DNA of 64,000 nt, taken from Candidatus Micrarchaeota archaeon. GTDB taxonomy: Archaea; Micrarchaeota; Micrarchaeia; Norongarragalinales; Norongarragalinaceae. The position numbers and the translations under genes were made by a program. The DNA is taken from assembly GCA_016207165.1 (NCBI GenBank), contig JACQQD010000008.1, forward strand, positions 1-64,000, in the 5' to 3' direction. Positions 1 to 64,000 of this stretch are shown one piece after another. The notes below the pieces were generated by a model. The model was not told the DNA's origin, did no database searches, and saw nothing but the letters and a program-made list of their open reading frames with translations. Numbering within the stretch: position 1 is the first letter of the stretch; every line of letters starts with the position of its first letter.

Positions 1-9438: not shown

Positions 9439-11079
9439 TTACATGTCCATGTCGCCCATGCCGCCGGCACCCGGTGCTGGGGCGGGCCGTCCCTTGGCGG
9501 CGATGATGTCGTCGATGCGCAAGATCATTTCCGAGACTTCCGACGCGCTTTGGATGGCTTGTTTTTTGACTTTCATGGGCTCCAACACGCCGGCGGCCTT
9601 GAGGTCGCCGACCTTGCTTTTCAGGACGTCCACGCCCGTGTTGATGCCGCCTTTTTCGTGCTTGGCGCGCAGGTCCACCAGCGTGTCAATGGAGTCCAAG
9701 CCGCAGGATTCCGCCAACGTGCGGGGAATGACTTCCAACGCTTCGGCAAACGCCTGGATGGCCAGTTGCTCGCGGCCGCCGACTTGGTTGGCGTATTTTT
9801 TCAACTTCACGGACAACTCCATTTCGATGGCGCCTCCGCCGGTCACCAGGCGTCCTTCATCAATGGCCGAAGTCACGGAGCCGATGGCGTCCACGATGGC
9901 GCGTTCCGCTTCGTCCACGACATGTTCGGTGCCGCCGCGGACCAAGAGAGTAACGCTTTTGGCGTCCTTGCATTTTTCAACGAAGATCATTTGCTCGCCG
10001 GCGACTTTGCGTTCTTGCACCAGGCCGGCAAAGCCGAGGTCTTCTTTGCCTAAGTCGTCCAGCGTGGTCGTGATGCGGGCGCCGGTGGCGCGGGCCAGTT
10101 TTTCCATGTCGGATTTCTTGACTCGGCGGGCCGCCATGACGCCTTTCTTGGCCAGGTAGTGCTGCGCCACGTCGTCGATGCCTTTCTGGCAGAACAAGAC
10201 GGTGCAGCCGGAGTCGGCGACTTTGTCGACCATTTTCTTGAGCATTTGCTCTTCCTGTTCTAGAAACGCCGTCATTTGGTCGGGGGAGGTAATGTTGATG
10301 CGGGCGTCCGTCTCGGTTTTCTCGATTTCCAGGGCCGCGTCAAGCAATGCGATCTTGGCTTTCTCGAGGTTTTTGGGCATGGCGGCGTGCACGACTTCCT
10401 TGTCGATTAACACGCCTTGAATCAAGGTGGTCTGGTAGATGTCGCCGCCTTGCTTTTTCTCGATTTTGATGTAGTCTTTGTTGATGGTGAACTTTCCGTC
10501 CGTCTGGTCGGCGACTTGCGTGACGGCGTCCACGATCATTTTGGACAGAAAGTCTTTCGCGTTTCCGGCGGCGACCGTCTTGGAGCCCATGGAGACGCCA
10601 GCGATTTTCTGGAGCATGGCCTTGTCCTTCATGTCGACTTTTTCGCCGGTGTGGTGGAGGTGTTCGATGACTTGCTGGGCGGCGGCTTTGTAGCCGGCGA
10701 CGATGGTGGATGCGTGCACGTCCTGGTCCAAGAGTTCCAACGCCTTTTTCAAGAGTTCACCGGCAATCACTACCGCCGAGGTGGTGCCGTCTCCGACTTC
10801 CTCGTCTTGGGTCTTGGCGATTTCCACCATCATTTTCGCTGCAGGATGTTCGACGTTCATTTCCTTGAGGATGGTGGCGCCGTCGTTGGTGATGACGATG
10901 TCCCCCATTTCGGAGACCATCATCTTGTCCATGCCACGCGGGCCCAGCGTGCTTTTGATGGCGGAGGCCACGGCGTGTCCGATGGCGATGTTGGTGCGTT
11001 GCGCGTCGCGGCCCAGCACGCGGGAGCTGCCTTCGGGCAGCACGAGCACTTGTTGTCCTGAGAGTTGTCCTTGTGCCAT
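9439..11079 (-). CDS. thsA: thermosome subunit (group II chaperonin)
   Basis: [28 protein letters not shown] tail. Confidence 0.99.
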
Positions 11080-11327
11080 ATTCTACTATCCACCTCAATT
11101 TTCAATTTCGAAAAATTTAGAATCGCAACAATAGCTTGCCGTGATTTCTTGCTTAGCGGTTTCCAGGAGTACTTGTTAATCCCGCGGAATACTTTGTTTC
11201 GCAGGGGTTTATTAAACATTTTCCTGGGGGCCCCAGGAGGCGTTTTGACCGGGTTTTGGGGGGGTTTCCATCGGCAAACGTTTATCTATTCACGTGAGCC
11301 CATTTTTTCTTTCCCAGGTGTTTTTCT

Positions 11328-12959
11328 TTGTCCAGAATACTAATTACCGCGGCCTTGCCGTACGCCAACGGCGACTTGCATTTGGGCGGCGTGCGCTCCA
11401 CGTACGTGCCCGCCGACGTTTTCGCGAGGTTCTGTCGGCTTTCCGGCAAGAAAACGCTTTTTTGTTGTGCCACCGACGAGCATGGAACCCCCATTGAAGT
11501 CAACGCGCAAAAGGAGGGCCTCCATCCCGAAAAATTCGTGGAGAAGTACCACAAGCGGCAGAAAAAGGATTTCGATGCGTTGGGCGTGTCGTTTGACGTG
11601 TTCTACCACACGCATTCGCCGGAGAATCACAAACTTTCGCACCAGTTCTACCGGGCCGCCCAGGAAAAGGGGTTGATTTTCGAAAAGGAAGTCGAGCAGA
11701 CGTTTTGCGCGAATTGCACGCGTTTTCTTCCGGATCGCTTCGTCAAGGGAACGTGTCCTTTTTGCGGGGCGTTGGACCAGTACGGTGACGGGTGCGAGAA
11801 ATGCGGGAAAGTGTATGCTCCGCGGGACCTCAAAGACCCGCGGTGCGCCATTTGCGGGAAAAGCCCCACAGCGAAAAAAGTGAAGCACGCGTTTTTCAAG
11901 TTGAGCGCATGCGGAGAACCATTGGATGCGTTTCTTTCCACCGCGGCCCTGCAAAAGGACGTGGTGTCCTATGTGCGGAACTGGTTGACGGATCTCAAGG
12001 ATTGGGACATAACGCGTGACGGGCCTTATTTCGGCATCGAGATTCCGGAACGCAACGGCCAGTATTTTTACGTGTGGTTTGATGCGCCCATCGGCTACAT
12101 GGCTTCCGTGCAGGCGTGGTGCGATGCCAACGGGGAAAAACTTTCGGATTGGTGGAACGAGGAAAACCAGGTCGTGCACTTCATCGGAAAAGACATCGTG
12201 TACCACCATTACTTGTTTTGGCCTGCGATGCTGGACGCGGCCGGGTTTGCGTTTCCGTCCCGCATTCCGACGCGCGGGTTTCTCAACGTGGAAGGGGAGA
12301 AGATGTCCAAGAGCCGGGGCACGTTTGTCTTGGTCAAGGATGTTTTGGGCCGGTTTTCAGCGGACTCCCTGCGCTATTACTTGTGCACCATCACCCCCAA
12401 TTCGACGGCGGACGGCAATTTTGCGTGGAAGGATTTCCAGGCGAAAGTCAACAACGAGTTGATTGGCGCGTATGGCAACTTCGTCTACCGCGTGCTGTCC
12501 TTCATTCAACGCCAAGGCGGCGTGGTGCCGGTGCCTTCCAAAGGCAATCCGGTGGATGAGGCCTTCGAGAAGCGCATCGACGCGTTCTTTGGTCCGGTGA
12601 CCCGCGACCTGGAACAGGTGGGGGTCAAGGAGGCGTTGGAGAAAGTCATGGCGTTTGCGTCGGAGGCCAACAAGTACTTCAACGACCGGGCGCCCTGGCA
12701 CTTGAAGGAAGAAAAGGAGTTGAATACGGTTTTGTATCTGAGCGCCAAGGCCGCGTTCGCGTTGGCGTCCGCCTTGTACCCATTCATTCCGTTTTCCTCC
12801 GAGCAGGTCTTCAAGCAGTTCGGCGTCTTTCCGAAGAAGTGGGCGGACGTGTCGGCGTTCAAGGCCGGCTTGGTTTTGTCTGATGTCAAGCCCTTGTTTT
12901 TGCGCATGGAAGACCGGGACGTCGACGCGGAAATCCGAAAACTCTTGAAAAAGCATTGA
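11328..12959 (+). CDS. metG: methionyl-tRNA synthetase (no C-terminal OB domain)
   Basis: ALPYANG, zinc knuckles, YVWFDAPIGY, FIGKDI, KMSKS. Confidence 0.97.
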   Translation: MSRILITAALPYANGDLHLGGVRSTYVPADVFARFCRLSGKKTLFCCATDEHGTPIEVNAQKEGLHPEKFVEKYHKRQKKDFDALGVSFDVFYHTHSPENHKLSHQFYRAAQEKGLIFEKEVEQTFCANCTRFLPDRFVKGTCPFCGALDQYGDGCEKCGKVYAPRDLKDPRCAICGKSPTAKKVKHAFFKLSACGEPLDAFLSTAALQKDVVSYVRNWLTDLKDWDITRDGPYFGIEIPERNGQYFYVWFDAPIGYMASVQAWCDANGEKLSDWWNEENQVVHFIGKDIVYHHYLFWPAMLDAAGFAFPSRIPTRGFLNVEGEKMSKSRGTFVLVKDVLGRFSADSLRYYLCTITPNSTADGNFAWKDFQAKVNNELIGAYGNFVYRVLSFIQRQGGVVPVPSKGNPVDEAFEKRIDAFFGPVTRDLEQVGVKEALEKVMAFASEANKYFNDRAPWHLKEEKELNTVLYLSAKAAFALASALYPFIPFSSEQVFKQFGVFPKKWADVSAFKAGLVLSDVKPLFLRMEDRDVDAEIRKLLKKH

Positions 12960-13646
12960 TCAGCCGTACGTGTTGGCGGCGGCAATGGCGCGCATGAACC
13001 GGTCGTAGGCCGTCAGGGCGTCGGATTCGTTGATGAGAAACGACGTTTTGGTGTACGACGTGATGACGATCCAGATGTTGATGCCGGCTTGGCCCAAGAT
13101 GTTGGTGAAGTGATTGAGCACTCCGGGTGTTCCAGAGCCTTTGGCGCCGTAGTCAATGGTGATCAGGGACAGTTTTTCCTGGATGGCCAGGGGTTTTTGC
13201 TGGGCGGCTTTGATGACTTCGTTGGTAAAGCGGGTTTGGGTGACCACCGTGATTTCGTTGGATCGGTCAATCAGCCGCGCTTTTCCGCCTTCAAAGGCGA
13301 TGTTGGCCTTGGCTTGGTTGAGGCGTTCTTCCAGGCCGTGTTTGAAGGCGAAGTGGATGAGGGCCGCGTCCGGCTCCAATTCCACTTTGCTGTTCCTGAT
13401 GACGGCATAAAGCGGTCCGGCGGCCTGGCGGGGTTTGGGGCGTACGTGGCGGTGAATCGCCATGGTCACGGCTTCCGCGTTTAAGTTCTGGCCCAGCTTT
13501 TTTTCCAGGGCGGGCTTGATTTTGCGGGCCAACGCCGAATGGTTGATGAGCCCCATTTCCAGGGGGATTTCGATATAGCCGAGCCCCTCCACGGCTTGCC
13601 TGACGGCGTCGGAAAGGCGTGGGGTGTTGGAGTTTTTTTTCGTCAT
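12960..13646 (-). CDS. ACT-domain regulatory protein (archaeal HTH-ACT type)
   Basis: GLINHSALARKI N-terminus; TPGVL...GINI..VITSYT ACT-like C-terminus. Confidence 0.85.
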   Translation of the reverse strand: MTKKNSNTPRLSDAVRQAVEGLGYIEIPLEMGLINHSALARKIKPALEKKLGQNLNAEAVTMAIHRHVRPKPRQAAGPLYAVIRNSKVELEPDAALIHFAFKHGLEERLNQAKANIAFEGGKARLIDRSNEITVVTQTRFTNEVIKAAQQKPLAIQEKLSLITIDYGAKGSGTPGVLNHFTNILGQAGINIWIVITSYTKTSFLINESDALTAYDRFMRAIAAANTYG

Positions 13647-13922
13647 GTCCTGCTTGACTACTCACGTACCCTAATTAACCCTTGTGTTTGTTTTCAAACA
13701 TATTTGTTATAAATAGAAAACTATTTATTGGTGGCCGCTTTTAACGTGCCTTGAGGTGGAAGGGAAAGTTAGGAGGTATCGAGCCACCCAAACGCGCTTG
13801 AAGAAAATCGTGTCGGACCGCAACCGGACAGAGGCAACATCTGGAACGCCCCGAAAAATTTCGGAAAGGCGTTATGGGTTTCGCGGGCTTTTCGGCACGG
13901 TTTTTCAAGCGTTTTCATTTTT

Positions 13923-14162
13923 ATGATTTCGGATCCGTACTTTGATTCGCATCGGGTCCGGGATGAATCCGGTTTTTCGGCCGGGTCCCGGGCCGGCAAC
14001 TTCCGAGCCATTGCTCTTCTTTTCGTCATGCTGTTCTTGTTGTTCGTCCAGGCCGACGTGATTCTGTTTGCCGTTGCGTTTCTGGTCTTCGTGTTCACGT
14101 ACAACCCCACGCGCGTCAGGTTGGGTGATCAGGCCGTCAACGACACGCACGGCTTGATTTAG
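13923..14162 (+). CDS. small membrane protein
   Basis: Long hydrophobic stretch. Confidence 0.5.
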   Translation: MISDPYFDSHRVRDESGFSAGSRAGNFRAIALLFVMLFLLFVQADVILFAVAFLVFVFTYNPTRVRLGDQAVNDTHGLI

Positions 14163-14194
14163 CGGGGGTGGCGGTTGAATGCGTCTGATTTTTC

Positions 14195-15232
14195 TCAAGT
14201 CCAAAGCGGGTAGCGCAACAACGCCACCACGCCGTAGTTTTTCAGTTCCTGGCCGGTCTCGTTTTCGGAGTCAAAGACGTGGAGTTGTGCGCCCATTTGC
14301 CGCGCGGTTTCCATGATGGTTGAGACGGTCTTGTTTTTGATGAGGGTGTCGGAGACCAGCACGTGTTGGGCGGCTCCGGCCAAAACGGCGTGCTGGACGG
14401 CGTCAAGTCCGTAAGCGTTTTTGTGGTCGTCGCGCCCGATGCTTTCCTTGAATTTCTCCAACAGCGCGAATTCTTGGGCGAGGCGCTGTTCGCCGAGGGC
14501 TTTTTCGATGACGCCGCGTTTGAGCAGTTCGTACACGCCGCTTTTTTCCGCGGTCGAAGCGTATTCAAACGAGGTTTTCTTGGCCACGTCGGGGTGCTTT
14601 TCGGTGAGGTATTTCTTGAAGTTGTCCTTGGCGAATCCGGGTCCGGCCACCACGATTTTTTCCTTTCCTTCCAGGGTTTTCGCGATTTCAGCGAAGAAGG
14701 TTTTCGTGGCTTCTTCAAACGCTTTGGGGTCTTTCTTGGAACCGCGGAAACTCATTTCTCCGAGAAACGTTAGTCCCTGCAACTGAAGTTCCGCTGGAAT
14801 GGCTTGGTGCTCGTCCATGACGATGAGAAATGCTTTGACGTGCTTGGATTTCTTCTTGGCTTCTTGAAGCAGAGCCCAGTGATAGGCGGAGAGTTTTTTG
14901 TGGATTTTGACGCGTTCGTGTAGATCCACGTCAAGGGTGTGGTGGGATCCAATGGAAACGAATTCTTCGGGGGTCCCGCTTTCGATGACTCCGGTCACGC
15001 GGAGTTTAAGCGCGCTTTGAGCGAACTCGATTTGCTCGGCGCGGATTTTCAGGTGGACTTTCTTTTTCTCTCCGGAATCCTTTTCCACGCCTTCGACTTT
15101 GAAGCGTCGGAAAGATGTGCCTTCCACTCCGTCGCCGGGCTCCACGATTTTCTGCAAGTACCACAAGTCTTCCACGCACTGGGGCTCGACTTTCAGCCAG
15201 CCTTCTTCTGGGTTTTGGGAAATGACTTTCAT
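14195..15232 (-). CDS. pelA: mRNA surveillance protein Pelota
   Basis: EDLWYL, GSHHTL, AGPGFAK, VALLRY. Confidence 0.96.
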   Translation of the reverse strand: MKVISQNPEEGWLKVEPQCVEDLWYLQKIVEPGDGVEGTSFRRFKVEGVEKDSGEKKKVHLKIRAEQIEFAQSALKLRVTGVIESGTPEEFVSIGSHHTLDVDLHERVKIHKKLSAYHWALLQEAKKKSKHVKAFLIVMDEHQAIPAELQLQGLTFLGEMSFRGSKKDPKAFEEATKTFFAEIAKTLEGKEKIVVAGPGFAKDNFKKYLTEKHPDVAKKTSFEYASTAEKSGVYELLKRGVIEKALGEQRLAQEFALLEKFKESIGRDDHKNAYGLDAVQHAVLAGAAQHVLVSDTLIKNKTVSTIMETARQMGAQLHVFDSENETGQELKNYGVVALLRYPLWT

Positions 15233-15298
15233 GGTTTTCAGTCAACCGGTGCTTTTTATTGTGGCGACGCCAGCTTTAATTTGCGTGTTTTTGACGTT

Positions 15299-16198
15299 AT
15301 GGACATCGAAGATTTTGTGGCCACGCCGGACGTCTCCGAACTGGTCCAGCGGTTTTCACGAACCGGGTTCCAGGCTTCCCACTTGGCCGACGCCGTGGCC
15401 GTGATGCGTGAAATCAAGAAAGACAAGGACCAAACCGTGTTTTTGGCGTTTACCGCCAACTTGGTCGCTTCGGGCCTGCGTGGCGTGATTGCGGAAGTCA
15501 TTCGCCAGGGCTGGATTGACGCCGTCGTCACGTCGGGCGGCAGCATTGACCATGACCTCATCAAGTCCAAACACGCCTATGCGTTGGGCGGCTTTGATGC
15601 GGACGACAAAAAGTTGCATGCCCAGGACACCAACCGGATTGGAAACGTGTACGTGGAAAACGATTGCTATGTTTGGTTGGAGAAAACCGTGCAACCCGTT
15701 TTCAAGGAGTGCTTGAAGGAGAAAAAGATTTGGAACCCGCAAGAACTCATTGCCAAACTCTCTGAAATCCCGACCGACCCGCACTCGTTTCTTAAGGCGT
15801 GCCGAGAAAAAAGCGTGCCCGTCTTTTCTCCGGCGTTCATCGACTCGGCTTTGGGCTTGCAGCTGCATTTCTTCAAGCAGGATCATCCGGAGTTTGTCTT
15901 GGATGCGTTGGGCGACATGAAGTCCCTTTCCCATTTGGTTCTTTCCGCGAAAAAAACGTCGGCCATCGTGTTGGGGGGCGGCTCGTCCAAGCACTTCACC
16001 ATCGGCTCCAACCTGCTTCGAGGCGGTTTGGATGCGGCGGTATACTTCACCACGGCCCAGGAATACGACGGGTCGCTTTCCGGCGCGCCTCCAAGAGAAG
16101 CCGTGTCGTGGGGCAAACTCAAGGAAAAAGGGAACGCGGTGACCGTATACGGCGATGCGACGATGACGTTCCCGTTGGCGGTTTCCGCCTTACATTGA
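15299..16198 (+). CDS. dys: deoxyhypusine synthase
   Basis: GFQASHL, TANLVASGLR, NRIGNV, DGSLSGA, EAVSWGK. Confidence 0.97.
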   Translation: MDIEDFVATPDVSELVQRFSRTGFQASHLADAVAVMREIKKDKDQTVFLAFTANLVASGLRGVIAEVIRQGWIDAVVTSGGSIDHDLIKSKHAYALGGFDADDKKLHAQDTNRIGNVYVENDCYVWLEKTVQPVFKECLKEKKIWNPQELIAKLSEIPTDPHSFLKACREKSVPVFSPAFIDSALGLQLHFFKQDHPEFVLDALGDMKSLSHLVLSAKKTSAIVLGGGSSKHFTIGSNLLRGGLDAAVYFTTAQEYDGSLSGAPPREAVSWGKLKEKGNAVTVYGDATMTFPLAVSALH

Positions 16199-17119
16199 CC
16201 GCAAAATCTTGATTCTTTCTTCAATGGGCGGGTGGGTGGCGAACAGGCCGTCGAGGTTGGACTTGACGGGGTCGTCGAAGAACAAGTGGCTTTCGGCTTC
16301 CGAGACGTTCATGTCGCCCTTGTTTTTGGACTTGAGTTTCTCCAATGCCGAGGCCAGGCCTTCGGGGTTGCGCGTCAGGCGGGCGCCGGAGGCGTCGGCG
16401 AGGTACTCGCGTTTTCTTGAAACCGCTGCTTGGGCGAAGCGCACGGCGATGGGTGCGACAATGGCCAGGATGATGCCGACGATGATCAAAAGCCCGATGT
16501 TGCCTTTTCGGTCCGAACCCCCGCCTCCGGAAAACCAGAGGCCCCGCAAAAACATGTGGCTCAAGATGGCGACCAGTCCCACCATGACGGCGACGATCAA
16601 GGCGAAGCGGATGTCGTAGTTTTGGATGTGCGAGATTTCGTGCGCGATGACGCCTTCCAGTTCCGAGCGGTCCAATGCATTCAAGAGGCCGGTGGTCACC
16701 GCAATGGAGGCGTGTTGTGGGTCGCGGCCGGTGGCAAAGGCGTTGAGTTCCGTGGATTCAATGACGTAGACGTCCGGGGTTTTTGGGAGTCGGGCGGCGA
16801 AGGCCAGGTTTTCGACGAGGTTTTTCAGGTACAGTTCTTTGGGGGTTTTGCCTTCGACTTTTTTGGCGCCGGTGGTCTTCAAAACGATTTGGTCGCCAAA
16901 GTAGTAGGACGTCAGCACGTACCCGCCGGCGACGATGAGGCCCAAAGCCAAAAAGAGGATGGATCCGGTGCCGGTGTAGACTTCCGCGATGATGTAAATC
17001 ATGGCGAACAAGAAAAAGAAGACGAGGATGGAGATCAGGTAGCTTTTGATTTTGTTGCCGGAGATTTCTTGTTCAAACGACGTGCGTTCCACGGGCGCGA
17101 AGGGCGCGGATTGGGGCAT
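16190..17119 (-). CDS. htpX: M48 zinc metalloprotease HtpX
   Basis: NAFATG, HEISH, REYLAD, THPP. Confidence 0.96.
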   Translation of the reverse strand: MPQSAPFAPVERTSFEQEISGNKIKSYLISILVFFFLFAMIYIIAEVYTGTGSILFLALGLIVAGGYVLTSYYFGDQIVLKTTGAKKVEGKTPKELYLKNLVENLAFAARLPKTPDVYVIESTELNAFATGRDPQHASIAVTTGLLNALDRSELEGVIAHEISHIQNYDIRFALIVAVMVGLVAILSHMFLRGLWFSGGGGSDRKGNIGLLIIVGIILAIVAPIAVRFAQAAVSRKREYLADASGARLTRNPEGLASALEKLKSKNKGDMNVSEAESHLFFDDPVKSNLDGLFATHPPIEERIKILRSM

Positions 17120-17133
17120 TTCTTTTTACCGTT

Positions 17134-17715
17134 TCAGTCGTTGAGGAGTTTTTCGGCGTCGATGCCTTTGCGCGCTTTCTCGTCGGCTTTGAAGTAGGGC
17201 CACTTGTTTTTGGCGAAACCGAACATGCCGGCGAACCACGCGCCGGGAATGGTGGTGGTTGAGTTGATGTATTGCTGGACGGTGTAGCCGTAGCGTTGGC
17301 GGCCGTACTTGATTTTGTCTTCGATTCCCGATAGGCTTTCCATGGCCATTTGCATGGTTTCGTTGGAGCGCATCTGGGGGTAGGCCTCGGCGCGCGCGTA
17401 AAATCCGGAGATGAGGGCTCCGATTTGTTCGTGGGCCGCGACTTTTTCTCCGATGTTTTTGGCTTTCATGGCGCCTTCGCGGGCTTTGGCAAGGCCGGTG
17501 AACAAGTCGGTTTCTTGTTTCATGATGCGTTTGGCCATGGCGATGAGGTTGGGGATGGTGTCCAACCGCTGTTGGAGGAGCGGGTCGATTAGGTTCCAGT
17601 CGGCTTCGGCTTGGTTGTTCAGCGTCGTCAACTTGTTGAAGTAATACCAAATCAATACGAGTACCAGTAAGACGAGGCCGCCGATGACCCATGCAAGAAC
17701 CATGCTTTTTTCCAC
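17134..17715 (-). CDS. lemA: LemA family protein
   Basis: LQQRLDTIPNL, EAYPQMRS; upstream of htpX. Confidence 0.93.
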   Translation of the reverse strand: MEKSMVLAWVIGGLVLLVLVLIWYYFNKLTTLNNQAEADWNLIDPLLQQRLDTIPNLIAMAKRIMKQETDLFTGLAKAREGAMKAKNIGEKVAAHEQIGALISGFYARAEAYPQMRSNETMQMAMESLSGIEDKIKYGRQRYGYTVQQYINSTTTIPGAWFAGMFGFAKNKWPYFKADEKARKGIDAEKLLND

Positions 17716-17930
17716 CCACCGTTGATTTGAGTTTGTGAAGCAATTACGTTGAACTTGCTTTTAAGGAAATGGTTTGATTCTCGTGCATGGGCGTTTTATA
17801 GCAATCCCGGACTTTTTTTGTCGGGAAACTTTCGTGGTTTACTGTATGGGTGGCCGGGTTTTGTTTGTTCGTATCATGCAATGCGTGTTGTCGGGTTTGA
17901 CTTGAATTCGGGGCGTGTGTCCGTTTCGTC

Positions 17931-19256
17931 TTATTCGGCCAGGACGTTGGAGACCAGCCAAGCGGCGTCGAAGGGTTTGAGGTCGCCGTATTCTTGGCCG
18001 ACGCCGACCAGTACGATGGGTACGCCGACTTCGTGGGCTACGCTAAACGAGGTGCCGCCTTTGGCGTCGCAGTCGACTTTGGTGAGAATCACGCCATCCA
18101 ATTTCAGGGATACGTGGAATGCTTTGGCTTGTTCCACCAGGGCGTGGCCGGCCACGGCTTCGCCGACGAAGAGTTTGAGGTCGGGGTTTACCACTCGGTT
18201 GATTTTCTCCATTTCTTTTAAGAGGTTGTAGTTGGTTTCCTGGCGTCCGGCGGTGTCAATGAGGACGGCGTCGAGTTTCTTGGCTTGGGCGTGGGCGATG
18301 GCGTCAAAGGCTACTGCCGAAGGATCGGAGCCGTATTGGTGGGCGATGACGTTCACGCCGATTTTTTCTCCGTGGTGTTGGAGTTGCTCGATGGCGGCGG
18401 CGCGGAACGTGTCGGCGGCCGCTAAAACGCAGGACGCGCCGTTTTGTCTCAAGTAAAACGCGGTTTTGGCGATGGTAGTGGTTTTTCCCGCCCCGTTGGG
18501 GCCCAGGAAGAGGATTTTGACGGGTTTTTCGTGGGTTTGGATGTAGGCGACCAGATCCAGGGGTTGTTGGTTGACGAGTTGGCTTAGGGTGGCGTGGACG
18601 GCGTTTTTGATTTCTTCTTGGACGCGTTGTTTCTCGACTTTTTTGCCGGCGAGTTGTTCTTTGAGGGTGGTCGTGATGTGGTCGGCGGTGTCAAGGGTCA
18701 CGTCGCTTTCCAAAAGCGCGAGTTGGAGTTCTTCCAGCATGGGTTCCAATTCGCTTTCCTGGATTTGGATTTCTTTGACGAAGAAGCTTTTGACTTGGCT
18801 GAACAAGCCGAGTTTGGCTTCCAGTTTGCGTTCTTTTTTGGGTTCGGGTTGGGCGGAGGGTTCCGGTTTGTCTTGCGGTGCGGATGGTTTGGCGATGGGT
18901 TGGATTGCGGAGGAGTTTTGTGTTTCGGAGGGGTTGACCGCTTTTTGGTTTTCCAATCGGGGTTTCGGTGCAGGTGGCGTAATGGTTTCCCGAATGGATC
19001 TAACGGGTTCTGGGGGTTTTGTAGGCGTTGGGGCCGAAGTCGTTGACTGGTTTCGTGGTTCATCCGGCGGCGTGGGCGTTGGCTTGGTTTGGAATTCGGG
19101 TTGGCGGGGGATCGCTGGATTTTCTTGGGGTTCCGGCGGCTGGAGGGGTTGAGGCTGTGGGGCGTGCAACGGTTGTTCGGGTTCGCCTTTTTGTTCTTCT
19201 TTTTGGGTGAGTTGGTCGATGAAGGACGAAATTTTTTTCTTGAGTAGCCCGAACAT
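17931..19256 (-). CDS. ftsY: SRP receptor FtsY
   Basis: GPNGAGKTTT, DTFRAAA, DTAGR, TKVD; Pro/Gln-rich N-terminus. Confidence 0.98.
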   Translation of the reverse strand: MFGLLKKKISSFIDQLTQKEEQKGEPEQPLHAPQPQPLQPPEPQENPAIPRQPEFQTKPTPTPPDEPRNQSTTSAPTPTKPPEPVRSIRETITPPAPKPRLENQKAVNPSETQNSSAIQPIAKPSAPQDKPEPSAQPEPKKERKLEAKLGLFSQVKSFFVKEIQIQESELEPMLEELQLALLESDVTLDTADHITTTLKEQLAGKKVEKQRVQEEIKNAVHATLSQLVNQQPLDLVAYIQTHEKPVKILFLGPNGAGKTTTIAKTAFYLRQNGASCVLAAADTFRAAAIEQLQHHGEKIGVNVIAHQYGSDPSAVAFDAIAHAQAKKLDAVLIDTAGRQETNYNLLKEMEKINRVVNPDLKLFVGEAVAGHALVEQAKAFHVSLKLDGVILTKVDCDAKGGTSFSVAHEVGVPIVLVGVGQEYGDLKPFDAAWLVSNVLAE

Positions 19257-19267
19257 TTCGTTTCGCC

Positions 19268-19681
19268 TTAGCGGCTGGGGGTGCGGCGTTGGATGATTTC
19301 CTCGGCTTCTTGCGAGATTTTTTCGAGTTGCCCGATGACGGCGGCGTAGTTGTTCGTCACGTCTTGAGCGCTTTTTTCGATGGCGCCTTTTCGTTTTTCC
19401 AGGGTTTTTTGTGCGTCTTGGAGGCTTTGTTCGACCAGGACGCGTCCGCCGACGTCCACAAGCACTTTTTCGACTGCTTCCAGCCGTGCTTTGGCGAATA
19501 CGCCGGATCCCAGAGGGAAAAGCGAGCCGTTCTGGAGGTCTTTGTAGGAGGCCAGGGCTTTCTGGGAGGCAGAAAGTTCGCCGAGGGCCTGTTGCATGAG
19601 CTGCATTTTTTCCTGGAGTTCCGCGGCTTGGCTGCGCAGTACGTTGATTTGGTCGGCTTTTCGTTGCAGTTCGTCCGTCAT
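19268..19681 (-). CDS. pfdA: prefoldin alpha subunit
   Basis: PLGSGVF, VLVDVGG; coiled coils; operon position. Confidence 0.93.
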   Translation of the reverse strand: MTDELQRKADQINVLRSQAAELQEKMQLMQQALGELSASQKALASYKDLQNGSLFPLGSGVFAKARLEAVEKVLVDVGGRVLVEQSLQDAQKTLEKRKGAIEKSAQDVTNNYAAVIGQLEKISQEAEEIIQRRTPSR

Positions 19682-19687
19682 TTGAAT

Positions 19688-20356
19688 CTATCCTCCGCTG
19701 AGTGCTTCAAAAATGCGTTGGGTTTCCACGCCGGTCGTCAAATCGCCGACCAGTGCGCCAGCCTTGTTGGCGACTACGCCCAGTGCGTTGAAGGGCGTGC
19801 CGCTGTTGGCCGTGCCGTTGAGTCCCCGGACGTGGAACGTTTTTTCCATTTGCCGGAATTCGACTTCGGTGACTTCGTTGTACGCGAAAAGCCCTTGGTC
19901 CGTCACCACGTTGATGGCGCCCAGGGTGACCATGCCGGAGAGGGGTTGTTGGATGACTTCCACGCCCAAAACGTCGGCGATGGACGCGGCTTCTTTCTTG
20001 GGGATTTTGGGTGAAGCAAAGCAGGCGTGGTTGTTCGCCAAAAGCACGTTGCCGGGCGCCAAGCCGCTTTTGAGGGTGTGGATGCGGTAACCCGCGTTTT
20101 TCAGTAACTTTTTTTCCTCGTTTTCCGCGTCGGCGGCCAGCACGCATCCGGTTTGGTTCAGCACGCAGAACAATCCGATGAGCGGCGATTGCTTGATGAA
20201 CAAGTCGATGGCCTTTACGCCGAGGGTTTCCTCGGCGAGTTCTCGGATTTTTGCTGGCGCAGATTTGGGCACGAGCACGTGTTGGTCGTTTGCCTTCAAA
20301 AATAGTCCGATGAACGGGTTTTTGTGGTAATGCGTTTTGGTGATCCGGAACGTCAT
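19688..20356 (-). CDS. eif6: translation initiation factor 6 (aIF6)
   Basis: GNVLLAN, GTANSG, GDLTTGVE. Confidence 0.95.
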   Translation of the reverse strand: MTFRITKTHYHKNPFIGLFLKANDQHVLVPKSAPAKIRELAEETLGVKAIDLFIKQSPLIGLFCVLNQTGCVLAADAENEEKKLLKNAGYRIHTLKSGLAPGNVLLANNHACFASPKIPKKEAASIADVLGVEVIQQPLSGMVTLGAINVVTDQGLFAYNEVTEVEFRQMEKTFHVRGLNGTANSGTPFNALGVVANKAGALVGDLTTGVETQRIFEALSGG

Positions 20357-20802
20357 TTGTTTTCCGCCAATTGCGCGTACACGGTGCCGGCTTCGTCTTT
20401 TTGCAAAAGGACGTCGACGTACTTGAGCGGCTTGGCGCTTTTGCGGATGGCGTTGTTGAGGCGGACGTCGACGTGGACGGCGGCGCCTTTCATGTGCCGC
20501 TTGCAGAATTCTTGCAATAGGCTTAACGCTTTGTTTTGTTGTTTGAAGCGGGGCTTGCTGTGCGCTTTGGACAGGTTGACGGTGTACTTTCGTTCCAGGA
20601 CGAATTTTTTTTCCGCTTTTTTGGGTTCTTCGGCTTTGGACGCCTTTTCCGTCTTTTTTTCGTCCGGCGCCTTTTCAGCCGTTGCTTCTTCTTTGGCGGC
20701 TTGCGGGGCCTGGCGCTTGCCTTTCTCCAAGTCCTCTTCGCCTTTCATTTTGGCGTCGTCTTTCTTGGTTTGCGTCTTGTCTTCAAAGCGTTCTTCCGCC
20801 AT
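20353..20802 (-). CDS. rpl31e: 50S ribosomal protein L31e with K/E-rich N-terminal extension
   Basis: ERKYTVNL, LNNAI; lies between rpl39e and eif6. Confidence 0.85.
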   Translation of the reverse strand: MAEERFEDKTQTKKDDAKMKGEEDLEKGKRQAPQAAKEEATAEKAPDEKKTEKASKAEEPKKAEKKFVLERKYTVNLSKAHSKPRFKQQNKALSLLQEFCKRHMKGAAVHVDVRLNNAIRKSAKPLKYVDVLLQKDEAGTVYAQLAENK

Positions 20803-20977
20803 GCTTCGTGTTCACCTTGCCTTTGGTTTTCAGTTTGCTGGTTTTCCAGTGGCGTTGCTTGACGTTGCGCGTCACGCGCCGGTTGGTCTTCGCCATGGCG
20901 AAAATGGGCACGCGGCGGTTTTGCTGCAGCGCCTTACTGAGCTTTTTTTTCACGGTTCTCGTCTTGTTTCTTGCCAT
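20783..20977 (-). CDS. rpl39e: 50S ribosomal protein L39e
   Basis: QNRRVP, KTNR, RHWK..KLK. Confidence 0.93.
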   Translation of the reverse strand: MARNKTRTVKKKLSKALQQNRRVPIFAMAKTNRRVTRNVKQRHWKTSKLKTKGKVNTKHGGRTL

Positions 20978-20982
20978 GTACA

Positions 20983-21282
20983 TCACTTTCTCTTGAAGGT
21001 AATCTTCGGTTCCTTTTTGACGTCTTGGACTCGGCCCAGAATCGAGAGCAGTTGGCTTTCGGTGACTTTGCCGCGGATCTGCCCGCTTTGGACGAGTTGC
21101 ACCAGCAGTCCGACGAGCTGGTCGTACAAGTCCGGGTTGGCCAAGCGCACGTTTTGTATGCGCTCGAATGCGGGCCCGTCCAGGATTTTCTGCAGGATTT
21201 GTCGTTTCTGGTTTTCCTCCACGTGCTTCCGGCGCAGCTGATCGATTTTTTCCTGCTGCGCCTTCTGCCATTCTTCGTTCAT
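20983..21282 (-). CDS. PDCD5-like DNA-binding protein
   Basis: AFERIQNVRLANP, KITFKRK; conserved position after rps19e. Confidence 0.92.
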   Translation of the reverse strand: MNEEWQKAQQEKIDQLRRKHVEENQKRQILQKILDGPAFERIQNVRLANPDLYDQLVGLLVQLVQSGQIRGKVTESQLLSILGRVQDVKKEPKITFKRK

Positions 21283-21695
21283 GATGCCGCGGCCTTGTCC
21301 AACAGCGACCGGCCTTTCGCCGTCAGGATGCGGCCGGTTTTCTCTTTCTTGACCAGTCCTGCTTTTTCCAGTTGTTGGAGGGCCAATCGGATGCTTTTGC
21401 CGCCGGCTTTGCGGTGGTGTTGGGGCGAGACTTTGTGCTGGGTGCGGCCGCCGTATTTGTGGCGGAGGCGTTCGACGCCAACCGGCTTTCCGCCGGCGTA
21501 AAGCGTTCGCAGGATGGCGGCGCAGCGCACGAACCAGAAGTCTTCCTGCTCCGGCACGCGTTCGTTGTGCGGGGACAGTTTGACCAATCCGGCCCAAGGC
21601 GGGGGCGTGATGCCTTCCGTGGTTTGGAGCTGTTTGGCGACTTTGTTGATCAGTTCATTGACGGGAACGTCCAGTGCGGCCAATGGATATATCAC
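21279..21695 (-). CDS. rps19e: 30S ribosomal protein S19e
   Basis: WFVRCAAILR, VGVERL..KYGG, IRLALQQLE. Confidence 0.97.
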   Translation of the reverse strand: MIYPLAALDVPVNELINKVAKQLQTTEGITPPPWAGLVKLSPHNERVPEQEDFWFVRCAAILRTLYAGGKPVGVERLRHKYGGRTQHKVSPQHHRKAGGKSIRLALQQLEKAGLVKKEKTGRILTAKGRSLLDKAAAS

Positions 21696-21741
21696 CTAGG
21701 ATGTTTCGCGCCGGTTTTCCTTCGGGCCAGGTTGACGGCCC

Positions 21742-22047
21742 TTAAGCATGAATTGGTTTCCGCTTGTAGGGAATGCGGCGCGTGGTATTACACTTCCGGC
21801 AGGCGTATAAAACCGTTTGGGTCCGCCGATTCTGGCGCACCAACAAGGTGTCGGAAGCAAAGGGCACGTGGCATTTCCGGCAGAAGGATTTCGCGTCCAA
21901 ATGCACGCGGTGTTTCATGGCCAGTCGCCGCGCTTTTTTGACGAGCCGAACGGCTTTTTCCGGGTCATGGGGCCAGGCGTGTTTGGCGTGTTCCAGGAGG
22001 TCTTGCGCGTCTTGAGTGACTTTGGTTTTTGGGGTTTTGGGTTTCAT
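21742..22047 (-). CDS. rnp4: RNase P protein component Rpr2/Rpp21
   Basis: FCRKC...CRKC zinc ribbon, RRIPY. Confidence 0.9.
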   Translation of the reverse strand: MKPKTPKTKVTQDAQDLLEHAKHAWPHDPEKAVRLVKKARRLAMKHRVHLDAKSFCRKCHVPFASDTLLVRQNRRTQTVLYACRKCNTTRRIPYKRKPIHA

Positions 22048-23099
22048 AGCGGTTTTTCCTTGACGGGGTTGACCACGACGATGCGGGAACCATTGCGTCC
22101 GGTCAACTCGTTTTGGATGGCGTGCATGATGAGGACGGGGACGTGGGTTTTGGAGGGGTCGTTGAGGTGCGCGTAGGTTTCCGGCGCCGTCCACTCCAGG
22201 GTTTGCCCGAGAAATCCGTGGCGGAACTCGTGGCTGGCGATTTGGTGGAACCGCAGGCGTCTGGTTAGTTGAGGCGTCTCTTTTTCGTGGTCGGCTCCTT
22301 CTTGGCGCGAATCCGTGGCGTGGCGGCTGTATTGGGCGCGGCTGACTAAGAGAATCACGTCGCCTTGAGCTGGTTGGATGCCGCCGACGTACCCGGTTTG
22401 AGGAGTCGCGTTGGGGGAGGGTGAACGGGTTGTGGTTTCGCCGTAAATACCTCCTGGGATTTGAATGGCGCCCCGGATGATGCCTTCCGCCGCATCCTGG
22501 GGGTGGATTTGAAGGTCGGGGTGGAGCCGTCGGGCCACGGCCCACCACTCGTTGAGATCGCTTCGGCCCAGGTGGTGGCGCAGGCGGTCGGCAATGCCTT
22601 GTTTTTGGACGCGGGCGGCCAAAAGGTGTGCGGTTTTTCCTTGGAGGCGGTAGTATTCTTTGCCCATGAGGATGCCCGCGCTTTGCATGAGGTTCATCAA
22701 GCCGTATCCTTTCACGTCCCGGTGCAACACGCTGGCGTGCAGGAAAACCACGTTTCGGGGTGTCGCGTTCTCGGGTTGGACCGTCATGGTGCCCAGCGAG
22801 TAGTATCCCTTGACTTTGCCGCGGTGCTTGACGAGAATCAGGATTTTGACTCCGGTTCCAAACGCCCGTTCCGCGACTTCGTTTTCGTCCGGCAGTTTCG
22901 CGCGTTTGAATGCGGATTGCGTGGCTTGCCGAAGTTCGGACTTGATTCGTTCCTGCCGGACTTCAGGCAGGTTTCCGGGTTCGTAAATGAGTTCCAAACT
23001 GATGTTTTTGGTTTGCCTGCCCTGGGGGTTTCCATTGGCGTCCCTTCGTTTGCAGCGCAACGGGATTTCGACTGGCATGCATGGACTTGGGGGGGCCAC
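22044..23099 (-). CDS. hypothetical protein, possible GNAT-like N-terminal domain
   Basis: 351-aa ORF; segment VFLHASVLHRDVKGYGL resembles GNAT motif A. Confidence 0.6.
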   Translation of the reverse strand: MAPPSPCMPVEIPLRCKRRDANGNPQGRQTKNISLELIYEPGNLPEVRQERIKSELRQATQSAFKRAKLPDENEVAERAFGTGVKILILVKHRGKVKGYYSLGTMTVQPENATPRNVVFLHASVLHRDVKGYGLMNLMQSAGILMGKEYYRLQGKTAHLLAARVQKQGIADRLRHHLGRSDLNEWWAVARRLHPDLQIHPQDAAEGIIRGAIQIPGGIYGETTTRSPSPNATPQTGYVGGIQPAQGDVILLVSRAQYSRHATDSRQEGADHEKETPQLTRRLRFHQIASHEFRHGFLGQTLEWTAPETYAHLNDPSKTHVPVLIMHAIQNELTGRNGSRIVVVNPVKEKPL

Positions 23100-23114
23100 G
23101 GAAATAAAACCTGC

Positions 23115-23501
23115 TTACGGCGGGTTTCTTTTAAGGGATTTCTTCACGCATTCCAAGAGCTGTTTTCCGGCTTCGTCCCACTGGATGTAGGCGCTGTTGG
23201 GGTTGACTTGGGAGCTGTGAGCAATTTGGCCGAAAAAACCGAGTTGAAAGCCCGTCTGGTCGGCGACGATTTCCTGCAACGTTTCCCTGTTTAGCTCTTG
23301 GCGTGTCGCGTCCAAGACGTGGTGAAGCGGGGTTCCAGGTCGCGCGCTTTGCATGATTTTTTTTCGCAGTTTTTCCAGGTCCAACCGATTTGGATGGAAT
23401 TCGATTTGGACGGTGGTGTTTCCATTCCACGTGGTCTCGGAGATTTTTTGGATGTGGCCGGAGGCGTCCGTCAACCCGTACTTTTCGAGCAACTCGTGCA
23501 T
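23115..23501 (-). CDS. hypothetical protein (ORFan)
   Basis: 128-aa ORF starting just downstream of the duplicated tRNA end. Confidence 0.6.
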   Translation of the reverse strand: MHELLEKYGLTDASGHIQKISETTWNGNTTVQIEFHPNRLDLEKLRKKIMQSARPGTPLHHVLDATRQELNRETLQEIVADQTGFQLGFFGQIAHSSQVNPNSAYIQWDEAGKQLLECVKKSLKRNPP

Positions 23502-23516
23502 GACGTAATCAATCGG

Positions 23517-23612
23517 ATGGGCCTGGAGGGATTTAGGAACCCGGACCGCGGGAACCCAGGTTCCCCCAGTCCTTGGTAACCCCGACCCCTCCTGTTTTCA
23601 TGTGCGAATTGT
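23517..23612 (-). repeat. tRNA-3'-associated hairpin element 4 plus duplicated tRNA-Ile 3' end
   Basis: ATGGGCCTGGAGGGATTT at 23613-23630 and 23517-23534; minus strand GGGGTCGGGGTTACCAAGGACTGGGG...CCCGCGGTCCGGGTTC nearly identical to element 1. Confidence 0.9.
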
Positions 23613-23613
23613 A

Positions 23614-23732
23614 TGGGCCTGGAGGGATTTGAACCCTCGGCCACCAGCTTTCCTAGCCAGCGCAGAGGGCGAAACCGTCCTTTGCGGTCGTATAAGACTG
23701 GCGCTCTAAAAACCAGGCTAAGCTACAGGCCC
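23614..23732 (-). tRNA. tRNA-Ile(TAT) with BHB intron at 37/38 (23650-23690)
   Basis: GGGCCTG acceptor stem; anticodon arm CCAGT-CTTATA|A-GCTGG; BHB helix CTTA/TAGG. Confidence 0.9.
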
Positions 23733-23835
23733 GATGCGTATTTTTTGTGGGGCGCTAGGTTTTTAGTTGGGTGGCTTGGCGGGTGTTGGGCTGCAGGCCG
23801 GGACGTATATTAATTGGGCCGGTTTGGTTTTTTCC

Positions 23836-24333
23836 ATGGAGTTTGAGCGGTTGCACGCCAAGGACTTTGTGACGTTGGCGTCGGGGGCGTTGGGGTTTTT
23901 GGCGGTTTTCTTCGCGGTCTCCAGCTACTTCGTGGCGGCGTTGTTTGTGGCGTTGGCGGCGGTTTTGGACGCGTTGGATGGGCGGCTCGCGCGTTGGGAG
24001 GGTAAAGCCAACGCGTTCGGCCGGGAATTGGATTCGTTGTCGGATGCGGTGGCGTTTGGCGTGGCGCCGGCGTTTGCCGCGTTTTACTTGCAGGTCTTTT
24101 CGCCGTGGGTGTGGGTGTACGCCGCGTCGGCCGTCGTTTTTTTGGCGGCGGTGCTGGTGAGGCTGGCGCGGTTTAATTTGTATGCCGAAAAAAAAGTTTA
24201 CTTTGGGTTGCCCAGTCCCGCGGCCGCGGTTTTGCTGTTGGTGTTGGCGCCGGTGTTCGGCGCGTACTCGCCGGTGGCGTTTTTGGTGTTGGCGTACTTG
24301 ATGTTGGCGGATTTCTCGTTCAGGAAGCGCTGA
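23836..24333 (+). CDS. pssA: CDP-alcohol phosphatidyltransferase (archaetidylserine synthase-like)
   Basis: DALDGRLAR...FGRELDSLSDAVAFGVAP, RLARFN, GLPSP. Confidence 0.93.
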   Translation: MEFERLHAKDFVTLASGALGFLAVFFAVSSYFVAALFVALAAVLDALDGRLARWEGKANAFGRELDSLSDAVAFGVAPAFAAFYLQVFSPWVWVYAASAVVFLAAVLVRLARFNLYAEKKVYFGLPSPAAAVLLLVLAPVFGAYSPVAFLVLAYLMLADFSFRKR

Positions 24334-24409
24334 AAAAAAGGAGTGCGGCGACCAGCATGCTGATGAGCATGAACATGTCCGCGCCTTGGAATCCCGGGTA
24401 ATTCAACAT
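24320..24409 (-). CDS. micro-protein MLNYPGFQGADMFMLISMLVAALLFFSAS (29 aa)
   Basis: Follows argB; similar to the micro-ORF at 29491-29574. Confidence 0.7.
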   Translation of the reverse strand: MLNYPGFQGADMFMLISMLVAALLFFSAS

Positions 24410-24439
24410 GATTTTTTTTGGTTTACTTCGAAGAGTTAG

Positions 24440-25171
24440 TTAAATGTTTTGGCTGAAGGATTCCAAAAGTCCGTTGACCCACTGCACGGAAATGCCGTGG
24501 CGGGCGGCGTAGGTGGCGGAGAGGCTTTTGGGAATCATGCCTCCGGAAATGATTTGGGTGTCAATGAGTTGCTGGACTTGGGTTTTGTTCACGGTTTGAA
24601 GCACGCGTTTTCGGGTGGCGTCGGTGTAGATGCCGGGGACGTCGGAGGCCATGACGAGTTTTTGGGCGTCCAGGGCCACGGCGATTTGCGCGGCGGCGTG
24701 GTCGGCGTTGACGTTGTAGGTTTGGCTTCCGTCGTATGCGAGGCACGGCAGGATGACGGGTCCTTTTTGCAGGAAGGCGTGGATGGCGGCGTGGTTGACG
24801 TTGGTGATGGTGCCGACGAATCCGTAGTCGTAGTCGGACTCCATTTTTTTGGCGGACAAAACGCCGTCCAAATACGTGTGTTGGATGCCTTGTTGTTCGA
24901 GGAAATCGCCTAAGCGGAATCCGACGCGTCGAACCGTGTTCTGGACGACGTCAAGCGTGGCCTCGTCCGTGACGCGGATGCCGTCGTGGGTCTTGGGTTT
25001 AATGCCGAGGCGCAGGAGTTCGGCGTCGATTTGTTTTCCGGCGCCGTGCACGTAGACGACGCGCCTGTTTTTTTGGTGGACGCACGCGATTTGTTCGGCG
25101 GTTTTTGGCAACTGTTCGTTGGACAAGAGCTTGCCGCTGAGTTTGACTACGGTTACGTCAGGAAAGTGCAT
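24440..25171 (-). CDS. argB: acetylglutamate kinase
   Basis: VHGAG, GIRVTD, NVNAD, GGMIPK. Confidence 0.95.
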   Translation of the reverse strand: MHFPDVTVVKLSGKLLSNEQLPKTAEQIACVHQKNRRVVYVHGAGKQIDAELLRLGIKPKTHDGIRVTDEATLDVVQNTVRRVGFRLGDFLEQQGIQHTYLDGVLSAKKMESDYDYGFVGTITNVNHAAIHAFLQKGPVILPCLAYDGSQTYNVNADHAAAQIAVALDAQKLVMASDVPGIYTDATRKRVLQTVNKTQVQQLIDTQIISGGMIPKSLSATYAARHGISVQWVNGLLESFSQNI

Positions 25172-26096
25172 GGTGAATCAATCCGGTTTGTTCGTTGATT
25201 CCGAAGCGGCGGTTCATGTTTTGGACGGCTTGGCTGGCGGCTCCTTTGCCGAGGTTGTCGATGCTGCAAATCACGACCAGGCAGCCGCGGTCAAGCGCGA
25301 AGCCACCGAGAACGGCGTGGTGGGTGTGTTGGGTGTCGCGGAGGTTGGGCGGCTCGTCCTGGATGCGGATGAGGGGTTGGTTTTGGTAAGCGGCTTGGTA
25401 GGCGTTCTGGACGTCGGATTTTGTGACGCGGGGTTGGAGGAAGGCGTGGATGGTGCACAGCATGCCTCGGTAGACCGGTAGCACGTGGGGCGTGAAGTGG
25501 ATGGGTGCGGAAAGGAATTGCTGGATTTCGGGTTCGTGGCGGTGGCCTGTGACGTGGTAGGGCCACGCGTTGTCGCGGATTTTTTCCTGGTAGTTTTGTT
25601 CCAGGGTTTTTTTGCCGGCGCCGCTGTACCCGCTTTTGCCGTCAATGACGGCTTTCTCCAATAGTCCGGCGTCGTCCAGGGGTTTTAGGGCCAAGAGGCT
25701 GGCGGTGGCATAGCATCCGGGGTTGGCGGTGATGCGGTTTTTGGTTTTTGGGAATAGTTCGGGTAGGCCGTAATCGGCTTTTTCGGGGTGGGTGTGGGTT
25801 TGCTGGTACGTGGCTTGGTATGTTTCTTGGTTTTGGAAGCGAAAATCGGGGCCCAAGTCAATGAGGGGTGAGTCAAGCATTTTGGCCCATTGCATGCCGG
25901 TGCTGGCAGGGCCGCATAAAAAGGCCAAGTCCAGTTTTTCGTCGTTGATGGTCTGTGGCGTCCAAACGGAATTTGCGTCTCCGGTGGAATGCATGACGGT
26001 GACTTGGACGCCGGGGTGCTGGTGGAGGATGGACAATAGTTCTTGGGCGACGATGCCGGAGGTGCCGATGACGCCGACTTTTTTCACGGCTGGCAC
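25158..26096 (-). CDS. argC: N-acetyl-gamma-glutamyl-phosphate reductase
   Basis: YGLPE, ANPGCY, SGYSGAG, DNLGKGA. Confidence 0.96.
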   Translation of the reverse strand: MPAVKKVGVIGTSGIVAQELLSILHQHPGVQVTVMHSTGDANSVWTPQTINDEKLDLAFLCGPASTGMQWAKMLDSPLIDLGPDFRFQNQETYQATYQQTHTHPEKADYGLPELFPKTKNRITANPGCYATASLLALKPLDDAGLLEKAVIDGKSGYSGAGKKTLEQNYQEKIRDNAWPYHVTGHRHEPEIQQFLSAPIHFTPHVLPVYRGMLCTIHAFLQPRVTKSDVQNAYQAAYQNQPLIRIQDEPPNLRDTQHTHHAVLGGFALDRGCLVVICSIDNLGKGAASQAVQNMNRRFGINEQTGLIHHALS

Positions 26097-27181
26097 TCTC
26101 CGAGTATTTGGACGGCGTCGTCCAAGGTTTTTCCTTCGATGGTCAACGGTGGAAGCAAGCGCAGGGTTTCGTTGTGGCAGACGCTGACGAGGACGCCGCG
26201 GGCTTGGGCGTTTTGCTGGATTTTTTTGGCGTGGGGGTGGTCGGCGCCGAGCATGAGCCCCATGCCGCGCGGCTTCAGTCCGATGGATTCTAGTTTTTGT
26301 GTCAGGTTTTTGTGGGTTGCTTTTGTTCGGGCGTGCAGGTGCTGGTTTTTCATGACGTCGATGACGGCCAACGCCGCCGCACAGCTGACCGCGTTGCCGC
26401 CGAAGGTGGACCCGTGCGCGCCGGGGGAGAAGTCCAGGTCTTCGCGGTACAGGACGGCTCCAAGAGGCAGGCCGTTGGCCAGGGGTTTGGCGGTGGCCAC
26501 GACGTCGGGGGCGATGCCGAAATGCTGGAAGGCAAACCAGTTTCCGGTGCGGTACGCGGTTTGCACTTCATCGAGGACCAACAGCGCGTCGTTTTTTTCG
26601 CAGATTTCCGCGGCGTGTTTGAGGTAATCGCTGTCGGGAAGGTGGATGCCGCCTTCGCCTTGGATGGGTTCTACCACGAAGGCGGCGGTGTCTTTGGTGA
26701 CGGCGTCTTGCAGGGCGTCCGCGTCGTTGAAAGGCACGTGCGTGACGTGGGGTAAAAGCGGCTCGAATCCTTGGCGGTAGGTGGAGTGCGTCAGGGATAA
26801 GGCGCCCAGGGTTCGGCCGTGAAAGCCTTTGTGGCAGGCCACGAGGTGTTTTGATTTTTTGCGGGAGAGCTTGATGGCGGTTTCCATGCTTTCGGTGCCG
26901 GAGTTGGTTAGAAAACAGCATGACGTGCCGGATAGTTCTGTTAGGGTTTCGGCGAGTTTCAGTTGCGTGTCTTGGATGTGGACGTTGGAGGCGTTGACCA
27001 TTTGGGTGCATTGGCGTTGGATGGCTTTCGCTACGTGGGGGTTGGCGTGTCCCACGATGGCGGTTCCAATGCCTCCCGTCAAGTCGGTGAAGCGTTGGCC
27101 GTTTTCGTCCCAGAGGGTGGCGTTTTGTGCTTTGGTCATCGTCAGGCCGGTGCGGTTAAACGCGTTGGACAGAAAGCGCAT
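26084..27181 (-). CDS. argD: acetylornithine aminotransferase
   Basis: NSGTE, FHGRT, EPIQGEGG, DEVQT, HGSTFGGN. Confidence 0.95.
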   Translation of the reverse strand: MRFLSNAFNRTGLTMTKAQNATLWDENGQRFTDLTGGIGTAIVGHANPHVAKAIQRQCTQMVNASNVHIQDTQLKLAETLTELSGTSCCFLTNSGTESMETAIKLSRKKSKHLVACHKGFHGRTLGALSLTHSTYRQGFEPLLPHVTHVPFNDADALQDAVTKDTAAFVVEPIQGEGGIHLPDSDYLKHAAEICEKNDALLVLDEVQTAYRTGNWFAFQHFGIAPDVVATAKPLANGLPLGAVLYREDLDFSPGAHGSTFGGNAVSCAAALAVIDVMKNQHLHARTKATHKNLTQKLESIGLKPRGMGLMLGADHPHAKKIQQNAQARGVLVSVCHNETLRLLPPLTIEGKTLDDAVQILGECQP

Positions 27182-27187
27182 GGAGCC

Positions 27188-28321
27188 TCACGTCGTGTAG
27201 GCGGTGTTGAATGCGACGTATTTGGTGGTCAGGTCGCAGCCGTAGAAGGTGGCGGTGGTGGCGCCCATGTCTAAGTCCACGTTGATGCGGACGGGGTTGG
27301 TCGGCGCGTTCCAGGCAAACGGTTGGATGGCGTGGTTGTGAAAGACCAGGGCGTCGTTGACGTGGATTTTGACGGTTTGGGGGTTAAAGTCGGTGTTCGC
27401 GGCGCCCAGGGCGGCCACCAGGCGGCCGACGTTGGGTTCGGTTCCGCAAAACGCGGTTTGAACCAGGGCGTTGTGGAGGATGGCTTTCGCCACGGCCTGG
27501 GCTTGTTGCATGTGGCAGGCGTTTTTGATGGTCAGTTCAAAGGTTTGTTGCGTTCCTTCTCCGTCGGCGACAATGGATTTCGCCAACTTCAGGCAGACTT
27601 TCTTGAGGACGTGCTGGAACGCGGTTGGGTCCACGGGTCCGGCCAGGCCGTTGGCCAACAGCATGACGGTGTCGTTGGTGCTTTGGCAGCCGTCTACGCT
27701 GATGCGGTTGAAAGTTTCGTTGACCGCGGTTTTCAGGTGCTCGTGTGCGTCGGTGGCAGCGATTTTCGCGTCAGTGAAAACAAAGCAGAGCATGGTGGCC
27801 ATGGCGGGGTTGATCATGCCTGCGCCTTTGGCCACCGCCACGATGCGCGCCGGTCCGACGCGCGCCGAGGCGTACTTGAGGGTTTGGTCCGTGGTTTGAA
27901 TGGCGGTCGTGGCGTTGAGCCAAGCGGAAGCGGTGTTGTTCAGGCAGATGCGTTCCAACCCGGATTCAATGGCGGAGACGTCCAGGGGTTTGCCGATGAT
28001 GCCGGTGCTGGCCAGGGCGACGTGGCGGGGGTTGACGTGGAATTGTTTGGCGGCGTGTTGCGCGATGCGGTGGCAGTCCGCCATTCCTTGGGAGCCGTTG
28101 GCCGCGTTGGCGTTGCCGGAGTTCACGACGACCAGTTGCGCGGTGCCTTGCAGGCGCTGGTTGTATTGGTTGGGGGGCGCGGCGAAGCGGTTGGCGGTGT
28201 TCACGCAGGCAAACGACGCGGGGGTGGTGCTGTAAAAGACGGCGAGGTCTCTGGATTTTTTTCGGAGTCCTACGTGTTCGCCGCCGCACAGGATGCCTTG
28301 GATGGGTTGGTCTTCAAACAT
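27188..28321 (-). CDS. argJ: ornithine acetyltransferase ArgJ
   Basis: NSGNANA, STGIIG, KGAGMI.P.MATML, STND, DGEG. Confidence 0.96.
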   Translation of the reverse strand: MFEDQPIQGILCGGEHVGLRKKSRDLAVFYSTTPASFACVNTANRFAAPPNQYNQRLQGTAQLVVVNSGNANAANGSQGMADCHRIAQHAAKQFHVNPRHVALASTGIIGKPLDVSAIESGLERICLNNTASAWLNATTAIQTTDQTLKYASARVGPARIVAVAKGAGMINPAMATMLCFVFTDAKIAATDAHEHLKTAVNETFNRISVDGCQSTNDTVMLLANGLAGPVDPTAFQHVLKKVCLKLAKSIVADGEGTQQTFELTIKNACHMQQAQAVAKAILHNALVQTAFCGTEPNVGRLVAALGAANTDFNPQTVKIHVNDALVFHNHAIQPFAWNAPTNPVRINVDLDMGATTATFYGCDLTTKYVAFNTAYTT

Positions 28322-29483
28322 GGCTTTCTCCTTTTTCTTGGTGGTAGGCGTGGCGGAAGGGTGTGCCGGTTTTGACGCGTTCAAGGGACCGGTTGACGCT
28401 GTGGAGTTCGTCGGTCATGGCGGCTTTCAGTTTTTTGGGGTCAAACGCCATGTCGTGCACCCAGAGCGCCGTCATTTCGAGGCATGCGTCCATGGTGGCA
28501 AACGCCTCCAACAGGGTGGCCTTGGTTTCCTGGAAGTCGCGGTGGTAGCCCGACGGCAGGTTTTGTGTGGTGGCGGCGACGTGGGCGTACGCGGCGGAAA
28601 GCGCGGCGGTCCTGGCGCGCACCAGTTCCATGACGTCCGGGTTTTTCTTGTGGGGCATCAGCGAACTGCCGGTGCAAAGCTGGGAGGGTTTTTGAAGGAA
28701 CCCGTATTCGGTGGTGGAGTAAAGGAGGATGTCGCAGGAAAGCTTGTTGAGCGTCAAGGCGACTTGGTGGAGTGCGGAGAGGGTAAACAACTCGATTTTG
28801 CCGCGGCTGTTCTGGCAGTACAGCGTGTTGTTTTGGACTTTGGTAAATCCCAGTTCTTGGGCTTCTTTTTGGCGGTTTAGGTCTAGGCTGGATCCGAATC
28901 CGGCGGCGGAGCCCAGCGGGCTTTGGTCGTTGAGCGTCAAGGCGGCTTGCAGAACTAAGACGTCGTCTTCTAGGCTTTCGTGGAAGGACTCCAGCCACCT
29001 CGCTGTGGAGTAGGCCATGGCTTTTTGCATGTGCGTGTAGCCGGGCATGGGGTAGTCGGTCTTGGTTTTGGCCAAAATCGTGGCTTGGAGTTGGCGGATT
29101 TGATCTTGGACTTGCTGGAGCTGGTCTTTGGCGTACAAGCGAAGCATGGTCAGCGCCTGGTCGTTGCGGGAACGGCCGGCCTGGATGCGACGGCCTGTGT
29201 CGCCGAGTTTCTCGGTGAGGAATTCCTCAATGGCGGTGTGGCTGTCCTCTTGTTTTTGGGTGATGGAAAAGGTTCCGTTCTGCACGCGTGCGGAAAGTTC
29301 GTCCAGTGCGTTTTGGACTTGAGCGTTTTCATCCGCCGTCAGAACGCCGACGTCTTTGAGCGCGTGGGCGTGCGCACGGGTGCCGGCAATGTCGTAGGGA
29401 AGCAGCGGCTGGTCCAAGAGGTGGCCGTGGCCCACGGTGAACGCCATGACTTTTTCCGATACGGGTTGGTTCGTCCAAAGCAT
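28314..29483 (-). CDS. argH: argininosuccinate lyase
   Basis: GRSRNDQ, MPGYTH, TGSSLMPHKKNPD. Confidence 0.96.
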   Translation of the reverse strand: MLWTNQPVSEKVMAFTVGHGHLLDQPLLPYDIAGTRAHAHALKDVGVLTADENAQVQNALDELSARVQNGTFSITQKQEDSHTAIEEFLTEKLGDTGRRIQAGRSRNDQALTMLRLYAKDQLQQVQDQIRQLQATILAKTKTDYPMPGYTHMQKAMAYSTARWLESFHESLEDDVLVLQAALTLNDQSPLGSAAGFGSSLDLNRQKEAQELGFTKVQNNTLYCQNSRGKIELFTLSALHQVALTLNKLSCDILLYSTTEYGFLQKPSQLCTGSSLMPHKKNPDVMELVRARTAALSAAYAHVAATTQNLPSGYHRDFQETKATLLEAFATMDACLEMTALWVHDMAFDPKKLKAAMTDELHSVNRSLERVKTGTPFRHAYHQEKGESHV

Positions 29484-29490
29484 GGGGAGG

Positions 29491-29574
29491 TTAACCCACC
29501 AAAAGCGCGATGGCGGCGGCAAAGGCGAACATCATGAATACGTCGACGGTTTGAAATCCGGGGTAGTTCCACAT
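29491..29574 (-). CDS. micro-protein MWNYPGFQTVDVFMMFAFAAAIALLVG (27 aa)
   Basis: AGGTGA Shine-Dalgarno just upstream; overlaps the argG tail; paralog at 24320-24409. Confidence 0.7.
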   Translation of the reverse strand: MWNYPGFQTVDVFMMFAFAAAIALLVG

Positions 29575-30794
29575 GGTCTCACCTGGTTGGCGGTGACGGT
29601 CTGCAAGGCGTAAATCTTGCAGAAGCCCTCGCTGTGTTTCTGGTTGAAAGTGCTTTGCTGGGTGTACGTGGCCAAGGCGTGTTGGTGCAGGGAGTTCTCG
29701 GAGTGGCGCGCGATGACTTGCGCGTGGCCCTTGTATAGTTTGACGTCCACCCATCCTGAAACCGGCGTTTGCGCATCGGCGAGGTACGTTTTCAGGGAGG
29801 CCATCAAAGGCGAGAACCACTTGCCTTGGAACGTCATTTCTCCGAACGCCGCGTCGGCGTGGCGCTTGAAATCCAATTCGTCTTTGGTCAGCACCATTTT
29901 CTCCAAGTCAAAGTGCGCCTTGAGGATCACGGCGGCCGCAGGGCATTCGTAGACTTCGCGGCTTTTGAATCCCACGACGCGGTCCTCCACGTGGTCAAAG
30001 ACGCCGATGCCGTGAAGGCCAGCCAATTCGTTGAGGTGCTGGATCACGGAAAGCGTGCCGGAAACGGTTTGGGTGGCCGTCTCCAGTTCAACGGGCGTGC
30101 CGTGCTCGAAATGAAGTTTGACGGTTTCCGCTTGGTCGGGGGCCGCTTCGGCGGGGTTGACCCATTCAAAGGCATCCTGTGGCGGTGCGACGGCCGGGTT
30201 TTCCAGGGGCCCGCACTCGATGCTGCGGCCCCACAAGTTGGCGTCCACGCTGTACGTGCTTTGCTTGGATACGGCAATTCCGCGTTGGTGGGCGTATTTT
30301 TCCTCCACGTCGCGGGAAAGCTGCAAGTCGCGGATGGGCGCCAGTACCTGGAGGCTTGCGTCCAAGGAATTCACGGCCAACTCAAAGCGCAGTTGGTCGT
30401 TGCCTTTTCCCGTGGAACCGTGAGCCACCGCGTCCGCGCCCACCGCGTGCGCCACGTCCACCAGGTGCTTGGCGACCAGGGGGCGGGCCAACGCGGTGGA
30501 GTTGGGGTAATGGTTTTGGTAGGTGCCGTTGGCCCAGATGCTGTACGTGACGAATTCGTCGGCGAATTCCTGTTTGACGTCGTGCACCACGGCGTTTGTG
30601 GCCCCCAGTGCCAGCGCTTTTTGTTTGGCGGCGTCCAAGTGCTGGTCGTTGTACTCGCGGGCGCCCAAGTCGGCGGTAAACGTGCATACTTCCATGCCTT
30701 TTTCCAGGAACAATTTCAGCAGACAGCTCGTGTCCAAGCCTCCCGAGTAGGCCAAAACGACTTGGTCGGCGTCGTAGTCGGGAAGTTCAATCAT
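29532..30794 (-). CDS. argG: argininosuccinate synthase
   Basis: LAYSGGLDTS, TGKGNDQ, SVDANLWG, KSREVYE. Confidence 0.98.
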   Translation of the reverse strand: MIELPDYDADQVVLAYSGGLDTSCLLKLFLEKGMEVCTFTADLGAREYNDQHLDAAKQKALALGATNAVVHDVKQEFADEFVTYSIWANGTYQNHYPNSTALARPLVAKHLVDVAHAVGADAVAHGSTGKGNDQLRFELAVNSLDASLQVLAPIRDLQLSRDVEEKYAHQRGIAVSKQSTYSVDANLWGRSIECGPLENPAVAPPQDAFEWVNPAEAAPDQAETVKLHFEHGTPVELETATQTVSGTLSVIQHLNELAGLHGIGVFDHVEDRVVGFKSREVYECPAAAVILKAHFDLEKMVLTKDELDFKRHADAAFGEMTFQGKWFSPLMASLKTYLADAQTPVSGWVDVKLYKGHAQVIARHSENSLHQHALATYTQQSTFNQKHSEGFCKIYALQTVTANQVRPCGTTPDFKPSTYS

Positions 30795-30878
30795 AGGCGT
30801 TTCGCATCGCGTTTTCATTTAAAAACCGTTTCGGACAAAAAGAAACAATTTTAAACACTTTTCGTCCAATTCTGGACT

Positions 30879-31502
30879 ATGGCATCCAGTGTGTCCAAGC
30901 GCGTCGAATCGGCGTTGGAGGAGAAACCGTTTCTGTTGGAAGCGCTCTCGCAGGGCTACGCGAACCTGTCGGCGGTGGCCCGCGTCTTGCAGAAGCAGGT
31001 GGGCGGGTCCGAGGAGGCCGTGCGCGCGGCCGTCAAGCGCTTTTCCGCGTCGCGGCTTCGGCAGCGCCGCGCGGACGAAAAGAAAGTGTTGGAGGTGCTC
31101 TCGCACAGCCGGCTGTCGCTGTCGACGAAGGTCAACGTCCTGGTCGTGGAGCGGACGCCGGAGACGGAGGCCAAGGCCGCGTCGTTTTCCGAGAAGACCC
31201 GGGCGCTGGTCAAGGAAGAAAGCGGCATGACGCTGGTGGTGGATGCGGCGTACTTTCGGGAAAGCCAGAAGCTTTTTTCGCGGTCGGAGATTTTGACGGT
31301 CAACGAGGATTTGGTGGTTTTGACGTTGATTTCTTCGCCGGTGGTTGAAGCGGTGCCCGGCGTGGTCGCCTTTCTGACGGCGCAGATGGCGCGGCACAAC
31401 ATCAATTTGAAGGAATTTTGGTCGTCGTACACCGACACGTTGTTTTTCGTGGAGAAAAAAGACGCGTCCAAGGCGTACGAGGTGCTTTCGGCTTTACTGT
31501 AG
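30879..31502 (+). CDS. ACT-domain regulatory protein, divergent from the arg operon
   Basis: GYANLSAVAR, VPGVV...NINL.EFWSSYTD; homologous to 12960-13646. Confidence 0.87.
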   Translation: MASSVSKRVESALEEKPFLLEALSQGYANLSAVARVLQKQVGGSEEAVRAAVKRFSASRLRQRRADEKKVLEVLSHSRLSLSTKVNVLVVERTPETEAKAASFSEKTRALVKEESGMTLVVDAAYFRESQKLFSRSEILTVNEDLVVLTLISSPVVEAVPGVVAFLTAQMARHNINLKEFWSSYTDTLFFVEKKDASKAYEVLSALL

Positions 31503-32033
31503 TTCGGTTCGCTCCAAGGCGGTATAGGCGGGCCCTGTGGCCTGGAGGCGGCTTTCGTAAAGCGTGACGAAGCGGACCGCAAATTCTGGGAACGTGGTTT
31601 CCGCGTTTTGGGCCAGCCACGCCTGGAGCCTTTCCTTGTTCTGTGCGCTTTTGACGCGCGCCAGAGTCACGTGCGGGTGGAAGGGCTGGTCGTTGCGGTA
31701 ACCCAGGGCGTCGGCGAGTCGTTGTTGCAGGGCGATGACGTCTTTTTTTCCTTTGTCAAATCCGGTCCAGACCACGCGGATGTGGTCGGGTTTGGGAAAT
31801 GCGCCCAAGCCAAAAAGCCGTGCGTCGAAGGCTTTATGATGGACGGCGTGGAGGAGTTCGGCTTTTTCGCGGACCTCGTTGGGGTCAAGTTCGCCGAAGA
31901 ACGCGAGGGTGGCGTGCAACTGCTTCTTGGCGGGGTAGGTGGCGGAAACCCTGGTTTGCCGGATTTCCGACTGCACGTCGGCGAGTCGTTGACGGAGGGC
32001 GTCATCGATTTCCAGCGCCAGGAAACAACGCAT
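31494..32033 (-). CDS. thpR: RNA 2',3'-cyclic phosphodiesterase / 2'-5' RNA ligase
   Basis: Two HxT motifs (HATL, HVTL), MRCFLA start. Confidence 0.94.
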   Translation of the reverse strand: MRCFLALEIDDALRQRLADVQSEIRQTRVSATYPAKKQLHATLAFFGELDPNEVREKAELLHAVHHKAFDARLFGLGAFPKPDHIRVVWTGFDKGKKDVIALQQRLADALGYRNDQPFHPHVTLARVKSAQNKERLQAWLAQNAETTFPEFAVRFVTLYESRLQATGPAYTALERTELQ

Positions 32034-32088
32034 GCACTGGGGCTTTGGAGGCGGGTGTTTTTTAACTGGTTCGCCCACTTTTCCTCGT

Positions 32089-32910
32089 ATGCGTTGGCTT
32101 GTTTCGTTCCTGGTTTTGGCCGGGCTTTTCGGTGCCGTGTCCGCGTTGTCCCTAACGGTCTTGGATCCCGTGTTCAAGGAAGTCACGGCGTCAAGCACGT
32201 TGGACTTGGGGACCGCCGGGCCCGGGCAGAAAATCGTGGTCATTGCCCAGCGCCCCAGTGGGGACTTGTCCAAGAACGCGGCCAAGCCCGGCGAGGCGCT
32301 TTGGGACCGCATCCTCATCGAGCGTCTTCCGGATGGCTGGACGGCGGAGGCCTCCAAGTTGTACGAAGAGCCTTTTCAGGCGTTCGTCTCCATTGCCCCC
32401 GACGCCGCGGACGGCGAGTACACGTTTTACGTGCGGGCCATGGACGAGTACGACGGACTGCCTTCGCTTTCGTTTCCCGCGAAACTGCGCGTGTCCCGCA
32501 ACGTCTTTTCCGCTTCCCTGACCCAGTCGCGCCTGTCGGTGGGCGTAGAGCAGCCGGCGGTGTACTTCTTGCAGTTGCAGAACACGGGTAGTGCTTCGGA
32601 CGTGTTTGACGTGGCGATCAACGGCTTGCCGGCGTCTTGGTCGGAGCCGCGCCGCGTTTTCGTTCCACACAATTCCGTGGTTAACCTCGCCTTTCCCGTC
32701 ACTCCGGAAGAGGCCAACCAATACGTGTTTTCTTTCCATGCGCAGTCCCTGTCCAGCCCCCGTGTCTTTAGTGACGCGAACGCGGAACTGGTGGCGGAGA
32801 CGACGCTGTTGAACGACTTGCGTGCCAGCGCCAACGGCGTGGTCTTGTTTCCCTCTCCGGTGCAGGCCGTGTATTCGTTGCTGGCGTTCTTGGCCCGCGC
32901 CTTTTCGTGA
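32089..32910 (+). CDS. secreted/membrane-anchored Ig-like protein
   Basis: Signal peptide, LQNTGSASD beta-sandwich motif, hydrophobic C-terminus. Confidence 0.75.
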   Translation: MRWLVSFLVLAGLFGAVSALSLTVLDPVFKEVTASSTLDLGTAGPGQKIVVIAQRPSGDLSKNAAKPGEALWDRILIERLPDGWTAEASKLYEEPFQAFVSIAPDAADGEYTFYVRAMDEYDGLPSLSFPAKLRVSRNVFSASLTQSRLSVGVEQPAVYFLQLQNTGSASDVFDVAINGLPASWSEPRRVFVPHNSVVNLAFPVTPEEANQYVFSFHAQSLSSPRVFSDANAELVAETTLLNDLRASANGVVLFPSPVQAVYSLLAFLARAFS

Positions 32911-32916
32911 ACTTCA

Positions 32917-34500
32917 ATGCATGCGTTGCTGACGCCGCGCCAAGCGGCGTTGTTGGAACTGGTCGACGCCCTGCAGCGCGATCCGCCGGAAAAACCCGAT
33001 GAACTGCTTTCCCTGAAAGCCGTGGTGGGCAAGCGTTATGGGTTGAAGGAAGTCATCCGCAACGCCGACATCCTGGACGCCCTTGGAAAGGACGCGTCCC
33101 CGGAACTTAAGTCGCTTCTTCGCACCCGGGCCGTTCGCTCGCTTTCCGGAGTGTCCGTGGTGGCGTTGATGATGCGTCCGGATTGGTGCCCGCACGGCAC
33201 CTGCGTGTATTGTCCTGGCGGCCCCAACACGAATTCGCCGAAAAGCTATACGGGCTTTGAGCCGGCCGCGCGCCGCGCCAAGCAGAATGACTTTGATTCC
33301 CATCGCCAAGTCCACACGCGCATCGCGCAACTGGAGGCCATTGGACATGACCCGCAGAAGTGCGAAGTGATTTTGATGGGGGGCACGTTCAACGCCCAGC
33401 CTCAAGACTACCAGGACGCGTTCGTGAAGGGCATGTACGAGTCCTTCAACCAAAAACCGGCGGGTTCGTGGCAAAAAGCCAAGGAACAGAATGCGTCGGC
33501 GCATTACCGCGTCATCGGCTTGACGTTTGAGACCAAGCCGGATTGGGCCACTCCGACGCACTTGGACGCGCTTTTGGAATACGGGGGCACGCGCGTTGAA
33601 CTGGGTATCCAGAGCTTGGATGAAGAAACCCTGGAGAAATCACACCGGGGCCACACCTTGAAGGACGGTTGGGAGGCGACGCAATACGCCAAGGACGCGT
33701 TTTTCAAGGTATGCCACCACGTCATGCCCGGCCTTTTTTCCACGCCAAAAAAGGATGTCGCCATGTTCAAGGAACTCTTTGAAGACCCGCGGTGGCGGCC
33801 GGACATGCTCAAGATTTACCCGTGCCTGGTCATTCCCGGAACCCAATTGTACGCGCTTTGGCGGCAGGGAAAATTCCAGCCGTTCACCGCGAAAGACGCC
33901 GCGGAGGCCATCGCGCGGGGTAAGGCGTTCGTGCCGGAGTACTGCCGCATCATGCGCGTGGACCGCGACATTCCGACGACCTTGATTGCCGCGGGAGTTG
34001 AGAAAAGCAATTTGCGCCAACTCGTGCACGACCGATGCACGGAGTTGGGCATCGCGTGCCGGTGCATCCGGTGCCGTGAGGCGGGCCTCAAGGCGAGGGA
34101 GGGGTTTTCGTTTGACTGGAGGGAGGTTCAACTCGTGCGCCGCGACTACCTGGCTTCGAAAGGCAAGGAAGTGTTTTTGAGTTTTGAAGCCGACGACGCG
34201 CTGCTTGGGTTCTTGCGCTTGCGTTTTCCGTTCCAACCGTGGCGTCCCGAAATCACGGAGGATGCCGCCGGGGTTCGGGAACTGCACGTGTACGGCGAAC
34301 AGTTGCCCCTGCACTTGAAGAAAAAGGACGCGGTGCAGCACCAGTCCCTTGGGAAACGCTTGCTGAGGGAGGCTGAACGCATCGCTTTCGAGGAATGGGG
34401 CTGCAAGAAATTGTTGGTCATTTCCGGTGTGGGCGTGCGGCAATACTACCAGAAACAAGGCTACTCGTTGGAAGGCGTGTACATGGCCAAAGCGTTATAG
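32917..34500 (+). CDS. elp3: Elp3 radical-SAM tRNA U34 carboxymethyl synthase
   Basis: CPHGTCVYCPGG, GGTF, RELHVYG, VISGVGVRQYY. Confidence 0.98.
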   Translation: MHALLTPRQAALLELVDALQRDPPEKPDELLSLKAVVGKRYGLKEVIRNADILDALGKDASPELKSLLRTRAVRSLSGVSVVALMMRPDWCPHGTCVYCPGGPNTNSPKSYTGFEPAARRAKQNDFDSHRQVHTRIAQLEAIGHDPQKCEVILMGGTFNAQPQDYQDAFVKGMYESFNQKPAGSWQKAKEQNASAHYRVIGLTFETKPDWATPTHLDALLEYGGTRVELGIQSLDEETLEKSHRGHTLKDGWEATQYAKDAFFKVCHHVMPGLFSTPKKDVAMFKELFEDPRWRPDMLKIYPCLVIPGTQLYALWRQGKFQPFTAKDAAEAIARGKAFVPEYCRIMRVDRDIPTTLIAAGVEKSNLRQLVHDRCTELGIACRCIRCREAGLKAREGFSFDWREVQLVRRDYLASKGKEVFLSFEADDALLGFLRLRFPFQPWRPEITEDAAGVRELHVYGEQLPLHLKKKDAVQHQSLGKRLLREAERIAFEEWGCKKLLVISGVGVRQYYQKQGYSLEGVYMAKAL

Positions 34501-34525
34501 CAATCCCGGAAAGCGGGATTGCTAT
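34497..34525. repeat. inverted repeat ATAGCAATCCCG...CGGGATTGCTAT at the elp3 stop
   Basis: 12-bp perfect stem; TTATAGCAATCCCGGA also at 17796-17811. Confidence 0.7.
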
Positions 34526-34625
34526 CTAGCAAAGCCAACCTATTCGTCGTGAGATTTGTTGGCTTTTCTATAACCCAATGATTTTAAGCGACGTCGCCGT
34601 TTTTCTTGCCTGGGTTTAGCGTTTT

Positions 34626-35954
34626 ATGCCGTATTCCAGGGACGTTGAGGAGGGGCTGAAAAAAATCAAGGCTCAGCCCGGCGACCGCGTCCGCGTAAAA
34701 TCCAAGAAGCAGGTTTTCGAAGGCGTCTTGTTGCCCAAGCCGGAGTTGGGCGCGTCCGCGTCGAACTTGATTTTGAAGTTGGACAATGGCTACAACGTCG
34801 GCGTTTCCGCGAAGGGGGCTCGGCTGGAAAAGCGTGAGGGCTCCGTGGCCTTGGAAAAGTTTGCGGAGTGGGTGCCGGACGCGCGCTCGGAATTGCCGAA
34901 GCTGTCGTTGGTGGCCACCGGCGGCACGATTTCGACAAGGGTGGACTACCAGACCGGCGGCGTGTACATGTTGGGCGAGCCGAAGGAACTCTTGGCGAAA
35001 GTGCCGGAACTTTCGGACGTGGCCAACATCCACCGCATTGAAAGCCCGTTTCGCAAAGCCACGGAAGACATGGATCATTCCGACTGGCAACGGCTTGCCC
35101 AGGAAGTCGTCAAGGAACTCAACTCCGATTCGCAAGGCGTGATGGTGACGATGGGCACCGACATTTTGCATTACAGTGCGGCCGCATTGTCTTTTATGAT
35201 TCAAGACCAGAACAAGCCGGTGGTGTTCACGGCCGCGCAACGCTCACCGGACCGGGGTTCGTTTGACGGTGCCATGAATCTTTTGTGTGCGGCCCAGTTC
35301 GCGAAAAGCGATTGCGCGGAAGTGTCCATCGTCATGCATGGCACCAGTTCCGATGACTATTGTCTGGCGAACGTGGGAACCAAAACCCGCAAGATGCATA
35401 CTTCCAGGAGGGACGCGTTTCGGACCGTCAATGCCCAGCCGTGGGCCAAGGCGTGGCCGGACAAGCCCCCGCATTTTTTGCGCCGCGACTACAAAAAGCG
35501 AAGCGACGGCGTGGCCAAAGCGGATGTGCGTTTTGAATCCAAGGTGGCGCACGTCAAGCCGTGGCCTGGAGCCTCCGGCGAACTCATCGACTTTTTCGTG
35601 AAGAAAAAGTACCACGGCATCGTGGTGGAGGCGTGGGCGTTGGGCCACGTGCCGGCCACGGCCAAGCATTCCTGGATTCCGTCGATTCAAAACGCGGTGG
35701 AGAAAGGCGTGACGGTGTGTTTCACCAGTCAGTCTTTGTACGGCCGCGTGCATCCCTTCGTTTACGCCAACCTCCGCAAAGCCAGTTTTGCAGGAGCCCT
35801 GTACTTGGAGGACCTGTTGCCGGAAACCGCGTTTGTCAAGCTGGGCTGCGTTTTGGGCCGCACCAAGAACCCCGCCAGAATCAGGGAACTCATGTTGGCA
35901 AACCTGGCTCACGAATACAACGACCGGCTGCAGCAAGCCGACTTTCTGGGCTGA
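34626..35954 (+). CDS. gatD: Glu-tRNA(Gln) amidotransferase subunit D
   Basis: LKLDNGYNVG, TGGTIS, GTD, AQRS.DRGS.D, RKMHTSRRDAF. Confidence 0.97.
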   Translation: MPYSRDVEEGLKKIKAQPGDRVRVKSKKQVFEGVLLPKPELGASASNLILKLDNGYNVGVSAKGARLEKREGSVALEKFAEWVPDARSELPKLSLVATGGTISTRVDYQTGGVYMLGEPKELLAKVPELSDVANIHRIESPFRKATEDMDHSDWQRLAQEVVKELNSDSQGVMVTMGTDILHYSAAALSFMIQDQNKPVVFTAAQRSPDRGSFDGAMNLLCAAQFAKSDCAEVSIVMHGTSSDDYCLANVGTKTRKMHTSRRDAFRTVNAQPWAKAWPDKPPHFLRRDYKKRSDGVAKADVRFESKVAHVKPWPGASGELIDFFVKKKYHGIVVEAWALGHVPATAKHSWIPSIQNAVEKGVTVCFTSQSLYGRVHPFVYANLRKASFAGALYLEDLLPETAFVKLGCVLGRTKNPARIRELMLANLAHEYNDRLQQADFLG

Positions 35955-35956
35955 CC

Positions 35957-37750
35957 ATGTTGGGTTTCAAAGCCGGTTTGGAAATACACCAACGCTTGGC
36001 CACGTCGCGCAAGCTGTTCTGTCGTTGCCCAGCGGCTGTAGGCGAAGAAGAACCGCACGGCACGCTGACGCGAAAAATCCGGGCGGTGGCGGGGGAATTG
36101 GGGCACGTTGATCCGGCGGCGGCGTTTGAGGCCGCTCGCGGCAAAACGTTTCACTACCAGCTTTTTCCCTCTTCTTCGTGTCTGGTGGAACAAGACGAGG
36201 AACCCCCGACGGAATTGAATTCGGAGGCCTTGGAGATTGTTCTGCAAGTCTCCAAAGCGTTGGGGGCTCGGGTGCTGGATGAAGTGCACGTGATGCGAAA
36301 GACCGTGGCGGATGGGTCCGCGGTGTCGGCGTTCCAGCGCACGGCTTTGGTGGCCGTGGACGGAAAGCTGGAAACGTCGCAGGGCTTTGTGGGTATTGCC
36401 ACGGTTTGCCTGGAGGAAGAAAGCGCGGGCATCGTGGAGAAGACCCTAGGCCAATCCACGTACCGGTTGGATCGCCTTGGCATTCCTTTAATTGAGATTG
36501 CCACCGATGCCACGCTGAAAAACGGGGCGCACGCGCGGGAAGTCGCGGAGAAAGTTGGGGGCCTGTTGCGATCCACGGGGCGGGTCCAGCGCGGCATTGG
36601 CTCCATTCGCCAGGACCTCAACGTCTCCATTGCGGGGGGCGCCCGGGTGGAAATCAAAGGGGCTCAGGAGTTAAGGGATGTGGCGGACTTGGTGGATTTT
36701 GAAGCCAAGCGGCAACAATCGCTTGTTGGTCTTCATGCCAGCGTCCGGCGGCGGGGTTTCTTGGGGTTGGCGTTTTCAAGGCCGGTGGACGTATCCAACG
36801 TGTTTGCCGGAGCAAAACCCTTTTTTTCCAAGCCGTTGCAGGAAGGCGCGGTGGCTTTGGCCGTCAAGTTCATGCATTTGGGCGGCTTGTTGGGCCAGGA
36901 ACTAATCCCTGATTTGCGGTTTGGCTCGGAGGTGTCTGATTACGCCAAAGCCAAGACCGGGGTCAAAGGCATCGTGCACTCGGACGAGGATCCGTCCAAG
37001 TACGGTTTGACGTCCGCGGATTTTGACACGATTTCTCTGGCTTTGGACTGCGGGTCTAACGACGCGTGGGCGGCCGTGGTCGCCCCCGAAAACGTGGCCG
37101 TCCCCGCGCTCAAGGCCGCCTTTGACCGGGCGTATCTGCTGGAAGTGCCCAAGGAGACGCGGCGCGCCGAAGGCACGGGCAGCCGCTTTATGCGCCCGCT
37201 TCCGGGCGCGGCCCGCATGTACCCCGAGACGGACGTGGTGCCCGTACCCGTCGCCGGGCGAATGCTTTCCAAAATCCCGTTGCCCAAGTCGTTGGATGAA
37301 CGCAAAGCCGATTACGTGAAGCTGGGCCTCAACACGGAACTGGCCGAGAAGATGGTGCACTCGTACGATTGGCCCCTGTTTGACCAGCTCTGCCGGCAAG
37401 CGGATCCCAAGACCGTGGCCTGGGTGCTTTTGGATGTCAAGCCGCAGTTGAGGCGCCAGGGCGTCAACGTGGAAATGCCGGACTCCCGGTGGAAGGACGT
37501 GTTGGCGCTTTACGCCGCCGGAGACGTGACGCGCGCGGCCCTGCCGGACGTGGTGCAATTCGCCGTACAGAACCCGGCCGCCGCGTTGGCGGACGGGGTG
37601 CGGGAAAAAAAATTGCAGCGGGTCACGGGCAAACCATTGGAGGTTTTGGCGGCTTTCTTGAATCATGATTTTGGGCAAATCATGCGCCTCCACCGCTTGA
37701 CGGTGGACGCTTCGGAACTCAGAACCCTGTTGGCCTCCAAACGCCCATAG
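35957..37750 (+). CDS. gatE: Glu-tRNA(Gln) amidotransferase subunit E
   Basis: GLEIHQ, RLDRLGIPLIEI, IRQDLNVSI, RMYPETD. Confidence 0.97.
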   Translation: MLGFKAGLEIHQRLATSRKLFCRCPAAVGEEEPHGTLTRKIRAVAGELGHVDPAAAFEAARGKTFHYQLFPSSSCLVEQDEEPPTELNSEALEIVLQVSKALGARVLDEVHVMRKTVADGSAVSAFQRTALVAVDGKLETSQGFVGIATVCLEEESAGIVEKTLGQSTYRLDRLGIPLIEIATDATLKNGAHAREVAEKVGGLLRSTGRVQRGIGSIRQDLNVSIAGGARVEIKGAQELRDVADLVDFEAKRQQSLVGLHASVRRRGFLGLAFSRPVDVSNVFAGAKPFFSKPLQEGAVALAVKFMHLGGLLGQELIPDLRFGSEVSDYAKAKTGVKGIVHSDEDPSKYGLTSADFDTISLALDCGSNDAWAAVVAPENVAVPALKAAFDRAYLLEVPKETRRAEGTGSRFMRPLPGAARMYPETDVVPVPVAGRMLSKIPLPKSLDERKADYVKLGLNTELAEKMVHSYDWPLFDQLCRQADPKTVAWVLLDVKPQLRRQGVNVEMPDSRWKDVLALYAAGDVTRAALPDVVQFAVQNPAAALADGVREKKLQRVTGKPLEVLAAFLNHDFGQIMRLHRLTVDASELRTLLASKRP

Positions 37751-37791
37751 ATTTATTTAATGCCGGCTTTGAACAATTCTTGAACCGCCTT

Positions 37792-38814
37792 ATGGAGGAC
37801 GCGTCTGGGGAAGGCTTTTCCGACCGATTCGATTCCGTCGGGGAAGGCATCAAGCGCTTTGGCGTCGGCAAACTCGTCTTGCTTCTCGTCATTCTAGCCG
37901 CGGCGCTTTGGTTTTTCGTTTTGGCGCCCAAGCCCGGCTCGCTTTCGGTGCGCGTCGTGGAAATCGACAGCGATTTGGCGTTGGAAGGCGTGCAAGTCGA
38001 CGCGATAATGCCGGACGGCGCCCGGCGGTCCAAGTTCACCGACGACGCCGGCTCCGCCTCGTTTTCCGAAGTACCCGCCCAGGCGGACGTGGCGGTCCGC
38101 GTGCTGCCGCCATCCACGCATGCTTCGGCCAGCCAGTCCGTGACGCTTTCTTCGGGCGCGTCGGATTCGCTTCGGTTTTCTTTGGGACGCAACGTCAAAC
38201 TCCAGTTGGAGTCCGACGTGACGGCGCTGTCGCTGGGTTCCGGGTGTTCGACGAACATCGAGGTGTCGGCGCGCAACAACGACGCTCAGGCCGCCGACGT
38301 GTCCCTGGTGGGTGAAGGAAAGCTGTCGGGTCTGGTCTCCTCGGAAACCGTTTTGTTGTCCGGGGGGCAAAGCCAAGTGCTCTCCGTCAAGGTCACCGCT
38401 CCCCCAGAGGAAGGCAAGGCGTCCGGCGCGTTGCGCGTGAAATTCACTAACGCGGAGGTGCCCATTTCCTTGGAGGTCACGGGTCCGGACCAGTTGGGCG
38501 TATCGCCCAACCGCTTGTCCGAGCGCGCGGCACCCGGCGAGCAACTCAAGAAGCTGTTCACCATCACCAACGAGGGCCGAAGCGGCGAAGTGCGGGACTT
38601 GAACGCCGAAGTCACCGGGGAACTTTCCGCGTACGTGCAGCCCGTGAGTTTTTCAAGTCAACAGCCGCTCAAGCCCCGCGAGCAAACGATTCTGACGATG
38701 TTCGTTGACGTGCCGAACGTCCCGAACCAGAAGGTCGTGGGCGTGCTGTTGTTGTCGTCGGCCTGCAGCCGCTTGAGCATCCCCATCGAGCTTGAAATCC
38801 GTGAACGTTCCTGA
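37792..38814 (+). CDS. membrane-anchored beta-sandwich surface protein
   Basis: N-terminal TM; carboxypeptidase-regulatory/Ig-like segments; precedes the pilus ATPase. Confidence 0.75.
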   Translation: MEDASGEGFSDRFDSVGEGIKRFGVGKLVLLLVILAAALWFFVLAPKPGSLSVRVVEIDSDLALEGVQVDAIMPDGARRSKFTDDAGSASFSEVPAQADVAVRVLPPSTHASASQSVTLSSGASDSLRFSLGRNVKLQLESDVTALSLGSGCSTNIEVSARNNDAQAADVSLVGEGKLSGLVSSETVLLSGGQSQVLSVKVTAPPEEGKASGALRVKFTNAEVPISLEVTGPDQLGVSPNRLSERAAPGEQLKKLFTITNEGRSGEVRDLNAEVTGELSAYVQPVSFSSQQPLKPREQTILTMFVDVPNVPNQKVVGVLLLSSACSRLSIPIELEIRERS

Positions 38815-39073
38815 CGTGGCCGTCGGCGTGCTTTCCAGTCCCGTTTTTTGGTCCACGTTGTCCTTCACGTTGGCGTTGGCTTTCACGTGGTGGTTTCTTC
38901 AAGTTCCCCGCAAGTGGTGGGTCCTGGCCGTGGCAGGCGTCTGCGTGTTTTTGTTGTTTGATTTCGGCGGCCTCCCTTTTGGGCTGACGGGTTTTTTCGC
39001 CGGGATTGGTTTGCGGCTCTGGAAAGCCTCTCGACAGAAAAGAGCTCTTCCCAGGCCCCGCCGGCGCCCGTAA
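38801..39073 (+). CDS. small membrane protein
   Basis: Hydrophobic; overlaps the upstream stop. Confidence 0.55.
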   Translation: MNVPDVAVGVLSSPVFWSTLSFTLALAFTWWFLQVPRKWWVLAVAGVCVFLLFDFGGLPFGLTGFFAGIGLRLWKASRQKRALPRPRRRP

Positions 39074-39124
39074 CGGCGCCATCGGATTGGAAGGATTTAA
39101 TACGGGTGTTGGCGTTGTTCTGCT

Positions 39125-40645
39125 ATGTCGTACTTGGACGCCTTGATGCACCAGGCCAAGGAGCCGGTTCCTTCTGAACCGTCCAAGGAAAAGCCCTCCA
39201 AGAAGGTGTTGCTGGACGCGTACGGAGACGTCAAGATCTACCGGGAGCCGGACGAACCGCTTTTGTTGTACGAAATCCAGGTGCCCCGTTACCGCGGCGA
39301 GGAAAAGCGGCTGGTGGAGGCGTTGTTGGAAATCGCGTTGAATGTCTTGCCGGTTCAGGCCTCGGCGCTGACGGCGGAAGAAAAACGCCAGCAGTATTTC
39401 CAGAAGATTTTGGAGATCATCGACGGCACGCCGGAACTCAAAGTGCCGGTCAACGCCAAGGAATTTTTCGCGAAAGCCGTGGTGCGGGAAATGGTGGGCT
39501 ACGGCCTCATTGACGACTTGACGCGGGATGACGAATTGGAGGAAATCATGGTCATCGGCAAGCAGAAACCCGTGTACGTCTACCACCGAAAATACGAGAT
39601 GATGCGCACCAACGTGGTCTTCTATGACGACGGAGACATCCGCAACCTCGCCGACCGCATCGCCCGCGCCGTGAACCGACGCGTTGACTTGCAGGCGCCG
39701 CTGTTGGATGCGCGTTTGCCGGATGGCACGCGCGTGAATGCCACCATTCCCCCCATTTCGTTGGACGGCACCACGATTACGCTTCGAAAATTCAAGAAGG
39801 ACCCGTTGACCGTCATCGACTTGATTCGGTACGGCACCATCAATTTCGACGCCGCCGCGTTTCTGTGGCTGGCCTCCGACGGCATGGGCGCTTTTCCCGC
39901 CAACGTCGTCATCTCCGGCGGCACGGCGTCCGGCAAGACCACGACGCTGAACATGTTGTCCGCGTTCGTGCCAAACAGCGAGCGCATCGTCAGCATCGAG
40001 GACACGGCGGAGCTGAATTTGCCGCTTCAGCACTGGATCCGTCTCGAAGTCCGTCCGCCGGGCTTGGAGGGCTCCGGTGAAGTGTCCATGGACGATTTGG
40101 TGAAAAACTCCATCCGCATGCGGCCGGACCGCATCATCGTCGGGGAAATCCGGGGCCAGGAAGGCTACACCATGTTTGCCGCCATGAACACCGGACACCG
40201 CGGCGTCATGGGCACCCTTCACGCCAACTCGGCCAAGGAGACGCTGGTCCGCCTGACGTCGCCGCCGATTAACGTGCCTCTGTCCATGCTTTCTTCGCTG
40301 AACCTCATCATCATGCAGAACCGCATCCACGACCGACGGAAGGGAACGATTCGCCGCATCACGGAAATCGGGGAACTGGTGCCTTCAGAGGAACTGGCCA
40401 TGCCGTCGCTTCAAATCCTGTACCAGTGGGATCCCGTACAGGACGTGCTTTCGTCCACCGGCCTCTCGTCGTTTTACCTCCAACTGCTCTCCCGGTACAC
40501 GGGCCTCTCCCAGGACGACTTGTTGCGGGAAGTCCAAGTGCGTGCGGGGGTCCTGGAACAGTTATCCAAACAAGGAATTCGGTCCTTAGAGGGTGTTTCC
40601 GACGTAACCCAGAACTATCTGGCGAAGTCGCGGTTGAAGGTGTGA
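39125..40645 (+). CDS. type IV pilus assembly ATPase (CpaF/TadA family)
   Basis: GGTASGKTT, IEDTAEL, RMRPDRIIVGEIR, MNTGH. Confidence 0.97.
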   Translation: MSYLDALMHQAKEPVPSEPSKEKPSKKVLLDAYGDVKIYREPDEPLLLYEIQVPRYRGEEKRLVEALLEIALNVLPVQASALTAEEKRQQYFQKILEIIDGTPELKVPVNAKEFFAKAVVREMVGYGLIDDLTRDDELEEIMVIGKQKPVYVYHRKYEMMRTNVVFYDDGDIRNLADRIARAVNRRVDLQAPLLDARLPDGTRVNATIPPISLDGTTITLRKFKKDPLTVIDLIRYGTINFDAAAFLWLASDGMGAFPANVVISGGTASGKTTTLNMLSAFVPNSERIVSIEDTAELNLPLQHWIRLEVRPPGLEGSGEVSMDDLVKNSIRMRPDRIIVGEIRGQEGYTMFAAMNTGHRGVMGTLHANSAKETLVRLTSPPINVPLSMLSSLNLIIMQNRIHDRRKGTIRRITEIGELVPSEELAMPSLQILYQWDPVQDVLSSTGLSSFYLQLLSRYTGLSQDDLLREVQVRAGVLEQLSKQGIRSLEGVSDVTQNYLAKSRLKV

Positions 40646-40655
40646 TGTTCGGCGT

Positions 40656-41711
40656 ATGGATGAGGGTCGTCTGCAACGCATCAAGGACGCTTTGGAAGAG
40701 GCGCCGGACGAGTCGGACGTGGCTTCGACGCCGGACGTGTCGGGGTTGGCGGCCCGCTTCCGCGAAGAGTCCGGTGCACCCACCGCCCCGCAAAAGCCTT
40801 TGCTTAACTTTGACCGCGTGGCTTTCCCCAAGAAAGGCGTGTTGTCGTTCTTCGGCGGAATCTACCAGCGTTTCGGCCGCTTTTTTCGGGGTCTTTCCGA
40901 ATTCTTTTCCCGCCTGCCCATTTACTCGTCGCTGAAAGAAAACTTGGCGTGCGCGGGCATGCGCATGGAGCCGGAGAATTTTCTCGTGATTTCCGTGACG
41001 GGCGCGTTCTCGTTTGGCGCCTTGGTGTTTGCCGCCGTGGCCCTTTTGGGCGTGTTTCTGCGCGACGTGCTTTTGGGCTTGGCAGCCCCCTTTCTTGGCC
41101 TGGCGGCGTTTATCGGCGTGCTGTTGATCGCGCTGTCGTACCCTTCCATGCAGGCCAACCAGCGCGCCACGCACGTGGACCGCGTGTTGCCGTTTGCCTT
41201 GCGTCAGCTGTCCACCCAAGTCAAAGCCGGCGTGTCCTTTCACCGCGCCATGCAATCCATTGCCGCGTCCGACTACGGGTTGCTCAGCGAGGAGTTCGCC
41301 AAAGTGGCCGCGGATGTCAACCGCGGCGACACCATGGAGAATGCGTTGCTGAAAATGTCGCGTCGGACCAAGTCCCGGGGCCTGCGCAGGACCGTCACGC
41401 AACTGCTTCGATCGTTTAAAAGCGGGGGTAACCTGTCGCAGATCATTTCCGACATCGCCGACGACGTCTCCTTCGAGGTGCGCATGAGCATCCGCGACTT
41501 CACCGAGAAGCTCAACTTCATCAACGTCATCTACATCATGGTCGGCGTCGTGGCGCCGGTGACTCTGGCCATTCTGTCGGCGATCCTCCAGATTCCCTTG
41601 TTCGCCGGCAGCATCCCGCCGTTCTTGGTGTACTTTGCCTTCGTGGGCATTTTGGGCGTCATGGTCGCGATTTTGTACGCGACCAAGCGCATGGAGCCGT
41701 CGGTATGGTAA
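40656..41711 (+). CDS. type IV pilus platform protein (TadB/C, T2SS-F)
   Basis: LPFALRQL, YGLLSEEF; several TM segments. Confidence 0.93.
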   Translation: MDEGRLQRIKDALEEAPDESDVASTPDVSGLAARFREESGAPTAPQKPLLNFDRVAFPKKGVLSFFGGIYQRFGRFFRGLSEFFSRLPIYSSLKENLACAGMRMEPENFLVISVTGAFSFGALVFAAVALLGVFLRDVLLGLAAPFLGLAAFIGVLLIALSYPSMQANQRATHVDRVLPFALRQLSTQVKAGVSFHRAMQSIAASDYGLLSEEFAKVAADVNRGDTMENALLKMSRRTKSRGLRRTVTQLLRSFKSGGNLSQIISDIADDVSFEVRMSIRDFTEKLNFINVIYIMVGVVAPVTLAILSAILQIPLFAGSIPPFLVYFAFVGILGVMVAILYATKRMEPSVW

Positions 41712-42619
41712 CTCCGTCGGAAAACCTCAAAGCCCAGTACGGCAAGCTCAAGCAGTATTATGCGGTGGCCGGTTTTCGCATGCCGTTTGAGCGCTTCGTG
41801 GCCCTTTTTTTCCTGATTTCGCTCTCCGTTTTCGTGGTTCTTTTGTTGCTCCGATTGAGCCTGGTCGTATCCGTGGTCGCGTTTTTGACGTTCATGAGTT
41901 TTGCCGTCTCCATTCCGTTGACCATCCGCAACAACCGCATCGACGCCATCGAAGCCAACCTGCCGGATGCACTCAAGCACATGGCTTTGGTGCTCAAGTC
42001 CGGGGGCACCACTGAGGCCGCGTTGCAGGAAGTCGCGCAAGCCGAGTACGGGCCCGTGAGCGACGACCTCAAAACGTCGCTGGTGCAGTTGCAGGAGGGC
42101 AAATCTTTTGAGGAAGTCTTGGAGGAGGCGGCCAAAAAATCCGGTTCGCTTCTCTTCCAGCGAACGGTCCGAATCGTTTTGGACGCCAAGCGCGCCGGCG
42201 GGGGTTTGGCTGACGTCATGTACAGCATCGCCGAAGACGCCCGCGACCTGCTTCACATCAAGCGGGAACGACGCAGCCGCACCACCATGCACGTGTTGTT
42301 CTTGTTTGTTTCTGGCGTCATATTGGCCCCCTTTATTTTCGGTTTTTCCGTGTCCATCGTCCACTACATCAATACGGGTATTTCGTCCGCGCTTCCCAAC
42401 TCGAAAGCGTCGGGTCTCTGCGATTTGAACAGCGTCTTGACGCTGTTCTTGATGGCCCAGACGCTCATTGCCGCCCTGGCTATCGGCTTGATTCGCGAAG
42501 GGCGGTTCACGAAGTATCTCCTGTACGCGCCGGTCATGGTTTTGGCCGCCCTTATTATATTCGAGGCCGGTAAGTTTGTAAGCGCCCTCATCGTGGGCGG
42601 CGCCGTGATTGCATGCTGA
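41705..42619 (+). CDS. type IV pilus platform protein (TadC, T2SS-F)
   Basis: NLPDALKHMA, EYGPVS, GGGLAD. Confidence 0.93.
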   Translation: MVTPSENLKAQYGKLKQYYAVAGFRMPFERFVALFFLISLSVFVVLLLLRLSLVVSVVAFLTFMSFAVSIPLTIRNNRIDAIEANLPDALKHMALVLKSGGTTEAALQEVAQAEYGPVSDDLKTSLVQLQEGKSFEEVLEEAAKKSGSLLFQRTVRIVLDAKRAGGGLADVMYSIAEDARDLLHIKRERRSRTTMHVLFLFVSGVILAPFIFGFSVSIVHYINTGISSALPNSKASGLCDLNSVLTLFLMAQTLIAALAIGLIREGRFTKYLLYAPVMVLAALIIFEAGKFVSALIVGGAVIAC

Positions 42620-42741
42620 AAAAAGCCTTCCGTTCAATCCGCGGACAAACGGCGATTGAATACGTCATGATGATTAGTGCCACCGTCATGTTCATTTCAC
42701 TCGTCGCTTTTTTCATCAAGACTCGAGTGATTGCGCCGTGA
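42613..42741 (+). CDS. minimal pilin-like protein (42 aa)
   Basis: Class III signal RG|QTAIEY plus hydrophobic helix; below the ORF-track cutoff. Confidence 0.75.
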   Translation: MLKKAFRSIRGQTAIEYVMMISATVMFISLVAFFIKTRVIAP

Positions 42742-42974
42742 GTTCACCGCTTCGCTCCCAGACGTCCATTGAGTACGTCATGATTTTGGGCGGCGTTTTG
42801 CTGATCGTGTCGTTGTTTGCGTATTTTCTCCTCAACACGGTCTACGCGCCGCAGACGGCCGACTTGGAGAATAAATCCAAGGAGTACAAAGACCTCAAAG
42901 GGCAACTCAACGACCAATTGGGCGACTTGGACGGTTCTGAGCAACCCGGCCCGTCGCCGTCGCCGGCTGGATGA
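42738..42974 (+). CDS. pilin-like protein
   Basis: RS|QTSIEY class III signal. Confidence 0.85.
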   Translation: MSSPLRSQTSIEYVMILGGVLLIVSLFAYFLLNTVYAPQTADLENKSKEYKDLKGQLNDQLGDLDGSEQPGPSPSPAG

Positions 42975-43037
42975 CAAAGGTTTTTAAACCCCGTTCCGTT
43001 AGGCTTTCAATTGAATCTCACAAGGGGGTTTTTCAGG

Positions 43038-43367
43038 ATGAAGCGGGGTCAAGGAACCTTTGAGTACGTGTTGCTTTTGGGCGGCGTTTTGTTGATCGTG
43101 GTTTTGGCTATCGTTGTTTTGCAGCAGACGGCGCAACAGGGCTTCCAGGGCGCGGGCCAGCAACAGTGTACGGCGCGCTTGTTGACGGACATTTCCTGTC
43201 GCAACGCGCAAGGCAACTTTAACAGTTGTGGCGTCGTGACGGCCTCCACGTATCAGGGTTGCCAATTCCAGGCAGGCACGTTTACCACGGCCGCGCCGAC
43301 GGGTTGCACCAACACCATTGACGCCGCCACGCAGCGGTACTGCGGCCGCGCGCCGATTGGTCCGTAA
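43038..43367 (+). CDS. pilin (candidate major pilin A)
   Basis: RG|QGTFEY; six-Cys head; TTTTTAAA box upstream. Confidence 0.88.
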   Translation: MKRGQGTFEYVLLLGGVLLIVVLAIVVLQQTAQQGFQGAGQQQCTARLLTDISCRNAQGNFNSCGVVTASTYQGCQFQAGTFTTAAPTGCTNTIDAATQRYCGRAPIGP

Positions 43368-43435
43368 AACGGTTTTTTTTCCCCGTTTTCCTTTTTTTCT
43401 TTTCGTATTCCTTTTTTTTCGTTCCTCTTTTTTCC
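43368..43435 (+). terminator. oligo-T tract terminator region
   Basis: Several T6-T9 runs after the pilin stop. Confidence 0.6.
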
Positions 43436-43470
43436 TAAAGGCTTAAATTTTGTGGTTGTTTGGCTGGTTC

Positions 43471-43806
43471 ATGCGTTTGCGGCGGGGTCAAGGAACCTTT
43501 GAGTACGTGTTGCTTTTGGGCGGCGTTTTGTTGATCGTGGTTTTGGCTATCGTTGTTTTGCAGCAGACGGCTCAAGAAAGTTTTCGGGACGCCGGCTCCA
43601 AGCAGTGCGCGGCGCGCTTGCTCACGGATTTAGAGTGCCACGATGCCGACGGTTCTTGGAATGCGTGCGAGGACGTGGATGCATCGCGGTATGCGGGGTG
43701 CGTGTTTGGGTCGGAGACGTTTACCGCCGTGAGTCCGAGGGCGGGTTGCGAGGCGTTGGATGACCCCTTGACGGAGCGGTACTGCGGCAAGCCCCCGGTG
43801 TCGTAA
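43471..43806 (+). CDS. pilin (paralog B)
   Basis: RG|QGTFEY; 90 bp identical to pilin A. Confidence 0.88.
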   Translation: MRLRRGQGTFEYVLLLGGVLLIVVLAIVVLQQTAQESFRDAGSKQCAARLLTDLECHDADGSWNACEDVDASRYAGCVFGSETFTAVSPRAGCEALDDPLTERYCGKPPVS

Positions 43807-43852
43807 GGGCTTTTGGTAAATGCTTTTTAACGAGGGTCACGTCGTGTCTTTC

Positions 43853-44029
43853 ATGCGGAATAAAGTTCGGGCCCAAGCCGCCATTGAATACATTTTACTG
43901 GTTTCGTTTGGCTTGTTCGTCGTCATCGTCGGCTTCACGTTGGCTTTTTACGTGAAGAGCTTCACGGATTCCGCGTTGGCCTTGGTCGCGGAGAACCGGG
44001 ATGCCATGCTGGGCTTTTTGTTGCGTTGA
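43853..44029 (+). CDS. short pilin-like protein
   Basis: RA|QAAIEY class III signal. Confidence 0.85.
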   Translation: MRNKVRAQAAIEYILLVSFGLFVVIVGFTLAFYVKSFTDSALALVAENRDAMLGFLLR

Positions 44030-44141
44030 TTTGATTCGCGTTAGCCGGGGGTTCGGGGGAACCTGGGACTATAGGGGGCGGAGCCCCCTGTGGTCCGGGC
44101 GTGAGAACCGGGATGCCATGCTGGGCTTTTTGCTTCGGTAG
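44030..44141 (+). repeat. hairpin element 5 plus duplicated pilin 3' end
   Basis: 30-bp repeat 43991-44020 / 44103-44132; shares TTCGCG, TAGCCGGGGGT, GGGGAACCTGGG, GGGGGCGGAGCCCCC and GGTCCGGG with the tRNA-linked elements. Confidence 0.88.
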
Positions 44142-44181
44142 ACGGAAATCCTTTTCTGTCCGTGTATCCTTTTTTCTCTGC

Positions 44182-44697
44182 ATGAAAGCGTTGCGGCGCG
44201 AGTTTGAGGATTTGCATGGGTGGAGGCTCGTTGAAGCGGATCGGGTTTTCCGGTCCAGAAAGCCTCTTGTTCCAGGTCAGCCGTTGGACGTGAGCTTTAA
44301 TTCAGGCATTCGGTTGTATGCGCCTATACTTCGATTTCAGGTTCCTTTGGATGCCGTCCTGAGGCGGAAGCGAGCCGAGGCGTTGCGCGACCGATGGAAT
44401 CTGATTCAACGGCCTTCGCTGGACTCCGCAGACTCGCGGGCCAGAATTCGGTACTACCTGGATACGCATCGCTTTCAACGGGTCCGCGATTTGTTTAACG
44501 ATTCGCGATTGCATCGGGACCTCCGTGCGGAAGTGGCGGCTCCACTGCGCACGTTCTTCGGTGGGTTATTGGATTCCGGACGGTTTGACGGGGCGCGGTT
44601 TCAGCCTTACTACGTACTTCGGAAACTCGATGACGCGTCGGGAAAACCCGTTTTGGAGTTGCTTGTTTCCTTTGCGCGGATGACGCCGCAAGGGTGA
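44182..44697 (+). CDS. hypothetical protein (Arg-rich ORFan)
   Basis: ORF interrupting the pilus locus directly after element 5. Confidence 0.55.
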   Translation: MKALRREFEDLHGWRLVEADRVFRSRKPLVPGQPLDVSFNSGIRLYAPILRFQVPLDAVLRRKRAEALRDRWNLIQRPSLDSADSRARIRYYLDTHRFQRVRDLFNDSRLHRDLRAEVAAPLRTFFGGLLDSGRFDGARFQPYYVLRKLDDASGKPVLELLVSFARMTPQG

Positions 44698-44750
44698 GTG
44701 GATTTTTTTTCTACCCGTGGTTTTTCTTTTCTTTTTCCCGTATTTGGTTC

Positions 44751-45161
44751 GTGTTGGCGGAAATCGTTTTCTTGCAGTACGCGTTGGGCGCGGCGGCCTG
44801 GGATGTTGCGTTGGGTAAAGTGCCGAATTTCTGGAATGGGTTGTGGGTGGCGGCCGGGTTTTCGTTGGCGGGTTTGTCGTTTCCCGTTTTGGCGGCGGGC
44901 GGGTTTGTCTTGGGCTTGTGGCGGTTGGGCGTGTGGGGTGCCGGTGACGCCAAGTTTTTTGTCGGAATGGCGTTGTTTTGCTCGGCGTGGCTTTGGCCGT
45001 GGGCTTGGTTGGCCGTGTTTCTGGCTTCCGCGGTCTTGTTGGCCGGGTGGTTGGTGTTTAATAGGCAGAATTCGAAAGGATTGCGTCCGTCCTTCGTCCC
45101 GTTTCTGGTGGCGGGGTTTGTCGTGGTGTGGGCGTTGGCGGGTTTGGGCGTGTTGATGTGA
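44751..45161 (+). CDS. prepilin peptidase (A24 family)
   Basis: WD...VPN and GAGDAK motifs; FVPFL; start uncertain (44694 possible). Confidence 0.85.
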   Translation: MLAEIVFLQYALGAAAWDVALGKVPNFWNGLWVAAGFSLAGLSFPVLAAGGFVLGLWRLGVWGAGDAKFFVGMALFCSAWLWPWAWLAVFLASAVLLAGWLVFNRQNSKGLRPSFVPFLVAGFVVVWALAGLGVLM

Positions 45162-45595
45162 GTCGTGGACAATTTAGCATTGATTTTTTCCTGGTTTTGT
45201 CCATTGTCGTGGCCTTCAGCGTGCTGTTGTACAATGTGGCGTTGGGCGAAATCGGCAAGACGAAGCTCTTGGATTCCGCGGTGTTGGGCAAGCACGCATT
45301 GGATGAGTTGGCCTCCGGCGTGGACACGGCCGCCTTTTCGGGCAACCAGAGCCGCTTGCGCAAGGAATTGTTCGTTCCCGAGGACGTCAATTGCCTGTAT
45401 TTTAACTCCACCGAGAACGCGTTTTACTGTTTTGTGACGTCCTCGTTTTTGGAGGGGAGGCCCAACCGGTTGGTCAGCCGGTCTTTGTTGTCGTCCACGC
45501 CGTTGGACGTGCAATGCGGGCTGGCACCGGGCTGGCATGCCGCGTCGTTTTTCAACAACGGTTCGCACGTGGTGGTTTCATGCAGCGGCGTCTGA
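45158..45595 (+). CDS. pilin-like protein
   Basis: RG|QFSIDF class III signal. Confidence 0.82.
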   Translation: MSRGQFSIDFFLVLSIVVAFSVLLYNVALGEIGKTKLLDSAVLGKHALDELASGVDTAAFSGNQSRLRKELFVPEDVNCLYFNSTENAFYCFVTSSFLEGRPNRLVSRSLLSSTPLDVQCGLAPGWHAASFFNNGSHVVVSCSGV

Positions 45596-46005
45596 GGCGG
45601 TTGTTTGCCTTGCGCCCATTGGGTTCGCGCGCCTGCTTTCGAGGCCAGGGAGCCGTAGAGTACTTGTTCGTCATCGTTTTCCTGGTGGGCTTCATCGTCG
45701 CCGTGCTGGTTCCGTCTGTGCGGCAAGCGGAAATCTCGGTGGCTCTTTCCTCCGCTCGGCAGGGTTTTCTGGACGCGTCGTCTCCGGACGCGCGCTTGCT
45801 TTCGCTGAATTATTCGGTGCAGGAGGATACCGTGTGGTTGGACCCTCAGGTAATCAACCGTTCCACGGGTGGGCCGTTGGCGTTGTCCGCTGTACTTTCC
45901 GCTGGAATGTTGGATGGCGTGCAAAAGTTGTCGCCGTCGCAAACCCGCAATGAATCGTGCGCGTTTACTTCGAATTTTGCGTATTGCCTGGTGGGTTCGT
46001 CGTGA
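45580..46005 (+). CDS. pilin-like protein
   Basis: RG|QGAVEY class III signal. Confidence 0.82.
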   Translation: MQRRLRRLFALRPLGSRACFRGQGAVEYLFVIVFLVGFIVAVLVPSVRQAEISVALSSARQGFLDASSPDARLLSLNYSVQEDTVWLDPQVINRSTGGPLALSAVLSAGMLDGVQKLSPSQTRNESCAFTSNFAYCLVGSS

Positions 46006-46469
46006 TTTGGTTCCAGTTGTTGTTGGTCTTGTTTTTGGCTTTGCCGCTTTTGTTCTCGTTTTTGCCGTGGGTGGGGGTGGCGTTGTTGTACGCCGCGTTT
46101 TTGGTCGCGGGGTTGTTCAAGGCGTTGTCGTTTTCGCCGCCGAACAAAAAGCCGGCGGTGGCGCTGTATGCCTTTTTCGCCGCGCTTTCTTTGGTTCTGT
46201 CGTTGGGGCTTCAGGCCGGCGTCGTCGTGTGGGTTTTAGCGGTTGGCGCCGTGGCGGCCTTGGGCGTTTTTTTTGTCTGGCTGTCGTTTTGGCAGCGTGA
46301 TGTGTCTTGCGAAATGCTGGGTTGGACCAACGGCTTTGCGGTGCTGCGCGTGCCGAAGTTGTTGGTGGCGTGGGTGCGTCCGGGCGTGTACGCGTTGGCG
46401 TGCCCCCAAAAGCCGAAGGCAAAGTTAGTCATCGTTCGTTTCGGTTGGAGTGGCGGAAAGATTCTGTGA
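46002..46469 (+). CDS. membrane protein
   Basis: About four TM segments; translational coupling. Confidence 0.7.
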   Translation: MIWFQLLLVLFLALPLLFSFLPWVGVALLYAAFLVAGLFKALSFSPPNKKPAVALYAFFAALSLVLSLGLQAGVVVWVLAVGAVAALGVFFVWLSFWQRDVSCEMLGWTNGFAVLRVPKLLVAWVRPGVYALACPQKPKAKLVIVRFGWSGGKIL

Positions 46470-46777
46470 AGAGAGTGTTTTTGGTATTGGCGCTTCTGGG
46501 TTTTGCCGTAGCCTTTTTTTTCCAGTCCTCGCCCGCGGCCACGCGCGTGTCGGCGTTGTCGGAACGTTTTGAGGGACGAAGCGTTCTGGCATGGGGCGTG
46601 GTGCAAGCCGTTTCGGGTCCGTGGATGCGGGTGTGTGATGCGGGCCGGTGCGTGTCGGTGGTGTCGTCCCGCGATTTTGACTCTCGTTTTTCCGGCCGGC
46701 GGGTGTGGGTGGACGGCGTGTACCGGCAGGACACTTTGTTCGTCAAGACGCCAAAGGACGTCGACGTGTCCGGCTAG
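46466..46777 (+). CDS. membrane-anchored OB-fold-like protein
   Basis: N-terminal TM then beta-rich domain (V.V.GVY). Confidence 0.6.
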   Translation: MKRVFLVLALLGFAVAFFFQSSPAATRVSALSERFEGRSVLAWGVVQAVSGPWMRVCDAGRCVSVVSSRDFDSRFSGRRVWVDGVYRQDTLFVKTPKDVDVSG

Positions 46778-47358
46778 CGCTTGACGAAATTCAGGAGAAA
46801 GTGTTCGTGGAGGCGCAAGTCGCCGGAGAGTTCGGGGTGAAACGCGAGCGCCAACGCGTTTTGTTGTTCGACGCCGACCACGGTTTCGTTGAAAAAGGCC
46901 ACCGATTGCGCCGGGGCTTGGACGTTTGAGGCGCTGGGCGCGCGAATAAAGATTCCTGGGAACGGCTCTTCCAGGAACGAGACGTGGACGGGGGCTTGGA
47001 AGCTTTCGCGTTGTCGGCCAAACGCGTTGCGTTCCACGCAGAAATCCATGCGTTGCAACAGTTTTTGCCCGGTTTGCTGGACTTGGATGCCGCCGGTTTT
47101 GGCCAACAGCACCATGCCAGCGCACGTGCCAAGGATGGGCAAGTCTTCCAGGGCGTCTTTCATTTCATTTTTGTCGATGAGTTTGGAAATGGTGGTGGAT
47201 TCGCCGCCGGGAAGGATGGCGGCATCGGCGTTTTCCAACGCGAGTCGGTCTTTGGCCCATGAGACGGCGCCGTGGAAATTCAGGTTTTTCATGGCTTTTT
47301 CCGTGGCGTGCACGTGTTCCAAGACGGCGCCTTGCACTCCAACGACGGCGATGTTCAT
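46774..47358 (-). CDS. pdxT: PLP synthase glutaminase subunit
   Basis: PGGESTT, GTCAG, RNAFGRQ, FHPEL. Confidence 0.97.
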
Positions 47359-48227
47359 TGGCTTCTCTCCTGCATGCGCACGGCGGGTTTTTCCTCGCCT
47401 TTCATGGCGGACCCCAACATTTTGGAGGCGTCCGCCACGACGTGGGGGTCGTCGAATTTCTGGGTGGCCGAGACGATGGCTTTGGCGTAGGCTTCCGGGT
47501 TGTCGGACTTGAAAATGCCGGATCCCACAAATACGCCGTCCACGCCCAACTGCATCAGGAGCGCGGCGTCGGCCGGCGTGGCGATGCCGCCGGCGGCAAA
47601 GTTGACAACAGGCAATCGGCTCATTTCCTTGGTTTGCGTGACGAGTTCCAGGGGCACGCGCATTTGCTGGGCTTTTTGTTGCAGCGCGTTTTGGCTGAGG
47701 GACTCCAGTTCCAAAATTTCGTTTTGGATGCAGCGGGTGTGGCGGACGGCTTGGACGATGTTGCCTGTTCCGGGCTCGCCTTTGGTGCGGATCATGGCCG
47801 CGCCTTCGTCAATGCGCCGCAGCGCTTCGCCCAGGTTTTTGGCTCCGCATACAAAGGGGACGGTGAAGGCTTTTTTGTCGATGTGGCGTTCTTCGTCGGC
47901 GACGCTCAAGACTTCGCTTTCGTCAATCATGTCCACGCCGATTTGTTGCAGGACTTGGGCTTCCGCGAAGTGGCCGATGCGGGCTTTGGCCATGATGGGG
48001 ATGGTGACGGCCTGCATGACGCGTTCGATCCGCGCCGGGTCGGCCATGCGGGCTATCCCGCCGGCGGCGCGGATGTCCGCGGGCACGCGCTCCAGCACCA
48101 TGACGGCCACGGCTCCGGCTTTTTCCGCGAGAATGGCTTGGTCTTCGTTGACTACGTCCATGATGACTCCGCCTTTCTGCATGCGGGCAAAGCCCCGCTT
48201 GACTATCGGAGTACCGGTTTGAATCAT
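47355..48227 (-). CDS. pdxS: PLP synthase subunit
   Basis: [33 protein letters not shown]. Confidence 0.98.
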
Positions 48228-48328
48228 GGTGGAACGCTGTGGCGTGCCGCGTTTTTTAAGGCCACTCTTCGCTCGGTTGATTGGAATTCTACCCAAGGCT
48301 TTTCATGGGTTTTTTCCGCTTTCCCTTC

Positions 48329-49456
48329 ATGTGGGATTTCATTTCGGGGTGGGTGTGGGGGGCGTTGGGCGTTCTGCCGTTTCTTCACACCAACCTTCTT
48401 TTGGCGTTTTTGTCGGATTCATCCAGCGCCGTTTCCGTGTGCGTGCTGGCGTTTTCGCACCTGGTTTTTGAGGCGGTGCCCGCCGTTTTCTTCGGGATTC
48501 CGGGAGCCCAGCACGGCGTCGCGGCGTTGCCGGCCCACCAGTTGGTCGCCCAAGGAAGCGGGCGTACGGCGGTTGGAGCGGTGCTCTTGGGTTTGCTTTG
48601 GGGTGTGGCCGGCGCGGTCGCCTTGTCCCCGGTCTTCTTTTTCCTGCTTCCCGTCTTGTTTGATTTCGTTCGGCCCTGGTCTGGATTGTTGTTGTCGGCG
48701 GTGGTCGTGGTTTCCCTGGCCCTGGATGGCTTGTCTTTCAAGCATGCGGCGTTCTTCCTTTTTTTCGGGGCGATGGGGTTGGCCGTTTTTTCTTTGCCTT
48801 TGGCCGAGCCTTTGTTTCCTCTTTTGTCGGGGTTGTTCGGCGTGCCAGCGCTTTGGTTGGCGTCCCAGGCATCGATGTCTTTTGGCGGCCCGGCGCCCAA
48901 GGCCCCGTTTTGGATGGGTTTGTTGGGGGCGGCGTTGGGAGGCTTCTCGGTGTTGTTGCCGGCGATGAGTCCCGCGTTTTTGTCGGCGTTTGCTTTTTTG
49001 TTTTTGGAAGCCTCGCCCGTCTCGTTTCTGGTCCTGTCTTTTGCGTTGGCGTCCAGCAAGTTGTTCTTCGACTTTTTTGGCGTTTTGTCTATTGGCAAGG
49101 CCCGTTCCGCGGCCGCCGCGTCCTGGCAGGATGCCGGCGTCTTGTTTCCCGAGGGCCTTGAAGCGTTGGCGTTTGGCGTCCTGGGGTTCTTGTTGGCGTG
49201 GGTGTTGGTGTTTGTGTTCTGGCGGCGTTTCGCCGAAATTTTGCCCGTATTTTCGTCGCGGTTTTTCGCGTGGACGCTGTTGGGTTTGGTGGTTGCCGGC
49301 GCGTTCTGGGCCAACGGGCCTTGGGGTGTTTTCGTTCTTTCCTGGGCGTCCGTGTCGTCCCTGGCGGCACTTTCCCAGCGGGTTCCCCGAAAGTACGCGT
49401 TGGGTGTTTTGCTGGTGCCCGCCATCGCCTACGCATGGGGGTGGACAGGGTTTTAA
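48329..49456 (+). CDS. TctA-like (DUF112) membrane permease
   Basis: LPFLHTN, VPAVFFGIP, LPAH..V..G.G, FPLLSGLFG. Confidence 0.82.
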   Translation: MWDFISGWVWGALGVLPFLHTNLLLAFLSDSSSAVSVCVLAFSHLVFEAVPAVFFGIPGAQHGVAALPAHQLVAQGSGRTAVGAVLLGLLWGVAGAVALSPVFFFLLPVLFDFVRPWSGLLLSAVVVVSLALDGLSFKHAAFFLFFGAMGLAVFSLPLAEPLFPLLSGLFGVPALWLASQASMSFGGPAPKAPFWMGLLGAALGGFSVLLPAMSPAFLSAFAFLFLEASPVSFLVLSFALASSKLFFDFFGVLSIGKARSAAAASWQDAGVLFPEGLEALAFGVLGFLLAWVLVFVFWRRFAEILPVFSSRFFAWTLLGLVVAGAFWANGPWGVFVLSWASVSSLAALSQRVPRKYALGVLLVPAIAYAWGWTGF

Positions 49457-49478
49457 GACCCCGTCGTGTTGTCTCGTT

Positions 49479-49871
49479 ATGCGCGGCCAAGTCTCGCTGG
49501 AGATATTTTTTTCCGTGTCGCTGTTCGTCTTGTTGCTGTTTTGGTTGAATCACTTCGTCGGCGTGGCCGCGGAGGCAACGAATTCGGATCGAGCAGTTTT
49601 TGCCACGGCATTTTCCCTGGCGCATGCCGCGGATGCGGCCTGCCGGCTGAACCTCTCCGTCAACCTGCCCTCGCCGTGCCTGGCCGATGCCGGGCCATTG
49701 GTCTTGTCCGTTGGCCAGGGCACGCTGAACCTCAACGGCGTGGGCGTGTCCACGGCCTGCCAATTTCAGCCTGGTCAATTTGTGGTCCCGGGGTGCGGAA
49801 AGCGGCTGTGCGTGCAGTCTCTGGACGCTGGCGGGGCCGTACTGCGGCCGGAACCTTGCTCGGGGGATTGA
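49479..49871 (+). CDS. pilin-like protein
   Basis: MRG|QVSLE class III signal. Confidence 0.82.
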   Translation: MRGQVSLEIFFSVSLFVLLLFWLNHFVGVAAEATNSDRAVFATAFSLAHAADAACRLNLSVNLPSPCLADAGPLVLSVGQGTLNLNGVGVSTACQFQPGQFVVPGCGKRLCVQSLDAGGAVLRPEPCSGD

Positions 49872-49875
49872 TGGT

Positions 49876-50229
49876 TTGACGCGGGGGCAATTGTTCAGCA
49901 TGGATTTCTTGGTTTCCGTCCTCATTTTGACGGTCGCGCTGGGTTTGTTCATTCACGCCGCCGAGTTTCCCGCTGCCTTGTTTTCCGGGCCGGAACCGGC
50001 GTTGGCGGCGCTGTCCACCGCCATTTTGTCGAGCCAACCCAACTTGGGCCAAGGCACGCTGAACGCGGCCGCGCTTTCCGGCCCGGGTTTCTGCGTCCGC
50101 ATCTCCAATTCGTCTCACACGTGGTTTGACGGTTGCGCGGATTTTTCCTGCCCCAATCCGCGGGCCGTTGACCGGTACGCCAACTGCGACGGCGCGCTGT
50201 GCACGGTGTCGGTTCGGGGGTGTCCTTGA
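49876..50229 (+). CDS. pilin-like protein
   Basis: RG|QLFSMDF; Cys-rich C-terminus. Confidence 0.8.
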   Translation: MTRGQLFSMDFLVSVLILTVALGLFIHAAEFPAALFSGPEPALAALSTAILSSQPNLGQGTLNAAALSGPGFCVRISNSSHTWFDGCADFSCPNPRAVDRYANCDGALCTVSVRGCP

Positions 50230-50588
50230 TGCGGGGGTTTTTGCTGACGCTGGATGCCTTGTTTGCTTTGGCCATCCTCATTGCGGGGCTGTCCTTTTTT
50301 GCGGTGCAGTCTTTTTCCGAACCCGCGGCCGCCTCGGCGTTGTACTTGGTTGGACGCGATTTCCTGGTGTTGCCGCCGGGACTTCAACCCGAATTGGCGG
50401 ATTCTTTGGAGCCCCGGGGGTTCACGGTTTCCAGCCAACCCCCCAATTCTCGCTTCGTCGTCCAGGCCAAGGCATTCCGGTATGTTAGGGCCTGCGAGGG
50501 AGCCGTGAGCCCAGATGCGGGTTGCCTGCGGGAGACGGATGCCGCGTTTTCGTCCATTCAATCCGTGACGTGGGTGGGCGTGCGATGA
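50229..50588 (+). CDS. pilin-like protein
   Basis: MRG|FLLTLDA. Confidence 0.8.
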   Translation: MRGFLLTLDALFALAILIAGLSFFAVQSFSEPAAASALYLVGRDFLVLPPGLQPELADSLEPRGFTVSSQPPNSRFVVQAKAFRYVRACEGAVSPDAGCLRETDAAFSSIQSVTWVGVR

Positions 50589-51124
50589 AGGGTTTTTACT
50601 CGGGGTTTGCCGCGGCTTTAGTCACCTTGTCTTTGGCTGGACTTTTTTTCGCCGTGTTGGCGCTTTCCTACCAGGACGTGGCCGCGTTGGCGGAATTGGA
50701 CGCCGTTCGCACTTTTGACCGGGCCCAGGACGCCCAAGACGTTTTGCGTGAGGTGGTGGCGGACGCCGCCGTGGATTCCGCCTTTGCCGCGCACGGCTGC
50801 CAGCCGGGGCCGTCGGTGTGTGCGCCGGACGGTTTTTCGTCCCGGGTGTCCACGTATGCATCCCGTGCCGCGTCCCGGCTTTCCGACGGAATCTCCGTCC
50901 ACGTTCAAGTCCAAGACGTTTCGTGCCGAGCGTTGACTCCTTCTTTGGGCGTGGACGCGTCGTACGAGGTCAATGCGTCGCTGACGGTGGACGTAACGGG
51001 TTTCCAATCCGGTACTCCGGCTGACGTGGAGGTGTCCTATCGCGTGGATGCTTCCAACGCTCCCGGCGGCCTCATTCGCGTGGGCGCAAAACCGGAATGG
51101 GTCGTCCAATTTGAGTGCCCGTGA
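50585..51124 (+). CDS. pilin-like protein
   Basis: MKG|FYS plus hydrophobic helix. Confidence 0.72.
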   Translation: MKGFYSGFAAALVTLSLAGLFFAVLALSYQDVAALAELDAVRTFDRAQDAQDVLREVVADAAVDSAFAAHGCQPGPSVCAPDGFSSRVSTYASRAASRLSDGISVHVQVQDVSCRALTPSLGVDASYEVNASLTVDVTGFQSGTPADVEVSYRVDASNAPGGLIRVGAKPEWVVQFECP

Positions 51125-51162
51125 AAAGGGCTTTAAACGCGTTTAATCCCATTAAGCGCTTG

Positions 51163-51738
51163 ATGAAGCGCGTTTTGGTCCTCTCGTTGTTCGTGCTTTT
51201 GGGCGTTGTGGCCTTCTCCTACTTGGCGTCCACAAAATCCGCCCTCACGGAAACGCAGGCCGTGGACGTGGTATTGGAGGATGTGAAGCCCTTGGAAAGC
51301 CAAGGCGTCATGGCTCGCGTCGTGGATTCGCGTTTTGAAAACGGCAAGTGGGCTGTCGACGTGCTCTTGACGCGCCGAGCGCACACGAAATGTCCATCCG
51401 TGGAAAAACGGTTCTACTCGCTGTTGCCCATTGGTTTCCGTTCCGAGTCCGTGGTGGCTTCCTGCAACCCGCCGGTGGCCATCAGTTACCGTGAGGAAGC
51501 CCTGATCCGCTCGGCCAAGGATGCCGGCGCGTTCTCGGAGGGCTACGGGTGCGCGTTTTACTGGGCGGACTTTGATGCCGCCACGTCGGCTTCTTATTGT
51601 GCTTCGCCAGAATCTTCGGCCGTCCAAGCCTTCGGATCCGGCTTGCCGCAGAACACGTGGGTCGTCTCCTGGACGTGGAACAACGCCACCGCGTTCTTCG
51701 CGTATTCCCCAAGTGACGCGTTTTTGAAGTCGTCGTGA
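51163..51738 (+). CDS. exported hypothetical protein
   Basis: Signal peptide; HTKCP motif. Confidence 0.72.
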   Translation: MKRVLVLSLFVLLGVVAFSYLASTKSALTETQAVDVVLEDVKPLESQGVMARVVDSRFENGKWAVDVLLTRRAHTKCPSVEKRFYSLLPIGFRSESVVASCNPPVAISYREEALIRSAKDAGAFSEGYGCAFYWADFDAATSASYCASPESSAVQAFGSGLPQNTWVVSWTWNNATAFFAYSPSDAFLKSS

Positions 51739-51746
51739 AAAACGTT

Positions 51747-52265
51747 ATGGCGTCGGAAGTCAGTTACGCGGCCCTCCGCTCGTTGCAGACCCAGGAACGC
51801 CATTCGCCCCAGCTTCTGCCTTTGGATTCGGATTTCTACCAGCGCTACGCTTCGTGGCTGTCGGAATTGGAACAGAACGTGCGCGAGCGGTTCTCGTTGG
51901 AAGCCGCCAAGGAACTGGAAAGCGCGCGCAAGATTTTGAACGACGTGTTCACCTTGCGTGCCCAGAAAATCTTTTTCAAGGCATTGCGGGATTTCCGCGC
52001 CGGGCGGGTGGATGCCGCTGGACTCTCCGAACAAGAAAAAGAGTTATATACGGGCCTGGTTACCCTTCTTTCTCGGCACCAGTTGGGCGCTTCGATTCCC
52101 TCGGTTAACGGTGAACTTCAGGTGGACATCGTCGCCGACGTGCCGGCGTTTGTGGGTTTTGATGCGCAACCGTACGGGCCTTTCAGGCCCGGCCAGCGGG
52201 TCGTGCTTCCACGCAAGCAAGCCGAGTTTCTGCAACGCAAGGGCGTTGTCAAGGTGATTTCATGA
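51747..52265 (+). CDS. GINS complex protein (Gins15/51 type)
   Basis: DFYQ, R.QKI, DVPAFVG.D..YGPF..G; precedes rpl44e. Confidence 0.88.
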   Translation: MASEVSYAALRSLQTQERHSPQLLPLDSDFYQRYASWLSELEQNVRERFSLEAAKELESARKILNDVFTLRAQKIFFKALRDFRAGRVDAAGLSEQEKELYTGLVTLLSRHQLGASIPSVNGELQVDIVADVPAFVGFDAQPYGPFRPGQRVVLPRKQAEFLQRKGVVKVIS

Positions 52266-52549
52266 TCGTTCCAAAGCAGACCAACGCGTTTTGCGTCAAA
52301 TGCCAAACGCATACGGCGCACAAGGTCAAGGTGTCCACGTCCAAGTACAAGCCGGGTCGCACCCTGGCGTGGGGCACGCGCAAGCACGAACGCAAACTGG
52401 CGGGCTACCACGGCAAAGTCAAAGGCAAGGCCAACGTCCGCAAGCAGGGCATCCGCAACAAACTCATGCTGGAGTGTTCGACGTGCAAAAAAAAGCACGA
52501 GCGCGTCATTTCGGGCCGCATGAAGAAGAAGGCGGAAGTCCAACGTTAG
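52262..52549 (+). CDS. rpl44e: 50S ribosomal protein L44e
   Basis: C..C..HT.HKV, GYHG, LECSTCKK. Confidence 0.94.
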   Translation: MIVPKQTNAFCVKCQTHTAHKVKVSTSKYKPGRTLAWGTRKHERKLAGYHGKVKGKANVRKQGIRNKLMLECSTCKKKHERVISGRMKKKAEVQR

Positions 52550-52564
52550 ATGAGGGTGATTTCC

Positions 52565-52726
52565 ATGAGCAAGTTCCTCCGAATCCAATGCGACTGCGGC
52601 GCGCAGCAAACCGTGTTTGGCGCCGCCAAGTCCACGATCAACTGCCAGTCCTGCGGCAACGAATTGGTTTCGTCCACCGGCGGCCAGGCCGAAGTGCTCT
52701 GCCGCGTTTTGGAAGTGTTCGGTTAA
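52565..52726 (+). CDS. rps27e: 30S ribosomal protein S27e
   Basis: MSKFLRIQCDCG...CQSCG..L...TGG; 53 aa. Confidence 0.93.
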   Translation: MSKFLRIQCDCGAQQTVFGAAKSTINCQSCGNELVSSTGGQAEVLCRVLEVFG

Positions 52727-52730
52727 CGTT

Positions 52731-53501
52731 ATGCCGAATTATCCGGAACGCGGAGAATTCGTCATCGCCAAAGTCAAGAAGATCCTTCCCTTTGGAGCGA
52801 TTCTGTCCCTCGATGAGTATAGCGCCCAGGAAGCCTTCGTCCACATTTCCGAAGTTTCCTCCGGCTGGGTGCGCAACATCCGCGACCACGTCAAGGAAGG
52901 TCAACTCACAGTAGCCAAAGTCATCCGGGTCGACGAGTCCAAGCACCAAGTGGACGTCTCGCTCAAAAGCGTTTCCGAGTCGGACAAGAAACGCAAACTG
53001 CAACTGAACCAATCCGAGAAACGCGCGCGCAAAATGCTGGAAGTCGTGGCCAAAAAACTCGGAAAACCCTTGGCCGTGGCCCTCCAGGAAGCTGGAAAGC
53101 CCCTGGAAGACGCTTACGGCGACTTGTATGCCGCGTTTGAGGCCATGGCCGCCGGCCAAGAGCTCTCCGCCAAGATTCCAAAAATGTGGGCCGCGGCGTT
53201 GACGGAACTGGCCAAAAAAGAGATCAAGCCCAAACGCGTGTTCCTCAAGGCGCACCTCACACTCAAATCGTACGCCCCGGATGGCTTGGATCAAGTCAAA
53301 GCCGTCTTGGCGAAAATCGACGCGCAATCGTTTCCGGACGCCCAAAAGACGCTGCGTTACGTTTCCGCGCCCACCTATTTGGTGGAAGTCGAGACGGACC
53401 AATTCAAACGCGCCGAAAAAATAATGGCCCACTTGTCGGCCTTGCTGGAACGCGAGGCGTCCGCCGCCCATTTTGAAGCGGCTTTTACGGTACAACGTTA
53501 A
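52731..53501 (+). CDS. eif2a: translation initiation factor 2 alpha
   Basis: S1 domain HISEVSSGWVRNIRD, VDVSLK. Confidence 0.97.
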   Translation: MPNYPERGEFVIAKVKKILPFGAILSLDEYSAQEAFVHISEVSSGWVRNIRDHVKEGQLTVAKVIRVDESKHQVDVSLKSVSESDKKRKLQLNQSEKRARKMLEVVAKKLGKPLAVALQEAGKPLEDAYGDLYAAFEAMAAGQELSAKIPKMWAAALTELAKKEIKPKRVFLKAHLTLKSYAPDGLDQVKAVLAKIDAQSFPDAQKTLRYVSAPTYLVEVETDQFKRAEKIMAHLSALLEREASAAHFEAAFTVQR

Positions 53502-53539
53502 GCCCACCGTTTTTATACGCGGCTTTCCTCTTCCTCTTC

Positions 53540-53689
53540 ATGAAGCGCCTACGACGTTGCATGCGCCGCCACTACAGCTTGAATGAGGCCTGCCCCGCGT
53601 GCGGCGGCGAAACGTTCTCTGCGCACCCGCCCAAATACTCGCCGCACGACAAGTACGCGTCCTACCGGAGGAGGCAAACACATGGTTGA
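53540..53689 (+). CDS. nop10: H/ACA RNP protein Nop10
   Basis: CPACGG..SAHPPKYSPHDKY..YRR. Confidence 0.93.
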   Translation: MKRLRRCMRRHYSLNEACPACGGETFSAHPPKYSPHDKYASYRRRQTHG

Positions 53690-54476
53690 AGCATCCTTTT
53701 CCGAGTCCTTCATCCGCGTGAAGAAAAAGCCGCGCCTCAAGAAACCCCTGCTGATCGTGGGATTGCCCGGCATCGGTTTCGTCAGTAAACTGGCGGTGGA
53801 CCACCTCGTGCGCGAGCTTTCCGCCAAACCGTTCGCCACGCTGTACTCGCCGCATTTTCCCAACCAAGTCCTGGCCCTGAAAAACGGGCGGCTGCGCGCG
53901 TTTTGCATGAAATTGTACTACGCCAAACTCCAGGGCCGTGACCTCGTGTTGTTGCGCGGCGACCTGCAGCCCCTGACCGTGGAAGGCCAATACGAAGTCT
54001 CCGCCAAACTCCTCTCGTTTTTCCGGGATTTGGGCGGAAAAGACGTGTTGTCCATGGCTGGCTACGCCATCCAACGCCAGCAAAAGACCCCCAACATTTT
54101 CGCGTACGCCACCTCCAAGACATTGGCCCAGTCGCTGTACAAACTGGGTGCCAAGCCCACCGGCGTGATTGTGCCGGTGGTCGGCATGGCCGGCTTGTTG
54201 CCGGCACTCTCCAAGCTCTACGGCTTGCGGGGGGCTTGTTTGTTGGTGGAAACCGCGGGCCAGAACGTCGACGCCGTGGGCGCCAAACACCTCGTCGCGC
54301 TCCTGGGGCGTTTGCTTAAACGCAAGTTCGACGTGAAGGCCCTGGAGGCCCGAGCCAAAAAGTCGCAGGTCATGATCAAGCGCATCGAACAGCAGGCCCG
54401 CCAAGAAGAAGTCGCCGCCATTTCCCCCGCGCCCCTGGAACCCGGTCAGAACCCCACCTCCGCCTACATCCAGTGA
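53682..54476 (+). CDS. PAC2-family proteasome assembly chaperone
   Basis: GLPGIGFVSK, GDLQP; conserved position after nop10. Confidence 0.92.
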   Translation: MVEASFSESFIRVKKKPRLKKPLLIVGLPGIGFVSKLAVDHLVRELSAKPFATLYSPHFPNQVLALKNGRLRAFCMKLYYAKLQGRDLVLLRGDLQPLTVEGQYEVSAKLLSFFRDLGGKDVLSMAGYAIQRQQKTPNIFAYATSKTLAQSLYKLGAKPTGVIVPVVGMAGLLPALSKLYGLRGACLLVETAGQNVDAVGAKHLVALLGRLLKRKFDVKALEARAKKSQVMIKRIEQQARQEEVAAISPAPLEPGQNPTSAYIQ

Positions 54477-54539
54477 TTTCGCGAGGGGTTTCCTCCTGGA
54501 AAGCCCGTGCATTTTAACCCGTTTTCCTCGTTCAACTCT

Positions 54540-55298
54540 ATGGACGACGAGGCGGACCCCCATGCCCGCGGCGTGAAATTCGTTCCCATCCAGTTCCGCG
54601 TCACCGCTGACGGCGTGGTACCCACTGAATTTCGTGCACTGCCCATTCTGGAAGCCGCCGGCTATTTATCCATCGATCCACTGCAAACCGACGCATCACC
54701 CACGCACCCCGTGGCGTCGTGCCCGGTGCCAGCGGACGCTTTACTTGTTGACATCGTTGCGTTTGAGCCGTCCAAGCATTTGGATGACGTCGTGCGCTTT
54801 TGCGCGCGCACGGCCAACGCCCCACAATCCCTTTTTAGGCGGGAACTCTTGAAGTTGTACCACCGGCTTCCCACCGGCTTTTTCGTCGCCCTCGCAAAAG
54901 ACACGGGCCGGCCGGTTGGGTTCATCAGCATGGGTTTTCTAAAACCCAAGCCCCTGCGTTTTTTGATGGGAATCCTGGGAAGCCTGCTTCCGGCTGCCGT
55001 GGAACCGCTGGTGCGGGGCTTGGTCGCCTTGCGCGTGGTTTCGACCTTTGAAGTGGCCAACGTCATCGTCGATTTGGACTATCAACGCCAGGGCATTGGA
55101 GGCCAATTGATCGGCTTGGGCGAGCGTTTCATCGCTTCCCGATTCACCCAGTCCCGTGTCAGCCTGTACGTGCGCGAGGACAACGTGTCCGCCCTGCGTT
55201 TATACCGCAAGCTGGGATTCAAAACATTGGACGCGTTTTTGCTGGGCGGCCGCAAGAAGCTCGTGCTTTCCAAAGCCATCTCAACCTCGCCCATTTAA
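54540..55298 (+). CDS. GNAT-family N-acetyltransferase
   Basis: YQRQGIG, DNVSALRLYRKLGF. Confidence 0.88.
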   Translation: MDDEADPHARGVKFVPIQFRVTADGVVPTEFRALPILEAAGYLSIDPLQTDASPTHPVASCPVPADALLVDIVAFEPSKHLDDVVRFCARTANAPQSLFRRELLKLYHRLPTGFFVALAKDTGRPVGFISMGFLKPKPLRFLMGILGSLLPAAVEPLVRGLVALRVVSTFEVANVIVDLDYQRQGIGGQLIGLGERFIASRFTQSRVSLYVREDNVSALRLYRKLGFKTLDAFLLGGRKKLVLSKAISTSPI

Positions 55299-55377
55299 AC
55301 CATTTCGCCCAACCATTTCGTGGAGTGTTTTCCACGTGCCGGTCAAGCTGTCCAAGTCGCCGCGAACCACGCACCCC

Positions 55378-55734
55378 ATGGCCTCCTGCCCGGTGCTCAC
55401 CAACATTGAACTCATTGAAAGAAAATGGATGCTTCCCCTGCTTTTGGAATTCTTTTCCTCCAAAAAACGGCAATCCTTTTCCACCCTCCAGCGCGGCTTG
55501 CAACCCATCACCGCGAAAATCCTGGCCCGGCGCCTGGATGAACTGCAAGCCCACGGCTACGTCAACCGCGTCGAAAAAGGCGCCCGCGTCACGTATGCGC
55601 CCACCCGGAAAAGCTCGATGCTCCGCGGCTTGGTGGCCGTACTGAAAAAATACCGCGTGGCCTGCTCGGAGGCTGACCGCGAACGCTGCGCCACCTGCTC
55701 GCAACGCGACCGATGCGTGGCCGCATACGGCTGA
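55378..55734 (+). CDS. HxlR-family winged-helix regulator
   Basis: CPV..., RKWML, ITAKILARRLDEL; Cys-rich tail. Confidence 0.85.
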   Translation: MASCPVLTNIELIERKWMLPLLLEFFSSKKRQSFSTLQRGLQPITAKILARRLDELQAHGYVNRVEKGARVTYAPTRKSSMLRGLVAVLKKYRVACSEADRERCATCSQRDRCVAAYG

Positions 55735-55812
55735 TGAATCCTTTGGCAAACCGTTTTTTAGTTCCCCCTCGCCCAAGCAATCCATGAGGCCTCGCCCCCT
55801 CCCGGTGTTTTG

Positions 55813-57051
55813 ATGCGCCACTTTGCCGACCTCCATTTTCACTCCAAGTATTCGCGCGCCGTGTCCCCGCACATGGAACTGGACGGCTTGGCTGCTGGCG
55901 CCAAGCAAAAAGGCCTCACCATTTTGGGCACGGGCGACTTCACGCATCCGCTTTGGTTCAAGGAACTGAAAAACCGCCTGCAACCCGAAGGCAACGGATT
56001 TTATCGGTTGAACGACGCGTCGGTGCGCTTCATGCTGACGTGCGAAGTCTCCACCATCGCTTCCATGCCCAAAGGCGTCAAGCGCGTCCACCACGTGCTT
56101 CACGCGGCAGATTTGGACGTCGTCGCGCAAGTCAACGACGTTCTTTCCAAGAAAGGCAACCTGGCGGCCGACGGGCGGCCCACCTTCGGCAAGACCACTC
56201 CCACGGAATTGGTGGAGTTGCTCATGGAGGTCTCCCGCGACATCGTCGTGGTGCCGGCCCACATCTGGACGCCGTGGTTTTCCGTCTTCGGCTCAAAAAG
56301 CGGCTTTGACTCCATTCAAGAGGCGTACCAGGACCAGGCCAAACACATTTTCGCGTTGGAGACCGGCATGTCTAGCGACCCGGCGATGAACTGGCGCGTC
56401 AGCGGGCTGGACCGCTTTACCCTCATGAGCAACTCCGACAGCCACTCCCCCCACCCGTGGCGCTTGGGTCGGGAATGCAACGCCTTTGAATTCGGCGAAG
56501 AACAGCTCTCCTATGCCGCGTTATGGAACGCCGTCCGCGAAAAAGACCAAACCCACTTCAAGTACACCGTCGAGACGCCGCCGGCGTACGGCAAATACCA
56601 TTGGGATGGCCACCGCGCCTGCGGGTTTTCCTGTCCGCCGGAGAAAACACGACAATTGAACGGCCACTGCCCCGTATGCAACAAACCGTTGACCCTGGGC
56701 GTCCAGTACCGAGTCGAAGAACTCGCCGACCGGCCGCAAGGCGTCGTGCCCGAAAACGCGGTGCCTTTCAAGACCCTGCTTCCCCTTCACGAATTGCTCT
56801 CGGCGGTGACCGGCAAGGCGTTGACCACGCAAACCGTCCAGAAAACCGCTGATGCGCTCATTGCCAAAGCGGGAAGCGAATTGGCCGTGCTTTTGGATTT
56901 GGACCCCAACGATCTGACCGCCGTCGCCGGGGCTTTTGTGGCTCGCGCCGTCCTGGACAACCGCGCGACCGCCGTTTCGGTAGTTCCAGGCTTTGATGGC
57001 CAATACGGCAAGCCCCAGCTTTCGGACGGCCAACAACGGCTCAATGAATGA
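55813..57051 (+). CDS. endonuclease Q family (PHP domain plus zinc finger)
   Basis: DLHFHSKYS, GTGDFTHP, PAHIWTP, NSDSHS, GKYHWDGH, CPVC. Confidence 0.92.
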   Translation: MRHFADLHFHSKYSRAVSPHMELDGLAAGAKQKGLTILGTGDFTHPLWFKELKNRLQPEGNGFYRLNDASVRFMLTCEVSTIASMPKGVKRVHHVLHAADLDVVAQVNDVLSKKGNLAADGRPTFGKTTPTELVELLMEVSRDIVVVPAHIWTPWFSVFGSKSGFDSIQEAYQDQAKHIFALETGMSSDPAMNWRVSGLDRFTLMSNSDSHSPHPWRLGRECNAFEFGEEQLSYAALWNAVREKDQTHFKYTVETPPAYGKYHWDGHRACGFSCPPEKTRQLNGHCPVCNKPLTLGVQYRVEELADRPQGVVPENAVPFKTLLPLHELLSAVTGKALTTQTVQKTADALIAKAGSELAVLLDLDPNDLTAVAGAFVARAVLDNRATAVSVVPGFDGQYGKPQLSDGQQRLNE

Positions 57052-57171
57052 AGCGTTCCCCTTCCTTTCCAGGCGGTTTCCGGTTTTCCTGAAACCAATT
57101 CCAGCGGATTCGCGTTTCCCTAGACCTTCATTTGGTTTTTCGTTACGGTTTTAAACGCCGGATTCGTTGCA

Positions 57172-57474
57172 ATGAACGGGTGCGTTTTGTTGGCTTCAGA
57201 ACTAGTCATATGGGGCGGATTCGGCGTCAGTATCCTCTTCATCGGGGTGGCCTATTACGCGCTGGTCGTCGTGCGTTCGGCCCGGAAAAAACTCCGCGCC
57301 ATGGAAGACCATGTCCAATCCCTGGAAAAAGGCTTTGACGCCGTCAACGAGCAACTCCACTCCGTGCAGCGAAGCCTTTCGACGAAGGTCGGCGCTTCGC
57401 AACTGGAAGAACAATACTCCGCGTTCTTGGCCAAGCTCTTGCGGAAGAAACTGGTGGTGAAGTCCCGTGGTTGA
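57172..57474 (+). CDS. TM plus coiled-coil protein
   Basis: N-terminal TM, heptad pattern. Confidence 0.65.
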   Translation: MNGCVLLASELVIWGGFGVSILFIGVAYYALVVVRSARKKLRAMEDHVQSLEKGFDAVNEQLHSVQRSLSTKVGASQLEEQYSAFLAKLLRKKLVVKSRG

Positions 57475-57736
57475 ATTCGAAGTCATCGGTCTGGCAATCG
57501 TCATTCTCTTGGTGTTTTTGTACATGATCAAGGTGGTCTTGGACTTGCAGGCCACCATTTCCTCCAGCATCAGCCGCGTGGAATCCAAGCTGGACGGCTT
57601 GGAACAGACGGCGTCCCACGTCACTTCCGACATGGCCACGCTCAAGCGGTCCCTGAACGACAAAGTGGACCGGTCGTACGTGGAAAAACGCCTGGTCGGC
57701 CTTTCCGAATTGCTTAAGAAAGACAAAAAGCGCTGA
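57467..57736 (+). CDS. TM plus coiled-coil protein
   Basis: N-terminal TM, heptads; resembles the upstream ORF (RSLSTKV / RSLNDKV). Confidence 0.72.
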   Translation: MVEFEVIGLAIVILLVFLYMIKVVLDLQATISSSISRVESKLDGLEQTASHVTSDMATLKRSLNDKVDRSYVEKRLVGLSELLKKDKKR

Positions 57737-57742
57737 ATGATT

Positions 57743-59518
57743 ATGCGTGCCTGGGTTGCGGCGCTGGTTTTCCTTGGAACCGTATCCGCTCTCAGCGTAA
57801 CGCTTACGTCGCCATCCGACGGCCTTCTTTCTTCGTCGGCTTCCCACGTGTTTTCGTTCACGGTGGACTCCAACGTTTCCTGGTGTGCGTTGTACTCCAA
57901 CCAATCCGGTTGGGCCGCGGTGCAAAACCAATCCAGTGCAACCTCATTGAATCATTCGATGCCCGCCGATGGCTCGTACCTTTGGGGGGTTTCCTGCGCG
58001 GACGCGAACGGCACTTCATTTTCTTCCAACCGCACCCTACGCGTTGACGCCACGGCCCCCTCCGCGGTGTCCAACCTGTCGGCGTCCGGCACCACGTCGG
58101 CCACGCTTTCCTGGAACGCGTCCTCTGACAATTCCTCCGTCACGTACACGGTCTCCCGCAACGGCACCGCGGTTTCCACCGGGCAGTCGGGGCTGGCGTT
58201 TTCCGAAGCCGTGACATCCGGTCAATCCTACAATTACTCCGTTCAGGCCGTGGATGCCGCCGGCAACGCGGGCCCCGCCCAAAACGTGGTGTTTCACGCG
58301 CCGGCCGCTTCGGTGGCCATTTCCGGCTTGAGTGTTTCAACCACGCCATCCACGGCCACGTTTACTTGGACCAATACGCCGGCGGCCAACGCGTCTGTTT
58401 CGTACGGCAACCAAACCGCGGTGCTGGGCATCGTGTCCAACCCCACCCCCGGTTCCAGCCCCTCGCTTTCCATTGCCGGACTATCTGCGGCCATGACATA
58501 CCCCTACAACGTCACGGCGTGCACCACCACGTGCACCCAAGTCTCCGGCTCGTTTGCCACTAAGCCGTCATCGTATCCTTCGCCCTCCCAAATCCAAAAC
58601 ATCAACTCGACGGCAAGCCTTCCCGCACTTTTTTCCGCGTTCTGGACGGACTCCCTGAATTTGTCTCACTATGTTTTCTCCACCAACGTGTCGGGGTCCT
58701 GGGTCAACACGACGTATGCCTTCAACGGTTCCTACAGCAACCACTCCATGATTCTTCCATCCACGGCCATGACCATTGCGTGGCAGTTCTTTGCCAACAA
58801 CTCCCAGAACGCCTTCAACTTCACGCCCGTGAAAAACGTCACGGTCCAACTCCCCGCGCCTTCGGCGACTCCCACGCCCGCCGTGGCCACGCCGTTTCCC
58901 ACGATTCCACCGCAACTGGTCAAAGCCACGCCGACTCCCGAGGCGCCCGCCGCCACCCCAACACCCACGCTGGCACCCGTCGAAGAAGCATCTGCGGAAG
59001 CGTTGCCTTCGGCGCCGCCGAATTTCTCGGGACAACTCGTCGAGTTGGTGGTCAACGCCGAGGGCGCCGAGTTCGGCTTGAGTCCCGAGGGGCTCTTGGT
59101 GTCTCTGGTTGCTCCCAACGCCACCGTGTCTTTTGCATCCCAATTCAACAACACCGGATCCGGAGTCACCGTGGTCTTGCGATCCGAGTTGACGGGTGAC
59201 TCCGGCGTTTTGCTCTTGGAATCCGACCCCGTCACCGTCCGGTCCGGCCAGTCCATTCACCTTGAGACTCGGCCGCAAACCGTGCCTTCCGGCGTCTACG
59301 ACGTGAAAGCCGAAGTCGTGAACCTGGAAGCCGGCACCGTCCTTTTCGCTACGACGGGTCCTCGCGTCCACATCCAGTCGACGGCAAAGGCTCAAAACGC
59401 GTTCACGGGTCTTTTTTCCGGAGGCGACGCCTCCGTGGCTTTCGGCGGACTGGCGTTGGTCTTGGGCGTCGGCGTGTTTTTGGTGCAACAGCTCGCTTCA
59501 CTCAAGAAAGAGTTCTGA
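57743..59518 (+). CDS. fibronectin type III surface glycoprotein
   Basis: Signal peptide, FN3 motifs (LSWNASSDN, VQAVDAAGN), many NxS/T sequons, P/T linker, C-terminal TM. Confidence 0.88.
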   Translation: MRAWVAALVFLGTVSALSVTLTSPSDGLLSSSASHVFSFTVDSNVSWCALYSNQSGWAAVQNQSSATSLNHSMPADGSYLWGVSCADANGTSFSSNRTLRVDATAPSAVSNLSASGTTSATLSWNASSDNSSVTYTVSRNGTAVSTGQSGLAFSEAVTSGQSYNYSVQAVDAAGNAGPAQNVVFHAPAASVAISGLSVSTTPSTATFTWTNTPAANASVSYGNQTAVLGIVSNPTPGSSPSLSIAGLSAAMTYPYNVTACTTTCTQVSGSFATKPSSYPSPSQIQNINSTASLPALFSAFWTDSLNLSHYVFSTNVSGSWVNTTYAFNGSYSNHSMILPSTAMTIAWQFFANNSQNAFNFTPVKNVTVQLPAPSATPTPAVATPFPTIPPQLVKATPTPEAPAATPTPTLAPVEEASAEALPSAPPNFSGQLVELVVNAEGAEFGLSPEGLLVSLVAPNATVSFASQFNNTGSGVTVVLRSELTGDSGVLLLESDPVTVRSGQSIHLETRPQTVPSGVYDVKAEVVNLEAGTVLFATTGPRVHIQSTAKAQNAFTGLFSGGDASVAFGGLALVLGVGVFLVQQLASLKKEF

Positions 59519-59521
59519 TTT

Positions 59522-59854
59522 TCAGCGCTTAAAATAAAAGAAAAGCAAGATCAGCGACGCGGCGCCAGCCAGCGTGATGTCGAGGTTCAACGCGAACACG
59601 GCCAACAAGATGGCGGCCAAGCCCACCATGAAGAAGGTGAGTTTGTCCATGCCGAACACCGTTCCCGTCTCCTGGTACGCGGCCGGCGCTTGGGCTTCGC
59701 CGGTGGCGGGAACGCTTCCCTGGCTTAACGGTTGAACGTTGCCGGTTTGGGGGTCGACTTGCACGGCGAAACCGCAGTTCTTGCAGTACACCACGCTGTT
59801 TTGGGGGTCGACATCCAAGTTGGGGTTGCCGCACTGGGGACAGGCCACGTCCAT
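59522..59854 (-). CDS. zinc-ribbon membrane protein
   Basis: CPQC...CKNCG plus two C-terminal TM segments. Confidence 0.8.
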   Translation of the reverse strand: MDVACPQCGNPNLDVDPQNSVVYCKNCGFAVQVDPQTGNVQPLSQGSVPATGEAQAPAAYQETGTVFGMDKLTFFMVGLAAILLAVFALNLDITLAGAASLILLFFYFKR

Positions 59855-59944
59855 GCAAGGCTTAACGCGGACTCCGTTTAAAAGGTTTCATCCCCGTTCG
59901 CGGTGATAGCTTAAAATAGCTTTCCCGGCTAATTCGTTGCCGTT

Positions 59945-60568
59945 ATGCCCTTTCGAAAATTCATCAACTGGCTGACGAGTCTATTTGGTTCGAAGAAGTC
60001 CTTCTCTCTGGGTTTGTACGGCAACGTCAACGCCGGAAAAAGTACGCTCGCCAACCGCATTTCTAAGGATTGGACCGGCGAGGAAATGAGCCAAGTCTCG
60101 GAGATTCCCCACGAGACGCGCGAAGTCATCAAAAAAGAACGCGTTTCGTTGCAAGTGGACGGCGTGTCCATCACCATGAATTTGTTGGACATGCCCGGCA
60201 TTGCCACGAAAGTGGACTACCGGGACTTCGTCAAACGGGGGATGAAGGCCGCCGACGCGCAGAAGCGCGCCAAGGAGGCCACCAAAGGCATCATCGAAGC
60301 CATCAAGTGGCTGGAGCACGTTGACGCGGCTCTGCTTGTCATGGATGCGTGCGAGGATCCCTACACCCAAGTCAACATCACGATTCTGGGCAATTTGGAG
60401 GCGCGCAAAATCCCGGTCATCATCGTGGCCAACAAGATCGACAAGAAAAACGCGAAACCCGACCGCATCAAAAACGCGTTCCCCCAGCACCGCCTCGTCG
60501 AAGTTTCCGCCTTGAAGGGCACCCACGTCGACAAGCTCTACAAGGCCATCGCCGAATGCGCCAAGTGA
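59945..60568 (+). CDS. oapA: Era-like GTPase OapA
   Basis: GNVNAGKS, PHETR, DMPG, ANKID, EATKG. Confidence 0.9.
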   Translation: MPFRKFINWLTSLFGSKKSFSLGLYGNVNAGKSTLANRISKDWTGEEMSQVSEIPHETREVIKKERVSLQVDGVSITMNLLDMPGIATKVDYRDFVKRGMKAADAQKRAKEATKGIIEAIKWLEHVDAALLVMDACEDPYTQVNITILGNLEARKIPVIIVANKIDKKNAKPDRIKNAFPQHRLVEVSALKGTHVDKLYKAIAECAK

Positions 60569-60578
60569 TGAACCAACC

Positions 60579-60935
60579 ATGGGCATCGAACTGCAATTCA
60601 TTTCCGCCGAGGCGCTTCGTGACAAGACGCCGCCCCAGAAAGTCGAATTCATTTTGGAAGAAATCAAGAAATCCAAGGATCGAATCCTCGTGATTGAAGG
60701 CTCGCTTTCCAACGTGGAAGAGCGCGAACTGATTGCCAAGACCATGCAGTTGGTGTCCAAAAAGTTTCCCGGCATTGAAGTGGCTTCCCTGGGGGAACAG
60801 TCCTCGGACTTCAAGGCGCAGCTCATCAAGCTTCTCGGAGGAAAGCCCGCGGGGTTGACCGTCGTGGGGCCCTCGACGCTCGTCAAACAGATCAAGCGCG
60901 ACCCGAACAAGCTGAGTTTGTTGACGGGAAAGTAG
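60579..60935 (+). CDS. oapB: DUF2073 / OapB protein
   Basis: LIAKTM, FPGIEV, GLTVVGP. Confidence 0.88.
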   Translation: MGIELQFISAEALRDKTPPQKVEFILEEIKKSKDRILVIEGSLSNVEERELIAKTMQLVSKKFPGIEVASLGEQSSDFKAQLIKLLGGKPAGLTVVGPSTLVKQIKRDPNKLSLLTGK

Positions 60936-60940
60936 CGGGT

Positions 60941-61501
60941 TTACTTTTCAAACTCGTCGCCTTCAATTTCCTTCCTGAGGCGTTCCTGAATTTCAGCAAT
61001 CTGGCCCAAATCGTTTTTTATCATTTTTCGAGCCGTGGATCCTGTTGGAGGAACGACGCCCGACATGATTCCTCGCATGTTTCTCTTAAATTGTTCTAGG
61101 GCGTCTCGCTCTTCGGCGGTTATGCCGGGTCGAATTCCAAGTTCTTGCAATACTTTCAAGCCAACGTCAATTGGGTGATCCGAATGCGTTCCAACGTATA
61201 TTCCTGCTGTTTTTGGGCCGTGGCTTCTTGCAGGAGCAATTGATCCGTTCGCAGCCGTTAATACTTTTTCAAGCGTTCGCCGATCCACGATTTTGACCCG
61301 GCCCAATCCGGTGTCAACGACAACCTCTTCCAGTTCACGCTCTCCATATACGTTGCCCCTTAATTGACGCAGAAACTCCTCATTGACTTGCATAGGAAGT
61401 CCGCCTAAACGCAACTGGTCGCTTTTCAATCCCAATTTTTTTTGGGCCCCTGGACTTTCCAACCCTGTTTCCGCAAACGCGCGCTGAAGAGTCTCTTTCA
61501 T
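60941..61501 (-). CDS. hypothetical protein (visibly lower GC)
   Basis: 186-aa ORF between oapB and oapC on the opposite strand. Confidence 0.62.
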   Translation of the reverse strand: MKETLQRAFAETGLESPGAQKKLGLKSDQLRLGGLPMQVNEEFLRQLRGNVYGERELEEVVVDTGLGRVKIVDRRTLEKVLTAANGSIAPARSHGPKTAGIYVGTHSDHPIDVGLKVLQELGIRPGITAEERDALEQFKRNMRGIMSGVVPPTGSTARKMIKNDLGQIAEIQERLRKEIEGDEFEK

Positions 61502-61610
61502 GACGTCCTTTCGTTAGAGGCCATAAAAACGGTTGCCTTGGCGGGTTTGCTTGTTGCATACACAAGGTTTTAAGCCACAATTCTCCAGCTTTTAATTGGT
61601 CCAGTATTTC

Positions 61611-61967
61611 ATGTCCCACAAGTGCGTGCGCTGTTCCAGCGTGTACCCCAACAATTCCCCGGAACTCATGCGGGGCTGCACCTGCGGGTCCCGCGTCTTT
61701 CTTTTTTTGCGCGAGGAATCCGACGAAATCCAACCCGGCCACGACCCGGAAGCCAAGGATTACGGCTGGCTGGAAGACGAGCTCTCCTTTTTAAGCAAGG
61801 AAAAACCCGTGTCCGTGGATGTGGACGCCGTCGAGAATTTGCGCATCCTGGAAAAAGGCGCCTACGAACTCAACTTGCATTCCCTGATGAAGGGCGAGCC
61901 CTTGGTCATCAAGTCCGACCAACACGTGTACTACGTCAAACTTCCGAACCCCAAGGAATCCAAGTAA
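61611..61967 (+). CDS. oapC: Zn-ribbon OapC (DUF2072)
   Basis: MSHKCVRC...GCTCGSRVF, GAYELNL. Confidence 0.88.
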   Translation: MSHKCVRCSSVYPNNSPELMRGCTCGSRVFLFLREESDEIQPGHDPEAKDYGWLEDELSFLSKEKPVSVDVDAVENLRILEKGAYELNLHSLMKGEPLVIKSDQHVYYVKLPNPKESK

Positions 61968-61975
61968 CTTGCTAT

Positions 61976-62161
61976 ATGGCCATTTTGATGTTCATCACTG
62001 GCGGCACCATCGACAAGGCCTACAAAGGCCCTCCGCACGCCGGCTACGAACAACAGAAAACCTTCATCCACGACATGCTTGTTCAGTGCCGCGTTGATTT
62101 GTTTTTTCGTACACGGTCGAGTACTACGTGCACGACCCCGCCAAGGAGTGAACGGCTTTGA
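61976..62161 (+). pseudogene. truncated asparaginase-like fragment
   Basis: MAILMFITGGTIDK.Y start typical of short asparaginases; ends after about 60 codons. Confidence 0.6.
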
Positions 62162-63666
62162 AGTGGCTGAAAGTCGAGGAAATCAAGCCCTTTCCCCTGA
62201 GTCCCTGCGACCAAATCTATGCGCACGCCGCCTTGGTCGTCAAGGAACTCTTGGGCAAACCCATTCCCGGTTTTGCTTTCCATTACCAGGACTACGGCAT
62301 CGAGTTTCTCATCGCCGACGAAGACCGCATGGACCTTGGAAGTCGCATCCTGGACCGCATCGCCGATAAACGTTTCACCGACCGCGTCGTTTTCGAAGGC
62401 TTGGCGGCCTGTGAACAACTTCTGGAATTGGCCGAACCGTTTTCCAAGTCGAACGAGTATTCCAACAATCAACTCGCCGACCGTTTTGAAAGATACCTTG
62501 GGCTCTTGGGCAAATCCATGGGCTACGGCTACCTTGGAAACCTCTTGGACTACGCCTCCGACGAGGTCGACAACGTCCTAGTCGAAAAACTGGAGAAAAA
62601 CGTGTTCTCCAAGGTGTCCGACCGGCGGCAGGCCATCGACGTCCTGTTGGCCTTGACTACGCCGGATGAAGTCACGTACCCCAACTTGGAGCACCGGGAG
62701 TTTTTGAAACTCGCGGCCGACGTTTCATCCAACCCCGCCGCCCAAAAAACGCTCCTGAAGGAAAAGCCGGAAACCCTGTCCGCCGTCTTCCAGGAAAAAT
62801 TCCCGGACTTGGCCTCTGAAATTGACGCTCACCAACGAAAATGGGTGTGGCTGTCGTTTCTGTTCGTGGGCCCGGCCAAGTGGACGCATTCCTACTTTTA
62901 CGGTTTGCTTTCCACCATGGCGAAAAGCGGTGAAGACCCATCCGCCGAACTGGCACGCCTGGAAAGCCAGCCGAATCAAATCAAGGCTGCCCGGAAAAAA
63001 GCGGGAAACATGGTGCCCGACGACGCGTACTTTTACGCGGCGCGCACGCTTTCGTACCTGAAAGCCATGCGCAAAGACGCGCAAGTGCATTCCTACTATT
63101 ACCTGGATGGCTTCTACAAGCACGTCGCCAAGGTTTTCGGGTTGTCGCCGACCCAGGCGCGTTTCCACACCAGTGAAGAACTTCTGGACGTTCTCCGCGG
63201 CGGCGCCCAACCGGATGCCGCGAAAGCCAACGCGCGCTTCAAGCAATGTTTTTTCTCTACGTATCACGGAACCGTTCAAGTCGTTGACGGTAAAGACGCG
63301 GCCGACTTAGCCCAGGACGTGCGGCGGCCGGTTGCGGTTGAAGCCGACGAAGTCAAAGGCAGTTGCGCGTGCCCCGGACAGGCCGTGGGCATCGTCAAAA
63401 TCGTCAACACCGTCGAGGAGGCATCCAAAGTCAATTCCGGCGACGTGCTGGTATCGTACGCCACCAACCCGGAGCTGGTGTCCGCCATGCGAAAAGCGGG
63501 AGCCATCGTTACCGACATGGGGGGACTCACGTGCCACGCCGCCATCGTCGCCCGCGAACTGGACAAGCCGTGCGTGATCGGCACCAAGCACGCGACGCGG
63601 GTCTTTCGGGACGGTGACCGCGTGGCTGTGGATGCCGATTCAGGCATCGTGCGAAAGTTGGATTGA
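62158..63666 (+). CDS. PEP-utilizing phosphohistidine (swivel) domain protein
   Basis: C-terminal GGLTCHAAIVARE, GDRVAVDADSG; long helical N-terminal region. Confidence 0.88.
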   Translation: MKWLKVEEIKPFPLSPCDQIYAHAALVVKELLGKPIPGFAFHYQDYGIEFLIADEDRMDLGSRILDRIADKRFTDRVVFEGLAACEQLLELAEPFSKSNEYSNNQLADRFERYLGLLGKSMGYGYLGNLLDYASDEVDNVLVEKLEKNVFSKVSDRRQAIDVLLALTTPDEVTYPNLEHREFLKLAADVSSNPAAQKTLLKEKPETLSAVFQEKFPDLASEIDAHQRKWVWLSFLFVGPAKWTHSYFYGLLSTMAKSGEDPSAELARLESQPNQIKAARKKAGNMVPDDAYFYAARTLSYLKAMRKDAQVHSYYYLDGFYKHVAKVFGLSPTQARFHTSEELLDVLRGGAQPDAAKANARFKQCFFSTYHGTVQVVDGKDAADLAQDVRRPVAVEADEVKGSCACPGQAVGIVKIVNTVEEASKVNSGDVLVSYATNPELVSAMRKAGAIVTDMGGLTCHAAIVARELDKPCVIGTKHATRVFRDGDRVAVDADSGIVRKLD

Positions 63667-63675
63667 ATTTCCGGG

Positions 63676-64000
63676 TTACTCTTCGGGAACGTGTTCTTTT
63701 TCCCACCATTTCTGTACTTCTTTCAAGGTTTGGTTGGCAGGGTGTTCTTCTTGAAGGGCGACGAGGCGGTAGTTGCCGTTTCCGTCGTGCTGGATGGTGA
63801 CTCCGGTTAAATCTGTTTTCAAGCCGTTGTGTCCGTTGGAGGCCAGCAAAACATTCCGTATGTTCTCTTCTTTTCCCGGCGTTCCTTTCAAGTGAAAAAC
63901 CACTTTTCGAATCCTTCCAACGCGGACCCCCTTTTCAGGGTCAAGAGCGCCCTTTGCTTTCGAGAAGTAGTCTTTGGCTGACGCTCCCACTTCTCCAACG
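63676..64000 (-). CDS. hypothetical protein, probably partial
   Basis: Reading frame appears open to the window edge. Confidence 0.5.
   Translation of the reverse strand, partial: VGEVGASAKDYFSKAKGALDPEKGVRVGRIRKVVFHLKGTPGKEENIRNVLLASNGHNGLKTDLTGVTIQHDGNGNYRLVALQEEHPANQTLKEVQKWWEKEHVPEE

Follow-up and report, generated by a model that had tools for sequence, protein, structure and literature searches.

Mobile endonuclease ORFs (mORFs) of fungal mitochondria are the described insertions that most resemble the arrangement reported here. Those in atp6 of Allomyces and in atp6, atp9, cox2 and nad3 of Glomus carry a foreign C-terminus (PMC3630166). The imported end at these sites is mostly synonymous, the native end matches that of close relatives, and the gene is functional (PMC3630166). 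We analysed the duplicated end of a pilin-like gene in a Micrarchaeota genome, using as the window the whole stretch of 64,000 nt at C8:1-64000 of the assembly, hereafter G000 (1.27 Mb, 12 contigs, 56% G+C, 90% complete, metagenome-derived). In architecture, C-terminal replacement by mORFs is its closest analogue. The order of gene body, imported terminus, insert and displaced native terminus is shared by the pilin-like gene, as judged from one relative (G001), and by another site, C10:5601, as judged from 18 relatives. Unlike the mORFs, the insert here is a hairpin of 55-140 nt without an ORF; tRNA genes and 5' gene ends are also targets, dozens of sites occur per genome, the odd copy lies on either side, and arrays are found.

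Islands and proviruses that integrate into tRNA genes are likewise flanked by a direct repeat of the gene end, restore the gene, and favour tRNA 3' halves from the T-loop onward. The element e14 at icd is an integrative element whose attachment site bears the 3' end of its target gene. In contrast to tyrosine-integrase elements, the hairpin element has no integrase or any other gene and is ~100 times smaller, its boundaries and polarity vary, and a single hairpin family occupies upwards of 20 targets that are unrelated. Nobusato reportedly recognized, in 2000, insertions with a long target duplication of variable length. In bacteria, insertion with long target duplication concerns kilobase restriction-modification genes between near-identical repeats (PMC2853133, Furuta 2010), and amplification via the repeats was proposed there. 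The likenesses to it are a variable duplication of more than 30 nt, the lack of a mobility gene, a frequent position at a gene 3' end, and an empty allele in a relative that aligns once. Here, however, the insert is a conserved hairpin, and the repeats show synonymous divergence at the level of lineages.

MITEs and REP/BIME sequences resemble the element in being short, gene-less, structured, multi-copy and non-autonomous. MITEs are defined by a fixed duplication of 2-10 nt, as quoted in PMC11602168, whereas the duplication here varies from 11 to 111 nt. Terminal inverted repeats are also lacking, since the left module TTTGATTCGCG with its G-box and the right end, made up of the 3' strand of the hairpin and the linker, are not inverted copies and the hairpin is internal; and the hairpin family, unlike MITEs and REP sequences, sits at gene termini and is not merely extragenic. 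The enzymes of other known systems were not found in the 90%-complete G000: neither the RAYT (Y1 HUH) transposase of REP/REPIN sequences (PF01797), nor the TnpA(Y1) or TnpB of IS200/IS605-derived (PATE) and TnpB-guided elements, from which the presence of duplications also differs, nor the DEDD recombinase of IS110/bridge-RNA elements (PF01548), nor the Cas1 of casposons (PF01867), whose duplication of 14-15 nt and terminal inverted repeats contrast with the variable duplication length here, nor the reverse transcriptase of retroelements (PF00078).

Integron cassettes carry attC hairpins with an R-box, GTTRRRY. They share with the present family the combination of a short coding piece with an imperfect, strand-specific hairpin and the possibility of tandem arrays, whereas a cassette of the present family consists of a gene end, homologous to the gene next to it, instead of a whole gene. 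Full-text searches of the literature yielded no description of such elements in DPANN archaea or Micrarchaeota, and supplementary MITE catalogues, e.g. that of PMC11602168, could list them; the hairpin family is apparently unpublished.

The duplicated end of a pilin-like gene

The target gene is the last in a row of small class-III-signal genes, which comes after a T2SSF (FlaJ/TadC-type) match at 41705-42619. Its neighbours at 43011-43367 and 43450-43806 match Pfam Class_IIIsignal above the cut-off, and 42738-42974 does so below it. The 69-aa ORF has no Pfam match of its own; its motif QAAIEYILLV is kept in the orthologues of relatives, and motif and neighbourhood together suggest that it encodes a pilin. 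The features of the site are as follows.

43820-44029, + strand: target gene, pilin-like ORF of 69 aa with the QAAIEYILLV motif
43991-44020, + strand: repeat copy 1, exact 30-nt head, codons ENRDAMLGFL, from sequence comparison
44021-44029, + strand: tail of copy 1, TTG CGT TGA (L-R-stop), the functional gene end, unlike the native end of a relative
44030-44102, + strand: hairpin element of 73 nt, from folding and covariance model R1
44030-44040, + strand: left module of the element, TTTGATTCGCG
44046-44059, + strand: G-rich box of the element, CGGGGGTTCGGGGG
44066-44096, + strand: 14-bp hairpin of the element, GGACTATAGGGGGC-GGA-GCCCCCTGTGGTCC, then a linker GGGCGT
44103-44141, + strand: repeat copy 2, 30-nt head and tail CTT CGG TAG, contiguous with the native downstream flank

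The repeat GAGAACCGGGATGCCATGCTGGGCTTTTTG occurs exactly twice in the window, at 43991-44020 and 44103-44132, both on the + strand, and it had no match in 100 dinucleotide-preserving shuffles. After it the copies read TTGCGTTGA (copy 1) and CTTCGGTAG (copy 2). In the pilin frame both translate to ENRDAMLGFLLR and a stop, which are the last 12 codons of the gene, and their five nucleotide differences fall in three codons, all synonymous when stop is counted for stop. The duplication of the pilin gene end is thus confirmed to be real and non-random.

The preliminary description had allowed that two co-assembled strain haplotypes, put together in tandem, might mimic this arrangement, and the genome is indeed a 12-contig metagenome assembly. 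The site was compared with contigs from four metagenome runs on groundwater, all from one study and possibly including the source sample. The X4 contig of 635 nt covers 43731-44365 with zero differences, including the entire copy-element-copy arrangement, and contigs of the other three runs contain both the junction of copy 1 with the element and that of the element with copy 2. Since a separate contig spans the arrangement and the other runs reproduce both junctions, the co-assembly reading is not supported; the same architecture was also found again at dozens of sites in four genomes, and an assembly artefact is exceedingly improbable. No empty-site junction or circle joint at the pilin gene was found among the contigs of the four runs; as contigs drop rare variants, the absence of empty-site joints says nothing on polymorphism.

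The 73-nt element is predicted to form a three-way structure including the 14-bp hairpin, in which two pairs are U-G. Its + strand gave -42.5 kcal/mol with a z score of -3.85 (0 of 200 shuffles as good), whereas the - strand gave -27.5 kcal/mol only. Model R1 matches 44045-44105 with 55.6 bits. At gathering score, Rfam detected rRNA, tRNA and a group I intron only in the window, and no family for the hairpin. There is no ORF within the 73 nt; ORF 44001-44141 passes across the element and enters copy 2 in the pilin frame.

A hairpin family at gene termini

The pilin element is one member of an ORF-less hairpin family with ~25 copies in G000. Iterated nhmmer found 26 copies and R1 found 24, and short-word BLAST finds the same element. 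Five copies lie in the window alone (at tRNA-Ala, tRNA-Pro, two tRNA-Arg and the pilin gene), of which those at tRNA genes are listed below.

846-957, + strand: member after tRNA-Ala in the rRNA spacer, between copies of the tRNA 3' end at 821-845 and 958-983
6293-6405, + strand: member after tRNA-Pro(GGG), between 21-nt copies of the tRNA 3' end at 6272-6292 and 6406-6426
8647-8782, + strand: member after an intron-bearing tRNA-Arg, between 19-nt copies at 8628-8646 and 8783-8801
23535-23606, - strand: member after tRNA-Arg(TCG), between copies of the tRNA 3' end at 23630-23607 and 23534-23511

R1 identified 97 copies in the examined loci of G000, G001, G002, G009 and G039, and matches at E <= 0.01 in 29 of the 68 genomes of the order. 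By genome, R1 counted 24, 31 and 25 copies in the three members of this genus, 19 in G009 from a different genus and 7 in G020, with no other genome exceeding 4. Because R1 was tuned to this genus, low counts in the others do not amount to absence.

The G-rich hairpin elements are 55-140 nt long. They share a long hairpin, with GGGGG/CCCCC at its top and a lower stem that varies with compensation, as well as a G-rich box (GGGGGTCGAGGC or GGGGGTTCGGGG); a left module (TTTGATTCGCG...AAGTC) is optional. In an alignment of the 97 copies that was fitted to R1, 98.1% of 872 cells held standard pairs; shuffles reached 81.9%, and sliding the partners gave no more than 61.4%. Double changes were seen in 146 cells vs 50.5 expected. 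An unfitted MAFFT/alifold alignment of 23 copies showed compensatory change in 5 of 9 pairs. Wobble pairs, U-G in 36 and G-U in 19 of the 97 copies, point to a structure on one strand only. A stretch of 56 nt is identical in the hairpins at C10:5601 and C11:80500, yet the repeats of these two sites are among the most diverged, which calls for recent spread or conversion between element copies. By eye, no common motif was seen at the repeat starts of the family.

Every well-resolved family member is flanked on both sides by a tRNA or CDS terminus, repeated over 11-111 nt, and since the hairpin stands between two homologous terminus copies, the gene stays intact. The copies in G000 are distributed as follows.

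8 copies: at tRNA 3' ends, sense, with repeats beginning in the T-arm
4 copies: abutting tRNA 3' ends, antisense
7 copies: at CDS 3' ends
4 copies: at CDS 5' ends, on the opposite strand
3 copies: unresolved

Protein-coding targets make up 11 of the ~26 copies in G000, in line with the earlier proposal that the family extends to such genes. In the 11 CDS-linked pairs of G000, whose frames were checked by eye, 35 codons differ synonymously and 2 by replacement, as compared with synonymous-to-replacement ratios of 2:31 and 2:33 in the off-frames of the same pairs, and none of 20,000 random-mutation simulations had so few replacements. At C10:5601, an 81-nt repeat contains 21 nucleotide differences in 17 codons, all synonymous, including Ser AGC vs TCT and Arg AGG vs CGG. 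An automatic, uncurated count in relatives gave 61 synonymous vs 36 replacement codons at 24 sites, of which at least 7 proved faulty by eye: they were misframed or on the wrong strand, were tRNAs, or came from alignments extended too far. A true pair in G009, with a 111-nt repeat, has ~8 conservative replacements, so that exclusively synonymous difference is no rule of the family. The spare copies almost never contain frameshifts or stops. The terminus copies thus appear to act like orthologous gene ends under purifying selection and not like exact recodings.

Among repeat pairs of at least 20 nt, 11 of 53 are identical. The 251 differences in the 53 pairs fall 69/74/108 by thirds of the repeat, a modest lean to the edge by the left end of the element; the left exact run is the longer one in 27 of 41 informative pairs (p 0.06). 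Differences cluster beside the element at several sites (the pilin gene, C3:43987 and C9:97912), and the repeat at C11:80500 has a 4-codon recoded patch in its middle. Many element copies open with an in-frame stop (TTTGA-GGGGG, ATAG-GAGGGG). The only CDS-3' targets of the pilin-type hairpin in G000 are the pilin gene and a translin-like gene on C9, both of which end in LLR-stop; this ending occurs in just 2 of 5,916 long ORFs, a coincidence spotted post hoc. One hint from it is that the hairpin may bring along a short tail, tolerated only by genes whose own end matches.

Native and imported gene ends in relatives

The pilin 3' end was compared among relatives, as the preliminary description had suggested. 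In G001, of the same genus, the site is empty and the gene ends with TTG CTC AGA TAG gcggaaagaa. By eye, 13 of 19 positions of this end with its flank match copy 2 with its own flank, vs 5 of 19 for copy 1 with its flank, which indicates that copy 2 is the native end. Copy 2 would thus be the displaced original end, and the 9-nt tail of copy 1, TTG CGT TGA, would have arrived with the hairpin. Simple slippage had been rejected for the second copy, and rightly so. The suggestion that this copy is a gene end from another allele or genome under coding selection was correct in that one end has evolved separately, but its polarity has to be reversed. The likening to an attP that restores its target also stands, as the insert appears to bring a replacement for the gene end it displaces.

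The pilin orthologue of G009, from another genus, is occupied as well, by a different hairpin subtype that lies within 3 nt of the position seen in G000. The order there is copy-hairpin-copy-hairpin-copy, i.e., two cassettes; copies one and two show no difference, and copy three departs from them at 10 of 14 codons, synonymously at 8. In five further genera, no second copy or hairpin was seen by eye within 130 nt after the stop of the pilin gene, with the row of G004 uncertain. A larger island, which the preliminary description had proposed to look for at this site in relatives, was found in none of the pilin loci examined.

At C10:5601, the proximal copy of G000 has Ser AGC, as in all 16 genomes of other genera compared, and the distal copy has TCT, like the TCN of the genus (the gene-proximal copy of G001, and G002, which is empty). 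At the 20 differing sites in the compared range, the empty G002 agrees with the distal copy at 11 and with the proximal copy at 4. In G001 the site is occupied and the two kinds of end stand in the opposite order to that in G000. Pairing the ends of G000 and G001 crosswise gives a weak signal (42+42 vs 40+35 of 54 positions), and the native end of G002 is equidistant from both G001 copies (63/81 each). The element-distal part of the repeat shows identities of 24/27 and 23/27 within genomes vs 18-21/27 between them. This pattern suggests that the part of the repeat away from the left end of the element has been homogenised within each genome.

At C11:80500, a 5' target, G001 and G002 are both empty. 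Their codons 7-10, AAA CCC ACC/ACT CGC, are those of the gene-proximal copy in G000, whereas the distal copy reads AAA CCG ACT AGA, unlike G001 and G002. Upstream synteny at this site also differs among the genomes. At the end of the TFB gene, G001 has an array of three copies that encode a single peptide and differ synonymously; in G011 the site is empty. These comparisons of sequence are evidence that one terminus copy can be of foreign type, and the side of the odd copy varies both between sites and between genomes. What is new here is the assignment of native and imported ends at the pilin gene and its recurrent occupation, with an array, in another genus; added to these are phylogenetic evidence that one copy can be foreign and a variable polarity that argues for homology-driven exchange.

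Mechanism and significance

In our judgement there is about an even chance (roughly 0.5) that the duplication at the pilin gene is best explained by a terminus cassette, inserted and exchanged through homology. DNA with the hairpin and a terminus copy would recombine with the chromosomal terminus through homology. Possible donors are an occupied allele, a tandem array and a small circle derived from another strain or species; this transferred intermediate is a conjectural part of the cassette model. Recombination may proceed by a Campbell-type single crossover, or by allelic replacement with one crossover inside the repeat, the position of which would be variable. At the pilin gene, the 9-nt proximal tail and the hairpin would have entered together, with the distal copy at 44103-44141 being the original end. 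Later gene conversion, between the copies or with empty alleles of the population, would homogenise the middle of the repeat, and the edge by the element would stay diverged. The differences would be synonymous because both copies had been functional gene ends in different lineages. The hairpin may serve as a recombination-prone structure or as a recombinase site; its conservation, strand specificity and G-rich box suggest that it is the active site of the process. As for the enzyme, either host homologous recombination or a tyrosine recombinase of the genome acting in trans may be responsible. The first origin of a cassette for a new target is left unexplained by the model, and the bias of the differences to the element-proximal edge, on which it bears, is modest.

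Site-specific recombination, which the preliminary description had favoured, fits less well: no recombinase gene lies beside any family copy, the three integrase genes being elsewhere (including the zinc-ribbon genes at C3:309-1529 and C5:32408-33694), and the length and start of the repeat and the side of the odd copy all vary. It is these variable boundaries and sides, the lack of an adjoining recombinase gene and the arrays that favour homology-driven insertion and exchange over fixed-site integration. A classical integrase could nevertheless be involved if the element were a miniature remnant that bears an attP and depends on a tyrosine recombinase in trans for its mobility; the crossover would be fixed at the left edge of the repeat, and the element would supply the proximal copy, as in tRNA-integrating islands. 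The polarity at the pilin gene fits this, G000 has three tyrosine recombinase genes, two of which are zinc-ribbon paralogues, and an 11.7-kb integrated element with a 15-nt repeat is present at tRNA-Met. The repeats at tRNA targets begin in the T-loop, which can be likened to the T-loop attachment sites reportedly surveyed by Williams in 2002, and the right linker of the element resembles a degenerate T-stem (GGGTTC). However, R1 applied at every position of eight integrase loci gave a best match of E 2.9, and no copy adjoins an integrase gene. The integrase family is present in 30 of 68 genomes of the order and shows no clear relation to the element load, a comparison confounded by kinship and by the genus-tuned model: G020 has 7 copies and no integrase match, and G036 and G040 have an integrase and no R1 match. 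Moreover, even targets of one kind differ in the start and length of their repeats, a fixed crossover misfits an odd copy on either side of the element, and one enzyme would need to accept more than 20 unrelated target sequences; we consider this explanation unlikely. It is very unlikely that the element spreads in a homing-like manner, whereby a nuclease acting in trans breaks the terminus and repair copies the hairpin and a cleavage-resistant, recoded terminus from an occupied allele. The architecture is that of the fungal mtDNA endonuclease ORFs with foreign C-termini (PMC3630166), and the gathering of differences beside the element at several sites, including the pilin gene, C3:43987 and C9:97912, would agree with it. 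The element, however, lacks an ORF, and to reach more than 20 different targets a nuclease would have to possess an equal number of specificities or be guided. None of TnpB, Y1 transposase, IS110, Cas1 and reverse transcriptase was found in the 90%-complete genome, and native sequence survives 100 nt away. An RNA guide, with the hairpin as scaffold and copy 2 as guide, had also been considered and was dropped as there is no guided nuclease.

The repeats might also derive from the target itself, as a long and variable duplication made by staggered breaks or template switching, with the left end of the element giving the last codons and the stop and later allele exchange adding the differences. 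The 11 identical pairs among the 53 of at least 20 nt, the many elements that start with an in-frame stop, and the LLR-stop end at both CDS-3' targets, which suggests a tail travelling with the hairpin, are in keeping with such an origin, and the bacterial insertion with long target duplication is likewise without a known enzyme (PMC2853133). By itself, however, it can yield neither 21 synonymous differences over 81 nt at C10:5601, nor the 4-codon patch at C11:80500, nor the diverged third copies of arrays, and the LLR-stop coincidence is post hoc; duplication of the target is quite unlikely to be the explanation. A specific origin of the pilin junctions, by template switching from the C9 copy through microhomology, was rejected on a misfit of the return junction, as judged by eye. 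Finally, both copies might be in use, the element being removed or bypassed at the DNA or RNA level like an intron or a switchable insert, with both ends under selection. The near absence of frameshifts and stops in spare copies and ORF 44001-44141, which runs through the element into copy 2 in the pilin frame, would suit this idea. When copy 1, element and copy 2 were folded jointly, by free energy only, no bulge-helix-bulge-like pairing appeared and the z score was -1.87 (10 of 200 shuffles as good); this fold lent no support to intron-like excision. Direct repeats, furthermore, cannot pair mutually, and the spare copies of 5' targets are outside any plausible transcript of the gene, which makes the use of both copies highly improbable. 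The homology-driven cassette most likely meets the facts most simply, namely the often foreign type of one copy, variable sides and boundaries, identical repeat middles with diverged edges, arrays, and the occurrence of both empty and occupied alleles in close relatives.

We tentatively raise the possibility that these elements form an undescribed class of archaeal mobile elements, gene-less 'terminus cassettes', in which the strand-specific, G-rich hairpin starts or receives recombination and the copy of the target's terminus is the address. Such cassettes might enter essential genes and tRNAs of streamlined DPANN genomes harmlessly, pass between species, build arrays and swap gene ends, and they could be a route for archaeal tRNA inserts. 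At cassette sites, duplicated gene termini and short spurious ORFs are to be expected in annotation. If the cassette model is true, these loci would be a compact setting in which gene-end replacement could be tested, and so could insertion with long target duplication, the mechanism of which is open in bacteria too; they would also mark gene flow between uncultured lineages. Very small symbiotic archaea would then carry abundant mobile DNA that lacks genes of its own and settles at the termini of tRNAs and essential genes, either bringing a second copy of the gene end along or recombining with one.

Composite and arrayed hairpin elements

Members of the family of short G-rich hairpin elements also occur as composites, in which two members of different subtype lie in inverted orientation with a T-run between them. 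These pairs are placed between a tRNA 3' end and a displaced copy of the same 3' end, and were found in the source genome (G000) and in two genomes of the same genus (G001 and G002):

G000, C6:20897-21142, composite arrangement
G001, loci L054 and L062, composite arrangements
G002, loci L093 and L110, composite arrangements

In a genome of another genus (G009, locus L079, C13:440-1310), three to four copies of a gene 5' end (MKAFYIGSAT…) form an array, and a hairpin element separates each copy.

The sense strand carries at least four G-runs (G5, G5, G3, G5), both at 44046-44077 of the window and in the family consensus, and thus a G-quadruplex might form in competition with the hairpin. Two hairpins of the source genome (C10:5601-5661 and C11:80500-80561) share the same sequence across 56 nt at unrelated targets, while the repeats that flank them rank with the most diverged. 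The combination suggests either that the element spread very recently or that its copies underwent conversion with one another.

The pilin site and the genes that follow

A 46-aa ORF (44001-44141) starts within the first repeat copy in a frame other than that of the pilin gene, crosses the hairpin element with no stop, and ends with the second copy in the pilin frame (…ENRDAMLGFLLR*). This ORF is probably fortuitous.

A prepilin-peptidase-like membrane gene directly follows the pilin gene in five other genera. In the source genome (44179-45161) an additional 172-aa ORF (44179-44697), which matches no known family, lies between the two, and in G001 a homologue of the ORF at 45128-45595 immediately follows the pilin gene.

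A second palindrome, the 23S rRNA gene and tyrosine recombinases

Another small palindromic repeat, CCTTTTCTTTTGGGAAAGAAAAG-like, adjoins the hairpin elements at tRNA-Ala and tRNA-Pro, and at the G001 TFB locus it stands between copies two and three of the TFB gene end:

848-887, window
6175-6214, window
about 2120-2165, G001 TFB locus (L124)

The archaeal LSU (23S) rRNA gene (1228-4623) exceeds the model length by about 400 nt and contains a group I intron match at 3158-3431 (53.4 bits; gathering 50).

Outside the window, an 11.7-kb element of the source genome (C1:153013-164696) is integrated at tRNA-Met and bounded by a 15-nt direct repeat. Its tyrosine integrase adjoins the tRNA, and two hairpin elements stand head to head just beyond the far repeat. 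The source genome also encodes two paralogous tyrosine recombinases (C3:309-1529 and C5:32408-33694), which are 60% identical and have a C-terminal zinc ribbon. Since this zinc-ribbon family is patchy and multi-copy, being present in 30 of the 68 genomes of the order, it is likely that the family is itself mobile.
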